Positions 1-64,000 of a stretch of DNA of 64,000 nt are shown here, one piece after another. The notes under the pieces were generated by a model. It saw only the letters and a program-made list of their open reading frames with translations. It had not been told where the DNA came from and made no database searches. Origin of the DNA: Neoechinorhynchus agilis (lineage: Eukaryota; Animalia; Acanthocephala); NCBI GenBank assembly GCA_051530055.1, contig CM121342.1:3285489-3349488 (forward strand). Direction: 5' to 3'. Numbering within the stretch: the first letter of the stretch is position 1; every line of letters starts with the position of its first letter. A program made the position numbers and the translations under genes.

Positions 1-290
1 GCATATATTTTCGTACCTTCCTCCCTTCCGCTGCACTGGCGGCACCACCGGCGATTTCGAGGGAGTAGGGGATGTTGCTGGCTGCGAGGGTGTCCACACA
101 CGTGGCGTCCCAGAGAAGGCATTTGCCCTCCCGCCACGGGAAGACCGAAATTCCATCGGGCCTACGGCCGTCTAGTCTGCAGAGGTGGGCGGGTTCCAGG
201 ATGTTCGGGAAGTTCGCTGTTCTCAACGCCCGAGAAATTGACGGCGGTGGTGGCATCGTTGACGGCGGTGGTGGCATCGTTGACGGCGGT
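1..290 (-). mobile_element. 5'-truncated fragment of CRE-like non-LTR retrotransposon family B (RLE region)
   Basis: 1-220 is the reverse complement of ~23895-24110 (NFPNILEPAHLCRLDGRRPDG...WDATCVDTLA). 21-bp tandem repeat at 240-290 at the junction with the duplicated host block. Confidence 0.85.
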
Positions 291-1237
291 TAACTAAAAA
301 TATAATTTTCGATAACCGAACTTTAAATGGTTCCGCTTCTTTGGCAGAGAGTCTTCAGGTTAACATCATCGATCAGTTTCACTTCTTGCGATGGTTTCAT
401 TTTCTATATTAATGTTTTTAATTTTGTCTTAAAAATACTACGCCATCGCACATCAGTAGCAAATATCGATTTTCCTCGAACCCAAGCAATTAAGAATGTG
501 CCGATCGTAAAGTAGGATGAAATCAATGGAGATTACTTTAAAATAACTCATTCTTGTAAGTCAAAAAGTTTAGAAATGTTGCACTTAAATATTTGCACAT
601 TTTTGAGGATAGAAACTGGCGATATTCTGGATATATTTTATCGCATCGTTGGGTTTCATGAACGGTTCCTTGTTTAAATATTTTTGAACAACTTTTTTGA
701 AAAATCCTTTGACTTTAATTCCAAACTTGGGATGACATCGGTTAAATTTACAATATAAAAATTGGATTTATTCGAGCAATGCCGTCAGTATATTAATGCA
801 CCTTCCAGCGTTTATTTGGAAACAACTTTCCATAACACCAGTACTGGTTTCGCTTGCCGAAAAATAAACTAAAAGTCGTTTATTTTTAAAAGGTGTCTTA
901 AGTTATACGATTCATTCTAGAGAGAAATATTACTTTAAATTTCAAGTGGCGAGTCTGCATTGATCTTCTTAACAAATGGCAATGAATTTAGTTCGCTAAA
1001 ATTTATCTCGAAATCTGCTTTATAATTTTTGCGTGTCAAATCGATTTCCGCAATTAAGAACTTTTTTCCGTCGGTGATTTCGTAAAATTCTAACCTCTAT
1101 TTCTTACTTGTAATACAGAATTTCTCACTTCAATACCTTCAAGATAAACTATTTTGCGTCCTCGTCGACTTTTTTTGGGCTAATCCACATTTGGATTTCT
1201 TAGTTAAATAATGGACCTCATCATGGCAAAACGGATG

Positions 1238-1249
1238 CTATATAAGATC
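1238..1249 (+). promoter_or_regulatory. TATA box (CTATATAAGATC) upstream of G1
   Basis: TATATAA ~190 bp upstream of the G1 ATG. The identical 12-mer precedes the unrelated G2 gene. A TACTAAC branch point (1339-1345) and acceptor (1359) suggest a 5'-UTR intron. Confidence 0.55.
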
Positions 1250-1425
1250 TTCAAGGCAACATGCGAGCTTATTCAAAGTTTTTGAAACGATTCAAATCAC
1301 CATCATGCAAGCAAGCGTCAATGTTGACGAACTGTATTTACTAACGATTGTTACTTTAGGCATCGCAAAAACATACATTTAAATGTTGTTTGCTGCTATT
1401 CAGAGCTTGTGATAAATTGTGGAAT

Positions 1426-2896
1426 ATGTCGTTCAAGACTTTCAAAATGCTCGCAATATCCACGATTATTTTTATTTGGTTTATATCTTTCATATTTCCG
1501 TCACAAAGAACAGGTTAGAAAGTAGACGTTATCCTGATTTCTATTTTTTTATAGCCCGAGATTTGTACTTTATAAAGTATCCCAGCAAAGAATGGGGAAC
1601 TTTACTAAATACAGGTAAGATTTTCTGTTATTTAATAGCAAAAATTTGATTTGCTCCCGGTTTAGAGACTGATAAAAGTTGTATCGCAAAGCTGATTGGC
1701 ATTACCATCGATGAGAAACCCGATTCGGATATCGTTGGAAATCGCGACATGGAAAAGCTTATTAATTATCTAAACCAAGCAGACAAGAAGGATCCACAGA
1801 CTGCAATCAACGGACCATTGACCTCCATCAATAAAATGTACGGTGGATCGCCATTATTACCTGTATCGACACCAAATCCAATGTCACGACCGGCTAATTA
1901 TCCTATCGCCTCGTCTGGTGAATCAGTACACGGAATGGGATCGCCGATGAAAGTCGGATCTTCACCAGAAACGGAACCAATCGAAATGAAAAGCTTAACT
2001 GGCAATTCTATAGCTATGGCCAAACCAGTAATGAGTTCGACGTCTCCCAGTGCAGAAATAACAAACTCCCCGTCATACGATTTCGGTCACAATCAATGGG
2101 GAAATAACTGGTGGAATCAAAATTATCCATCAGGGTGGAATGACAGGTACAAGGGATATGGAACACAAGCATTGGCATCTCAGGCAAGCAAAGTAGAGGT
2201 GCCGTCTCCACAAAACACAAAGAGTACAGACGAAGAGGCGAGCCCAAAGACTCAAGGAATGGAGCACAAATCAATACTTAAAGGCGCTGATGTAAAACCA
2301 AAAATTATATTTGATGACTATCCAACAACGAATTCAAGTTTGAATATAGCCTCAATGAAGACGAACGCGCCAAAGCTCACAGAAACAACAAGCACCGAAT
2401 ATTTAACAACGACCAATGCACCGATGGAGGAAATAAAAATTAACACTGAAACTTCTACGATGCCGACTACCTTGTTCACCCAACAACCCGTTCAAATTAT
2501 CCAGTACTTCTTCCAACAACCTTTTGCTCCATCCGGAAACAATTTAGCTTCTGCCGTTCTCCCTGTGGATCTGCCTTTATGTTAGTATCTTAAAATTGTT
2601 GGAACCGAGGACAATTACGAACCTTTAGATCGTCCAGCAAACATGAATACCGACAAGCTTATTGAAAATGAAACTTCAATGGTTAAACAAGATACTCGTT
2701 CGGAGTTCAATGAGTTGAAAGGTGAGTTTCATACCGAACAACAAATCCAATGACTTAATTATCTTGTATTTACTTTAGCCATGATTCTCAGTCTAAAAGA
2801 GGAATTAAAAGCATCAAGTAAGAATGTTGATTTTCTTGGGTACCACGAACTGATCAATTTTTAGAGAAAACTGATTTCAATGTGTTTGAATATTGA
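1426..2896 (+). CDS. G1: spliced gene for a secreted Ser/Thr/Pro-rich protein (~408 aa; alternative start 1447), copy 1
   Basis: Exons 1426-1513, 1555-1614, 1666-2580, 2629-2721, 2779-2817, 2865-2896 joined by GT-AG introns of 41, 51, 48, 57 and 47 nt give one continuous frame. N-terminus MSFKTFKMLAISTIIFIWFISFIFPSQRTA looks like a signal peptide. The track ORF 1749-2585 is most of exon 3. The last intron is the least certain. Confidence 0.8.
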
Positions 2897-3119
2897 ATAG
2901 AATTTGCACCGAGCAACAGCAAGAAATTGTCTTTCCTAATAGAAAACAACATTAGTGAAAATGCGGTTAAGTTCACATCGAACGAGAAAAGTTAATAAGA
3001 CTTTTCGAAAGTGAAAAATAAAATTGTTTGGTGCGATGTTTAATTTTAGCTATGCATCGAATTCGATCTCGGTTTCGAGTTCACTTAAATCGCTATTGGA
3101 ACGTTAATCGCCGTTTCAT

Positions 3120-3192
3120 TCCCGAGAACCGGATTTGAACCAGCGGCCTAAGCATCTACAGTCCTCCGCTCTACCAACTGAGCTATCTCGGG
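3120..3192 (-). tRNA. trnY: tRNA-Tyr(GTA), intronless; G-G mismatch in anticodon stem
   Basis: Cloverleaf CCCGAGA/TCTCGGG-A73, D arm GCTC-AGTTGGTA-GAGC, anticodon loop CT-GTA-GA, T loop TTCAAAT. The anticodon 3' strand is TGCTT instead of TCCTT. Confidence 0.9.
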
Positions 3193-4099
3193 TTGGCCAC
3201 TGCTCATTCGAAGTATTCAATAAAATTTCGTGGTTTAATACGCTGTGTTCATAAGATGAAATTCATTACTTGGATGTAATGAATTGTTGCATTACTCAAT
3301 TTTAATTGGTCGTCTCTATCAAAAGGAAATTAAACGCAGTTTTTCAATTATTTAATTTCGAAATGATTTTTTATGCAAACTTGGACAAAATAAAATGATA
3401 TTTTGTAGTATTTAATTCTTTTTTCCGCGACGATAGTAAATCGGAAATTATAAGTTTGTTTATATTGTTCAAAAAAATCAGTTATAATTTTAGATCATTT
3501 TTGCGAATGAAGATCATTGCGCTTTTGATTACTGCGGTAACCAAAGTCCATAAAACACAAAATGTCGAACTTTGCTTAGCTGCCGATATTTACGTCCAAA
3601 GAATAAAACATCAGCTCTCGCTTTGAAATGAGGCAAATGAGAAACGCCTGAACGTTTTGTAGAGAACTTAATTATTTTAGAGTTTAAAACTGTGAAAAAT
3701 GTTATTTCATAATGATAAATAGCAGGTTTCAATAAATGCTCATTATCTTGAGACTATTAAGAAACGATTCAGAAGGTCTTCAAAAAAGTATGCGACGACG
3801 AAGAATAAGTTTTTCGAAAAGAGACAACTATGAAGGAAAATGAATATCACACAAGACGATGAATAAAATTGCAAGTTAATATTAACAAAATACGATCCAG
3901 CACCAAAGCAATAGGAGTTTAAATTATAATTTCAAGTTTTGTTTATATGGTCAAGACGTTGCACTTCCCATTCGAATTGGAAGCCGTATTTTAAATTCCT
4001 GACCAGACATTTTTATTCATCAAATTGAACTTTAAACGCGGTACAAAAAAGAGCAATTGGAGGCAGCAATCGAACAATTAAGCACAAAATTTAAATATG

Positions 4100-4545
4100 T
4101 TTACAAATGATTTTTGTTAAATTCAAGTTCGCTTGCGTTCACCGAATAATACCCTTGTAAGATTTTTAACCGACAATATAAACGCTAATAAATTTCAACA
4201 CCACAATTTTTACCTCATTTTATTCCCCTAACGAGCAAAACCCCCGAAATTGCAATTCTTTTCATCCTCCTTCAGCCTCGCAGATCCATCTTCCTCCACT
4301 CCATTTTCCATACTGCCAAATCTTCTCACGGATATCGAAATGAACCGAAGGAAAGACTCTACCTTACAAATTCTCCTACAAACGACAATCACAAACTTTT
4401 TCAACCCGACCAAACTCGTAATCCACTCCGAAATCAATAAACCGAATTCATTTATTTTATCATGACTCAGGTGTTTAAGAGGACCCAAAGGTACCTCGTT
4501 CCGTTTCTTTGTTCAATAATAAAACGCCTGATAACTTTAGAAATC
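4100..4545. repeat. Unclassified ~450-bp interspersed repeat C
   Basis: Reverse-complement copies at ~16620-16945, ~19120-19555, ~57715-58160 and a stub at ~41685-41725. It produces the recurring MGPLKHLSHDK... ORFs. Confidence 0.8.
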
Positions 4546-4618
4546 ATCCTCGTTCGTTTTAGAGACCCAGTCATAAAGACAAGAAACTCAACTTCATAAA
4601 AGATTGACTTTAACGGCT

Positions 4619-5080
4619 ATTTTTATTAATGGCGAATTTTTACCTCCTCGAGAGTAGAGAGATTATTTTTTGAATTTTCGAGGCCTTAGCCTCCTCATCA
4701 GACATCTAAAAGGGGAAATTCAGTCAGACGTCATCCAATCTCGCTATCTGGATTCAGGACCGCGGGATCGTTGGTCTACGACGGAGATTATTTATTGGTA
4801 GGTTCAATGCGAAATTGGTTTTGTTACCCTCCATCGTTTCTTCCATCTCGATAAATATCGTTTCCGCGATAGCGCAAGGGTCGCTAAGGTCGAGGACCAA
4901 TTACTTAGGCGACTAGTTATGGAAGCGACCAACGATCCCGCGCTCTTGAATCCAGATAGCGAGATTGGATGGCGTCTAACTGAATTTCCCCTTTTAGATG
5001 TCTGATGAGGCTAAGGCCTTGAAAATTCAAAATAAATTTCTCTACTCTCGAGGTGGCAAAAATTCGCCATTAATAAAAAT
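4619..5080 (+). mobile_element. Fold-back remnant of a Penelope-like element (3' end with inverted pseudo-LTR); ~158-bp inverted arms
   Basis: Arms 4619-4776 and 4927-5080 are near-perfect inverted repeats around a 150-bp core. The + strand reads ...LLRRLVMEATNDPALLNPDSEIGWRLTEFPLLDV*, resembling a PLE GIY-YIG C-terminus. The arms carry a hammerhead core. Confidence 0.65.
4672..4701 (-). ncRNA. Minimal hammerhead ribozyme-like motif (PLE type)
   Basis: Minus strand CTGATGA-G-GAGGC-TAAG-GCCTC-GAAA-ATT-C: both conserved core boxes, 5-bp stem II and palindromic AATT stem III. Stem I is weak. Confidence 0.55.
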
Positions 5081-5679
5081 TGAAAACCACTCGAAAGCAA
5101 CCTTGGATAAAATTTAACGGCTATCTTAAGCCAAAGAAAGCGTTTACATAATTTATTCATGAGAAAAATCGATTCCATGTTAGTTTGTCTGCTGCGCCAT
5201 TACCATGGCGTACAGTCGCCTGTCCGCTAGATCTAAAACATTCACATCCAACTTTCTCAAATCTCTATAATTCACATCAATGCTTGAGGCCACGGATCAA
5301 TGGAATCTTGATTATTTTGATCTTCATTCTTCGAACAAGAAGTCTCTATTGATTTTTAATAAAATGCTGTCGATCGACTGTAGAAAAAACCCTTTCAAGC
5401 GTTGGTGTTCGGTTATGAAATATTCTGATGTGTCTGAAAAAGCGGTCTTTAAGTTATTTTCTATGAAAGACCATTGACCTGAAATGTCCTGTAAAATATC
5501 GTTAACTTTTTTTATTGCCTCGAAAAAGCATAGGCGTAGGTGCGAGTGATGACTTGAGTTGCATTTGGTTCCAGTGGGCATAATGCTGCTAATTGGAGAC
5601 TGTGTATAGCAGATGCCGAATTTTTTTTTCTTGGAGCATATCCGGTCCCATTTAGCATCTTTGATCCTTTACAGCCATT

Positions 5680-6330
5680 ATGAGCTGAACTTTGCCTCAG
5701 AAAAAGGAATTGTCCCGAACATTATGTCGCCGCGATCCGAGCGATTTATCGAGAATGCTACACCTGCATGCGATGCCACAGCGGAACCATCGACTATTTC
5801 CGAGTCTCCGTGGGTCTGCAACAGGGTTCGGCCCTGAGCCCATTCTTGTTCACGATCGTGATGGACGTCCTAGGAAATGCGGAAAGAGAAATGAACCCGC
5901 CATGGACGACACTATTCGCGGACGATTTGGTGCTCACAGCTAGGGACGTGGACACGCTCAAGAGTTTGCTGAAGAGTTGGCGACAACGATTGGAGAGCAA
6001 AGGATTGAGAGTGGGCAGGCGCAAAACGAAATAAATGGGGCCGGGTAACCTCGATATGCAAGGAACTCACATCAAAAAGATGAACACCTTCAAATATTTG
6101 GGCAGCGAGCTCGAACCAGAGATCGGACAAAGAGTTGGGTGAAGAGCGCATGGAGAATCGAACTCGAGGGGAAAACGAGAAGAGGGAGGCCCAAGAAGAG
6201 GTGGGAGGACAGTGTGAGCGGAGATTTCAAGACGCTGGGAAAGGAGAAAAAAACTAAAAACGACAATGCTGAAAAGAACGACCTCTCAAGTGAGAGAAAA
6301 GTTCAAAGAAATGTTGTTGTACAATAAGTA
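5680..6330 (+). mobile_element. RTE (BovB-like) non-LTR retrotransposon fragment RTE1, internally deleted
   Basis: RT motifs VGLQQGSALSPFLFTIVMD and LFADDLVL; C-terminal GKTRRGRPKKRWEDSV typical of RTE. Frameshifted. Confidence 0.85.
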
Positions 6331-6691
6331 GAGTTTGCGATGGAAACTCTTGACTCAACCTTAATGAAGTTAATCTATGAATGCACGATTTATTTTAACG
6401 ATTTTTACATTTTACTCACTTTTTTTTAGCAAAGATTCATAGAGCCTTGTATTCGACGGAAAAATTAAGCATAATTTTAGTTTTTAAGCTCTGTTGGATT
6501 CGCCGCAACTTTCAAGGTAAGGTGTTTATTGACGAGATCATAGATAGCGAAGAGCGCAAGAAGTTTTTCTCCGTGAGTTAAGGTAAGGCTCACTTTTCAA
6601 AGAACATCAAAAGAGCATCGATTTTCGCTAACGAACTCTCACTGCGAAAAACAGCTTTCTAACTTTCACTTCTATCTCGAAACAATTTACA

Positions 6692-6773
6692 GTAAGTTGC
6701 GGCCTCGGGCCAAAGCCCAATGACGAGTACAGTGTCCGCTCGGACGCTTCAGAGGGCACCGAAAAAATAAAAG
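6692..6773 (+). ncRNA. Candidate kink-turn structured RNA, family X copy 1
   Basis: GTAAGT, hairpin GGC-ctcgg-GCC, then GCCC-AAT-GA-cgag...GTGTCC-gctc-GGACGC...ttca-GA-GGGC (6715-6757). Confidence 0.45.
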
Positions 6774-7034
6774 AAAATTTTTTGTATCCATCGATGAAGA
6801 TCTTTGTGTCTCAATTCCACAATTCGGGATGAAAATGGACATTGAAGATGTCAATGTGACCGCGAAGCATCGACATCCTGAAGGAAATGAATTAATATTT
6901 CGAAAAACCAATTCTTGCATTCATGCAAAAGGTTTTATTGCTTTAACTTTTCGCCGGAACGATTACATTAACGTTTCATTTGACTTTGTTTCTTCAACAA
7001 ATTCCAAAGGTCTTTACAATTTAGTGCATGATCC

Positions 7035-7310
7035 GCGGCACTCCATACTCCTTTCGTTCGATTTAGCGAATCGAAAGCTCGACGGAAATCAACAAATACG
7101 AGCGTCACATCCGTTTGATGAATTCGTGCCTCCTCGAGGATCATCCTCAAAGCCAATATGTGCTCTGTGGTGCCTCGACCTTTCCTGAAGCCGTTCTGGT
7201 CAATTCTTAGAAACGGTTCGAGGATTTGCTGAATTCGGCGTCTCAAAATGCTGCTGAAAAGTTTTGCCGTGTTGCACATCAAGGATATACTTCTGTAGTC
7301 CTCGACGAAT
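7035..7310 (-). mobile_element. RTE-like retrotransposon family RTE2 RT fragment
   Basis: DYRSISL...DQNGFRKGRGTTEHI...VFVDFRRAFDSLNR (RT domains 1-3); fused to CRE-A at ~7300. Confidence 0.85.
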
Positions 7311-9110
7311 CCACATTTGTACCGCAGCGGCATCGGTGGGGATGACACATCGGTAGTCCCAGTCTCATTGAAACTCCGACCCGTACTGCCTGGTCGAAGA
7401 GGAGTATCAAAGACGCAACTGCCCTAAAGCTTAAGCCGGTCAAGGTCGATCATTTCTATCCCGGGTGCAACATTTTCAAAGTTACGCTTTATTACGTCTT
7501 TTGCAGGGCCGCCCTCTGTGTTACGGAACAGAATTTCGCACTTTTCTGTGTTCAATTCAATGAACAGCATGCTTGTCCCCATCTTGATTTTCTCCAGGTC
7601 CATTGCCTCCTAGCGTAGTATCGTCCAGGTACCAGGCATTGAATTCTGCATCAAGAGAATGCGCTAATTCGTTCGCTGTGAGCGCGCAACCAATGGGATC
7701 TAATGGGTCTCCTGGTTGAACGCCTCTTTCGGAAGGAATGATGTGATCGTTGAATACAAGAGGGGTCGCAGCTCAGTACGAAGTTCTAAAATACCCGTAA
7801 GCCTCCTGTGCGTGATCTCTGACAGCTTTTAAGAGCGAGTTGCGATTAACGGAATTGAAGGCGTGGATCAAACACGGTTTGGCGTTCTCAATAACAAATG
7901 TACGGAGTTGCGTGGACTATGGCTTCCGCGCCACCAAGGAGTGCAGCAGCCTAGTTGAACTGGACAAAGAATTTCAGCAAGACCTTCTGATACTCGCCGA
8001 GAATTCACTTTCCCTGCAAGTTGTCTCAATGTAGAGCCAATCGCGATTGGGCGAATCCCACCGTCCTTCTTTTCTAAAGCGCGGAAGGAAGCACATAAAA
8101 ACAATTCGATCACTTTGGGGGACAGGTTGTCTCCAGAGAAAACGCCGACTAACCGAGTTAAGGCGTTCAGGAGAACATGGGATGGATCATCTACGGAGAA
8201 GGACATCATGTCCTTTAGGTGCTGAGCCGAAGCCGGTCGAGCCCATCGGTTGACTCATTTGAGAACGAACAAACGGCTTTCTTAACAACATCAACCGAAA
8301 ATTCTAATGGGGTGCACCATTGGATCATCTCCGAATATCCTAGATGACCAGTGGGTCAAGGATGTTTCTCTCTGAGAAGTTGGTGAGTTTTCGTATCATC
8401 TCTTGCAAATTCGTTGGTGGATGATAGAATGTGAACCACGCCTCTCACATCACCATCGGCGAGTTTAGAAGACAGTCTCTGAGTCATTGAACGGGTTGAA
8501 ACTCGGCTCGGATTCGGTGGCTTTGAAAAATCTCCCCTAAAAACCTGAGCTTTGCGTAGGACCTCTACAAACGAATTATCGAAGGAGGACACCCGGTTTT
8601 GGATGAGGGTAACAAGGGACACGTCAGGTGGTACTCCAGAGCACCAGTCTCGGGAACGCGAAAAGGCTTGTCCAAGATATTTCGATATTTGTCTCGAGAC
8701 ATTCGCTCAGCTGAATACCTCTTCGCTGCCTGAAATCGAGCGCCCTTCGGGATAATTTTCAGGATGTTTCTGGGCATGTTTGCTAGCAGAAGGCCGGAAC
8801 TAACACGTCGGTAATCCCTTGGACCGTGAGTCCAAAATTCTCCCAATTTGGTAATTTTGATCTGCTTGTCACAGATCGGGCAATTATATGCCGAGACCTT
8901 CGGATCTCGGGCAGCATTGGCCTCAGCGCCCAGAGCAAGTGAAATTTCCGACTGCCGCTTGTTCTCTACAGGTCCTTTGGACCAAAGTTGATTTTGTGAA
9001 TTTGCAGCGTCGATCCTCCTGTGATCCGCGTGCGTCAGCAGCGTCGGGCGTGGGCGGTGCGACATGCGGCGAGTCGTGATTTGCAGAGATGGTGGGGACG
9101 GCGGTGGAAG
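7310..9110 (-). mobile_element. CRE-like non-LTR retrotransposon family A, degenerate 5'/RT portion
   Basis: CPICDKQ N-terminal motif, QHLKDMMSF, GGIRPIAIGSTLRQLAGK, QLGCCTP; reverse complement of ~48.7-51.1 kb with a deletion. Confidence 0.85.
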
Positions 9111-9609
9111 AAACTGATCGATTTTTAGTAAAATCCATAAACTCTTCGATTTCCACTTGGTCTTTTACATCGGATTCGCAAACATGAAATCCTTTCAGAA
9201 TTGACGTTTTGAACGCTGCGTGATTTACAATAACCGACAATATCGATTGATTTGCTAGTCAACGTTTTTTTCAAAAGGAAGAGAAAACCTTTGACGAATA
9301 TTTGGTATCTGTGAAGGCGATGGAGAATCATCTTAAGAAATCTGCATCTCATTGATTCAGCCGAAAATTTAAGACCTTTCCTTAAAACGAAGGCGAATTA
9401 ATTTGCGGTTAAACAAAAATCGCCTACTTTTCGATGAAAGTTTGTAAATATCGTTTTTCCCGTAAATCCATTAATAAGTTCATCTTTGACTAAATGAATC
9501 AATTGAACATCGTCTTTATTCAACTTTTTCTACTTCGTTCTGGTGTCGCAGTTTAATGTGTAGAATTTTTTTTTTGCTTATTGCCAATATATTTGGTTAC
9601 TTTTCTTTA

Positions 9610-9700
9610 CATTCACCACCTCCCACCAAATTCCAGCTTTTGTCCTTCCTCGACCGTCGCCATCACGCTGGCAGCATTGCCCCGTTGTACTGCCAGCGAG
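9610..9700 (-). mobile_element. Short 3'-end fragment of CRE-like family B
   Basis: Reverse complement encodes LAVQRGNAASVMATVEEGQKLEFGGRW*, matching 24270-24353 and 17665-17757. Confidence 0.75.
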
Positions 9701-10413
9701 ATATCGTCTATATATCAACGATTATTGAATATCATGAAAAGAAAACGATAATCGCTTATTTAAAGCGTAAACTTTTCTCGGCATAGAATTTGTGGACTAT
9801 TAAGCGAAAACAGAAGCAAATTTCTAGGTCGCAGATGAAATCTCGAACACAAAAACGAGATTATCGCCCCTCCCTCGCCTATGGATGCTTTCGAAGTGAC
9901 GTAATTGTTTGCGTTGCGTATTCCACGATTGCGGACTAATGTTTTACGCAAAAAACTGATCTCAGAGAAACGCTGAATTCGTCCTTTCGACCACTACAAA
10001 AAAAGACCGAAGCGGAGATGTGAAAGTTTTTAAAAACTTTTTGTTCGCCTAAATTCTTTAGTCGTATCCATCGGTTATATTATCAATCTTTCTCTCAGTC
10101 GATAGAGGCAATGTTCACCTCCGATTATCTCAATTCCGTCGGTCGTTTTTGAGGTTTTTTATACTTGAATTGATAAAATCATCGATTGAATCTGTCGGAA
10201 TATTCGACTCTGACGATCACGGTTTCAGGACCGACCGAAATTGATAACAAATTCTTTTCCTTATTTAAAAATTAACTGATTGCACATCAACGGTTTATTT
10301 TTAAGGCAAATCTTTTTAAAATGAACGTGAACGCTTTTCAGAAAATTATCATTGAATGCAATTCGACGGATATTGAACAATCTTCACCCGCACTAAAACC
10401 CCTCCATGATTAT

Positions 10414-10492
10414 CTTTCATTTTTTATGTGCCCTCTGAGATGCAATCGCACCATTGCTCATCATTGGGCTTTGACTTTTCGCCAATACTCAT
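10414..10492 (-). ncRNA. Candidate kink-turn structured RNA, family Y variant (Z)
   Basis: Minus strand GCCC-A-ATGATGA-gcaat-GGTGC-gatt-GCATC-t-CAGA-GGGC (core 10430-10469). Perfect C-box; the donor is mutated to ATGAGT. Confidence 0.45.
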
Positions 10493-10540
10493 TGTTATTT
10501 ATTTTATTTTTTAGCCAATACAAACAATTTGAATTTAATT

Positions 10541-11645
10541 TTTTTTATGTGGAAGTTTTTATTTTTTTTAAGTTTTTTTTAAGAGCATACATAATTTATC
10601 GTTTCTTCGACGCCCCTATTCATCGGCGCAGGCCAAAATGCTAGCCGCATTGCCCCGCCATATATTGAATGTCAAATTTTCTGACACAGGTTGGCGACAG
10701 GCTACTTTTCCCACGACTTATGGTGGTTTGGGAGTTCGCACCACTTCAGACGTCGCTTTACCTGCCTTCCTCTCCTCTTGCCGGGCAAGTAAAGTCTATG
10801 TCGATGCCATTTTAGGCAAATCGCTGAAGGATGCGATCTTTGAAACAGGATTATATCAATGGCATCAATTGACAGGCATCAACCAGCTCCCCGCAAATGA
10901 GTGCAAGCAGTCGTCTTGGGACATTCCTCTCGTTCAGAAGATTCACAACTCTTTCAAAGATCTTCTGGATGAGGTGTCTCAGGTCCGGCTGGTAGCCTGT
11001 TCCACGAAGGAGTCGGGAGCGTGGTTGAATGCTCTCCCTGTAGGGAAACTTGGAACTCTCCTTGCTGACTCAGTCGTCAGGATCGCAGTATCCTTGAGAT
11101 TAGGTCTACCGATTTGCATCCCGCATCGCTGCCGCTGCGGCACTATAGTGGATTCTTCGGGGAGACACGGTCTCATATGCAAGACGTCATCGGGACGATT
11201 TCCAAGGCATGCTGAAATCAATGCCATTCTGAGTAGGACCCTAAAAACGCTTTCCCTTCCAAACATTCTAGAACCCACTAATCTTTGTAGATTAGATGGA
11301 AGACGCCCTGATGGCGTGACCGTATTTCCTTGGCGGGAGGGAAAATGTTTGTTGTGGGATGCAACGTGTGTGGACACGTTGGCAAACTCCAACATCAGCC
11401 ACTCGAAAAAAGGTCCAGGAGGAGCGGCGACGGCTGCAGAGGATCGGAAATGTTCAAAATACAGGGAGCTAATCCGAAATTACCATTTTGTCCCCTTCGG
11501 TGTGGAAACGTATGGGGCCTTGGGAGGGCCGGCACTGGTCCTCGTGAAGGAATTGGGGAAACAGCATTTTGGCCTGCGCCGATGAATAGGGGCGTCGAAG
11601 AAACTATAAATTATGTATGCTCTTAAAAAAAACTTATAAAAAAAA
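10541..11645. mobile_element. TIR-bounded element (~81-bp TIRs) carrying a CRE-derived endonuclease fragment
   Basis: 10562-10642 and 11563-11645 are inverted repeats (one mismatch, one 2-nt indel). Direct repeat AATTTGAATTTAATT at 10526-10540 and 11644-11658. Confidence 0.7.
10638..11585 (+). CDS. 315-aa stand-alone CCHC zinc-knuckle + restriction-like endonuclease ORF derived from a CRE-like element (family D)
   Basis: Uninterrupted ORF with WRQATFP...GGLGVR, CRCGTIVDSSGRHGLIC, RRPDG, LLWDATCVDT, KCSKY, FVPFGVETYG. No RT catalytic core. ATG lies in the left TIR and TGA in the right TIR. Expression is unproven. Confidence 0.6.
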   Translation: MLAALPRHILNVKFSDTGWRQATFPTTYGGLGVRTTSDVALPAFLSSCRASKVYVDAILGKSLKDAIFETGLYQWHQLTGINQLPANECKQSSWDIPLVQKIHNSFKDLLDEVSQVRLVACSTKESGAWLNALPVGKLGTLLADSVVRIAVSLRLGLPICIPHRCRCGTIVDSSGRHGLICKTSSGRFPRHAEINAILSRTLKTLSLPNILEPTNLCRLDGRRPDGVTVFPWREGKCLLWDATCVDTLANSNISHSKKGPGGAATAAEDRKCSKYRELIRNYHFVPFGVETYGALGGPALVLVKELGKQHFGLRR

Positions 11646-11730
11646 TTTGAATTTAATTAAATCGGCCCAAATCGGTTTATATTGGAAAGAGACCTCAATT
11701 AAAGGCAATGCTTCGATTACATAAGCAGCG

Positions 11731-13450
11731 ATGAATATAATAATCATAAACTGGTCGGACCGGAGGTTATCCGAATCAGAGGAGGAGGTTCTAAGACTTG
11801 GACCGAATTTCATACCCAAAACAAAGGTTAAGGATATAGAAATGCGATGTGACACAGAAATCATGGTCAGTAGATTGCCGAACGACATGATAGGTGGAAT
11901 TATGGATTATGATCTGAGAGCGAGACGAATGTCTGAGAAGTGCCGAAAAGACGATAACTTGACGCCGGAACAAAGAGCTGCTCTGAAAATTTTGTCAAAA
12001 GTTGCATCAATTTGCATATGTAAAGCAGACAAAGGGCCCGAGTTAGTTATTTTGAACTCAGCAGACTATATTCAAGCAGGTTACGGGTTATTACGGTCAG
12101 AACAATTCAACACACTTGATCATGATCCTACAGAAAAGAGGGGAAAAGAAATGAACAAAATATTGCTAGAGTTGAAGAAAGCAGCTAAAATCACGGAGGA
12201 GACATACCGAAGATGTAGATCTAATAATGCAACAACCGCAAACATGTATCTACTATCTAAGATACATAAGCCGAAACTCCAAATCAGAACGGTCTTAGCG
12301 GCGTATTTGTCGTTTAACCACTCGTTGGCGAAAATGCTGAACACGTGTATTAGGGGCTGTAGACCACTAAACGAACATGGAGTTTTAAACGGACCAATAT
12401 TAGCAGAAGAAGTGCGGAATCTTCCATCAAACACATCATGGTTTATAACGGCCGATATTAAATCTTTATTCACTAACAATCCTCTTCAAGAGACCATTGA
12501 GTTGACGGCTATAATACTCGAGAAAAACTGTGGCGTACCAAAATTGGACTTGATCACATGGTCTAAACTACTAACTCTATGCACGAAAAAATCAGCATTC
12601 AAATTCAACGACAGTATTTTCGAGCAAGTGGACGGAGTGGCGGAAGGATATAAAAAACGATATAAGAGGATTAACACACTGGTGGAGATATGTTGATGAT
12701 GTTTGCATGGTATTCAACAATGATCCCAGTGATTTAGAGGTTTAAAGTAAGCGAGAGAAAAACAATCGCATATCTTTTATGGACGTGGAAATGGTGAAAC
12801 ATGTGGACAGAATCGAAACAAAGGTATACAGAAAACCCAACATAAACTGGCACACAAGTAAATGGACATCACATTCTCCTGTGAGATACAAGATAGCAGC
12901 ATCGGATGCCTTATTCAGGAGAGCAATGAGAATATGCTCCGAGGCGAAAGGACAGAGGCAAGAAATTGACTCAATAACATCAATGCTAAGAGAGGAGGGA
13001 TATCCGAATTGGGCAATTAAAAGGTCCTTAATGAAGACGAGGATGAGTTTTCAGCGAGAGAAGAATGAGACGAACACTACATCGAAAAACAACCCGAAAC
13101 CCACCGCCAATCAGAAAATATTCTTGGAATCAAAATTCATCAATGAAGCAACTCTGAACAAATTGCAGCATCTTATAAGAAGATGCAAGACCCATTCGGT
13201 GTCAATATATTCTAAAGCAGCAACGAAGTTGGCGGGTGTATTCAAAAAGAAACCAAAACAAGAGGATAAAATTATAATCTATAAAGTACCATGCAGACAA
13301 TGTGGAAAATATTATGTTGGACAAACAAGTCAAAGACTAAAAAGCGCATTGACCAGCATAAATATTGTGTGCGCAGAGCAGATACGTCATCCGCCATCAA
13401 TAATCATGTTGTAAAAAACGAATCATGAGATCGGATTTCCACTACAACAG
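11731..13450 (+). mobile_element. Penelope-like element (RT + GIY-YIG), degenerate, 3'-truncated
   Basis: NWSDRRLSESEEEVLRLGPNF; RT motif DIKSLFT; frameshifted RYVDD near 12686; IIYKVPCRQCGKYYVGQTSQRL (GIY-YIG with CxxC), continuing out of frame as KRIDQHKY...NHVVKTNHEIGF. Confidence 0.9.
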
Positions 13451-14414
13451 GTCTAATTAAAAGGATAACACAAATACCGTCGTTTTCAATGATCTAATTA
13501 AAGGAGCAAAGAATGCGTAAAAAAACCCGATTATATCTCAACTTTCGTGTTGTGTCAACGCTCGATTTATAGAAAATTTCAAAATGTTTCATAAACTACT
13601 AAGCAAATAAAAAATGTTTATCTTCTTGTTTAGGTCGCTTTCCACATCCGAGAGGAGGAAACCAAAACTTTCGATGGAAACAATACAGATTATTCCCTAA
13701 AGTTGAGGATACCTCCTGACAATGAGGTTGCCGAATTCCTTAATTGACTGAAGAAGTCAAGTGTGATTGGACGAAATATTTCAATTAAAGCGATTCTTTG
13801 ATATATAATTTTCCCCGCCGCCACATAAAATCGACGGTTTGAATTAGAGTCATTTTATCAATTCAATCAGTAAATTGCGGTTCTTAACCATAAGGAAATT
13901 TTTCTAAAGGGGAAACCTCGCCTCTTTAATCATCTAAAAAGATGTTTTGTCTAAAAGGCTCGAGTTAACAGGTTCGCAACTTCCAACAAAGTTCGGGGAC
14001 CGTGTGCCCGCTTGCAATGTATCGTGTGTTCTATTGTTTTTTAGTTTTACACCCAAATTCGCCCTATTGCCTTCCATTGTATTAGCCGCAGAGATGTGTG
14101 TAAGGTCTCAAGGACAAGACGCCTTTCAAGATTTGGCTCCTTTGATGTTTTACGCTGAAATTTGCTTTATTGCCTTACCAATACAAGAGATAAAGCTGTG
14201 AGGCTTTCTCGTGAAATATTTCAATTGAAAAAAAAGGTTTTATTCGGTCGATTACGAACGCCATAACTTTAAAACTTTCTTGCCTTATTCTCTTCAGACA
14301 AAAATATCCGTTACGTATTTACCCAGGAAGTTTCGTTTTCGGATAAAAGAAAAAGGCCAACATACGAGTATTTTTTTCATCCACACGATCCAACGTCGTA
14401 AACACTTGCAAACA

Positions 14415-14494
14415 GTGAGTATTGGCGAAAAGCCAAAGCCCAGTGATGACCGAAGGTGCGATTGCATCTCAGAGGGCACATAAAAAAATGAAAG
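14415..14494 (+). ncRNA. Candidate kink-turn structured RNA, family Y copy 1
   Basis: GTGAGT, GGC-gaaaa-GCC, GCCC-A-GTGATGA-ccgaa-GGTGC-gatt-GCATC-t-CAGA-GGGC (14438-14477). Confidence 0.45.
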
Positions 14495-14824
14495 ATAATC
14501 AACGGAGGGGTTTTAGCGCAGGTGAAGATTGTTCAATTTTCTGAAAAGCGTTCACGTTCATTTTAAAAAGATTTGCCTTAAAAATAAACCGTTGATGTGC
14601 AATCAGTTAATTTTTAAATAAGGAAAAGAATTTGTTATCAATCTCGGTCGTTCCTGAAACCGAGATCGTCAGAGTCGAATATTCCGACGGATTCAATCGA
14701 TGATTTTATCAATTCAAGTATAAAAAACCTCAAAAGCGACCGACGGAATTGAGATAATCGGAGGTGAACATTGTCTCTATCGACTGAGAGAAAGATTAAT
14801 AATCTAACCGATGAATACGACTTG

Positions 14825-16520
14825 TCCCTTGTGTCCTTCGACAAATCGTTTCGAGGGGTCCTACGCAAAGCTCACGTTTTTAGGGGAGATTTTTCAAAGC
14901 CACCGAATCGGAGCCGAGTTTCAACCCGTTCAATGACCCAACGCACCGAAGGCTTACGGGTATTTTAGAAATTCGTACTGAGCTGCGACCCCTCTTGTAT
15001 TCAACGATCACATCATTCCTTCCGATTGAGGCGTTGCGCTCACAGTGAACGAATTAGTGCATTCTCTTGATGCCGTATTCAATGCCTTTTACTTGCACGA
15101 TACTACGCTGGGAGGCGATCCCAAGGTAGTTGTCCGTGACCTGGAGAAAATCAAGATGGGGGCTAGCAAACTGGGCATTGAATTGAACACAGAAAAGTGC
15201 GAAATTCTATTCCGTAACATAGAGAGCGGCCCTGCAAAAGACGTAATAAAGCGTGACTTTGAAAATGTTGCACCCGGGATAGAAATGATCGACCTTGTTG
15301 GGCAGTTGCGTCTTTGATAGGAATGCAGAAAACTAAAATAACAGCCTTCTAAAGAAATTATCGGTGCTTTGCGATATAGTCTGCGAGCTTGGATCACACG
15401 AGGCTTTGTTCTTGATAAAGTACACCCTCTTCATCCCCAAGTTCCTTTATGTTCAACGCACTGCCCCGTTTTTCAAGCACGAGGTTCAGCGTGGCAAGCT
15501 AGATGACAGATTGAAGGACTGTCTCGAGCAAGTTTTAAATGTCCAGCTGCCAGAAGAGGCATGGCGACAAGCATCCTTGCCTGTATCTTCTGGCGGGTTG
15601 GGTATCCGGAAAACAGCAGACATATCTCTGCCCGCATCTTTAGGCTCCTATGAACGAAGCGTAGTTCAGCGCATTTTGAAATCTACTTATCATTTTGATA
15701 GGCATTTTGAAGAGGGAATCAGTGAGTGGTGTAACTGTGAATGGCCAAAAACAATCTGTGAGGGTTCGACCTCTCGTCGCAAGTGTTCAAGGCTCTCTCT
15801 TATCAGACTCAAGCGACGACGTTGTCCGTGCCAGGTTGTCAGCAGTCTCCAGTAGAGAATCAGGTGCTTGGTTGAACGCGGTCCCGTTGGCATTTGTGGG
15901 TATTCTCCTCTTCGACCAGGCAGTACGGGTCGGAGTTTCAATGAGACTGGGACTACCGATGTGTCATCCCCACCGATGCCGCTGCGGTACAAATGTGGAT
16001 TCGTCAGGACGTCATGGTCTCATCTGTAGAAAATCAGCCGGCAGATTCGCAGCCGAAATTAACATGGTGCTGAGCCGGGCACTTGTTACGCGGTAAATAC
16101 CCCCAATATTTTGGAACCTGTCAACCTCTGTAAGGACGACGGGCGTAGACCAGATTGGGTGACCGCATTTCCGTGGCGGGAGGGTAAATGCCTCCTCTGG
16201 GGCGCCATTTCTGTCGATATACTCGCAGCCAGCAATCTCACGTTCTCCGTGGTTCAAGCTGGAGGTGCAGCGAGCCCTGCGGAAGGACGGAAAACGGCGA
16301 AATACCTTGATTTAGCCCGGGTTCATGTGTTTGTGCCTTTTGGGGTTGAGACTTACGGATCTATTATAGCGAGGCTCTTCAACTCCTGAGGGATTTGAAT
16401 CGACGCCTTCAGGTTGTTGAGAGGCAACACTGCAAGCATTCAGGCGACAATTGAGGACGAGGACGGCGAACAATTATGTTTATATCTTAAAACAATAAAT
16501 TGATGAAACTTTCAAAAAAC
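14825..16520 (+). mobile_element. CRE-like family A, degenerate, with internal deletion and intact 3' end
   Basis: FYLHDTTLGGDP (RT), WRQASLPVSSGGLGIR, CRCGTNVDSSGRHGLIC, RRPDW, PFGVETYG; 3' UTR with AATAAA near 16494. Confidence 0.85.
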
Positions 16521-17664
16521 AATCGCAATTCAGATTCAATTGAAACGCCTAGGATATGCCAATCATCTACTACAAACTTTATTGATCAAGATGAATTCCT
16601 TTCAGTTTACAAAGATTTCTAAGAACAAAGAAACGGAACGAAGTACCTTTGGGTCCTCTTAAACACCTGAGTCATGATAAAATAAATGAATTCGGTTTAT
16701 TGATTTCGGAGTTGATTACGAGTTTGGTCGGGTTGAAAAAGTTGGTGATTATCGTTTGTAGGAGAATTTGTAAGGTAGAGTCTTTCCTTCGGTTCATTTC
16801 GATATCCGTGAGAAGATTTGGCAGTATGGAAAATGGAGTGGAGGAAGAGGTATCTGCGAGGTTGAAGGAGGATGAAAAGAATTGCAATTTCGGGGGTTTT
16901 GCTCGTTAGGGGAATAAAATGAGGTAAAAATTATGGTGTTGAAATTTAGGAGCAATTAAATTATTAAATATACATAACGCATTCGAGAGAAGATAAATTG
17001 CGTGGAATTAGAAGTGTGGTTTTTAAGACTTTATGTGAACCTCGACGGATTCATCATCAGTTCCGGTAACTCCTAACTGACCGGACTTGTAATCCATTTC
17101 AAAATCAATAGCCACATTCATTTAACCTGTTCAGAACTCCAGTGTTCATGAGCACTCAAAGGCGTTTGGTTCCTTTTCTTTTTTCATGAAAAAAACAAAA
17201 TTGGGTGAAGTATCGGAAAAGACTTCATTATAAAAATCTCAAATGGCGATTTTTGTTCTGAAGATTAAATCCAGTTTGAACGTAGTTTATCCGCGAATTA
17301 ATTGGGACCGGACACGATTCAGATACGAGATTTTTCCGGATAACCCAAAAAAAATTAATGTTGTGATTTATCCAATTCTTAAAGTTAGACTACAAATATC
17401 AAAGTTCTAAAAATGCGAGGGAAATGGTTTTTGAAAAAGCAAAATAGGGGAAAAGGATTACATAACTTTAGCGTTATTGTTGAAAATAATCATCTTGAGT
17501 GACTGTAATTGAGTAGGGCAGCATTCTGATCTGGATAATTGACGTTCAGATATAGGACGCTCCAATTTAGTTTATATAAACATCAGAGGAAATTCAATTT
17601 AAAATTAGGGAATTAGTTTAAAAAGAGCTACAAAAATGCTGAATAGTTCAAATCTTAACTCGAA

Positions 17665-17760
17665 CTTCTCGCTGGCAGTACAACGGGGCAATGCTGCCAG
17701 CGTGATGGCGACGGTCGAGGAAGGACAAAAGCTGGAATTTGGTGGGAGGTGGTGAATGTA
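17665..17760 (+). mobile_element. 3'-end fragment of CRE-like family B
   Basis: Encodes LAVQRGNAASVMATVEEGQKLEFGGRW*. Confidence 0.75.
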
Positions 17761-17879
17761 AAGAAAAGTAACCCAATTAGTAAATGGCGTAAAAAATAAT
17801 CCCAAAATTCCCCAGCTAAATAGACGTGACAGTATTTTAAAAAGATTTGCCTTAAAAATAGACCGTTGATGTGAAATCC

Positions 17880-19075
17880 AATGGACATCAGTGTTCGGCA
17901 GGTCGTTTTGACGGAAACAAACTCTCAAGAACGTTGGACTGCCTTGCTCCACACTGCGTATTATCAGCAGCTTCTCAACTCATGCTCATCTCCCACCGAT
18001 TGAGCTAGTCTCCTGGCAGTCTCAGCTCCAAACTCCAGTGACTTGAAGGCTTTCCCGATCACAGCTGTTGGCACGAGGCTGGATGACCAAGCCATCACCG
18101 TCGCAGTGGGGCTTCGGTTGGGCATCCAATTCTCAGACTCATTTACATGTCGGTGCGGTGGAATAGTGAATAGGTCGAAAACTCACGGCTTTGACTGCAA
18201 GCGTTCAAATGCTCGCCGCGCACGGCACTCAGCAGTCAACCGCTCAATCAAGGATGCCCTCTCAACGGCCGGTTTTCCTGCTCAACTCGAACCAGTCGGA
18301 CTCTCCCGGAACGACGGTAAACGCCCTGATGGAGCGACTCTCCTCCCATGGTGCTCCGGGAAAATACTGGTTTGGGATTGTACCTGCCCCAACACGCTCG
18401 CAGGATCGCAGTTACGGGATGGCACCTCAAAGGCGGGAGCAGTCGCCAGCTTCAGCGAGGAAAAGAAGCGGCAGAAGTACTCCTCGCTCGATGGGCATCA
18501 ATATTATTTCATCCCGATTGCGGTGGATACACTGGGATGTCTCGGTAAAGAAGCCGATTATTTCCTTTCTCGACTGGGAAAGATACTGAAATATGCCACC
18601 GGCGATATGCGCTCCAGCAGCTTCCTGCTGCAGCGAATCAGCGCGGCGATGCAAACCTGTCAATCTCTGTAAGGACGACGGGCGTAGGCCTGATGGGGTG
18701 ACCGCATTTAAATGCCACCTCCGGGACGCCATTTGTGTCGATACACTCAAGGCCAGCAATCTTAAGTTCTCGGTGGTTCAAGCTGGAGGTGCAGCGAGCC
18801 CTGCGGAAGGACGGAAAACGGCGAAATACCTTGATTTAACCCGGGTTCATGTGTTTGTGCCTTTTGGGGTAGAGACCTACGGATCTCTCATAGCGAGGCT
18901 CTTCAACTCCTGAAGGATCTGAAGCGACGCCTTCAGGTTGTAGAGAGGCAACACTGCAAGCATTCAGGCGACAGTTGAGGACGAGGACGGCGAACAATTA
19001 TGTTTATATCTTAAAACAATAAATTGATGAAACTTTCAAAAAAAATTCGCAATTCAGATTCGATTGAAACGATAA
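17880..19075 (+). mobile_element. Chimera: CRE-like family C RLE region (to ~18655) fused to family A 3' end
   Basis: ORF 18043-18672 matches 31546-32202 up to QRISAAMQ, then switches to family A sequence matching ~16115-16520. Confidence 0.85.
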
Positions 19076-20442
19076 GGATTCACCAATCATCTACCGCAGT
19101 TTCCAAAGACTTCTAAGGTTATCAGGCGTTTTATTATTGAACAAAGAAACGGAACGAAGTACCGTTGGGTCCTCTTAAACACTTGAGTCCTGATAAAATA
19201 AATGAATTCGGTTTATTGATTTCAGAGTGGATAACAAGTTTGGTCGGGTTGAAAAAGTTGGTGATTATCGTTTGTAGGAGAATTTGTAAGGTAGAGTCTT
19301 TCCTTCGGTTCATTTCGATATCCGTGAGAAGATTTGGCAGTATGGAAAATGGAGTGGAGGAAGGGGGATCTGCGAGGTTGAGGGTTGATTAATAGAATTG
19401 CGATTTCGAGGGTTTTGCTCGTTAGGGGAATAAAATGAGGTAAAAATTATGGTGTTGAAATTTATTAGCGTTTATATTGTCTGTTGAAAATCTTACAAGG
19501 GTATTATTCGGTGAACGCAAGCGAACTTGAATTTAAGAAAAATCATTTGTAAACAAGCATCGTCGAGTCCTTATTTATTGGCAATACTTAAAGTAAGGTC
19601 AAGTAATTTAAAAATTAAATTTTATTAGAACCGTTAGAAAATCTAGTGTCCCCTTATCACATATATTGTAATTATTTTATTTTTTGTAAGTCGGGTCAGC
19701 CGGTAACTTTTATTAAGGCCTTTTTACGGTTGATAGGCTGTGTGCCCGAGGAAAATTATCAGCCGTGAAAATGGCGACACAGATATTTAATTTTATATTT
19801 GAGCACTGATTTTGATCACGACTCTTTAAAAAGAAACTCAAATCTACACATGACTTTATTTACTTTTAAAAATATTTTCAATTTTCTATGGTCTTTATCA
19901 TAAGCACTTGCTTTGAATGACTACACTCGTAAAGATCAATAGATCGTTGTTTTACATTTTCGTTTCACTTTATTCGATTAGAAAATAGTTTTACGCGGTC
20001 AAGTTTAATTCGACAAAATAGAATTTTCAAATCTGATGCTTGATTTGAAGAATACTTCATGTTTACTTCTATCGAATCGTTCACGAAGTTAACTGAACTG
20101 CAAAGCTGTACCATAAGTCAGCCAATCTCTTTGGCTTGATTCGGAATGGATTTCTGTTAAGTAAATTTGGAATATCAAGCATTTGCACACTCGTAAATAT
20201 TTATAAATCGTATCAAAGAGTCGTTTTAGAGATTCGTTGCAACTTTTGCGTTTCTTTAATCAGATGTCGCTGTCCTGAGCAATAACGAGGAACTACCGTT
20301 CATCAAAACCGTTTCGGTATAATTAAGAAGGAATCGAAATTTCAGCTCCGACGTTGAACCGAATTTAGATTCTTTATAAAAACTAAATCTACTCGGCTTT
20401 CAAGCACAATAGAAGTGAACTCATTTCAGCTCGAACGTTGAA

Positions 20443-23400
20443 CTATTCGTAATCGTACACAAAAGATGGACCCTCTCGGATATTTTCATTTAAAACGTAT
20501 GTACTGTCCTCGGTCTCGTGAGGGACATCCATTTCATTGATCGATGTTACATGTTTAAATAGTTCACTAAGTTCGTATTCTTTTGTAAGATCCGAATCCT
20601 TTTCATCTTTTAATATCTCCTTACAAATGTGTGAGCAATAATTGAGGCAATTCGTTAATGCATAGACCGTAGGATCATTCAAATTTATATCATTAATGTT
20701 TACTTTGCACTGAATTTTGCATTGTCGGTCACAGAATCGGTTAATCAGCTTCAAATGCAATCGCGTTTGGCCAGCACTATCTCTTTTCGAAAGCTTCAAA
20801 ATCGATTGGATTTTAGTGGTAATCAGGTCGCTCATTCTTGGTACACTGTTAAAATTTACTGATTCGGAATTCGCGTTTGGCATTTCAGATGTATTACTCA
20901 CCGTCGGTTTCGCATCCTTCGATTTAGCAACGACCTTATCGCTGGGCAGCAAGCTGAGATCTTTTTCAAATATATTCACGTTTTGATCATCGGATAATTC
21001 ATTGACGTCAGAATGAACTTCCTCAGATTCCAGGCTTTCTTTGAACTTGTGAACAATAGATTCATCCTTAACCGTCTTTGTAGAATTTGCTTCAGCTTGA
21101 TTTAATTTACTACCGATTTGCTCATTAAAATCAAATTTTTCAGATCGGTCACTTAATTTTTCGTCCAATGAATTTTTGAGTTCATTTGTGCTTTTTTGAT
21201 TTGTTACTTTATCTGAAAAAAATGATCCGATTAATTTCTTTTTCGTCCTGGTCCAACTTTGAATTTCTTTTTCGTCCTGGTCCAACTTTTTGAGGAAGAT
21301 GCTGTTTTTTCTACTTTAATTATCATTTGCTCCCCTTCTCCATTTATTGACGTCTGAATTTCAGGAAATGGCAATTCGTTCATTATCGAAGTTTCAGATT
21401 CGATCTTTGATGTGGCACTGTCCGGCGATTCTGTCCTTAGTTCAGATTCTACATCTCCGGCTCTGTCGTATATCGCATCGATATTGTTGGAGATTTCAGT
21501 ATCTTCACTATTCCCTGGTACAGTCAAATTCTGTTCATATTTTTTTGCTTCTTCAATTGTAATAATTTCCGTTCTCAACCGTTCATCTCGAGCTTTAACC
21601 TGTAGACAAATTTCGTTTGCTACTTCAGGATTAAGATTCTCGTTTAGGTCGAAATGATTTGCTGATGGCAAAGTATAGATTTCGGCCAGCACCCCGAGAA
21701 CGAGGGAACCATCTTTGCTTTCGATTGCACCCGTTTTGCGAGCTTTCAGTTTGAAATCCTTAGAAATGTACGTTTCCTCAGTTTTGAAAGAAGATGATTT
21801 ATCGGCCTTTAAGGTAACTGCTTTGTCATTTATTTGCCGTGTTTCTATTATCAAAGATTGTGTCATTAAACTTTTGCTGTCCATGATGGAGGCAGATCCC
21901 TTCTCAATTTGTAGATTCGATTCGGTCAATATATAGTTTCTGTGCTGTCGTTCGTAACTTCCAAATTGAACGCATTTTATCGAACAAAGTTTGAGGCATC
22001 GCTGTCGGCATTCATTTAAGCGTTCTAAGCCGTTCGATTTCTCAATCATTCGGATTCCCCACATTTTCTTGTAGGTTTTTGGACAAACAAGACGTTTATG
22101 AAAATCTGCGCTAATTAGGTTATATTCACCATTTTCGTTCGTACCTTTCTTTTCTTTGTTATATCCAGGATTTTCGAACCTGTAACTTAGTTCAAACCGA
22201 GTTCGTTGTGGGAGTGACGGGGATGTTCGGGGGCTGTTCGGTTATTGTCATCCTCCGACAGTTTCGCAAAAGGAGACAGCGAGACGCTACAAATACTCCG
22301 GTCGAAGCACCCATGTAGAAGCGGAAGTTTTGAAATTCCATCTCCTCCCATACAAGACAGGACGCCCACTCAAATTTCAGAGTTACAAAAGGCCATCTCA
22401 TCTTTTGCAAATGGTTCGGGTCACGGGTTTGACGGACTAAGGCCTCAGCACCTAAAGGACATGATGTCCTTTTCAACTGGTGAAGCAGCTCTCTCTCTAG
22501 GAAGTGCGCTTTCTCGAATAGTCGACCGCCTGACTGGAGAGGACCTGAGCCCCGTTGCAAGGGACCTATTTTTCGGAGCCTCATTGTGTGCCCTCACAAA
22601 AAAAGAAGGTGGGATCCGTCCCATCGCTGTATCTTCGATGATACGCCGACTCGCAGGAAAAATTCTCTGCAAACGTATTACAGAGAAAACCGGAAAGCAA
22701 CTTCGTCCAGTCCAACTGGGCTGCTGCACATCCTGCGGGGCGGAAGCTATTGTCCACTCGCTCCGAAACTTTGCTACGAGAAGCTCAGAGCCGTGCGTGA
22801 TTCTTAAGTGCGATTTTCGGAACGCCTTTAACTCTCTCAATAGAGAAAGCATGTTCTGCGCAATTAGGGATCACGCACCAGAAGCCTTCCAGTATTTTCT
22901 CAATGCCTACGGGACGGCGACTCCTCTGCTTTTCGAAGACCATCTCATTTGGTTCGAAAGAGGAGTGCAGCAAGGAGATCCCCTCGGTCCAATCGCATTC
23001 TCCCTAACAGTAAATCCAATAGCGCATTCTCTCGATTCCAGCTTCAACGCTTGGTACTTGGGTGACGCTACGCTCGGAGGTGATCCCTCCGTTGTACTGC
23101 GCGATTTGGAGACGCCTATTAGGGAGACCTCGAAGATGGGCATTGAGCTTAATGCTGGAAAATGTGAGCTCCTTGTACTGAATATTGGAGACGCCGCCAA
23201 AGTCAAAGAACTAATGGCTGGGTTCGAGGCCGTAGCTCCAGGCCTGAAACTCGTGACTCGGGAACAACTCAGCCTCCTAGGCAGTTGCGTCTTCGATTCA
23301 AATGTGGAAGATGAGATCGGCCATATCATACCGAAACTTTCGTTGCTGTGCGATAGGGTGTGCGCTCTCTCGGCTCATGAAGCCTTGTTTCTCATAAAGA

Positions 23401-25290
23401 ACGCGCTCTTCATCCTCAAATTATTGTACAAGGTTCGCACAGCAACATTTTTCAAACATAAGGAAGGATTGGTAAGCTCGACCGCAAGGTGAGGGCTGCT
23501 CTCAGATGAGGCGTGGCGACAAGCTTCTTTGCCTGTGTCATCTGGGGGATTGGGAATTCGGGCACTAGTGGACCTTGCTTTGCCGGCCTTTCTTGGATCG
23601 TTTGAGGGGAGCCTACCAGTCTCGAAGAACATTTTGAAGGAAAAGTTCTGTCTTGACCGGGATTTCGTGGTGGCGGTTGAGGAATGGTGCCAGCAGACCG
23701 GCGCTAACCATGTTCCCGTGAATGGCCTCAGACAGTCAATCTGGACGGACCTCTTGCCTGGAGAGCTCACAGCTCTCTACTTTCCGGTTCTCGCGATGGG
23801 GTCGTCCGAGCTAGACTGTTGGCAGTTTCAACACGAGAATCTGGGGCGTGGTTGGAGGCTGGTCCTCTGGCATCAGTGGGAACTCTTCTTACTGACGGCG
23901 AACTTCCCGAACATCCTGGAACCCGCCCACCTCTGTAGACTAGACGGCCGTAGACCCGATGGAATTTCGGTCTTCCCGTGGCGGGATGGCAAATGCCTTC
24001 TTTGGGACGCCACGTGTGTGGATACCCTCGCAGCCAGCAACATCCCCTACTCCCTCGAAATCGCCGGTGGTGCCGCCAGTGCAGCGGAAGGGAGGAAAAT
24101 ACGGAAATATCTTCACTTATCGAGGGCTCACTATTTTGTCCCCTTTGGGGTAGAGACGTATGGAGCGCTCGGCAGCTCGGCACTCTCTCTGCTCCAGGAT
24201 CTCTCGAAGAAATTGAGAGAGGCAACCGAAGACTCAAGAGCAGGCGTATTCCTTCGACAAAATATCTCGCTAGCAGTACAACGGGGCAATGCTGCCAGCG
24301 TGATGGCGACGGTCGAGGAAGGGCAAAAGCCGGAATTCGGCGGGAGGTGGTGAGTGTGTTAATTGTCGAGAGATGAAGATTGATTGAAATAAAATATTTT
24401 CGACTTTCCTCTGCTAAAAGCAACCTTTCCGTGTTTCGATAGCCGAGAATAGTCGCCAAGGCACGTTTGCCGGCATTTATCAGTGCAAAGCTCAGTTCTC
24501 AAAGTCCTTGACTTTTCGATCGAATTTATCTTATTACCACTGGTTCGCTTGCAGTTTACGTTTCGCGAATATAATCGATTTGAAGCTGTATTTTCTCTTG
24601 TAAGGACGTTGACGTGCTTCTCATTCAGTGGTATTTGAAGCGTCGGTAGCTTTCTTGCATTGCAGATAAAATTCAACTCTCTGAGCTTCGTCCATTTACT
24701 TTGTAACTCTTCGACTTCGTTGATTTGAACACGGCACATTCCGTAACATTTGTCATCGAATGAATAACTCAACTCGTTATTAATATAGAAATTATAGCCT
24801 TTTGAAACCTCCGTAAATCCCTTGGTCATGGCCGTGTTATTCTGTGAAGTGTCTACTGCTACATTTTCGCTAATAATGCTGCTTTCTATAAATACATTTT
24901 GGCAAGGGCGAGTTTCATTTCCCAGTTTCCGTATAATATCCAGAAAATCTTCGATATCAACTTTTCCACCATTTTGTTGTTCATTCATTAATCGAATATC
25001 AGCGGTAATTGTTTTCGGCCTTAGCAAGAACGAAATGTGGAACTCCTGAAAGTTGACTTGGAAATAGATCGCTACTTCTGTATTCAATCTACTTAAACTT
25101 CTATTCTTAGTCGTTTTCGTTACATAGTAAAAAATTAGCTTCGGTCTCCGAAAAACTGCAAGCGCATTTTGATTTGATCGTGGAGATACCCCTTCAAATT
25201 TGATTTCGTTAGCGAAATTTAATAACTAAAATACAAGACATCGCCTTTCGATACTCGTCCAAGACATGCGAGAATATAAGATTTATCTTT
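20443..25290 (-). pseudogene. Disrupted copy of G3 (966-aa gene at 41994-44894)
   Basis: ORFs 24359-25087, 21231-22064 and 20443-21285 are colinear pieces of G3. It is broken by a CRE-B insertion (22216-24402) and a 29-bp tandem duplication (21233-21289), and 5'-truncated near 25290. Confidence 0.9.
22216..24402 (+). mobile_element. CRE-like non-LTR retrotransposon family B, 5'-truncated, RT + RLE, few lesions
   Basis: 415-aa ORF with LRPQHLKDM, GGIRPIAV, DFRNAFNS, GVQQGDPLGP, WYLGD (RT); downstream ORF with RRPDG, WDATCVDT, QNISLAVQRGNA; 3' AATAAAA. The zinc-knuckle region is deleted. Confidence 0.92.
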
Positions 25291-25304
25291 AGCTAAAACA
25301 TTTT

Positions 25305-25386
25305 CTTTTATTTTTTCGGTGCCCTCTGAAGCGTCCGCTCGGACACTGTACTCGTCATTGGGCTTTGGCCTGAGGCCGCAACTTAC
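25305..25386 (-). ncRNA. Candidate kink-turn structured RNA, family X copy 2
   Basis: Reverse complement of the 6692-6773 motif (core 25321-25363); loop reads GAGC. Confidence 0.45.
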
Positions 25387-25719
25387 TGTAAATTGTTTCG
25401 AGATAGAAGTGAAAGTTAGAAAGCTGTTTTTCGCAGTGAGAGTTCGTTAGCGAAAATCGATGCTCTTTTGATGTTCTTTGAAAAGTGAGCTTTACCTTAA
25501 CTCACGGAGAAAAACTTCTTGCGCTCTTCGCTATCTATGATCTCGTCAATAAACACCTTACCTTGAAAGTTGCGGCGAATCCAACAGAGCTTAAAAACTA
25601 AAATTATGCTTAATTTTTTCCGTCGAATACAAGGCTCTATGAATTTTTGCTAAAAACCAAAGTGAGTGAAATGTAAAAATCGTTAAAATCAATCGTGCAT
25701 TCATAGATAGTTAAGTCAA

Positions 25720-26700
25720 GAGTTTCCATTGTACAACCACATTTCTTTGAACTTTTCTCTCAGTTGAGAGGTCGTTCTTTCCAGCATTGTTGGTTTTCGT
25801 TTTTGTTCTCCTTTCCCAGCGTCTTGAATCTCTGCTCACACTGTCCTCCCACCTCTTCTTGGGCCTCCCGCTTCTCGTTTTCCCCTCGAGTTCGATTCTC
25901 CATGCGCTCTTAACCCAGGCGTCTTCATTTGCTTGTGTCACCTGCAGGTACCATCGCATCCACCTCTTTACGATTGCCTCCTCGATCGGCTCGGCATTAA
26001 ACAGCTTTCGCACCTCCTTATTGGGCACTCGATCCTTGCGTGTCAATCCTGCGGACCATCTAGGCATCCGCATTTCGTTGACGGCTAATCGTTGAACGTC
26101 TTCCTTCTTCGTATCCCACTTCTCCGCTCCGTGGTGCATGGCGGGCCGCACTACTTCATTGTACACCCGCCATTTCGGGAGACGCTTATCGCAAGGGATG
26201 CCTGTTGTCTTCCTCCAGTTGTTCCACCCGCATTGAACCCTTTGTCTGATCTCTGGTTCGAGCTCACATTGCATGTTCAACATGCTGCCAAAATGTTTGA
26301 AGTTGTTCATCTTTTTGATGTGAGTTCCGTGCATATCGAGGTTACCCGGCCCCATTTATTTCGTTTTGCGCCTGCTCACTCTCAGTCCTTTGCTCTCCAA
26401 TCGTTGTCGCCAACTCTTCAGCAAACACTTGAGCGTGTCCACGTCTCTAGCTGTGAGCACCAAATCGTCCGCGAATAGTGTCGTCCATCGCGGGTTCATT
26501 TCTCTTTCCGCATTTCCTAGGACGTCCATCACAATCGTGAACAAGAATGGGCTCAGGGCCGAACCCTGTTGCAGACCCACGGAGACTCGGAAATAGTCGA
26601 TGGATCCGCTTTTGCATCGCCCGCAGGTGTAGCATTCTCGATAAATCGCTCGGATCGCGGCGACATAATTTTCGGGACAATTCCTTTTTCTGAGGCAAAG
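25720..26700 (-). mobile_element. RTE1 fragment, longest copy
   Basis: GLQQGSALSP, LFADD, and a 214-aa ORF with RQRVQCGWNNWR...WSAGLTRKDRVPNKEVR...RGRPKKRWED; contains ~290 bp missing from the 5.7-kb and 52-kb copies. Confidence 0.88.
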
Positions 26701-27229
26701 TTCAGCTCATAATGGCTGTAAAGGATCAAAGATGCTAAATGGGACCGGATATGCTCCAAGACCAAGAAAATTCGGCATCTACTATACACAGTCTCCAATT
26801 AGCAGCATTATGCACACTGGAACCAAATGCAACTCAAGTCATCACTCGCACCTACGCCTATGCTTTTTCGAGGCAATAAAAAAAGTTAACGATATTTTAC
26901 AGGTCATTTCAGGTGAATGGTCATTCATAGAAAATAACTTAAAGACCGCTTTTTCAGACACATCAGAATATTTCATAACGGAACACCAACGCTTGAAAGG
27001 GTTTTTTCTACAGTCGATCGACAGCATTTTATTAAAAATCAATAGAGACTTCTTGTTCGAAGAATGAAGATCAAAATAATCAAGATTCCATTGATCCGTG
27101 GCCTCAAGCATTGATGTGAATTATAGAGATTTGAGAAAGTTGGATGAGAATGTTTTAGATGCAGCGGACAGGCGACTGTACGCCATGGTAATGGGGCAGC
27201 AGACAAACCAACATGGAATCGATTTAGAA

Positions 27230-27540
27230 AATCAGCCGGCAGATTGGTGCTGAGCCGGGCACTTGTTACGCGTTGACGACGGACGTAAACCTGATAGGGT
27301 GACCGCATTTCCGTGGTGGAAAACTAAATGCCACCTCTGGGGCGCCATTTCTGTCGATATACTCGCAGCCAGCAATCTCACGTTCTCGGTTGTTGAGCGC
27401 TGCGGAAGGAGGGAAAACGGCGAAATACCTTGATTTAGCCCGGGTTCATGTGTTTGTGCCGTTTCGGGTTGCGACCTACAGATCTCTTGGTAGCAAGGCT
27501 CTTCAACTCCTGAGGGATGTGAAGCGACGCCTTCAGCCGA
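27230..27540 (+). mobile_element. Deleted 3' fragment of CRE-like family A
   Basis: Matches ~16030-16420 with internal deletions; a second copy is at ~53290-53612. Confidence 0.75.
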
Positions 27541-27984
27541 ATGCATACCTAAACAATAATTCATGATGCTTTATTCTTTGGACGTAAATATCGGCAGCTA
27601 AGCCAAATACGACATTTTGTGTTTTATGGACTTTTGTTTTCCCAGTAATCAATAGCGCAATGATCTTCATTCGCAAAAATGATCTAAAATTACAACTAAA
27701 TTTTTTTGAAAAATACAAACATACTTATAATTTTTGATTTACCATCGTCACGGAAAAAAGAATTAAATTCTACAAAATATCATTTTATATTATCCAAGTT
27801 TGCATAAAATTCATTTGGAATTTAAATAATTGAAAAACTGCGTTTAATTTCCTATTGATAAAGACGACCAATTCAAATTGAGTAAAGCAACAATTCTTTA
27901 TATCCAAGTAATGAATTTCATCTTATGAACACAGAGTATTAAACAACGAAATTTTATTGAATATTTCGAATGAGCAACGGCCAA

Positions 27985-28057
27985 CCCGAGATAGCTCAGT
28001 TGGTAGAGCGGAGGACTGTAGATCCTTAGGCCGCTGGTTCAAATCCGGCTCTCGGGA
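27985..28057 (+). tRNA. trnY: tRNA-Tyr(GTA), intronless, fully paired cloverleaf
   Basis: CCCGAGA TA GCTC AGTTGGTA GAGC G GAGGA CTGTAGA TCCTT AGGCC GCTGG TTCAAAT CCGGC TCTCGGG A; C1:G72 and A73 are Tyr identity elements. Confidence 0.95.
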
Positions 28058-28323
28058 ATGGAACGGCGATTAAGGTTTCAATAGCGATTTATGTGAATTC
28101 GAAACCGGGATTGATCTCGGTACATACAAAAATTTAACACCGAACGCAACATATTTGGGAAACTGCGTCCCGACCTATCATCATCGCACCAAACAATTTT
28201 ATTTTTCACTTTCGAAAAGTCTTATTAACTTTTCTCGTTCGATGTGACCTTAACCGCATTTTCACTAATGTTGCTTTCTATTAGGAAAGACAGTTTCTTG
28301 CTGTTGCTCGGTGCAAATTCTAT

Positions 28324-29793
28324 TCAATATTCAAACACATTGAAATCAGTTTTCTCTAAAAATTTATCAGTTCGTGGTACCCAAGAAAATCAACATTCTT
28401 ACTTGATGCTTTTAATTCCTCTTTTAGACTGAGAATCATGGCTAAAGTAAATACAAGATAATTAAGTCATTGGATTTGTTGTTCGGTATGAAACTCACCT
28501 TTCAACTCATTCAACTCCGAACGAGTATCTTGTTTAACCATTGAAGTTTCATTTTCAACAAGCTTGTCGGTATTCATGTTTGCTGGACGATCTAAAGATT
28601 CGTAATTGTCCTCGGTTCCAACAATTTTAAGATACTAACATAAAGGCAGATCCACAGGGAGAACGGCAGAAGCTAAATTGTTTCCGGATGGAGCAAAAGG
28701 TTGTTGGAAGAAGTACTGGATAATTTGAACGGGTTGTTGGGTGAACAAGGTAGTCGGCATCGTAGAAGTTTCAGTGTTAATTTTTATTTCCTCCATCGGT
28801 GCATTAGTCGTTGTTAAATATTCGGTGCTTGTTGTTTCTGTGAGCTTTGGCGCGTTCGTATTCATTGAGGCTATATTCAAACTTGAATTCGTTGTTGGAT
28901 AGTCATCAAATATAATTTTTGGTTTTACATCAGCGCCTTTGAGTATTGATTTGTGCTCCATTCCTTGAGTCTTTGGGCTCGCCTCTTCGTCTGTACTCTT
29001 TGTGTTTTGTGGAGACGGCACCTCTACTTTGCGTGCCTGAGATGCCAATGTTTGTGTTCCATATCCCTTGTACCTGTCATTCCACCCTGATGGATAATTT
29101 TGATTCCACCAGTTATTTCCCCATTGATTGTGACCGAAATCGTATGACGGGGAGTTTGTTATTTCTGCACTGGGAGACGTCGAACTCATTACTGGTTTGG
29201 CCATAGCCATAGAATTGCCAGTTAAGCTTTTCATTTCGATTGGTCCGTTTCTGGTGAAGATCCGACTTTCATCGGCGATCCCATTCCGGGTACTGATTCA
29301 CCAGACGAGGCGATGGGATAATTAGCCGGTCCTGACATTGGATTTGGTGTCGATACAGGTAATAATGGCGATCCACCGTACATTTTATTGATGGAGGTCA
29401 ATGGTCCGTTGATTGCAGTCTGTGGATCCTTCTTGTCTGCTTGGTTTAGATAATTAATAAGCTTTTCCATGTCGCCATTCCCAACGATATCCGAATCGGG
29501 TTTCTCATCGATGGTAATGCCAATCAGCTTTGCGATACTACTTTTATCAGTCTCTAAACCGGGAGCAAATCAAATTTTTGCTATTAAATAACAGAAAATC
29601 TTACCTGTATTTAGTAAAGTTCCCCATTCTTTGCTGGGATACTTTATAAAGTACAAATCTCGGGCTATAAAAAAATAGAAATCAGGATAACGTCTACTTT
29701 CTAACCTGTTCTTTGTGACGGAAATATGAAAGATATAAACCAAATAAAAATAATCGTGGATATTGCGAGCATTTTGAAAGTCTTGAACGACAT
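28324..29793 (-). pseudogene. G1 copy 2, frameshifted in exon 3
   Basis: Same exon/intron layout as G1. A 1-nt deletion near 29245 (GAAACGGACC vs GAAACGGAACC) splits the ORF into 29231-29470 and 28635-29234. A sequencing error is possible. ~285 bp is deleted upstream of the TATA box. Confidence 0.8.
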
Positions 29794-31039
29794 ATTCCAC
29801 AATTTATCACAAGCTCTGAATAGCAGCAAACAACATTTAAATGTATGTTTTTGCGATGCCTAAAGTAACAATCGTTAGTAAATACAGTTCGTCAACATTG
29901 ACGCTTGCTTGCATGATGGTGATTTGAATGGTTTCAAAAACTTTGAATAAGCTCGCATGTTGCCTTGAAGATCTTATATAGCATCCGTTTTGCCATGATG
30001 AGGTTAAAGTAATATTTCTCTCTAGAATGAATCGTATAACTTAAGACACCTTTTAAAAATAAACGACTTTTAGTTTATTTTTCGGCAAGCGAAACCAGTA
30101 CTGGTGTTATGGAAAGTTGTTTCCAAATAAACGCTGGAAGGTGCATTAATATACTGACCGCATTGCTCGAATAAATCCAATTTTTATATTGTAAATTTAA
30201 CCGATGTCAACCCAAGCTTGGAATTAAAGTCAAAGATTTATTCAAAAAAGTTGTTCAAAAATATTTAAACAAGGAACCGTTCATGAAACCCAACGATGCG
30301 ATAAAATATATCCAGAGTATCGCCAGTTTCTATCCTCAAAAATGTGCAAATATTTAAGTGCAACATTTCTAAACTTTTTGACTTACAAGAATGTGTTATT
30401 TTAAAGTAATCTCCATTGATTTCATCCTACTTTACGATCGGCACATTCTTAATTGCTTGGGTTCGAGGAAAATCGATATTTGCTACTGATGTGCGATGGC
30501 GTAGTATTTTTAAGACAAAATTAAAAACATTAATATAGAAAATGAAACCATCGCAAGAAGTGAAACTGATCGATGATGTTAACCTGAAGACTCTCTGCCA
30601 AAAAAGCGGAACCATTTAAAGTTCGGTTATCGAAAATATTTTTAGTTAATAGGAAATGGAATTATTTAGTTACCTTTGTGGATGTATTTTATCTGATAGG
30701 ATCAAACTTTTTAGAATATGCAACCTTGCAAACTTTTTAATGGGATAGATTTTGGCCTGATAAACGCATAACTCTTTTGTCCATTCATGTTTGAGACGTT
30801 GAAAATTAATAAAATACACTTTTTTCCCCAACTGTTAATATACGTGACAGAGAGTCTTATTTCCATGGATTTAAATCTTCGATACATTGCAATTAATAGT
30901 TTTTCTATCATTCTTTTTTAACAATTTTACCACAAAACAACAAATTAGGTTATGTACAATTTTGTCTTTATTTACAATGACACTATTTTATTTCGTGTTT
31001 TATCGCAAGTTGCTTTCACACATATTTTTTGTGACCGAA

Positions 31040-32270
31040 ATCTCCTGCTGGAGCCGAGGCGGCCGTACATGCATCACGAGCGAATAGTCGGAATGGTAGC
31101 CATAAAGGAACGGCCATGGTCAAGTTTGACATGGAGAACGCGTTCAATTCAATAAGCTGCACCGCGATGACAGAGGTTGTCCACCAGCACCGACGCAACA
31201 TGGAAACAGGCGATCCTTCCCATTCGATTCGGCGGTCTTGGCATCCAGAGTGCCACCGAATTAGCAATTATTGCATTTTCGTCATCGATTTCGGTCTCTT
31301 CAGACCTGGTGCTGAGAATCATCCAACCACACACTCGAATAGAGTCGCACCCACCACCTGAACTGATTGAAATGCACGCTCAATGGACATCAGTGTTCGG
31401 GCAGGTCGTTTTGACGGAAACAAACTCTCAAGAACGTTGGACTGCCTTGCTCCACACTGCGTATTATCAGCAGCTTCTCAACTCATGCTCATGTCCCACC
31501 GATTGAGCTAGTCTCCTGGCAGTCTCAGCTCCAAACTCCAGTGACTTGAAGGCTTTCCCGATCACGGCTGTTGGCACGAGGCTGGATGACCAAGCCATCA
31601 CCGTCGCAGTGGGACTTCGGTTGGGCATCCAATTCTCAGACTCATTTACATGTCGGTGCGGTGGAATAGTGAATAGGTCGAAAACTCACGGCCTTGACTG
31701 CAAGCGTTCAAATGCTCGCCGCGCACGGCACTCAGCAGTCAACCGCATAATCAAGGATGCCCTCTCAACGGCCGGTTTTCATGCTCAACTCGAACCAGTC
31801 GGACTCTCCCGGAACGACGGTAAACGCCCTGATGGAGCGACTCTCCTCCCATGGTGCTCCGGGAAAATACTGGTTTGGGATTTTACCTGCCCCAGCACGC
31901 TCGCAGGATCGCAGTTACGGGATGGCACCTCAAAGGCGGGAGCAGTCGCCAGCTTCAGCGAGGAAAAGAAGCGGCAGAAGTACTCCTCGCTCGATGGGCA
32001 TCAATATAATTTCATCCCGATTGCGGTGGATACACTGGGATGTCTCGGTAAAGAAGCCGATTATTTCCTTGCTCGACTGGGAAAGATACTGAAATATGCC
32101 ACCGGCGATATGCGCTCCAGCAGCTTCCTGCTGCAGCGAATCAGCGCGGCGATGCAACGTGGCAATGCCGTGGCCATCAAGGAAGCTGCCGAACAATCAT
32201 AACATATCCGTAATGCGGATTTGATATGACTGCGAAATGCATAAATAAAATATACATTTATATAATTTAC
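31040..32270 (+). mobile_element. CRE-like family C, internally deleted, RLE region and 3' end
   Basis: GAEAAVHA...KFDMENAFNSI joined directly to WKQAILPIRFGGLG; CRCGGIV...H...C, KRPDG, WDFTCP, QRISAAMQRGNA. Confidence 0.88.
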
Positions 32271-33466
32271 TGTTTTAATGAAACAAAAAATGCTCAATAA
32301 AATGGAGCTGCTTGTTGGTGCTAATGTTTCTGACAAAAATTATAGCTCTTCGTCATCAAATTACATGCCGCGTACACGATGATTGGCACCAACAATACGA
32401 GATTCCAAGACCAGCCAATCATTTTCTCCACCATTCCTTGATTCTTGGAATATTAAATAAATCACATTTTTTTGTAAAATAATTTACCAACAGAAGGCAA
32501 AGGTTCGCTTTAATGTGAAGAAAAATCTCACGAATAAAGCGGGGCGGACGGTTTGAAGGATCACCGAAATGAAAAGATTTGGTATGACAACGAATGTGTC
32601 TGTTAAAGATAAAAAGTAATAACCATCGTTTACTGCGGTTGGAATTGAAATAAAAAGACTCAACAAAACAACTCAGATTCTAATCCATCTTGAATATTGT
32701 TTAGGGCGTTTGGAGTATCCATCTAAGCCACGGTGAATCGTTTCCGTAATAGCAACGCTCGAACGGACCGGAAAAAAGGGAAAATAGCAGAAAATATTAA
32801 GATTATTAACTGCCTTTTGCGCTAATATTGTTATCTTTGTTATTGAACAGTCATCGTGTTCGAAATAGACTGTAATGTTTGGACTTTTTAAGCCTCATGT
32901 TATTTTGGTTTGTCTTCAGAATTTTGTTTGTACATGAAAAATGATGACCACAATTTTTAATTTTTGACTTTTGCTAATCGGAATTATTGTTTAGGTCTTC
33001 ACATGGTAAATGATTTTTTTTACGTCCGTCGAACTTCGGCGGGTTCATCAACAGTTAGTTAGTAATATTTGATTTACTAACTTACAAACTGATGATTAAC
33101 CCGACGAGGTTCGACGAATGTCTTTAACAAAAACCCGGCACCTTCTCAAATATCAAAATTATACCAATTACAGCAGCCAATCACATTTCAGGCATTGTTT
33201 GGTGTAAAATCTGTGCCCTGGATTTAATTATGATCTTCAAGGGTGCTAAATACCTTTAACTACTTTGCTGAAATACCAAGAATTATTAAAAAACTAAGCA
33301 ACTGATTATTTGTTTCAACAAAACGATATGCATAAATTTCTAATAATGAAATGCTTGTTGATCAGCGATAAATTGACTATAAACAATATTACTTGTTTTG
33401 AGACAATGCTTTCCGTTTTGCTTAAATCTCAAAGCTCAAGTGGAAAACACCTTACAAAATCCAAGT

Positions 33467-33478
33467 CTATATAAGATC
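33467..33478 (+). promoter_or_regulatory. TATA box (CTATATAAGATC) of G2 copy 1
   Basis: TATATAA 37 bp upstream of ATG 33505. Confidence 0.7.
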
Positions 33479-33504
33479 CGTATACGCTTACGTTCGATAA
33501 CGAA

Positions 33505-33825
33505 ATGAAAGTCGCAATCCTTCTACTTTTCGTCGTCTTTCTTTGTTTCTGTGAAAATATAACTGTCAAATCGAAAAATAAAGATGCAACAGTCGAATCT
33601 TCAGGTCAGATTGAGATCGCGGACATGGAGTCGAAGGGCAAATGGTTCAGTGAAGATGATATCTCAAAGGCGGATCTTGAGTTGCTGCAGAAGGACGACA
33701 AAATACCAAAAAAGATAGTTAATGGTAAATTCTTCTTCTGGGGATTCGTTCCATTCTTTCCATGGGGATTCCTTTATCCCTTTTACTATCCGTGCTTTCG
33801 GCCATTTATACCGTGTTGCTTTTAA
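33505..33825 (+). CDS. G2: 106-aa secreted peptide precursor (signal peptide, charged pro-region, aromatic/Pro/Cys C-terminus), copy 1
   Basis: MKVAILLLFVVFLCFC signal peptide; TATA box; ORF kept in two copies with synonymous differences; C-terminus FFFWGFVPFFPWGFLYPFYYPCFRPFIPCCF. Confidence 0.85.
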   Translation: MKVAILLLFVVFLCFCENITVKSKNKDATVESSGQIEIADMESKGKWFSEDDISKADLELLQKDDKIPKKIVNGKFFFWGFVPFFPWGFLYPFYYPCFRPFIPCCF

Positions 33826-34421
33826 AGATAGCAGATAATTAATTACACCAAAGTAAAACATCTTAGTTGGCAAATCGAGTGGTCTGCAAATTATGGAATC
33901 AAGCGGCGTGTTGATTTTATAAGCGTGATTTACCAAGTTCATAATTTGAGTATTGAGAAGAAATAACTAAAGGAACTCAATGAATCCGCCCACTTTAACA
34001 TCCTTGGAAAACCGAATTGGAAAAATACACAAAAAAAGAGTTAATTCGCTTAAATCTGTAAACTGAATCTCCTATAAATATGCCATTTTAAAGTCTTTTG
34101 CAAAGAGAGCTCTTCAACAAAGGTAATATCCTTTTTTGAAGTTATTCGGCAAACCTTGATAATGTCGGAATTATCGGACGAAATATCAGCAATAAATCAG
34201 TCAATTTAAATCCGGGCGCTAAATTTTTCAATTGAAAAAAAGGTTTTATTCGGTCGATTACGATTGCCATAACTTTAAAACTTTCTTGTCTTATTCTCTT
34301 AAGACAAAAATATCCGTTACGTATTTACCTAGGAAGTTTCGTTTTCGGGTAAAAGAAAAAGGCCAACATACGAGTATTTTTTTTCATCCACACGATCCAA
34401 CGTCGTAAACGCTTACAAACA

Positions 34422-34500
34422 GTGAGTATTGGCGAAAAGCCAAAGCCCAGTGATGACCGAAGGTGCGATTGCATCTCAGAGGGCACATAAAAAATGAAAG
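34422..34500 (+). ncRNA. Candidate kink-turn structured RNA, family Y copy 2
   Basis: Same motif as 14415-14494 (core 34445-34484). Confidence 0.45.
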
Positions 34501-35404
34501 ATAATCAACGGAGGGGTTTTAGCGAGGGTGAAGATTGTTCAATATCCGTCGAATTGCATTCAATGATAATTTTCTGAAAAGCGTTCACGTTCATTTTAAA
34601 AAGATTTGCCTTAAAAATAAACCGTTGATGTGCAATCAGTTAATTTTTAAATAAGGAAAAGAATTTGTTATCAATCTCGGTCGGTCCTGAAACCGAGATG
34701 GTCAGAGTCGAATATTCCGACAGATTCAATCGATGATTTTATCAATTCAAGTATAAAAAACCTCAAAAGCGACCGACGGAATTGAGATAATCGGAGGTGA
34801 ACATTGTCTCTTTCGACTGAGAAAAAGATTAATAATCTAACCGATGGATACGACTAAAGAATTTAGATGAAAAAGTTTTTAAAAACTTTCACATCTCCGC
34901 TTCGGTATTTTTTTGTAGTGGTCGAAAGGACGAATTCAGCGTTTCTCTGAGATCAGTTTTTTGCGTATAACATTAATCCGCAATCGTGGAATACGCAACG
35001 CAAACAATTACGTCACTTCGAAAGCATCCATAGGCGAGGGAGGGGCGATAATCTCGTTTTTGTGTTCGAGATTTCATCTGTGACATAGAAATTTGCTTGT
35101 TTTCGCTTAATAGTCCACAAGTTCGATGCCAAGAAAAGTTTACGCTTTAAATCAGCGTTTTTCGTTTTCTTTTCATGATATTAAATTATCGTTGATATAG
35201 AAGACGATGCTCAATTGATTCATTTAGTCAAAGATGAGCTTATTAATGGATTTACGGGAAAAACGATATTTACAAACTTTCATCGAAAGATAGGCGATCG
35301 TTTTAAAGAAACGTCTTAAATTTTCGGCTGAATCAACGAGATGCAGATTTCTCAAGATAATTCTCCATCGCCTTCACAGATACCAAATATTCGTCAAAGG
35401 TTTT

Positions 35405-36810
35405 CTCCACCCACGCCCGACGCTGCTGACGCACGCGGATCACGAGAGGACCGACGCTGCAAATTCACAAAATCAACTTTGGTCCGAATAACCTGTAGAG
35501 ATCAAGCGGCAGACGGAAATTTCACTTACTCTGGGCGCTGAGGCCAATGCTGCCCGACATCCGAAGGTCTCAGCATATAATTGTCCGATCTGTGACAAGC
35601 AGATCAAAATTACCAAATTGGGAGAATTTTGGACTCACGGCCCAAGGGATTACCGACGTGTTAGTTCCGGCCTTCTGCTAGCAAACACTGTTCCTCAGCT
35701 CAATGAACCTCGTCAGAACATCAACCCTTCGTTGCTGGAGATCGTGCCCTGCCCAGAAACATCCTGAAAATTATCCCGAAGGGCGCTCGATTCAGCTGAG
35801 TGAATGTCTCGAGACAAATATCGAAATATCTTGGACAAGCCTTTTCGCGTTCCCGAGACTGGTGCTCTGGAGTACCACCTGACGTGTCCCTTGTTACCCT
35901 CATCCAAAACCGGGTGTCCTCCTTCGATAATTCGTTTGTAGAGGTCCTACGCAAAGCTCACGTTTTTAGGGGAGATTTTTCAAAGCCACCGAATCCGAGC
36001 CGAGTTTCAACCCGTTCAATGACCTCGCCGATGGTGATGTGAGAGGCGTGGTTCACATTCTATCATCCACCAACGAATTTGCAAGAGATGATACGAAAAC
36101 TCACCAACTTCTCAGAGAGAAACATCCTCGACCCACTGGTCATCTAGGATATTCGGAGATGATCCAATCGTGCACCCCGTTAGAATTTTCGGTTGATGTT
36201 GTTAAGAAAGCCGTTTCTTCGTTCTCAAATGAGTCAACCGATGGGCTCGACCGGCTTCGGCTCAGCACCTAAAGGACATGATGTCCTTCTCCGTAGATGA
36301 TCCATCCCATGTTCTCCTGAACGCCTTGACTCGGTTAGTCGGCGTTTTCTCTGGAGACAACCTGTCCCCCAAAGTGATCGAATTGTTTTTATGTGCTTCC
36401 TTCCGCGCTTTAGAAAAGAAGGACGGTGGGATTCGCCCAATCGCGATTGGCTCTACATTGAGACAACTAGCAGGGAAAGTTATTTCTCGGCGAGTATCAG
36501 AAGGTCTTGCTAAAATTCTTTGTCCAGTTCAACTAGGCTGCTGCACTCCTTGGTGGCGCGGAAGCCATAGTCCACGCAACTCCGTACATTTGTTATTGAG
36601 AACGCCAAACCGTGTTTGATCCTGAAAGTAGATTTCCGGAACGCCTTCAATTCCGTTAATCGCAACTCGCTCTTAAAAGCTGTCAGAGATCACGCACCGA
36701 AGGCTTACGGGTATTTTAGAAATTCGTACTGAGCTGCGACCCCTCTTGTATTCAACGATCACATCATTCCTTCCGAAAGAGGCGTTCAACCGGGAGACCC
36801 ATTAGATCCC
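35405..36810 (+). mobile_element. CRE-like family A, degenerate 5'/RT part
   Basis: CPICDKQ, LLREKHP, GGIRPIAIG, FRNAFNSVNR, GVQPGDP; fused to RTE2 at ~36810. Confidence 0.85.
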
Positions 36811-37850
36811 ATTGGTATAGAAATGAGAAGGGTAAAACAAGATTAGGAAAGAGTTCGATATCGAACTAGAGAATCAACTGAGCTCGATGCCAGCTGCTGA
36901 AATAGATATTGATTTTTATTACAAGTCAATCTGCGACGCAGTGACCGAAGCGGCCGAGAAAACCCTACCGAAAATGAGGCGTATAAAAGCTGCAAAGGTT
37001 ATATGGCAGGAGGACTGCGAATTTATGCCAATGGCTGAGCAGATCAAGACCCTGAGAAAACGAGGAAAACGATCTGATGCTCGCACAGCAAGTCTTGAAC
37101 TTGCCAACCTCTATAATGAAAAGCAAAAGGCTTCGATAGAGGATGCAGTTCGCGGGATCGCATATAAGGAAGGTTTTGTTGGTACCTCCTTAGCATGGCG
37201 AGCGATAAACATTCTCACAGGGAAGGTCCTTCCCTGGAAATCAGAAAAAAGAGAATCGCAAATTATTTTGCGGAAATTCTCAATTCGCCATTATCGTCCT
37301 AAAGGCACAATCGTCCCAAGCACTGAGGCATACTCCACTGGACCGATTTCCGTGAAGGAAGCGATTGCTGCGGCGAAAATGATGCGTGCGGGACGTGCAT
37401 AAGTCCCAGATGGGATGAGGTTTGAATCTATTGCCGCAAAGATCATACCGTTAATGAATGGCATAATGAATGGTGGCTCAGTACCTCAGACCTGGCAAAC
37501 GGTGCATTTAACAATGATCCCCAAGAAATGCTGCTCGACAAAGGTGGAGGACTACAGAGGTATATCCTTGATGTCCAACACGGCAAAACTTTTCAGCAGC
37601 ATTTTGAGACGCCGAATTCAGCAAATCCTCGAACCGTTTCTAAGAATTGACCAGAACGGCTTCAGGAAAGGTCGAGGCACCACAGAGCACATATTGGCTT
37701 TGAGGATGATCCTCGAGGAGGCACGAATTCATCAAACGGATGTGAGGCTTGTATTTGTTGATTTCCGTCGAGCTTTCGATTCGCTAAATCGAACGACGAT
37801 TGACGGTATCTTAAAGGAGTATGGAGTGCCGCGGATCATGCACTAAATTG
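36810..37850 (+). mobile_element. RTE-like family RTE2, linker and RT N-terminal half
   Basis: ORFs 36887-37402 and 37415-37846 (one stop between them): VPQTWQTVHLTMIPKK...DYRGISL...QNGFRKGRGT...FVDFRRAFDSLNR. Confidence 0.85.
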
Positions 37851-38094
37851 TAAATACCTTCAGAATTTGTTGAAGAAACAAAGTCAAATGAAACGTTAAT
37901 GTAATCATTCCGGCGAAAAGCTAAAGCTACAAAACCTTTTGCATGAATGCAAGAATTGGTTTTTCGAAATATTAATTTATTTCCTTCAAGATGTCGATGC
38001 TTCGCGGTCAATTGACATCTTTAATGTCCATTTTCATCCCGAATTGTTGAATTGAGACAAACAAAGACCTTCATCGATGGATACAAAAAAATTT

Positions 38095-38176
38095 CTTTTA
38101 TTTTTTCGGTGCCCTCTGAAGCGTCCGCGCGGACACTGTACTCGTCATTGGGCTTTGGCCTGAGGCCGCAACTTAC
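38095..38176 (-). ncRNA. Candidate kink-turn structured RNA, family X copy 3
   Basis: Core 38111-38153; loop GCGC. Confidence 0.45.
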
Positions 38177-38371
38177 TGTAAATTGTTTCGAGATAGAAGT
38201 GAAAGTTAGAAAGCTGTTTTTCGCAGTGAGAGTTCGTTAGCGAAAATCGATGCTCTTTTGATGTTCTTTGAAAAGTGAGCCTTACCTTAACTCACGGAGA
38301 AAAACTTCTTGCGCTCTTCGCTATCAATGATTTCGTCAATAAACACCTTACCTTGAAAGTTGCGGCGAATC

Positions 38372-40505
38372 CCGATAATGATGTACTCAAGATTATGCAC
38401 CTCGAAAATATCGAATTTAATAAATTCCTTTAAAATTTCCGCCTCAATCATGAACAATTCAAAGTTCAGTTTTAAATTTGTCGAACAAGTTCTTTTGAGA
38501 ATAAAAAGCATCGATAATGATGTACTCAAGATTATGGACCTCGGAAAATATCGAATTTTATAAATTCCCTTAAACTTTCCGCCTCAATCATGAACAATTC
38601 AATGTTCAAATATAAATTTGTCGAACAAGTATTTTTGAGAATAAAAATCATCGATAGAGACGTACTCAAGATTATGCACATCGGAAATATCGAATTTAAT
38701 AAATTCCTTTAAACTTTCCGCCTCAATCATGAATAATTTAATGTTCAAATATAAATTTGTCGATCAAGAATTTTTGAGAATAAAAAGCATCGATAGAGAC
38801 GTACTCAAGATTATGCACCTCGGAAATATCAAATTTAATAAATTCCTTTAAGCTTTCCGCCTCAATCATGAACAATTTAATGTTCAAATATAAATTTGTC
38901 GAGCAAGTTCTTTTGAGAATAAAAAGCATAGGTAAAGATGTACTCAAGATTATCCACCTCGGAAATATCCAATTTAATAAATTCCTTTAAGCTTTCCGCC
39001 TAAATCATGAACAATTCAATGCTGAAATATAAATTTGTCGAGCAAGTTCTTTTGAGAATAAAAAGCATCGGTAAAGATGTACTCAAGATTATGCACCTCG
39101 GAAATATCAAATTTAATAAATTCCTTGAAGCTTTCCGCCTAAATAATGAACAATTCAATGTTCAAATATAAATTTGTCGATCAAGAATTTTTGAGAATAA
39201 AAAGCATCGATAGAGACGTACTCAAGATTATGCACATCGGAAATATCGAATTTAATAAATTCCTTTAAACTTTCCGCCTCAATCATGAACAATTCAATGT
39301 TCAAATATAAATTTGTCGATCAAGAATTTTTGAGAATAAAAAGCATCGATAAAGACGTACTCAAGATTATGCACCTCGGAAATATCGAATTAAATAATTC
39401 CTTTAAACTTTCCGCCTCAATCATGAACAATTTAATGTTCAAATATAAATTTGTCGAACAAGTATTTTTGAGAATAAAAAGCATGGATAAAGATGTACTC
39501 AAGATTATGCACCTCGGAAATATCAAATTTAATAAATTCCTTGAAGCTATCCGCCTCAATCATGAACAATTTAATGTTCAAATATAAATTTGTCGATCAA
39601 GAATTTTTGAGAATAAAAAGCATCGATAGAGACGTACTCAAGATTATGCACATCGGAAATATCGAATTTAATAAATTCCTCTTAGCTTTCCGCCTCAATC
39701 ATGAACAATTTAATGTTCAAATATAAATTTGCCGAACAAGTATTTTTGAGTATAAAAAGCATCGATAAAGATGTACTCAAGATTATGCACCTCGGAAATA
39801 TCAAATTTAATAAATTCCTTTTAGCTTTCCGCCTAAATAATGAACAATTCAATGTTCAAATATAAATTTGTCGAACAAGTATTTTTGAGAATAAAAAGCA
39901 TGGATAAAGATGTACTCAAGATTATGCACCTCGGAAATATCAAATTTAATAAATTCCTTGAAGCTTTCCGCCTAAATAATGAACAATTCAATGTTCAAAT
40001 ATAAATTTGTCGATCAAGAATTTTTGAGAATAAAAAGCATCGATAGAGACGTACTCAAGATTATGCACATCGGAAATATCGAATTTAATAAATTCCTTTA
40101 AACTTTCCGCCTCAATCATGAACAATTCAATGTTCAAATATAAATTTGTCGATCAAGAATTTCTGAGAATAAAAATCATCGATAAAGACGTACTTAAGAT
40201 TGAGCACCTCGAAAATATCGAATTAAATAAATTTCTTTAAACTTTCCGCCTCAATCATGAACAATTCAATGTTCAAATAAATATTTGTCGAACAAGTGTT
40301 TTTGAGAATAAAAAGCATCGATAAAGATGTACTCAAGATAATGCACCTCGGAAATATCGAATTTTATAAATTCCCTTAAACTTTCCGCCTCAATCAAGAA
40401 CAATTCAATGTTCAATTATAAATTTGTCGATCAAGAATTTTTGAGAATAAAAAGCATCGATAAAGATGTACTCAAGATTGTGCACCTCGGAAATATCGAA
40501 TTTTA
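38372..40505. repeat. 139-bp tandem satellite, ~15.3 units, with a partial 6-unit higher-order repeat
   Basis: GTACTCAAG anchor at 38383, 38522, 38662, 38801, 38940, 39079, 39218, 39357, 39495, 39634, 39773, 39912, 40051, 40190, 40329, 40468. Confidence 0.97.
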
Positions 40506-40929
40506 AAAACTCCCTGTTCTTAACAAATCCACCCGTATTTTCAACCGCAATGACGATACGCGTCCTTTTTTTTGTAGTAAAAAGGTCCAATGTTGACATA
40601 GAAAAATTTCTTTCCATGAAGTCTATAGGCTTCAAGAAAATCTCTCCAGCGATTCCTCGTCCACTTCCGATGCATCCGCGATACTGGTTTACAAATACGA
40701 CAGCGTATAAAATATTTTCCTGGCATTAAATAACCTGAAAGCGGGTTATATCCTTTTAAATGTACGAACGGCAGGTTATTTCAAGAATTATTGACATGAT
40801 CACTCGTTCTAGAAATTTCTTCTCGAACATCCGACTGAATCCGCAATCAACATCGACGAACAAGCCTAACAGACTTAGCATTTTAACAATTTCGTAAATT
40901 TTTGCGCCATATACTTTTCGAAAACAGAC

Positions 40930-41480
40930 ATTGCACACGACTTTACTAACATCATCACAAGCGACATCCTTATAGCTTCTCTGCTGGCTCAGAGAGCATT
41001 CCATGACGTCATCAACATTCACTTCGTTCCATAGCTCTGTACTATGCCTTGCCCTTCAAGGAGGATCAGCGAATTCGATCCCATAATACATGTCAAGGTT
41101 TTTACCCCGTCTAAAACATAAACTTTGCATACGTCATAAGACACAGAATTTTCACAATTTCGGATATTTTTCGCCGTTCACTTGAAAAAACCGATATTTT
41201 CGCGACTTTCTCCGATATTTTCGCGACTTTCTTAACATCATCACAAGCGACATCCTTATAGCTTCTCTGCTGGCTCAGAGAGCATTCCATGACGTCATCA
41301 ACATTCACTTCGTTCCATAGCTCTGTACTATGCCTTACCCTTCTTCGAGGCTCTGCCAATTCGGGCCCCTCGTGTAAAACAGGGTTTTTCACCCTGTCCA
41401 ACACTTAACTTTGCTTACGTCATAAGAGTAAGAATTTTCACAATTTCGGATATTTTTCGCCGTTCACTTGTAGAATACCG
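40930..41480. repeat. Two-copy ~290-bp degenerate tandem duplication with a nested 21-bp duplication
   Basis: ~120-bp block (aacatcatcacaagcgac...tatgcctt) at ~40945-41055 and ~41235-41335; ccgatattttcgcgactttct twice at 41191-41232. Confidence 0.85.
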
Positions 41481-41491
41481 ATATTTTCCCG

Positions 41492-41620
41492 CTACACTGC
41501 AAGCATTCAGGCGACAATTGAGGACGAGGACGGCGAATATTTATGTTTATATCTTGTAACAATAAATTGATGAAACTTTATAAAAAAAATCGCAATTCAG
41601 ATTCAATTGAAACGCCAAGG
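41492..41620 (+). mobile_element. 3' tip of CRE-like family A
   Basis: Matches ~16425-16540 (caacactgcaagcattcaggcgacaattgaggacgagg...aataaa). Confidence 0.7.
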
Positions 41621-41993
41621 ATATGCCAATCATCTACTACAAACTTTATAGATCAAGATGAATTCCTTTCAGTTTCCAAAGATTTCTAAAGTTATCAGGC
41701 GTTTTATTATTGAACAAAGAAACGGACAAGCATTTGCACACTCGTAAATATTTATAAATCGTATCAAAGAGTCGTTTTAGAGATTCGTTGCAACTTTTGC
41801 GTTTCTTTAATCAGATGTCGCTGTCCTGAGCAATAACGAGGAACTACCGTTCATCAAAACCGTTTCGGTATAATTAAGAAGGAATCGAAATTTCAGCTCC
41901 GACGTTGAACCGAATTAAGATTCTTTATAAAAACTCAGTCTACTCGGCTTTCAAGCACAATAGAATTAAACTCACTTCAGGTCAATCGTTGAA

Positions 41994-44894
41994 CTAATCG
42001 TAATCGTACAAAAAAGATGGACCCTCTCGGATATTTTCATTTACAACGTATGTACTGTCCTCGGTCTCGTGAGGGACATCCATTTCATTGATCGATGTTA
42101 CATGTTTAAATAGTTCACTAAGTTCGTATTCTTTTGTAAGATCCGAATCCTTTTCATCTTTTAATATCTCCTTACAAATGTGTGAGCAATAATTGAGGCA
42201 ATTCGTTAATGCATAGACCGTAGGATCATTCAAATTTATATCATTAATGTTTACTTTGCACTGAATTTTGCATTGTCGGTCACAGAATCGATTAATCAGC
42301 TTCAAATGCAATCGCGTTTGGCCAGCACTATCTCTTTTCGAAAGCTTCAAAATCGATTGGATTTTAGTGGTAATCAGGTCGCTCATTCTTGATACACTGT
42401 TAAAATTTACTGATTCGGAATTCGCGTTTGGCATTTCAGATGTATTACTCACCGTCGGTTTCGCATCCTTCGATTTAGCAACGACCTTATCGCAGGGCAG
42501 CAGGCTGATATCTTTTTCAAATATATTCACGTTTTGATCATCGGATAATTCATTGACGTCAGAATGAACTTCCTCAGATTCCAGGCTTTCCTTGAACTTG
42601 TTAACAATAGATTCATACTTAACCGTCTTTGTAGAATTTGCTTCAGCTTGATTTAATTTACTACCGATTTGCTCGAGAAAATCAAATTTTTCAGATCGGT
42701 CACTTAATTTTTCGTCTAATGAACTTTTGAGTTCATTTGTGCTTTTTTGATTTGTTACTTTATCTGAAAAAAATGATCCGATGAATTTCTTTATCGTCCT
42801 GGTCCAACTTTTTGAGGAAGATGCTGCTTTTTCTACTTTAATTATCATTTGCTCTCCTTCTCCATTTATTGACGTCTGAATTTCAGGAAATGGCAATTCG
42901 TTCATTATCGAAGGTTCAGATTCGATCTTTGATGTGGTACTGTCTGGCGATTTTGCCGTTTGTTCAAATTCTACATCTCCGGCTCTGTCGTGTATCGCAT
43001 CGATATTGTTGGAGATTTCAGTATCTTCATTATTTCCTGGTACAGTCAAATTCGGTTCATACTTTTTTGCTTCTTTAATTGTAATCATTTCCGTTCTCAA
43101 CCGTTCATCTCGAGCTTTAACCTGTAGACAAATTTCGTTGGCTATTTCAGGATTAAGATTCTCGTTTAGGTCGAAGAGATTTGCTGATGGCAAAGTATAG
43201 ATTTCGGCCAGCACCCTGAGAACGAGAGAACCATCTTTGCTTTCGATTGCACCCGTTTTGCGAGCTTTCAGTTCGAAATCCTTAGAAATGTACGTTTCCT
43301 CAGCTTTGAAAGAAGATGATTTATCGGCCTTTAAGGTAACTGCTTTGTCATTTATTTGCTGTGTTTCTATTATCAAAGATTGTGTCATAACACTTTTGCT
43401 GTCCATGATGGAGGCAGATCCCTTCTCAATTTGTAGATTCGATTCGGTCAATATATTGTTTCTGTGCTGTCGTTCGTAACTTCCAAATTGAACGCATTTT
43501 ATCGAACAAAGTTTGATGCATCGCTGTCGGCATTCATTTAAGCGTTCTAAGCCGTTCGATTTCTCAATCATTCGGATTCCTTGCATTTTCTTGTAGGTTT
43601 TTGGACAAACAAGACGTTTATGAAAATCTGCGCTAATTAGGTTGTATTCGCCATTGTCGTCTGTACCTTTCTTTTCTTTGTTATATCCAGAATTTTCGAA
43701 CCTGTAACTTAGTTCAAACCGAGTTCGTTGTGGGAGTTCAATGCATTCGTTTTTACAGGACGATAAACACTTTCCTGTTCTAAAAGCAACCTTTCCGTGT
43801 TTCGATAGTCGAGAATAGTCGCCAAGGCACGTTTGCCGGCATTTATCAGTGCAAAGCTCAGTTCTCAAGGTCCTTGACTTTTCGATCGAATTTATCTTAT
43901 TATCACTGGTTCGCTTGCAGTTTACTTTTCGCGAATATAATCGATTTGAAGCTGTATTTTCTCTTGAAAGGACGTTGACGTGCTTCTCATTCAGTGGTAT
44001 TTGAAGCGTCGGTAGCTTTCTTGCATTGCAGATAAAATTCAACTCTCTGAGCTTCGTCCATTTACTTTGTAACTCTTCGACTTCGTTGATTTGAACACGG
44101 CACATTCCGTAACATTTGTCATCGAATGGATAACTCAACTCGTTTGTAATATAGAAATTATAGCCTTTTGAAACCTCCGTAAATCCCTTGGTCATGGCCG
44201 TGTTATTCTGTGAAGTGTCTACTGCTACATTTTCGCTAATAATGCTGCTTTCTATAAATACATTTTGGCAAGGGCGAGTTTCATTTCCCAGTTTCCGTAT
44301 AATATCCAGAAAATCATCGATATCAACTTTTCCACCATTTTGTCGTTCATTCATTAATCGAATATCAGCGGTAATTGTTTTCGGCCTTAGCAAGAACGAA
44401 ATGTGGAACTCCTGAAAGTTGACTTGGAAATAGATCGCTACTTCTGTATTCAATCTGCTTAAACTTCTATTCTTAGTCGTTTTCGTTACATAGTCAAAAA
44501 TTAGTTTCGGTCTCCGAAAAACTGTTAGCGCATTTTGATTGGATCGTCGAGATACCCCTTCAAATTTGATTTCGTTAGCGAAATTTAATAAATAAAATAC
44601 AAGACATCGCTTTCGATATTCGTTCAGACATGCGAGAATATAAGATTTACCTTTAGCTTTTAAAACTCTTGTTTTTGATCCATTTTCGAAGCACGAAACT
44701 AGTTCATCATTTGCCGACAGCAAGATGTGGTCGTCAGAACTAATTTTTCCACGATTATTCGTATTTTCAACTTTACAATTTACTATTTTTACGTTATCAA
44801 TATTAATGGGTGTTTCTTTGGTATTTACCATTTTGCTGAAAAGTAAAGTTGTCTTCTTTTTTAGCCGTTTAAAGCATTCAGATTTACCAGCCAA
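41994..44894 (-). CDS. G3: large (>=966 aa) protein of unknown function with three CX3C-rich helical motifs and an acidic low-complexity region
   Basis: 966 open codons. The 5' end is probably spliced (possible intron 44835-44884; candidate signal-peptide exon MAVNNLNIFCYFLFFPVRSSIA starting at 45164 on the minus strand). Duplicated as a pseudogene at 20443-25290. Confidence 0.8.
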   Translation of the reverse strand: MAGKSECFKRLKKKTTLLFSKMVNTKETPINIDNVKIVNCKVENTNNRGKISSDDHILLSANDELVSCFENGSKTRVLKAKGKSYILACLNEYRKRCLVFYLLNFANEIKFEGVSRRSNQNALTVFRRPKLIFDYVTKTTKNRSLSRLNTEVAIYFQVNFQEFHISFLLRPKTITADIRLMNERQNGGKVDIDDFLDIIRKLGNETRPCQNVFIESSIISENVAVDTSQNNTAMTKGFTEVSKGYNFYITNELSYPFDDKCYGMCRVQINEVEELQSKWTKLRELNFICNARKLPTLQIPLNEKHVNVLSRENTASNRLYSRKVNCKRTSDNKINSIEKSRTLRTELCTDKCRQTCLGDYSRLSKHGKVAFRTGKCLSSCKNECIELPQRTRFELSYRFENSGYNKEKKGTDDNGEYNLISADFHKRLVCPKTYKKMQGIRMIEKSNGLERLNECRQRCIKLCSIKCVQFGSYERQHRNNILTESNLQIEKGSASIMDSKSVMTQSLIIETQQINDKAVTLKADKSSSFKAEETYISKDFELKARKTGAIESKDGSLVLRVLAEIYTLPSANLFDLNENLNPEIANEICLQVKARDERLRTEMITIKEAKKYEPNLTVPGNNEDTEISNNIDAIHDRAGDVEFEQTAKSPDSTTSKIESEPSIMNELPFPEIQTSINGEGEQMIIKVEKAASSSKSWTRTIKKFIGSFFSDKVTNQKSTNELKSSLDEKLSDRSEKFDFLEQIGSKLNQAEANSTKTVKYESIVNKFKESLESEEVHSDVNELSDDQNVNIFEKDISLLPCDKVVAKSKDAKPTVSNTSEMPNANSESVNFNSVSRMSDLITTKIQSILKLSKRDSAGQTRLHLKLINRFCDRQCKIQCKVNINDINLNDPTVYALTNCLNYCSHICKEILKDEKDSDLTKEYELSELFKHVTSINEMDVPHETEDSTYVVNENIREGPSFLYDYD

Positions 44895-45813
44895 TCATTT
44901 TCTCCACCATTGCTTGATTCTTGGAATATTGAATAAATCACATTTTTTGTAAAATAATTTACCAACAAAAGGCAAAAGTTCACTTTAATGTGTAAGAGAT
45001 CCAATGAGGAACGACAACTTCTATATCTCGATAGAGGAAAATCTCACGAATAAAGGTTTGGAGTATCCATGTAAGCCACGGTGAATCGTTTCCGTAATAG
45101 CAATGCTCGAACGGACCGGAAAAAAGAGAAAATAGCAGAAAATATTAAGATTATTAACTGCCATTGGCGCTAATATTGTTATCTTTGTTATTGAACAGTC
45201 ATCGTGTTCGAAATAGACTGTAATGTTTGGACTTTTTAAGCCTCATGTTATTTTGGTTTGTCTTCAGAATTTTGTTTGTACATGAAAAATGATGACCACA
45301 ATTTTTATTTTTTGACTTTTGCTAATCGGAATTATTGTTTAGGTCTTCACATGGTAAATGATTTTTTTACGTCCATTGAACTTCGGCGGGTTCATCAACA
45401 GTTAGTTAGTAATATTCGATTTACTAACTTACAAACTGATGATTAACCCGACGAGGTTCGACGAATGTCTTTAGTAAAAACCCGGCACCTTCTCACATAT
45501 CAAAATTATACCAATTACAGCAGCCAATCACATTTCAGGCATTGTTTGGTGTAAAAGCTGTGCCCTGGATTTAATTTTGATCTTCAAGGGTGCTAAATAC
45601 CTTTAACTACTTTGCTGAAATACCAAGAATTATTAAAAAACTAAGCAACTGATTATTTGTTTCAACAAAACGATATGCATAAATTTCGAATAATGAAATG
45701 CTTGTTGATCAGCGATAAATTGACTATAAACAATATTACTTGTTTTGAGACAATGCTTTCCGTTTTGCTTAAATCTCAAAGCTCTAGTGGAAAACACCCT
45801 ACAAAATCCAAGT

Positions 45814-45825
45814 CTATATAAGATC
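45814..45825 (+). promoter_or_regulatory. TATA box of G2 copy 2
   Basis: CTATATAAGATC; TATATAA begins 37 bp upstream of ATG 45852. Confidence 0.7.
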
Positions 45826-45851
45826 CGTATACGCTTACGTTCGATAACGAA

Positions 45852-46172
45852 ATGAAAGTCGCAATCCTTCTACTTTTCGTCGTCTTTCTTTGTTTCTGTG
45901 AAAATATAACTGTCAAATCGAAAAATAAAGATGCAACAGTCGAATCTTCAGGTCAGATTGAGATCGCGGACATGGAGTCGAAGGGCAAATGGTTCAGTGA
46001 AGATGATATCTCAAAGGCGGATCTTGAGTTACTGCAGAAGGACGACAAAATACCAAAAAAGATAGTTAATGGTAAATTCTTTTTCTGGGGAATCGTTCCA
46101 TTCTTTCCATGGGGATTCCTTTATCCGTTTTACTATCCGTGCTTTCGGCCATGGATACCGTGTTGCTTTTAA
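45852..46172 (+). CDS. G2 copy 2, 106-aa secreted peptide precursor
   Basis: Differs from copy 1 at two residues (WGIVP vs WGFVP; RPWIP vs RPFIP) plus three synonymous sites. Confidence 0.85.
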   Translation: MKVAILLLFVVFLCFCENITVKSKNKDATVESSGQIEIADMESKGKWFSEDDISKADLELLQKDDKIPKKIVNGKFFFWGIVPFFPWGFLYPFYYPCFRPWIPCCF

Positions 46173-46781
46173 AGATAGCAGATAATTAATTACACCAAAG
46201 TAAAACATCTTAGTTGGCAAATCGAGTGGTCTGCAAATTATGGAATCAAGCGGCGTGTTGACTTCTCCTTTTTTATAAGCGTGATTTACCAAGTTAATAA
46301 TTTGAGTATTGAGAAGCCATAACTAAAGGAACTCAATGAATCCGCCCACTTTAACATCTTTGGAAAAACGAATTGGAAAAAATACACAAAAAAAGAGTTA
46401 ATTCGCTTGAATCTGTAAACTGAATCTTCTATAAATATGCCATTTTTAAAGTCTCCTACAAAGAGAGCTCTTCAACAAAGGTAATATCCTTTTTTTGTAG
46501 TTATTCGGCAAACCTTGATAATGTCGGAATTATCGGACGAAATATCAGCAATAAATCAGTCAATTTAAATTCGGGCGTGAAATTTTTCAATTGAAAAAAA
46601 GGTTTTATTCGGTCGATTACGATTGCCATAACTTTAAAACTTTCTTATCTTATTCTCTTAAGACAAAAATATCCGTTATGTATTTACCTAGGAAGTTTCG
46701 TTTTCGGATAAAAGAAAAGGCCAACATACGAGTATTTTCATTTTTATCCACACGATCCAACGTCGTAAACACTTGCAAACA

Positions 46782-46859
46782 GTGAGTATTGGCGAAAAGC
46801 GAAAGCCCAGTGATGACCGAAGGTGCGATTGCATCTCAGAGGGCACAAAAAAATGAAAG
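46782..46859 (+). ncRNA. Candidate kink-turn structured RNA, family Y copy 3
   Basis: Core 46805-46844 identical to the other Y copies. Confidence 0.45.
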
Positions 46860-48114
46860 ATAATCAACGGAGGGGTTTTAGCGCAGGTGAAGATTTTTCA
46901 ATTTTCTGAAAAGCGTTCACGTTCATTTTAAAAAGGGGAAAAAATTTTGTTATCAATCTCGGTCGGTCCTGAAACCGAGATCGTCAGAGTCGAATATTCC
47001 GACGGATTCAATCGATGATTTTATCAATTCAAGTATAAAAACCTCAAAAACGACCGATGGAATTGAGATAATCGAAGGTGAACATTGTCTCTATCGACTG
47101 AGAAAAAGATTAATAATCTAACCGATGGATACGACTAAAGAATTTAGGCGAACAAAAAGTTTTTAAAAACTTTCACATCTCCGCTTCGGTCTTTTTTTGT
47201 AGTGGTCGAAAGGACGAATTCAGCGTTTCTCTGAGATCAGTTTTTTGCGTATAACATTAATCCGCAATCGTGGAATACGCAACGCAAACAATTACGTCAC
47301 TTCGAAAGCATCCATAGGCGAGGGAGGGGCGATAATCTCGTTTTTGTGTTCGAGATTTCATCTGCGACCTAGAAATTTGCTTTTGTTTTTGCTTAATAGT
47401 CCACAAATTCGATGCCAAGAAAAGTTTACGCTTTATCGTTTTCTTTTGATGATAGTCAAAGATGAGCTTATTAATGGATTTACGGGAAAAACGATATTTA
47501 CAAACTTTCATCGAAAGATAGGCGATCGTTTTAAAGAAACGTCTTAAATTTTCGGCTGAATCAACGAGATGCAGATTTCTCAAGATAATTCTCCATCGCC
47601 TTCACAGATACCAAATATTCGTCAAAGGTTTTCTCTTTCTCTTGAAAAAAAACCCTAGACTAACAAATCAATCGATATTGTCAGTTATTGTAAATCACGC
47701 AGCTTTCAAAAGGTCAATTCTGAAAATATTTCATGTTTGCGAATCCGATGAAAAAGACGAAGTGAAAATCGAAGAGTTTATGGATTTTCCTGGTAAGGAG
47801 AATCGGGGCGATTCAATTTCTGAGGTCCTCAAAACCAATAAAAATGACGCAGCGACTCAGACGTTGGGACAACGACCATTTAGATTTAAATCTCCTTTGG
47901 AGTTAATCAAAAACATTGATGTGAATTATTGAAATTTGAGAAAGTTGGATGAGAATGTTTTAGATGCAGCGGACAGGCGACTGTACGCCATGGTAATGGC
48001 GCAGCAGACAAACCAACATGGAATCGATTTTTCTCAAGAATAAATTATGTAAATGCTTTTTTGGCTTAAGATAGCCGTTAAATTTTATCCAAGGTTGCTT
48101 TCGAGTGGTTTTCA

Positions 48115-48575
48115 ATTTTTATTAATGGCGAATTTTTACCACCTCGAGAGTAGAGAAATTTATTTTGAATTTTCGAGGCCTTAGCCTCATCAGACATCTA
48201 AAAGGGGGAATTCAGTTAGACGCCATCCAATCTCGCTATCTGGATTCAAGAGCGCGGGATCGTTGGTCGCTACCATAACTAGTCGCCTATGTAATTGGTC
48301 CTCGACCTTAGCGAACCTTGCGCTATCGCGGAAACGATATTTATCGAGATGGAAGAAATGGTGGAGGGTAACGAAACCAATTTCGCATAGAACCCACCAA
48401 TAAATAATCTCCGTCGTAGACCAACGATCCCGCGGTCCTGAATCCAGATAGCGAGATTGGATGACGTCTGACTGAATTTCCCCTTTTAGATGTCTGATGA
48501 GGAGGCTAAGGCCTCGAAAATTCAAAATAAATCTCTCTACTCTCGAGGAGGTAAAAATTCGCCAATAATAAAAAT
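48115..48575 (-). mobile_element. Fold-back PLE remnant, copy 2 (inverted relative to 4619-5080)
   Basis: Same arms and core; ORF 48190-48525 (-) ends ...HRRLVMVATNDPALLNPDSEIGWRLTEFPLLDV*. Confidence 0.65.
48494..48523 (+). ncRNA. Minimal hammerhead ribozyme-like motif
   Basis: CTGATGA-G-GAGGC-TAAG-GCCTC-GAAA-ATTC. Confidence 0.55.
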
Positions 48576-48664
48576 AGAAGTTAAAGTCAATATTTTATGA
48601 AGTTGAGTTTCTTGTCTTTATGACTGGGTCTCTAAAACGAACTAGGATTTGAGCAACTAAAAAT

Positions 48665-51130
48665 CGGTCAGTTTCTTCCACCGCCGTCCCCTCGCTCCAC
48701 TCGGGACTTTAGCGTCTCAGCAAATCACGACTCGCCGCATGTCGCACAGCCCACGCCCGACGCTGCTGACGCAAACGGATCACGAGACGACCGCCGCTGC
48801 AAATTCAGAAATTCAACTTTGGTCCGAAGGACCTGTAGAGAACAAGCAGCAAACGGAAATTTTACTTACTCTGGGCGCTGAGGCCAATGCTGCCCGAGAT
48901 CCGCAGACCAAAATTAGGAAATTGGGAGAATTTTGGACTCGCGGCTCAAGGGATTACCGACGTGTTAGTTCCGGCCTTCTACTAGCAAACACTGTTCCTC
49001 AGCTCAATGAACCTCGTCAGAACATCAACCCTTCGTTGCTGGAGATCGTGCCCTGCCCAGAAACATCCTGAAAATTATCCCGAAGGGCGTTCGATTCAGC
49101 TGAGTGAATGTCTCGAGACAAATACCGAAATATCTTGGACAAGCCTTTTCGCATTCCCGAGACTGGTGCTCTGGAGTACCACCTGACGTGTCCCTTGTTA
49201 CCCTCGTCCAAAACCGGGTGTCCTCCTTCGATAATTCGTTTGTAGAGGTCCTACGCAAAGCTCACGTTTTTAGGGGAGATTTTTCAAAGCCACCGAATCC
49301 GAGCCGAGTTTCAACCCGTTCAATGACCCAGAGACTGTCTTCTAAAGTCGTCGATGGTGATGTGAGAGGCGTGGTTCACATTCTATCATCCACCAACGAA
49401 TTTGCAAGAGATGATACGAAAACTCACCAACTTCTCAGAGAGAAACATCCTTGACCCACTGGTCATCTAGGATATTCGGAGATGATCCAATGGTGCACGC
49501 CATTAGAATTTTCGGTTGATGTTGTTAAGAAAGCCGTTTGTTCGTTCTCAAATGAGTCAACCGATGGGCTCGACCGGCTTCGGCTCAGCACCTAAAGGGC
49601 ATGATGTCCTTCTCCGTGGATGATCCATCCCATGTTCTCCTGAACGCCTTGACTCGGTTAGTCGGCGTTTTCTCTGGAGACAACCTGTCCCCCAAAGTGA
49701 TCGAATTGTTTTCATGTGCTTCCTTCCGCGCTTTAGAAAAGAAGGACGGTGGGATTTGTCCCATCGAAATTGGCTCTACATTGAGACAACTAGCAGGGAA
49801 AGTGATTTCTCGGCGAGTATCAGAAGGCGTTGCTGAAATTCTTTGTCCAGTTCAACTAGGCTGCTGCACTCCTTGTTGGGCGGAAGCCATAGTCCACGCA
49901 ACTCCGTACATTTGTTATTGAGAACGCCAAACCGTGTTTGATCCTGAAAGTAGATTTCCGGAACGCCTTCAATTCCGTTAATCGCAACTCGCTCTTAAAA
50001 GCTGTCAGAGATCACGCACCGGAGGCTCACGAGTATTTTAGAAATTCGTACTGAACTGCGACCCCTCTTGTATTCAACGATCACATCATTCCTTCCGAAA
50101 GAGGCGTTCAACCGGGAGACCCATTAGATCCCATTGGTTGCGCGCTCACAGTGAGCTAATTTGCACATTCTCTTGATGCCGAATTCAATGCCTGGTACCT
50201 GGACGATACTACGGTGGGAGGCGATGGACCTGGAGAAAATCAAGATGGGGACAAGCATGCTGTTCATTGAATTGAACACAGAAAAGTGCGAAATTCTAGT
50301 CCGTAACACAGAGGGCGGCCCTGCAAAAGACGTAATAAAGCGTAACTTTGAAAATGTTGCACCCGGGATAGAAATAATCGACCTTGACCGGCTTAAGCTT
50401 TAGGGCAGTTGCGTCTTTGATAGGAATGCAGAAAACTTAATTAACAACCTTCTAAAGAAGTTATCGGTGCCTTGCGATAGCGCCTGTGAGCTTGGATCAC
50501 ACGAGGCTCTGTTCTTGATAAAGTACACCCTCTTCATCCCCAAGTTCCTTTATGTTCTACGCACTGCCCCGTTTTTCAAGCACGAGGTTCAGCGTGGCAA
50601 ACTAGATTACAGATTGAAGGACTGTCTCGAGCAAGATTTAAATGTCCAGCTGCCAGAAGAGGCATGGCGACAAACATCCTTGCCTGTATCTTCTGGCGGG
50701 TTGGGTATCCGGAAAACAGCAGACATATTTCTGCCCGCATTTTCAGGCTCCTATGAGGGAAGCGCAGTTCAGCGCTTTTTGAAATTTACTTATCATTTTG
50801 ATAGGCATTTTGAAGAGGGACTCAGTGAGTGGTGTAAACTGACCAACTCCGGTCAAGTAGCTGTGAATGGCCAAAAACAATCTGTGAGGGTTCGACCTCT
50901 CGTCGCAAGTGTTCAAGGCTCTCTCTTATTAGACTCAAGCGACGACGTTGTCCGTGCCAGGTTGTCACCAGTCTCCAGTCGAGAATCAAGTGCTCGATTG
51001 AACGGGGTCCCGTTGCCATTTGTGGGTATTCTACTCTTCGACCAGGCAGTACGGGTCGGAGTTTCAATGAGACTGGGACTACCGATGTGTCATCCCCACC
51101 GATGCCGCTGCGGTACAAATGTGGATTCGT
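48665..51130 (+). mobile_element. CRE-like family A, longest copy, degenerate, 3' end replaced by RTE2
   Basis: Continuous from the N-terminal region through RT (AWYLDDTT) to CRCGTNVDSS; many frameshifts. Confidence 0.88.
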
Positions 51131-51430
51131 CGAGGACTACAGAGGTATATCCTTGATGTGCAACACGGCAAAACTTTTCAGCAGCATTTTGAGACGCCGA
51201 ATTCAGCAAATCCTCGAGCCGTTTCTAAGAATTGATCAGAACGGCTTCAGGAAAGGTCGAGGCACCACAGAGCACATATTGGCTTTGAGGATGATCCTCG
51301 AGGAGGCACGAATTCATCAAACGGATGTGACGCTTGTATTTGTTGATTTCCGTCGAGCTTTCGATTCGCTAAATCGAACGATGATTGGCGGTATCTTAAA
51401 GGAGTATGGAGTGCCGCGGATCATGCACTA
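51130..51430 (+). mobile_element. RTE2 RT fragment fused to CRE-A
   Basis: DYRGISL...FVDFRRAFDSLNR; junction at AGGAC 51133-51137. Confidence 0.85.
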
Positions 51431-51680
51431 AATTGTAAAGACCTTTGGAATTTGTTGAAGAAACAAAGTCAAATGAAACGTTAATGTAATCGTTCCGGCG
51501 AAATGCTAAAGCTATAAAACCTTTTGCATAAATGCAAAAATTGGTTTTTGGAAATATGAATTCATTTCCTTCAAGATGTCGATGCTTCGCGGTCACATTG
51601 ACATCTTCAATGTTCATTTTCATCCCGAATTGTGGAATTGAGACAAACAAAGATCTTCATCGATGGATACAAAAAATTTT

Positions 51681-51762
51681 CTTTTATTTTTTCGGTGCCC
51701 TCTGAAGCGTCCGCTCGGACACTGTACTCGTCATTGGGCTTTGGCCTGAGGCCGCAACTTAC
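51681..51762 (-). ncRNA. Candidate kink-turn structured RNA, family X copy 4
   Basis: Core 51697-51739. Confidence 0.45.
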
Positions 51763-52124
51763 TGTAAATTGTTTCGAGATAGAAGTGAAAGTTAGAAAGC
51801 TGTTTTTCGCAGTGAGAGTTCGTTAGCGAAAATCGATGCTCTTTTGATGTTCTTTGAAAAGTGAGCCTTACCTTAACTCACGGAGAAAAACTTCTTGCGC
51901 TCTTCGCTATCTATTATCTCGTCAATAAACACCTTACCTTGAAAGTTGCGGCGAATTCAACAGAGCTTAAAAACTAAAATTATGCTTAATTTTTCCGTCG
52001 AATACAAGGCTCTATGAATCTTTGCTAAAAAAAAGTGAGTAAAATGTAAAAATCGTTAAAATAAATCGTGCATTCATAGATTAACTTCATTAAGGTTGAG
52101 TCAAGAGTTTCCATCGCAAACTCT

Positions 52125-52775
52125 ACTTATTGTACAACAACATTTCTTTGAACTTTTCTCTCACTTGAGAGGTCGTTCTTTTCAGCATTGTCGTTTTTAG
52201 TTTTTTTCTCCTTTCCCAGCGTCTTGAAATCTCCGCTCACACTGTCCTCCCACCTCTTCTTGGGCCTCCCTCTTCTCGTTTTCCCCTCGAGTTCGATTCT
52301 CCATGCGCTCTTCACCCAACTCTTTGTCCGATCTCTGGTTCGAGCTCGCTGCCCAAATATTTGAAGGTGTTCATCTTTTTGATGTGAGTTCCTTGCATAT
52401 CGAGGTTACCCGGCCCCATTTATTTCGTTTTGCGCCTGCTCACTCTCAATCCTTTGCTCTCCAATCGTTGTCGCCAACTCTTCAGCAAACTCTTGAGCGT
52501 GCCCACGTCCCTAGCTGTGAGCACCAAATCGTCCGCGAATAGTGTCGTCCATGGCGGGTTCATTTCTCTTTCCGCATTTCCTAGGACGTCCATCACGATC
52601 GTGAACAAGAATGGGCTCAGGGCCGAACCCTGTTGCAGACCCACGGAGACTCGGAAATAGTCGATGGTTCCGCTGTGGCATCGCATGCAGGTGTAGCATT
52701 CTCGATAAATCGCTCGGATCGCGGCGACATAATGTTCGGGACAATTCCTTTTTCTGAGGCAAAGTTCAGCTCATA
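52125..52775 (-). mobile_element. RTE1 fragment (same internal deletion as 5680-6330)
   Basis: Reverse complement of the 5.7-6.3 kb copy. Confidence 0.85.
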
Positions 52776-53289
52776 ATGGCTGTAAAGGATCAAAGATGCT
52801 AAATGGGACCGGATATGCTCCAAGAAAAAAAAATTCGGCATCTGCTATACACAGTCTCCAATTAGCAGCATTATGCCCACTGGAACCAAATGCAACTCAA
52901 GTCATCACTCGCACCTACGCCTATGCTTTTTCGAGGCAATAAAAGAAGTTAACGATATTTTACAGGACATTTCAGGTCAATGGTCTTTCATAGAAAATAA
53001 CTTAAAGACCGCTTTTTCAGACACATCAGAATATTTCATAACCGAACACCAACGCTTGAAAGGGCTTTTTCTACAGCCGATCGACAGCATTTTATTAAAA
53101 ATCAATAGAGACTTCTTGTTCGAAGAATGAAGATCAAAATAATCAAGATTCCATTGATCCGTGGCCTCAAGCATTGATGTGAATTATAGAGATTTGAGAA
53201 AATTGGATGAGAATGTTTTAGATGCAGCGGACAGGCGACTGTACGCCATGGTAATGGTGCAGCAGACAAACCAACATGGAATCGATTGT

Positions 53290-53612
53290 GAAAATCAGCC
53301 GGCAGATTCGCAAGACATGGTGCTGAGCCGGGCACTTGTTACGCGTTGACGACGGACGTAAACCTGATTGGGTGACCGCATTTCCGTGGCGGAAAACTAA
53401 ATGCCACCTCTGGGGCGCCATTTCTGTCGATATACTCGCAGCCAGCAATCTCACGTTCTCGGTTGTTGAGCGCTGCGGAAGGAGGGAAAACGGCGAAATA
53501 CCTTGATTTAGCCCGGGTTCATGTGTTTGTGCCGTTTCGGGTTGCGACCTACAGATCTCTTGGTAGCAAGGCTCTTCAACTCCTGAGGGATGTGAAGCGA
53601 CGCCTTCAGCCG
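53290..53612 (+). mobile_element. Deleted 3' fragment of CRE-like family A
   Basis: Matches 27230-27540. Confidence 0.75.
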
Positions 53613-54599
53613 AGTGTAGACCTAAACAATAATTCCTGATGCTTTATTCTTTGGACGTAAATATCGGCAGCTAAGCCAAATGCGACATTTTGTGTTTAAT
53701 GGACTTTTGTTTTCCCAGTAATCAAAAGCGCAATGATCTTCATTCGCAAAAATGATCTAAAATTACAACTAAATTTTTTTGAAAAATACAAACATACTTA
53801 TAATTTTTGATTTACCATCGTCACGGAAAAAAGAATTAAATTCTACAAAATATCATTTTATATTATCCAAGTTTGCATAAAAATCATTTGGAATTTAAAT
53901 AATTGAAAAACTGCGTTTAATTTCCTCTTGATAAAGACGACCAATTCAAATTGAGTAAAGCAACAATTCTATATCAAATCTGTTTTCGGATTCTCGATAG
54001 CTGTAATGGTTCTTTAGTTATTTGGTGTAACATTTTGAGACCTACTACCTTGATTATTGATATGAAAACATCAATCAATTTAAGATATAATTAACTTTTC
54101 TAGATCTACTTTTGACGCTGAATTCACCTGAAATAACGGTTTGATGTTGCTTGTTAAATTTTGACACTTAATTTTGAGGATTGAAGTTCATAAAAGACAG
54201 CTAAGTTAAATCTGTTGTGCTTGAAAGTAGTTACGAAATAGTAAGACATTTCGAGCATATCTAAAACGCTGATTTCAATGGTGTTATCTGATTTTAATGA
54301 TTCTTGCAAATTTAGTGATTTTTCCCTCTTGTGAATATTGGCAAAATATGACAATGCGATTTCCGATGCGAATATTACGGCTGTAGTGTACGGAATCAGA
54401 TGATTTAGTACATCTTAACGCGGGAATCAGCGCGTTAGGATGTACTAAATTAGCTTAAATCCTGAACTACAGCTGCGACCAGGTTAGTTAATTTTAACAG
54501 TTGCTTGCGGGCTGATATTTGCAAATTTTCGAGTGGAAAATTGGAAAACTTAAATAAGATGATAGCTGCAGCATCAAGGCGGCATAGACCGTCGAAAAC

Positions 54600-56030
54600 G
54601 GCGCAGTCATTTTATCGTAGTGCAAGAATTGCAGAGGAAGGGTGTAATGAAGGTTTGCGGGGCCGGTGGATGATTCGATTTTACAAAGAAATATTTATTG
54701 AAAATATTAGGAGAGGTAGACTGATAATAAGTGAGACTAGAGCCTTTTCTAAGAATTTCTGGAGTGTTATTCTAAATAGAAAGAGAACGGACTGGAAACT
54801 AAAAGCCTAAGATTGATTTGGGTCAGTCTCGTATCCAATAGTTGTGGAGCAAATTTTTTTGAATCATATATTTGGTATATCCTTAAAACCTACTTTTATT
54901 CCTTCGGATAATTTCTCTCCTAGATGGAATTGCGAAATTAAGAAGTTTTTAGATTTTTGGAAGGCGTCTTCGAAAGCATCAAACGAGTTGTCGGTATCAT
55001 CGAAGATTTTTTATTAGATGTAAAAATCGAGATATTGAAGCGTGTGCCTAATCGTGTAACTTTTGATGATTTATGCAAGATTAATATAGTGAGGAAGGCC
55101 ATCATGCCTAAAATTAAAGGAAAGATTAAATCTCCGAGTGATTTTAGGTTTATATCGATTCAAAACCCCATCATTTCTCTTATGGAGAATGTAATAAACG
55201 ACGAATTAATGGGGATTCTCAGTAGAAGGGATCTTATTCCGAAGTGTTTTCGTGGTTTTGTACCTGGAAAGGGAGTGGGGACACTAATTAATGATCATTT
55301 GTTGCATTTGTCAGCTGATTTTCTCGACCGGATGTGTATTTTACTATTAGATGTGCATTAGCAATTTCGGCGGGATGGTTAAGGTTAATAAGGTTTTATT
55401 ACAGGTTGACGTTAATAAGACGTTGGACACTATTAGCAGGAATTTTTTATATAAGACTTTTTTAGACTTGAAGCTCCCCAAGAAGCTTCTTGGTCATATT
55501 CAGTTTTTAGTGGAATCAAAGGCATATCTTTTAGAGGTTGATCCGTTGAAAAGTCTTTTTTATTCTAAGTTAGGGGTTCCACAGGGTTCACCATTGTCCC
55601 CGGCATTATTTTTAATTGGCATGATTGGTATTCTAAGGAAACTGAAGAAGTTATCCAGAGTGAGAATTTTATTCTACGCAGATGATATTTTCTTTTTATT
55701 TTTCATAAGAAAAAAGAAGTTTTATGTTGCATAGTGGATTCGGTGCTGTATAAACTTGACGAGTGCATCTACATTTCTCAAAGTTGCATTAATTGCGAGA
55801 AGGATCAGGTGGTAGGGTGTGATGGTATGTCACCCTGTGGAAATTATGAAGACGATTCTGGCTGGCTCATTCTGTTTTTTTGGGAGAGGAAGGCCGCCTG
55901 AGTTGCGGATTAATTTTGGCCTCTTGTTTATAAAACGAGTATGGAAAGTTTTGAAAGATTTGGAAACATCAATAAGAGAATCGGTGGAATCGTTTTTATG
56001 GCGTATTTTTATAACAAAGATCTATTGATA
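54600..56030 (+). mobile_element. Degenerate non-LTR retrotransposon RT of a further family (clade not assigned)
   Basis: IMPKIKG...SDFRFISI, FRGFVPGKG, QVDVNKTLDTISR, GVPQGSPLSPALF, FYADD; frameshift near 55355 and stop codons. Confidence 0.8.
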
Positions 56031-56039
56031 GTTGCAACC

Positions 56040-56597
56040 TTATTAACCTCCCCGGTGACTGATTTATTTGTACGAATTTTCGTCTGAATGGAGACCTCTT
56101 CAGGTATCCAGAATAGTACATGGTGAGTGTAGCTTGTTGGGCAGAATTCGGGTGCCCGGGGTTGTTAGGCCCGCGGGTGATCTATCACCCCTCTGAGCAG
56201 GTCTTAGTTTATATGGAATCTTCAGCTTCCAGCTTGAGGTATTTCCCTCCATACAGTTGTTGTTTATCATTACCGCCTCTTTGATTACCCTCTTTTTCTA
56301 GTCACTCTCGATCAAGATCTGATGAGCATCCTCAAATCCGATCTCATGATTCGTTTTTTACAACATGATTATTGATGGCGGATGACGTATCTGCTCTGCG
56401 CACACAATATTTATGCTGGTCAATGCGCTTTTTAGTCTTTGACTTGTTTGTCCAACATAATATTTTCCACATTGTCTGCATGGTACTTTATAGATTATAA
56501 TTTTATCCTCTTGTTTTGGTTTCTTTTTGAATACACCCGCCAACTTCGTTGCTGCTTTAGAATATATTGACACCGAATGGGTCTTGCATCTTCTTAC
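56040..56597 (-). mobile_element. PLE 3' fragment (GIY-YIG C-terminus and pseudo-LTR); same family as 11731-13450
   Basis: 56335-56597 is the reverse complement of ~13180-13437 and continues ...HEIGFEDAHQILIESD*KKRVIKEAVMINNNC..., then a hammerhead and AATAAA. Confidence 0.88.
56071..56106 (-). ncRNA. Minimal type I hammerhead ribozyme in the PLE pseudo-LTR
   Basis: TAC-CTGAAGA-G-GTCT-CCATTC-AGAC-GAAA-ATT-C-GTA: stem I TAC/GTA, stem II 4 bp, palindromic AATT stem III, predicted UUC cleavage site. Confidence 0.7.
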
Positions 56598-56599
56598 GA

Positions 56600-57390
56600 C
56601 CTTCAGCCGCATAAACCTTAGGGCAGTTGCGTCTTTGATAGGAATGCAGAAAACTAAAATAACAGCCTTCTAAAGAAGTTATCGGTGCCTTGCGATAGCG
56701 CCTGTGAGCTTGGATCACAAGAGGCTCTGTTCTTGATAAAGTACACCCTCTTCATCCCCAAGTTCCTTTATGTTCTACGCACTGCCCCGTTTTTCAAGCA
56801 CGAGGTTCAGCGTGGCAAGCTAGATGACAGATTGAAGGACTGTCTCGAGCAAGTTTTAAATGTCCAGCTGTCAGAAGAGGCATGGCGACAAGCATCCTTG
56901 CCTGTATCTTCTGACGGGTTGGGTATCCGGAAAACAGCAGACATATTTCTGCCCGCATTTTCAGGCTCCTATGAGGGAAGCGTAGTTCAGCGCTTTTTGA
57001 AATCTACTTATCATTTTGATAGGCATTTTGAAGAGGGAATCAGTGAGCGGTGTAAACTGACCAACTCCGGTCAAGTAGCTGTGAATGGCCAAAAACAATC
57101 TGTGAGGGTTCGACCTCTCATCGCAAGTGTTCAAGGCTCTCTCTCTTATCAGACTCAAGCGACGACGTTGTCCGTGCCAGGTTGTCAGCAGTCTTCAGTA
57201 GAGAATCAAGTGCTCGATTGAACGCGGTCCCGTTGCCATTTGTGGGTATTCTCCTCTTCGACCAGGCAGTGCGGGTGGGAGTTTCAATGAGACTGGGACT
57301 ACCGATGTGTCATCCCCACCGATGCCCCTGCGGTACAAATGTGGATTCGTCAAGGACTACAGAGGTATATCCTTGATGTCCAACACGGCA
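56600..57390 (+). mobile_element. CRE-A fragment with the CRE-A/RTE2 junction
   Basis: Matches ~50400-51170, including the tcgtcaaggactacag junction. Confidence 0.85.
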
Positions 57391-57642
57391 ATCGCGGAAA
57401 CGATATTTATCGAGATGGAAGAAACGATGGAGGGTAACAAAACCAATTTCGCATTGAACCTACCAATAAATAATCTCCGTCGTAGACCAACGATCCCGCG
57501 GTCCTGAATCCAGATAGCGAGATTGGATGACGTCTGACTGAATTTCCCCTTTTAGATGTCTGATGAGGAGGCTAAGGCCTCGAAAATTCAAAAAATAATC
57601 TCTCTACTCTCGAGGAGGTAAAAATTCGCCATTAATAAAAAT
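57391..57642 (-). mobile_element. Half of the fold-back PLE remnant, with an intact hammerhead-like motif at 57560-57589 (+)
   Basis: Reverse complement of ~4619-4870. Confidence 0.65.
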
Positions 57643-59054
57643 AGCCGTTAAAGTCAATCTTTTATGAAGTTGAGTTTCTTGTCTTTATGACTGGGTCTCT
57701 AAAACGAACGAGGATGATTTCTAAAGTTATCAGGCGTTTTATTATTGAACAAAGAAACGGAACGAGGTACCTTTGGGTCCTCTTAAACACCTGAGTCATG
57801 ATAAAATAAATGAATTCGGTTTATTGATTTCGGAGTGGATTACGAGTTTGGTCGGGTTGAAAAAGTTGGTGATTATCGTTTGTAGGTGAATTTGTAAGGT
57901 AGAGTCTTTCCTTCGGTTCATTTCGATATCCGTGAGAAGATTTGGCAGTATGGAAAATGGAGTGGAGGAAGATGGATCTGCGAGGTTGAAGGAGGATGAA
58001 AAGAATTGCAATTTCGGGGGTTTTGCTCGTTCGGGGAATAAAATGAGGTAAAAATTGTGGTGTTGAAATTTATTAGCGTTTATATTGTCGGTTAAAAATC
58101 TTACAAGGGTATTATTCGGTGAATGCAAGCGAACTTGAATTTAACAAAAATCATTTGTAAACATATTTAAATTTTGTGCTTAATTGTTCGATTGCTGCCT
58201 CCAATTGCTCTTTTTTTGTACCGCGTTTAAAGTTCAATTTGATGAATAAAAATGTCTGGTCAGGAATTTAAAATACGGCTTCCAATTCGAATGGGAAGTG
58301 CAACGTCTTGACCATAGAAACAAAACTTGAAATTATAATTTAAACTCCTATTGCTTTGGTGCTAGATCGTATTTTGTTAATATTAACTTGCAATTTTATT
58401 CATCGTCTTGTGTGATATTCATTTTCCTTCATAGTTGTCTCTTTTCGAAAAACTTATTCTTCGTCGTCGCATACTTTTTTGAAGACCTTCTGAATCGTTT
58501 CTTAATAGTCTCAAGATAATGAGCATTTATTGAAACCTGCTATTTATCATTATGAAATAACATTTTTCACAGTTTTAAACTCTAAAATAATTAAGTTCTC
58601 TACAAAACGTTCAGGCGCTTTTCATTTGCCTCATTTCAAAGCGAGAGCTGATGTTTTATTCTTTGGACGTAAATATCGGCAGCTAAGCAAAGTTCGACAT
58701 TTTGTGTTTTATGGACTTTGGTTACCGCAGTAATCAAAAGCGCAATGATCTTCATTCGCAAAAATGATCTAAAATTATAACTGATTTTTTTGAACAATAT
58801 AAACAAACTTATAATTTCCGATTTACTATCGTCGCGGAAAAAAGAATTAAATTATACAAAATATCATTTTATTTTGGTCCAAGTTTCGAAATTAAATAAT
58901 TGAAAAACTGCGTTTAATTTCCTTTTGATAAAGACGACCAATTAAAATTGAGTAATGCAACAATTCATTACATCCAAGTAATGAATTTCATCTTATGAAC
59001 ACAGCGTATTAAACCACGAAATTTTATTGAATACTTCGAATGAGCAGTGGCCAA

Positions 59055-59127
59055 CCCGAGATAGCTCAGTTGGTAGAGCGGAGGACTGTAGATGCTTAGG
59101 CCGCTGGTTCAAATCCGGCTCTCGGGA
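59055..59127 (+). tRNA. trnY: tRNA-Tyr(GTA), intronless; G-G mismatch in anticodon stem
   Basis: Same cloverleaf; anticodon 3' strand TGCTT. Confidence 0.9.
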
Positions 59128-59350
59128 ATGAAACGGCGATTAACGTTCCAATAGCGATTTAAGTGAACTCGAAACCGAGATCGAATTCGATGCATAGCTA
59201 AAATTAAACATCGCACCAAACAATTTTATTTTTCACTTTCGAAAAGTCTTATTAACTTTTCTCGTTCGATGTGAACTTAACCGCATTTTCACTAATGTTG
59301 TTTTCTATTAGGAAAGACAATTTCTTGCTGTTGCTCGGTGCAAATTCTAT

Positions 59351-60821
59351 TCAATATTCAAACACATTGAAATCAGTTTTCTCTAAAAATTGATCAGTTC
59401 GTGGTACCCAAGAAAATCAACATTCTTACTTGATGCTTTTAATTCCTCTTTTAGACTGAGAATCATGGCTAAAGTAAATACAAGATAATTAAGTCATTGG
59501 ATTTGTTGTTCGGTATGAAACTCACCTTTCAACTCATTCAACTCCGGACGAGTATCTTGTTTAACCATTGAAGTTTCATTTTCAATAAGCTTGTCGGTAT
59601 TCATGTTTGCTGGACGATCTAAAGATTCGTAATTGTCCTCGGTTCCAACAATTTTAAGATACTAACATAAAGGCAGATCCACAGGGAGAACGGCAGAAGC
59701 TAAATTGTTTCCGGATGGAGCAAAAGGTTGTTGGAAGAAGTACTGGATAATTTGAACGGGTTGTTGGGTGAACAAGGTAGTCGGCATCGTAGAAGTTTCA
59801 GTGTTAATTTTTATTTCCTCCATCGGTGCATTGGTCGTTGTTAAATATTCGGTGCTTGTTGTTTCTGTGAGCTTTGGCGCGTTCGTATTCATTGAGGCTA
59901 TATTCAAACTTGAATTCGTTGTTGGATAGTCATCAAATATAATTTTTGGTTTTACATCAGCGCCTTTGAGTATTGATTTGTGCTCCATTCCTTGAGTCTT
60001 TGGGCTCGCCTCTTCGTCTGTACTCTTTGTGTTTTGTGGAGACGGCACCTCTACTTTGCTTGCCTGAGATGCCAATGCTTGTGTTCCATATCCCTTGTAC
60101 CTGTCATTCCACCCTGATGGATAATTTTGATTCCACCAGTTATTTCCCCATTGATTGTGACCGAAATCGTATGACGGGGAGTTTGTTATTTCTGCACTGG
60201 GAGACGTCGAACTCATTACTGGTTTGGCCATAGCTATAGAATTGCCAGTTAAGCTTTTCATTTCGATTGGTTCCGTTTCTGGTGAAGATCCGACTTTCAT
60301 CGGCGATCCCATTCCGGGTACTGATTCACCAGACGAGGCGATAGGATAATTAGCCGGTCCTGACATTGGATTTGGTGTCGATACAGGTAATAATGGCGAT
60401 CCACCGTACATTTTATTGATGGAGGTCAATGGTCCGTTGATTGCAGTCTGTGGATCCTTCTTGTCTGCTTGGTTTAGATAATTAATAAGCTTTTCCATGT
60501 CGCGATTTCCAACGATATCCGAATCGGGTTTCTCATCGATGGTAATGCCAATCAGCTTTGCGATACAACTTTTATCAGTCTCTAAACCGGGAGCAAATCA
60601 AATTTTTGCTATTAAATAACAGAAAATCTTACCTGTATTTAGTAAAGTTCCCCATTCTTTGCTGGGATACTTTATAAAGTACAAATCTCGGGCTATAAAA
60701 AAATAGAAATCAGGATAACGTCTACTTTCTAACCTGTTCTTTGTGACGGAAATATGAAAGATATAAACCAAATAAAAATAATCGTGGATATTGCGAGCAT
60801 TTTGAAAGTCTTGAACGACAT
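59351..60821 (-). CDS. G1 copy 3, apparently intact 6-exon gene
   Basis: Exact positional mirror of 1426-2896; exon 3 is open (track ORF 59662-60498); TATA 12-mer at 60998-61009. Confidence 0.8.
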
Positions 60822-62349
60822 ATTTCACAATTTATCACAAGCTCTGAATAGCAGCAAACAACATTTAAATGTATGTTTTTGCGATGCCTAAAGTAACAAT
60901 CGTTAGTAAATACAGTTCGTCAACATTGACGCTTGCTTGCATGATGGTGATTTGAATGGTTTCAAGAACTTTGAATAAGCTCGCATGTTGCCTTGAAGAT
61001 CTTATATAGCATCCGTTTTGCCATGATGAGGTCCATTATTTAACTAAGAAATCCAAATGTGGATTAGCCCAGAAAAAGTCGACGAGGACGCAAAATAGTT
61101 TATCTTGAAGGTATTGAAGTAAGAAATTCTGTGTTACAAGTAAAAAATAGAGGTTAGAATTTTACGAAATCACCGACGGAAAAAAAGTTCTTAATTGCGG
61201 AAATCGATTTGATACGCAAAAATTATAAAGCAGATTTCGAGATAAATTTTAGCGAACTAAATTCATTGCCATTTGTTAAGAAGATCAATGCAGACTCGCC
61301 AGTTGAAATTTAAAGTAATATTTCTCTCTAGAATGAATCGTATAACTTAAGACACCTTTTAAAAATAAACGACTTTTAGTTTATTTTTCGGCAAGCGAAA
61401 CCAGTACTGGTGTTATGGAAAGTTGTTTCCAAATAAACGCTGGAAGGTGCATTAATATACTGACCGCGTTGTTCGAATAAATCCAATTTTTATATTGTAA
61501 ATTTAACCGATGTCAACCCAAGCTTGGAATTAAAGTCAAAGAATTTTTCAAAAAAGTTGTTCAAAAATATTTAAACAAGGAACCGTTCATGAAACTCAAC
61601 GATGCGATAAAATATATCCAGAATATCGCCAGTTTCTATCCTCAAAAATGTGCAAATATTTAAGTGCAACATTTCTAAACTTTTTGACTTACAAGAATGT
61701 GTTATTTTAAAGTAATCTTCATTGATTTCATCCTACTTTACGATCGGCATATTCTTAATTGCTTGGGTTCGAGGAAAATCGATATTTGCTACTGATGTGC
61801 GATGGCGTAGTATTTTTAAGACAAAATTAAAAACATTAATATAGAAAATGAAACCATCGCAAGAAGTGAAACTGATCGATGATGTTTACCTGAAGGCTCT
61901 CTGCTAAGGAAGCGGAACCATTTAAAGTTCGGTTATCGAAAATTATATTTTTAGTTAATAGGAAATGGAATTATGTAGTTACTTTTGTAAATGTATTTTA
62001 TCTGATAGGATCAAACTTTTTAGAAGATGCAACCTTGCAAGTTTTTTAATGGGATAGATTTTGGCCTAATAAACGCATAACTCTTTTGTACATTCATGTT
62101 TGAGACGTTGAAAATTAATAAAATACACTTTTATCCCCAACTGTTAATATACGTGACAGAGAGTCTTATTTTCATGGATTTAAATCTTGGATACATTGCA
62201 ATTAATAGTTTTTCTATCATTCTTTTTTAACAATGTTACCACAAATCAACAATTTAGGTTATGTACCATTTTGTCTTTATTTACAATGACCCTATTTTAT
62301 TTCGTGTTTTATCGCAAGTTGCTTTCAAACATATTTTTTGTGACCGAAA

Positions 62350-63560
62350 TCTCCTGCTGGAGCCGAGGCGACCGTACATGCATCACGAGCGAATAGTCGG
62401 AATGGTAGCCATAAAGGAACGACCATGGTCAAGTTTGACATGGAGAACGCGTTCAATTCAATAAGCTGCACCGCGATGACAGAGGTTGTCCACCAACACC
62501 GACGCAACATGGAAACAGGCGATCCTTCCCATTCGATTCGGCGGTCTTGGCATCCAGAGTGCCACCGAATTAGCAATTATTGCATTTTCGTCATCGATTT
62601 CGGTCTCTTCAGACCTGGTGCTGAGAATCATCCAACCACACACTCGAATAGAGTCGCACCCACCACCTGAACTGATTGAAATGCACGCTCAATGGACATC
62701 AGTGTTCGGGCAGGTCGTTTTGACCGAAACAAACTCTCAAGAACGTTGGACTGCCTTGCTCCACACTGCGTATTATCAGCAGCTTCTCAACTCATGCTTA
62801 TCTCCCACCGATTGAGCTAGTCTCCTGGCAGTCTCAGCTTCCCGATCACGGCTGTTGGCACGAGGCTGGATGACCAAGCCATCACCGTCGCTATGGGACT
62901 TCGGTTGGGCATCGAATTCTCAGACTCATATACATGTCGGTGCGGTGGAATAGTGAATAGGTCGAAAACTCACGGCCTTGACTGCAAGCGTTCAAATGCT
63001 CGCCGCGCACGGCACTCAGCAGTCAACCGCATAATCAAGGATGCCCTCTCAACGGCCGGTTTTCCTGCTCAACTCAAACCAGTCGGACTCTCCCGGAACG
63101 ACGGTAAACGCCCTGATGGAGCGACTCTCCTCCCATGGTGCTCCGGGAAAATACTGGTTTGGGATTCTACCTGCCCCAACACGCTCGCAGCATTCCACTT
63201 ACGGGATGCCGCCTCAAAAGCGGGAGCAGTCGCCAGCCTCAGCGAGGAAAAGAAGCGGCAGAAGTACTCCTCGCTCGATGGGCATCAATATATTTTCATC
63301 CCGATTGCGGTGGATACACTGGGATGTCTCGGTAAAGAAGCCGATTATTTCCTTTCTCGACTGGGAAAGATACTGAAATATGCCACCGGCGATATGCGCT
63401 CCAGCAGCTTCCTGCTGCAGCGAATCAGCGTGGCGATGCAACGCGGCAATGCCGCAGCCATCAAGGAAGCTGCCGAACAATCATAACATATCCGTAATGC
63501 GGATTTGATATGACTGCGAAATGCATAAATAAAATTTTAACACTAAATGATAAACATTTA
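62350..63560 (+). mobile_element. CRE-like family C, copy of 31040-32270
   Basis: Same internal deletion; RLE ORF 62893-63486. Confidence 0.88.
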
Positions 63561-64000
63561 TATAATTTACTGTTTCAATGAAACAAAAAATGCTCAATAA
63601 AATGGAGCTGCTTGTTGGTGCTCATGTTTCTGACAAAAATTATAGCTCTTCGTCATCAAATTACATGCCGCGTACACGATGATTGGCACCAACAATACGA
63701 GATTCCAAGACCAGCCAATCATTTTCTCCACCATTGCTTGATTCTTGGAATATTGAATAAATCACATTTTTTGTAAAATAATTTACTAACAGAAGGCAAA
63801 GGTTCGCTTTAATGTGAAGAAAAATCTCACGAATAAAGCGGGGCGGACGGTTTGAAGGATCACCGAAATGAAAAGATTTGGTATGACAACGAACGTGTCT
63901 GTTAAAGATAAAAAGTAATAACCATCGTTTACTGCGGTTGGAATTGAAATAAAAAGACTCAACAAAACCACTCAGATTCTAATCCATCTTGAATATTGTT

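Follow-up and report, generated by a model that had tools for sequence, protein, structure and literature searches.

What is the element that recurs directly after a 5' splice-site sequence at positions 6692-6773 of the Neoechinorhynchus agilis stretch analysed here (64,000 nucleotides, hereafter "the window")? An earlier note, made from sequence alone, described an eight-copy, two-family RNA motif with kink-turn geometry, and inferred an undescribed intronic splicing-regulatory element or a miniature C/D-like RNA of about 45 nt. To verify the motif, we first searched the window with a degenerate pattern for the hairpin plus the 5' half of the motif, which revealed exactly eight sites (6701+, 10483-, 14424+, 25377-, 34431+, 38167-, 46791+ and 51753-), whereas none of 100 shuffles gave a match. 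A covariance model of the predicted kink-turn domain, run with filters off, found exactly these eight sites and nothing else at E<=1. The sequence at 6692-6773 reads ACA/GTAAGTTGC-GGCCTCGGGCC-AAA-GCCC-AAT-GA-CGAG...CAGA-GGGC-ACCG, followed by an A-rich stretch. Alignment of the eight copies showed four copies of family X, three of family Y and one further copy, Z, with about 85 nt shared by all. It confirmed the shared ACA-GT(A/G)AGT (AT instead of GT in copy Z), the GGC-N5-GCC hairpin, AAA, GCCC-(AAT/AGT)-GA...CAGA-GGGC and the A-rich tail, as well as an inner hairpin that differs between the families but stays paired (GUGUCC/GGACGC in X, AGGUGC/GCAUCU in Y). G-U pairs, the donor and the promoter described below all point to the strand that had been chosen in the note. 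The motif as observed in the earlier note is therefore real, with one correction: the flanks are not otherwise dissimilar, since more than 130 nt upstream is conserved within each family, covering the promoter and the exon, and both families share a promoter element and a 3' box.

Together with the gene signals described below, the eight copies were resolved into the following parts, in which start sites and exon boundaries are predicted and "kink-turn domain" denotes a domain recognized from sequence.

6560..6778 (+), spliced-leader (SL) RNA gene X1: PSE-like GAAGTTTTTC 6560-6568; predicted start near 6620; leader exon about 6620-6691; donor GTAAGT 6692-6697; hairpin II 6701-6711; kink-turn domain 6715-6757; 3' box 6766-6778.
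6715..6757 (+), kink-turn domain of X1: C-stem GCCC/GGGC, bulge AAU, G-A and A-G, 3b-3n C-A, 4b-4n G-C, distal hairpin GUGUCC-GCUC-GGACGC.
14311..14499 (+), SL RNA gene Y1: TTACGT at 14311 and PSE GAAGTTTCG 14327-14335; leader exon about 14383-14414 (ACACGATCC...CAAACA); donor GTGAGT 14415-14420; hairpin II 14424-14434; kink-turn domain 14438-14477; 3' box AATGAAAGATAAT 14487-14499.
34317..34505 (+), SL RNA gene Y2, whose exon differs from Y1 at two positions (...AAACGCTTACAAACA): donor 34422-34427; kink-turn domain 34445-34484; 3' box 34493-34505.
46692..46864 (+), SL RNA gene Y3: donor 46782-46787; hairpin II with one mismatch (GCG for GCC) 46791-46801; kink-turn domain 46805-46844; 3' box 46852-46864; the upstream TTACGT reads TTATGT.
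25300..25518 (-), SL RNA gene X2: PSE 25510-25518; exon about 25387-25458; donor 25381-25386; hairpin II 25367-25377; kink-turn domain 25321-25363; 3' box 25300-12.
38090..38308 (-), SL RNA gene X3: PSE 38300-38308; exon about 38177-38248; donor 38171-38176; hairpin II 38157-38167; kink-turn domain 38111-38153.
51676..51894 (-), SL RNA gene X4: PSE 51886-51894; exon about 51763-51834; donor 51757-51762; hairpin II 51743-51753; kink-turn domain 51697-51739; 3' box 51676-51688.
10409..10492 (-), copy Z, a probable pseudogene: the intron part is intact (hairpin II 10473-10483, kink-turn domain 10430-10469, 3' box 10409-10421), but GT is replaced by AT (10487-10492) and there is no leader exon and no PSE upstream.

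Thus, seven copies look intact, and Z is probably a pseudogene even though its domain scores highest with the covariance model. The window is part of a cluster of alternating Y(+) and X(-) genes on contig 2, from 3.29 to 3.41 Mb.

To find out how widespread the element is, we searched the 46.2-Mb genome, in which three contigs hold 94% of the sequence (PMC12690905), with a pattern for the core, which gave 40 copies. Six more with small differences turned up while leaders were sampled, and one divergent class came from a genome-wide covariance-model search, which scored only 150 of 15,595 candidates and hence gives no copy count; in total, the genome contains about 47 or more copies. These fall into at least six classes, which differ completely in the sequence 5' of the GT but share its last bases, ...CTTACAARCA or ...AATTTACA. 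All 30 cores examined have a donor-like hexamer at the expected place, and each except pseudogene Z has a recognisable leader directly upstream. No coding exon or ORF precedes the donor. In favor of a cis-acting element regulating the splicing of a protein-coding host gene, as in RPL30 autoregulation, the kink-turn-like motif lies 23 nt downstream of a consensus donor. This reading is contradicted by the absence of a coding exon, by the at least six unrelated exons, by the position of the RPL30-like gene elsewhere (contig 2, 14.45 Mb), and by the gene signals and homology presented below; we consider it very unlikely.

To identify signals of gene expression, we located the U1, U2, U4 and U5 genes of the same genome. 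All carry RAAGTTT(T)C/T at -58 to -62, mostly preceded by TTACGT about 11 nt upstream (TTACGT in U2 and U4, variants in U1 and U5). A second U4 copy (contig 1, 4763741-4763875, minus strand) has a replaced 5' end (59 bits against 103) but the same 3' box as the main U4 gene, and is probably a variant or a pseudogene. SL genes of class Y and of a further class, W, have GTTACGTATTTACC-N3-RAAGTTTCG starting 88-93 nt before the donor, and X genes have RAAGTTTTTCTC at -132. Adding about 60 nt predicts leaders of about 30-33 nt for Y and W (about 32 nt for Y), beginning CACACGA, and of about 72 nt for X. These predictions agree with the 5' limits of leader copies dispersed in the genome (CACACGATCTAAC... 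for Y, -66 to -70 for X) and with the homology boundary of one copy, L025, at -73. The predicted X leader is longer than the SL exons quoted for other phyla in the papers we read (16-46 nt). Downstream, U4 has ATGAAACAAAAGAAAAA and U5 has AATGAAAGATATAA a few bases after the RNA end, while SL-Y genes have AATGAAAGATAAT and SL-X genes have AATAAAAGAAAAT 8-10 nt after the C-stem; U5 and SL-Y share the string AATGAAAGATA. The A-rich tail is therefore best read as an snRNA 3' box rather than as part of the RNA, and on that reading the RNA ends just after the kink-turn C-stem, giving predicted lengths of about 97 nt for class Y and about 140 nt for class X. Both the promoter and the 3' box are defined by comparison within this one genome.

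We next searched for the leaders outside the genes. The 19-20 nt directly 5' of the donor occurred 84 times (X) and at least 181 times (Y) in the genome, against about 29 and about 5 genes, respectively. Of 40 such places that we retrieved, six were further genes and 34 were leader-only, and in all 34 similarity to the gene stopped exactly at ACA. Most leader-only copies continue into short hammerhead-bearing, Penelope-like retroelement bodies, often with an inverted partial copy upstream; the sampled leader-bearing copies are thus mostly retroelements and not host genes. Two of them, L040 with a Y leader and L058 with an X leader, carry the same body (92% identical over 100 nt) joined at the same base. 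Using this body (which starts ATCGCTGAAGAAGATCCGAGATAGT) as a probe, we found at least 281 copies of the family, many of which form head-to-head inverted pairs 14-60 nt apart with an SL leader in the middle. Among 29 distinct copies, 23 are preceded by a leader ending in ...CA, from at least six leader classes, and five carry instead ...CCCTGTGTTTTAG, a canonical 3' splice acceptor (TTTTAG), at the same point. In several families, the acceptor lies only 2-9 nt before the hammerhead core. A leader thus replaces an upstream segment ending in AG, at a fixed point and with interchangeable leaders, which is what SL trans-splicing followed by reverse transcription leaves in DNA. This record consists of DNA retrocopies only; a search of public assemblies for transcripts with an exact protein of the window found nothing. 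ORFs downstream of three leader-bearing copies gave only neighbouring host domains (LRR, collagen, AMP-binding) and were not informative.

We also considered whether the leader-only copies could be SL genes split by retroelement insertions. This was rejected because of the donor-like hexamers and leaders found at the 30 cores and because the leader-only copies lie on all chromosomes, far from the genes. Likewise, inspection by eye revealed no complementary 3' strand with which the leader could form helix I of the adjacent hammerhead. One locus, L051 (contig 1, 4614188-4614506, minus strand), has an SL-gene-like promoter element (GAAGTTTTTCTC) and a short X-like leader followed by a hammerhead retroelement body instead of the SL intron, and may be a chimera of an SL gene and a retrocopy. 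At four other loci on contig 1 (L037, L039, L041 and L042), two or three tandem partial leader relics (CACACGATCAACGTCGT) precede a full Y leader that abuts the ATG of a 168-codon ORF without a Pfam match. This is reminiscent of the relict leaders of dinoflagellate retrogenes, where leader sequences fixed in genomic DNA at the 5' ends of retro-copied transcripts likewise reveal trans-splicing without RNA data; here, however, the bodies are mainly hammerhead-bearing, Penelope-like short retroelements, often with an inverted partial copy upstream, and carry many leader classes.

The leaders led us to compare the genes with an experimentally established SL RNA, that of bdelloid rotifers (Pouchkina-Stantcheva & Tunnacliffe 2005; leader GGCTTATTACAACTTACCAAGAG, PMC3795323, Table 1), whose leader resembles the W and Y leaders of N. 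agilis in its 3' part (AACTTAC...). Scanning metagenome contigs for the last 17 bases of the bdelloid leader plus GT gave 102 loci, which are assigned to bdelloid-type rotifers only because they contain this leader. Their introns read GTAAAT-GATC-N6-GATC-AAATACAT-GTTGC-RAT-GA-CGA-bulge-11-bp hairpin-CAGA-GCAAC, followed by a T-run, i.e., the same order of parts as in N. agilis: a leader ending in an ACTTAC-like element that pairs with the donor, a short hairpin, and stem-RAUGAYGA-distal hairpin-CAGA-stem at the 3' end. The bdelloid-type genes often occur as divergent pairs whose leaders start about 150-165 bp apart, and as clusters of up to six on one contig. Ending the RNA at the C-stem gives 23 + 82 = 105 nt for these loci, which matches the 105-106 nt reported in 2005 for an RNA that reportedly also contains a putative spliceosome-binding motif; a length of about 100 nt is given elsewhere (PMC1925144). 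The overall size is thus similar (about 97 against about 105 nt). In contrast, only about 7-10 nt of the leaders are alike, the N. agilis exon ends in A and not in the usual G before GT, there are many divergent leader classes (one about 72 nt long) against one 23-nt leader, the C-stem and hairpin sequences differ completely, and no T-run follows the N. agilis domain directly.

Across 46-53 nonredundant sequences from both groups, the only invariant columns were the T of the donor, C-(R)TGA(Y)GA and CAGAG. Covariation in a wider alignment had been set as a test beforehand, and was found: on the domain alignment, 91.5% of cells form pairs, against 28-49% when the partners are slid, and there are 101 double-change cells against 34 in shuffles, with 0 of 500 shuffles reaching the observed value. 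Whole-gene alignment with MAFFT across the two groups mis-registered hairpin II and the N. agilis distal hairpin, so that cross-group pair counts are reliable only for the C-stem and 4b-4n, and the distal-hairpin counts rest mainly on bdelloid rows. The C-stem (GCCC/GGGC against GUUGC/GCAAC) is fully compensated; it is 95.7% paired, with compensatory changes at 3 of its 5 pairs (UA/UA/GC in the bdelloid rows, GC/CG/CG in N. agilis), while the closing C-G and the 4b-4n G-C never vary. The divergent N. agilis class found by the model search (L193) has a third distal hairpin, GGCGAU/AUCGCC, which is still paired. Independent MFE folds of N. agilis classes Y, W1, W3 and X and of a bdelloid RNA gave the same three domains, including ACUUAC/GUAAGU pairing between exon and donor in the four N. 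agilis classes. This conservation between acanthocephalan and bdelloid-type sequences makes the structural reading stronger than could be judged from the window alone. It also argues against a repeat or transposon terminus without an RNA function of its own. That view could draw on the multicopy, clustered arrangement and on the recurrence of the exon part at the heads of hundreds of retroelement copies, but it is at odds with the snRNA promoter and 3' box signals. Moreover, the intron part was never found without a donor-like hexamer, and the leader-only copies end exactly at the donor while leaderless relatives carry an AG acceptor there. We regard it as very unlikely.

Does the 3' domain qualify as a kink-turn? 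Read on the kink-turn scheme, the bulged strand is C-stem, L1-L3 = RRU, G1b, A2b, Y3b, G4b, and the other strand is C4n, A3n, G2n, A1n, C-stem. At the sequence level, C7-G58, U10, G11, A12, G56 and A57 are invariant in 46 sequences from the two groups; every base the motif requires is invariant, and everything else varies. The element equals a C/D pair (RUGAUGA/CUGA) except that 3n is A and not the U of a D box, giving C-A in X, W and the bdelloid rows and U-A in Y. By the published rule, 3b = C allows ion-induced folding, whereas a Watson-Crick 3b-3n needs protein (PMC4382518). The U4 snRNA 5' stem-loop bound by 15.5K/Snu13 likewise has a 3-nt bulge ending in U, tandem G-A/A-G and a C-G closing pair (N. 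agilis U4 reads GCU-GAU-GA-GG...CC-GA-GGC, and the SL reads GCCC-AAU-GA-CG...CA-GA-GGGC). U4 differs, however, by G-C at 3b-3n and a pentaloop, where the SL domain has C-A or U-A followed by a bulge (4-7 nt) and a long distal hairpin, and the SL domain lies at the 3' end of the RNA. The genome encodes a clear Snu13/15.5K orthologue (E=4e-55 to 2ozb/1e7k).

A miniature box C/D guide RNA, the second suggestion of the earlier note, would be consistent with the C-box-like RUGAUGA/AUGACGA and the D-like box closed by a terminal stem. In box C/D RNAs and the U3 B/C or C'/D motifs, such boxes are also brought together by a terminal stem at an RNA end, which is how U3, U8 and snoRNAs are capped by Snu13 and protected at the 3' end. 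However, the D-like box is invariantly CAGA and not CUGA, and the 6-11 nt upstream of it form a hairpin stem with compensatory changes and hence cannot be a conserved guide. There is no C'/D' pair and no rRNA complementarity, and the domain is always fused to an exon, a donor and hairpin II. No Rfam C/D family matched the core at E<=10. More generally, no Rfam family, including SL1, SL2 and U4, matched the RNA: the X gene gave no hits at E<=10, and the Y gene gave only chance hits, all upstream of the RNA. We consider a C/D guide RNA very unlikely.

Nematode SL1/SL2 and the flatworm, Hydra, Ciona and trypanosome SL RNAs are likewise small multicopy snRNA-like genes whose leader exon pairs with its own donor in stem-loop I and is donated to AG acceptors. 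Those RNAs carry an Sm-binding site between stem-loops (PMC7986045; PMC6053224), whereas 52 of 53 predicted RNAs here lack RAU3-6GR and the kink-turn domain takes the 3' end; U1, U4 and U5 of the same genome have AAUUUUUGG, and this canonical Sm site of U4 has no counterpart in the predicted SL RNA. U-runs follow the domain directly in bdelloids (AYUUUUY) and 20-40 nt later in N. agilis (X, AAAAUUUUUUGU; Y, GGGGUUUUAG), and could be Sm-like sites if the RNA is longer than the 3' box suggests. It is therefore possible, although in our view unlikely, that these are SL RNA genes whose conserved asymmetric loop is not a protein-bound kink-turn but a docking or base-pairing site for another RNA (CAGAG resembles the U6 ACAGAGA box), or that the particle is still Sm based through a degenerate downstream U-run. 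Paulinella SL RNA also lacks a typical Sm site, with no replacement known there (PMC6053224). On the other hand, every invariant base is one that the kink-turn consensus requires, and the 3' box shared with U5 places the RNA end before the N. agilis U-runs.

Taken together, we conclude with considerable confidence that each copy is an SL RNA gene, so that the interpretation in the earlier note was only partly supported: the C-stem, 3-nt bulge and tandem G-A/A-G next to a real 5' splice site held, whereas the proposed functions did not. In this view, an snRNA-type promoter (TTACGT-N11-RAAGTTTC) about 60 nt before the start drives a small capped RNA, in which the ACUUAC-like 3' end of the leader exon pairs with the GURAGU donor to form stem-loop I, followed by hairpin II and the 3'-terminal kink-turn domain, and the spliceosome uses the donor to transfer the leader onto AG acceptors of other transcripts. 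The analysis itself establishes the gene anatomy, the homology with bdelloid SL RNA, the structural covariation and a DNA-level record of leader addition at an AG acceptor, while transcription, the RNA ends, leader addition to host mRNAs, the kinked geometry and protein binding are inferred. Specifically, Snu13/15.5K or another L7Ae-family protein would bind the kink-turn, nucleate the SL particle and protect or define its 3' end in place of an Sm ring, perhaps through a U3-like maturation route. Indirect support comes from the position of the domain at the very 3' end and from the use of such a terminal motif by U3, U8 and snoRNAs for 3'-end protection and cap hypermethylation. More tentatively, SL RNAs of rotifers and acanthocephalans (Syndermata) may form a new kind of spliceosomal particle without an Sm ring, in which a box C/D-like kink-turn bound by Snu13 nucleates the particle, defines the 3' end and may recruit cap hypermethylation by the U3/snoRNA route, and which in N. 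agilis has diversified into many leader classes.

SL RNAs as such are known. In the literature searched, we found no paper linking Acanthocephala with spliced leaders or trans-splicing, beyond a passing mention in a Brachionus EST paper that found no leader in that monogonont; the two N. agilis genome papers do not mention trans-splicing, and no relevant paper links spliced leaders with kink-turns, Snu13, 15.5K or L7Ae. The genes thus provide gene-level evidence, and a DNA-level record of use, for SL trans-splicing in Acanthocephala. Homology with the bdelloid SL RNA dates the system to at least their common ancestor and bears on the reported absence of an SL in monogononts (PMC1925144). A conserved kink-turn domain and no canonical Sm site, in a class of RNA expected to be Sm bound, point to a possible alternative route to building a splicing particle. 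Annotation and expression work on this parasite should take leader addition into account, and SL-detection tools that filter on an Sm motif by default would reject these genes (PMC7986045).

Finally, we examined what else the window contains. Of 18 ORFs scanned against Pfam, one (22245-23492, +) has a reverse-transcriptase domain (RVT_1, E=5e-16), so a retrotransposon lies between the SL genes; none of the other 17 (all at least 163 aa) has a match, and no host gene usable as an anchor was found. An Rfam search of the whole window at the gathering threshold returned only three tRNAs, at 3120-3192 (-), 27985-28057 (+) and 59055-59127 (+). These are intron-less tRNA-Tyr(GUA)-like genes, two of which have a mismatch in the anticodon stem, and they may be SINE heads rather than tRNA genes.

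Follow-up and report, generated by a model that had tools for sequence, protein, structure and literature searches.

The locus at 10526-11658 of the window, the 64,000-nucleotide stretch of the Neoechinorhynchus agilis genome analyzed here, raises the question of whether two long inverted repeats around an endonuclease-like reading frame constitute a DNA transposon with a captured nuclease or a structure of some other origin. The sequence-only reading had proposed a Pack-type DNA transposon or a new selfish nuclease-carrying element, with a double-primed retro-insertion among its remaining alternatives. Our analyses revealed that the unit is one copy, very young and truncated at the front, of an R2-like retrotransposon, with a flipped second copy of its own tail at the front; the element is an ordinary member of its family, and the insertion architecture is uncommon.

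The outline of the unit was confirmed as first described. Its inverted arms, 10562-10642 and 11563-11643, are 81 nt each, 98% complementary and spaced 920 nt apart. The direct repeat that had been put at 13-15 bp is the 15-bp AATTTGAATTTAATT, located at 10526-10540 and 11644-11658, and 21 more bases precede the left arm. An open reading frame of 315 codons (10638-11585) begins with an ATG within the left arm and terminates with a TGA within the right arm. The parts were identified as follows:

10526-10540 (no strand): left copy of the target-site duplication (TSD), 15 bp, present once at the paralogous empty site G000:C2:3366967-3366981
10541-10584 (minus strand): inverted native A-rich 3' tail, 44 nt, including the 21 'extra' bp; tail variant in common with short copy L058, and longer than the right tail
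10585-10658 (minus strand): inverted last 74 nt of the element, namely the last 26 native-frame codons including the stop, and the 3'UTR; in reverse complement it agrees with the 3' end of every family copy
10659-11562 (plus strand): 5'-truncated body, the part of the ORF after the reverse transcriptase (thumb/linker, CCHC knuckle, restriction-like endonuclease); 91-99% identity, with at least 30 copies running upstream into the RT domain
11562/11563 (plus strand): unique junction of an 86-bp deletion, from the alignment against four copies; the junction occurs once in the genome
11563-11620 (plus strand): last 8 native codons, native stop TAG at 11587-11589 and 3'UTR, with the frameshifted TGA at 11583-11585, from copy alignments
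11621-11643 (plus strand): native A-rich tail, short version of 23 nt, from comparison of 3' ends
11644-11658 (no strand): right copy of the TSD, 15 bp, from the empty-site comparison
10638-11585 (plus strand): accidental 315-codon ORF across the left-arm/body junction and the deletion

Searching the worm's own 46-Mb assembly with the body of the unit (10659-11562) returned at least 40 scored matches at 91-99% identity, all outside the window, as had been noted, and none of the matches listed carried the left arm in the arrangement of the window. The genome contains at least 130 3' ends of this family, of which 134 were counted. In the other copies, similarity extends upstream of 10659 into further coding sequence, and three full-length copies begin at one and the same 5' end, so that the element measures about 3.1 kb from end to end. 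The single ORF of two parent copies (L035 and L033) contains RVT_1 at E 2e-18, and the best PDB sequence matches of the parent RT are R2 retrotransposon proteins (E 8e-8), so that the order of domains in the family is reverse transcriptase, CCHC knuckle and then R2-type restriction-like endonuclease. The window copy begins about 40 residues past the parent RT match and for this reason lacks the RT, whose absence had been recognized from the letters. All of these comparisons were made against real copies instead of a consensus.

The family displays no LTRs, frequent 5' truncation, a common 3' end and insertion with target-site duplication, and it is an RLE-bearing, R2-like non-LTR retrotransposon, an assignment that refers to group membership and to no finer clade, the CRE clade of the sequence-only reading included; the homologues found bear no clade names. 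Short copies dominate: among 22 young copies sampled, 20 were truncations of 50-300 bp and the other two of 500-625 bp. The flanks of more than 40 family copies are mutually unrelated, and the family inserts without site specificity and is not specific for rDNA. Insertion into spliced-leader genes, typical of the founding CRE members (CRE1/CRE2/SLACS/CZAR), was not found in this family.

Several other features of the family were observed in the course of these comparisons. At the start of full-length copies, a 21-bp unit is repeated in tandem 2 to 4 or more times, depending on the copy (L033:4829-4870, L032:4950-5000 and the reverse strand of L035), and this unit holds the start ATG with MPPPPST in frame, so that the number of units alters the N-terminus of the protein. 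Three copies with unrelated flanks (L016, L018 and L029) are 5'-truncated within 13 nt of the truncation point of the window copy (equivalents of 10659-10671), and this cluster suggests a preferred stop of the RT or a break of the RNA, with the qualification that the design of the query favors finding such copies. In addition, pairs of family 3' ends in the same orientation lie 147 bp and 575 bp apart at G000:C1:5024663-5024843 and G000:C2:15040417-15041018, which might represent satellites or tandem arrays made up of the endonuclease end.

The identity of the arms was determined by aligning the right end with four other copies and inspecting 24 3' ends. The right arm comprises the last 8 family codons, the native stop TAG, a 31-nt 3'UTR and an A-rich tail that is templated. 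Reverse-complemented, the family 3' end also makes up the left arm, which is longer than the right arm both ways, as it has 16 nt of extra element sequence (10643-10658) inside the region that is deleted on the right, and its tail measures 44 nt vs 23 nt, a difference of 21 nt. The 21 bases previously described as extra on the left are indeed present but belong to the native A-rich tail, and the TTAA beside GAGCATAC, likewise present, is simply the start of this tail. Family tails are templated and occur in several variants. The motif A8-CT(T)-A8-T-A5-CTTCC of the left arm recurs in L058 (C1:15816867), an independent short copy on another contig that has part of the tail only, and the complete left-tail sequence was found nowhere else in the genome. 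Since the 16 nt of element and the 21 nt of native tail are absent on the right, the left arm, whose extra tail is found in L058 too, was not copied from the right arm and demands a sense template of its own. Both arms carry a rare tail variant, present otherwise in only two copies among about 130, which indicates one source lineage for both. L076, another independent copy, has exactly the same truncation point as the left arm. The inverted segment 10585-10658 is a second cDNA that was severely 5'-truncated.

The insertion site could be read directly from a paralogous segment of the same contig at a distance of 70 kb, to which the left flank (10200-10540) is 97% and the right flank (11644-12000) 99% identical. 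The two flank matches overlap there by exactly 15 bp, so the paralogue is an empty site in which the 15 bp occur once with the flanks of the window on either side. It follows that the direct repeat is a real target-site duplication and that 10541-11643 (1103 bp) entered as one insertion; no second duplication was found around either part of the unit. A TSD was detectable in only 2 of the 22 other short copies, and hence the 15-bp stagger cannot be generalized to the family; the three full-length copies gave no clear TSD either. A screen for pairs of 3' ends with their tails outward covered all 50 young-subfamily 3' ends and 100 of the 129 older-subfamily pattern matches, and among those listed the pair in the window was the single occurrence.

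The surroundings of the insertion gave some additional observations. An SL-RNA-like gene lies in the left flank (10381-10496, minus strand), with 75% identity over 68 nt to 6711-6778 and 90-91% identity to three closer copies at about 14411, 34418 and 46778; Rfam returned no match over 10000-12000. The insertion point at 10541 is about 45 bp from this gene, on what would be its upstream side, beside the gene and not within it, and the empty paralogue has the gene and lacks the insertion. About 90 bp after the insertion starts another repeat (11731-13414), copies of which are located on C35 and at 13.52 Mb of C2. It contains ORFs of 321 and 211 aa, and Pfam gave no match for the ORFs of the neighboring repeat (11731-13414 and 15364-16096), so that the PLE placed downstream by the sequence-only reading was not confirmed in this search. 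The 321-aa ORF shows KIHKP and DIKSLFTN, which we take to be motifs of Penelope-like RTs.

Pfam and PDB sequence searches with the 315-aa ORF gave no significant match, and a fold search was therefore needed to place it. An AlphaFold model built from an alignment with 28 homologues (pLDDT 71.7) was compared with PDB structures, and the seven best Foldseek matches were all R2 proteins. With VIA-align 2, the model matched the C-terminal third of the seven R2 proteins at Z 8.6-11.9, followed by the next match at Z 6.3; R2Bm 769-1085 and R2Tg 1021-1360 were aligned at Z 10.8-11.9. Residues 185-315 of the ORF also matched PD-(D/E)XK cap-snatching nucleases at Z 5-6. Both the sequence matches of the parent RT and the predicted fold of the ORF thus point to R2 (PDB 8gh6, 9dou, 9nl3), the C-terminal third of which is likewise made of linker, CCHC knuckle and PD-(D/E)XK nuclease. 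In contrast to R2 proteins, from which it differs with an identity of only 12-18%, the family is not rDNA-specific and has unrelated flanks, and its elements are about 3.1 kb long with 21-bp tandem repeats at the 5' end. The retention of the CCHC and catalytic motifs, asserted earlier, was supported by the alignment of the ORF with the 28 homologues, as C165, C167, H177 and C181 were invariant and P224, D225, D241 and K271 nearly invariant among the 29 sequences. In five of the homologues (P0026, P0030, P0037, P0039 and P0040, predicted proteins of other animals), the endonuclease tail is joined to a ubiquitin-hydrolase domain (PF00443) in place of an RT; the combination of domains may be real or may have come from the fusion of gene models.

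Four other copies have 86 bp more between 11562 and 11563, encoding the conserved C-terminus with QRGNA, and the window copy is without this native C-terminus (...QRGNAA...), as had been observed, with 29 conserved C-terminal residues gone. With the deletion, 28 2/3 codons are lost and the reading frame changes, which gives rise to the TGA at 11583. Its junction occurs once in the genome and no source copy with the same deletion was found, and RNA folding of the parent 3' region gave no clear hairpin as the cause, only a 7-bp stem near the stop of the left arm and L076. At the other end, the first seven codons of the ORF are antisense sequence of the 3' end, and the ATG is the complement of CAT in the native codons AGC ATT. 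The 904-bp body has only 1 private substitution compared with 21 other copies, and seven other copies are stop-free over the same stretch as well. The ORF is open because the copy is young, and with a single private substitution its intactness says nothing about selection; the open frame is the default state of a recent copy and no sign of selection, and the ORF is an accidental by-product, a fragment without a function of its own.

These results are best explained by a double target-primed insertion, one retrotransposition event with reverse transcription starting on the A-rich 3' tail from each of the two strands of a cut with a 15-bp stagger; we assign this explanation a probability of roughly 80%. 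The earlier suggestion of a double-primed retro-insertion fits all of the data. The top strand of the left arm is antisense and attached to the left flank, which means that it was made from a sense template and primed by the 3' OH of the top strand. As read from its sequence, the target is nearly symmetric, and both nicks leave 3' ends ...AATT that are able to pair with a run of A. The nick in the bottom strand would have primed inside the tail and yielded a cDNA of about 1 kb, the 5'-truncated body, and the nick in the top strand would have primed further 3' on the tail and yielded an abortive cDNA of 118 nt, the inverted left arm, halting after 74 nt of element sequence. With the bottom-strand primer inside the tail, the distal A run would have remained available to the primer of the top strand, which explains the greater length of the left tail. 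That the second cDNA was short is typical of this family, given the stop of L076 at the same nucleotide and the preponderance of 50-300-bp truncations (20/22) among young copies. The junction between left arm and body (10658|10659) is blunt with no microhomology, which fits an end-to-end template jump or end joining, and such a jump (or end joining) would be the simplest way of uniting the two products. Gap filling would then leave the 15-bp duplication. Whether one RNA or two served as template is likewise a matter of the model, and as the unit is a single fossil, the order of events is not readable from it. Points against double priming include the 86-bp deletion beside the right arm, which the model does not explain and which may have resulted from a template jump of the RT in the same event or from a later deletion at the DNA level, the blunt left-arm/body junction, which is unlike most junctions of L1 twin priming, the low number of other short copies with a detectable TSD, and the view of Craig et al. 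on non-LTR elements given below.

Two independent insertions of the same family might also produce such a structure, if an opposite abortive copy of 118 nt had hit the 5' junction of a long 5'-truncated copy to the nucleotide. The family abounds in abortive copies of 50-300 bp, and because TSDs are often undetectable, the second insertion need not have left a duplication of its own. Nevertheless, there is only one 15-bp duplication, around the whole unit and around neither part, the second hit must have landed at exactly one nucleotide position, and both arms have the tail variant that is present in only two other copies of about 130, so we regard this succession of events as unlikely. A rearrangement of DNA after the insertion, by fold-back replication, inverted duplication or ectopic conversion, would have copied the end of the element to its front, and it gains something from the ability of replication forks to yield inverted duplications and from the unexplained 86-bp deletion that adjoins the right arm. 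Such an origin is hard to reconcile with a left arm that has 16 nt of the element and 21 nt of the native tail for which the right side has no counterpart, with a target duplication that is intact and exact, and with a left-tail sequence that is unique in the genome, no donor copy with the same long tail having been found; we consider it quite improbable.

The least probable explanation, to which we give hardly any weight, is that of a new selfish element, or a DNA transposon with TIRs (Pack-type, Mutator- or Kolobok-like), which captured a stand-alone endonuclease and expresses it. Long terminal inverted repeats, a long target duplication, an open frame of 315 codons and intact catalytic motifs speak for such an element. 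However, the terminal repeats are the native 3' end of a retrotransposon with A-rich tails facing outward, an origin that the sequence-only reading had itself said would refute it, and only one copy each was found of the unit, of the deletion junction and of the left tail. No other cargo was found between such termini, and the ORF lacks the conserved C-terminal 29 residues, has first codons of antisense origin and has had no time to decay. When further copies of the terminal repeats, other cargo or a transposase-bearing parent were sought genome-wide, a single tail-out pair emerged among the 3' ends listed. The Pack-type candidate was accordingly rejected, as no further copies with shared termini and TSDs of their own were found among the 3' ends listed, and so was a transposase-bearing parent, the termini being those of a retrotransposon.

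The double target-primed insertion resembles several known systems without coinciding with any of them, and two of these, the opposite-orientation L1 insertions and the Penelope-like elements, provide precedents for it. A putative twin-priming locus at about 13.93 Mb of C2 showed no nucleotide similarity to this family and has no bearing on it. During L1 twin priming, according to the model of Ostertag and Kazazian, the second primer anneals inside the RNA, which gives adjacent and non-overlapping segments, usually with microhomology (PMC11702581). As in L1 twin priming, the unit is one insertion with an intact TSD in which the other nicked strand would have primed a second reverse transcription and the front segment runs in the inverse direction, and an inverted 5' segment and a direct 3' segment lie within the one duplication. 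It has neither internal second priming nor non-overlapping segments nor junction microhomology; instead, the second primer would also have been on the 3' tail, the same end is present twice with tails out and overlap, and the junction is blunt. The enzymes differ as well, RLE-type in the unit vs APE-type in L1. The closest topological match is provided by L1-mediated insertions with two reverse transcription products in opposite orientation, which were interpreted as extension of both DNA ends by RT from the 3' ends of templates, followed by ligation (PMC11702581). The L1 cases come from cultured human cells in which L1 was over-expressed and have two different RNAs as their source, whereas the unit is a germline fossil whose two products come from the same family and tail variant.

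Penelope-like elements (PLEs) frequently have an inverted 5'-truncated copy at their 5' end, and Craig et al. stated that such inverted structures had not been observed in TPRT of non-LTR elements (PMC8557442). Here, an inverted structure was seen once, in a non-LTR element. Like those PLE insertions, the unit has an inverted 5'-truncated copy immediately upstream and inverted repeats around the whole. The arrangement is frequent in PLEs and tied to the GIY-YIG nuclease; in the present family it involves an RT with an R2-type RLE and was found once among about 130 copies.

Our results are of corrective value, since an apparent nuclease-carrying TIR transposon turned out to be a one-off by-product of ordinary retrotransposition, and for this reason its annotation as either a gene or a DNA transposon should be avoided. 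It is possible, though we think it doubtful, that the RLE-type (R2-like) retrotransposons of this worm start TPRT from both nicked strands on the 3' tail of the RNA and thereby give PLE-like tail-out insertions. If this is true, the product of second-strand cleavage by the RLE would be a competent primer for RNA-templated synthesis, and the locus together with its empty paralogue would be a clean natural record of it. Being one fossil, the locus is no more than a reason for a systematic count or a test in vitro. With its empty site proven, it offers a well-resolved natural example of an RLE-type element in which RT extended the two ends of a staggered break from one 3' tail, and as such it is relevant to second-strand priming in R2-like elements and to the question of why PLEs frequently carry inverted copies of a similar kind.
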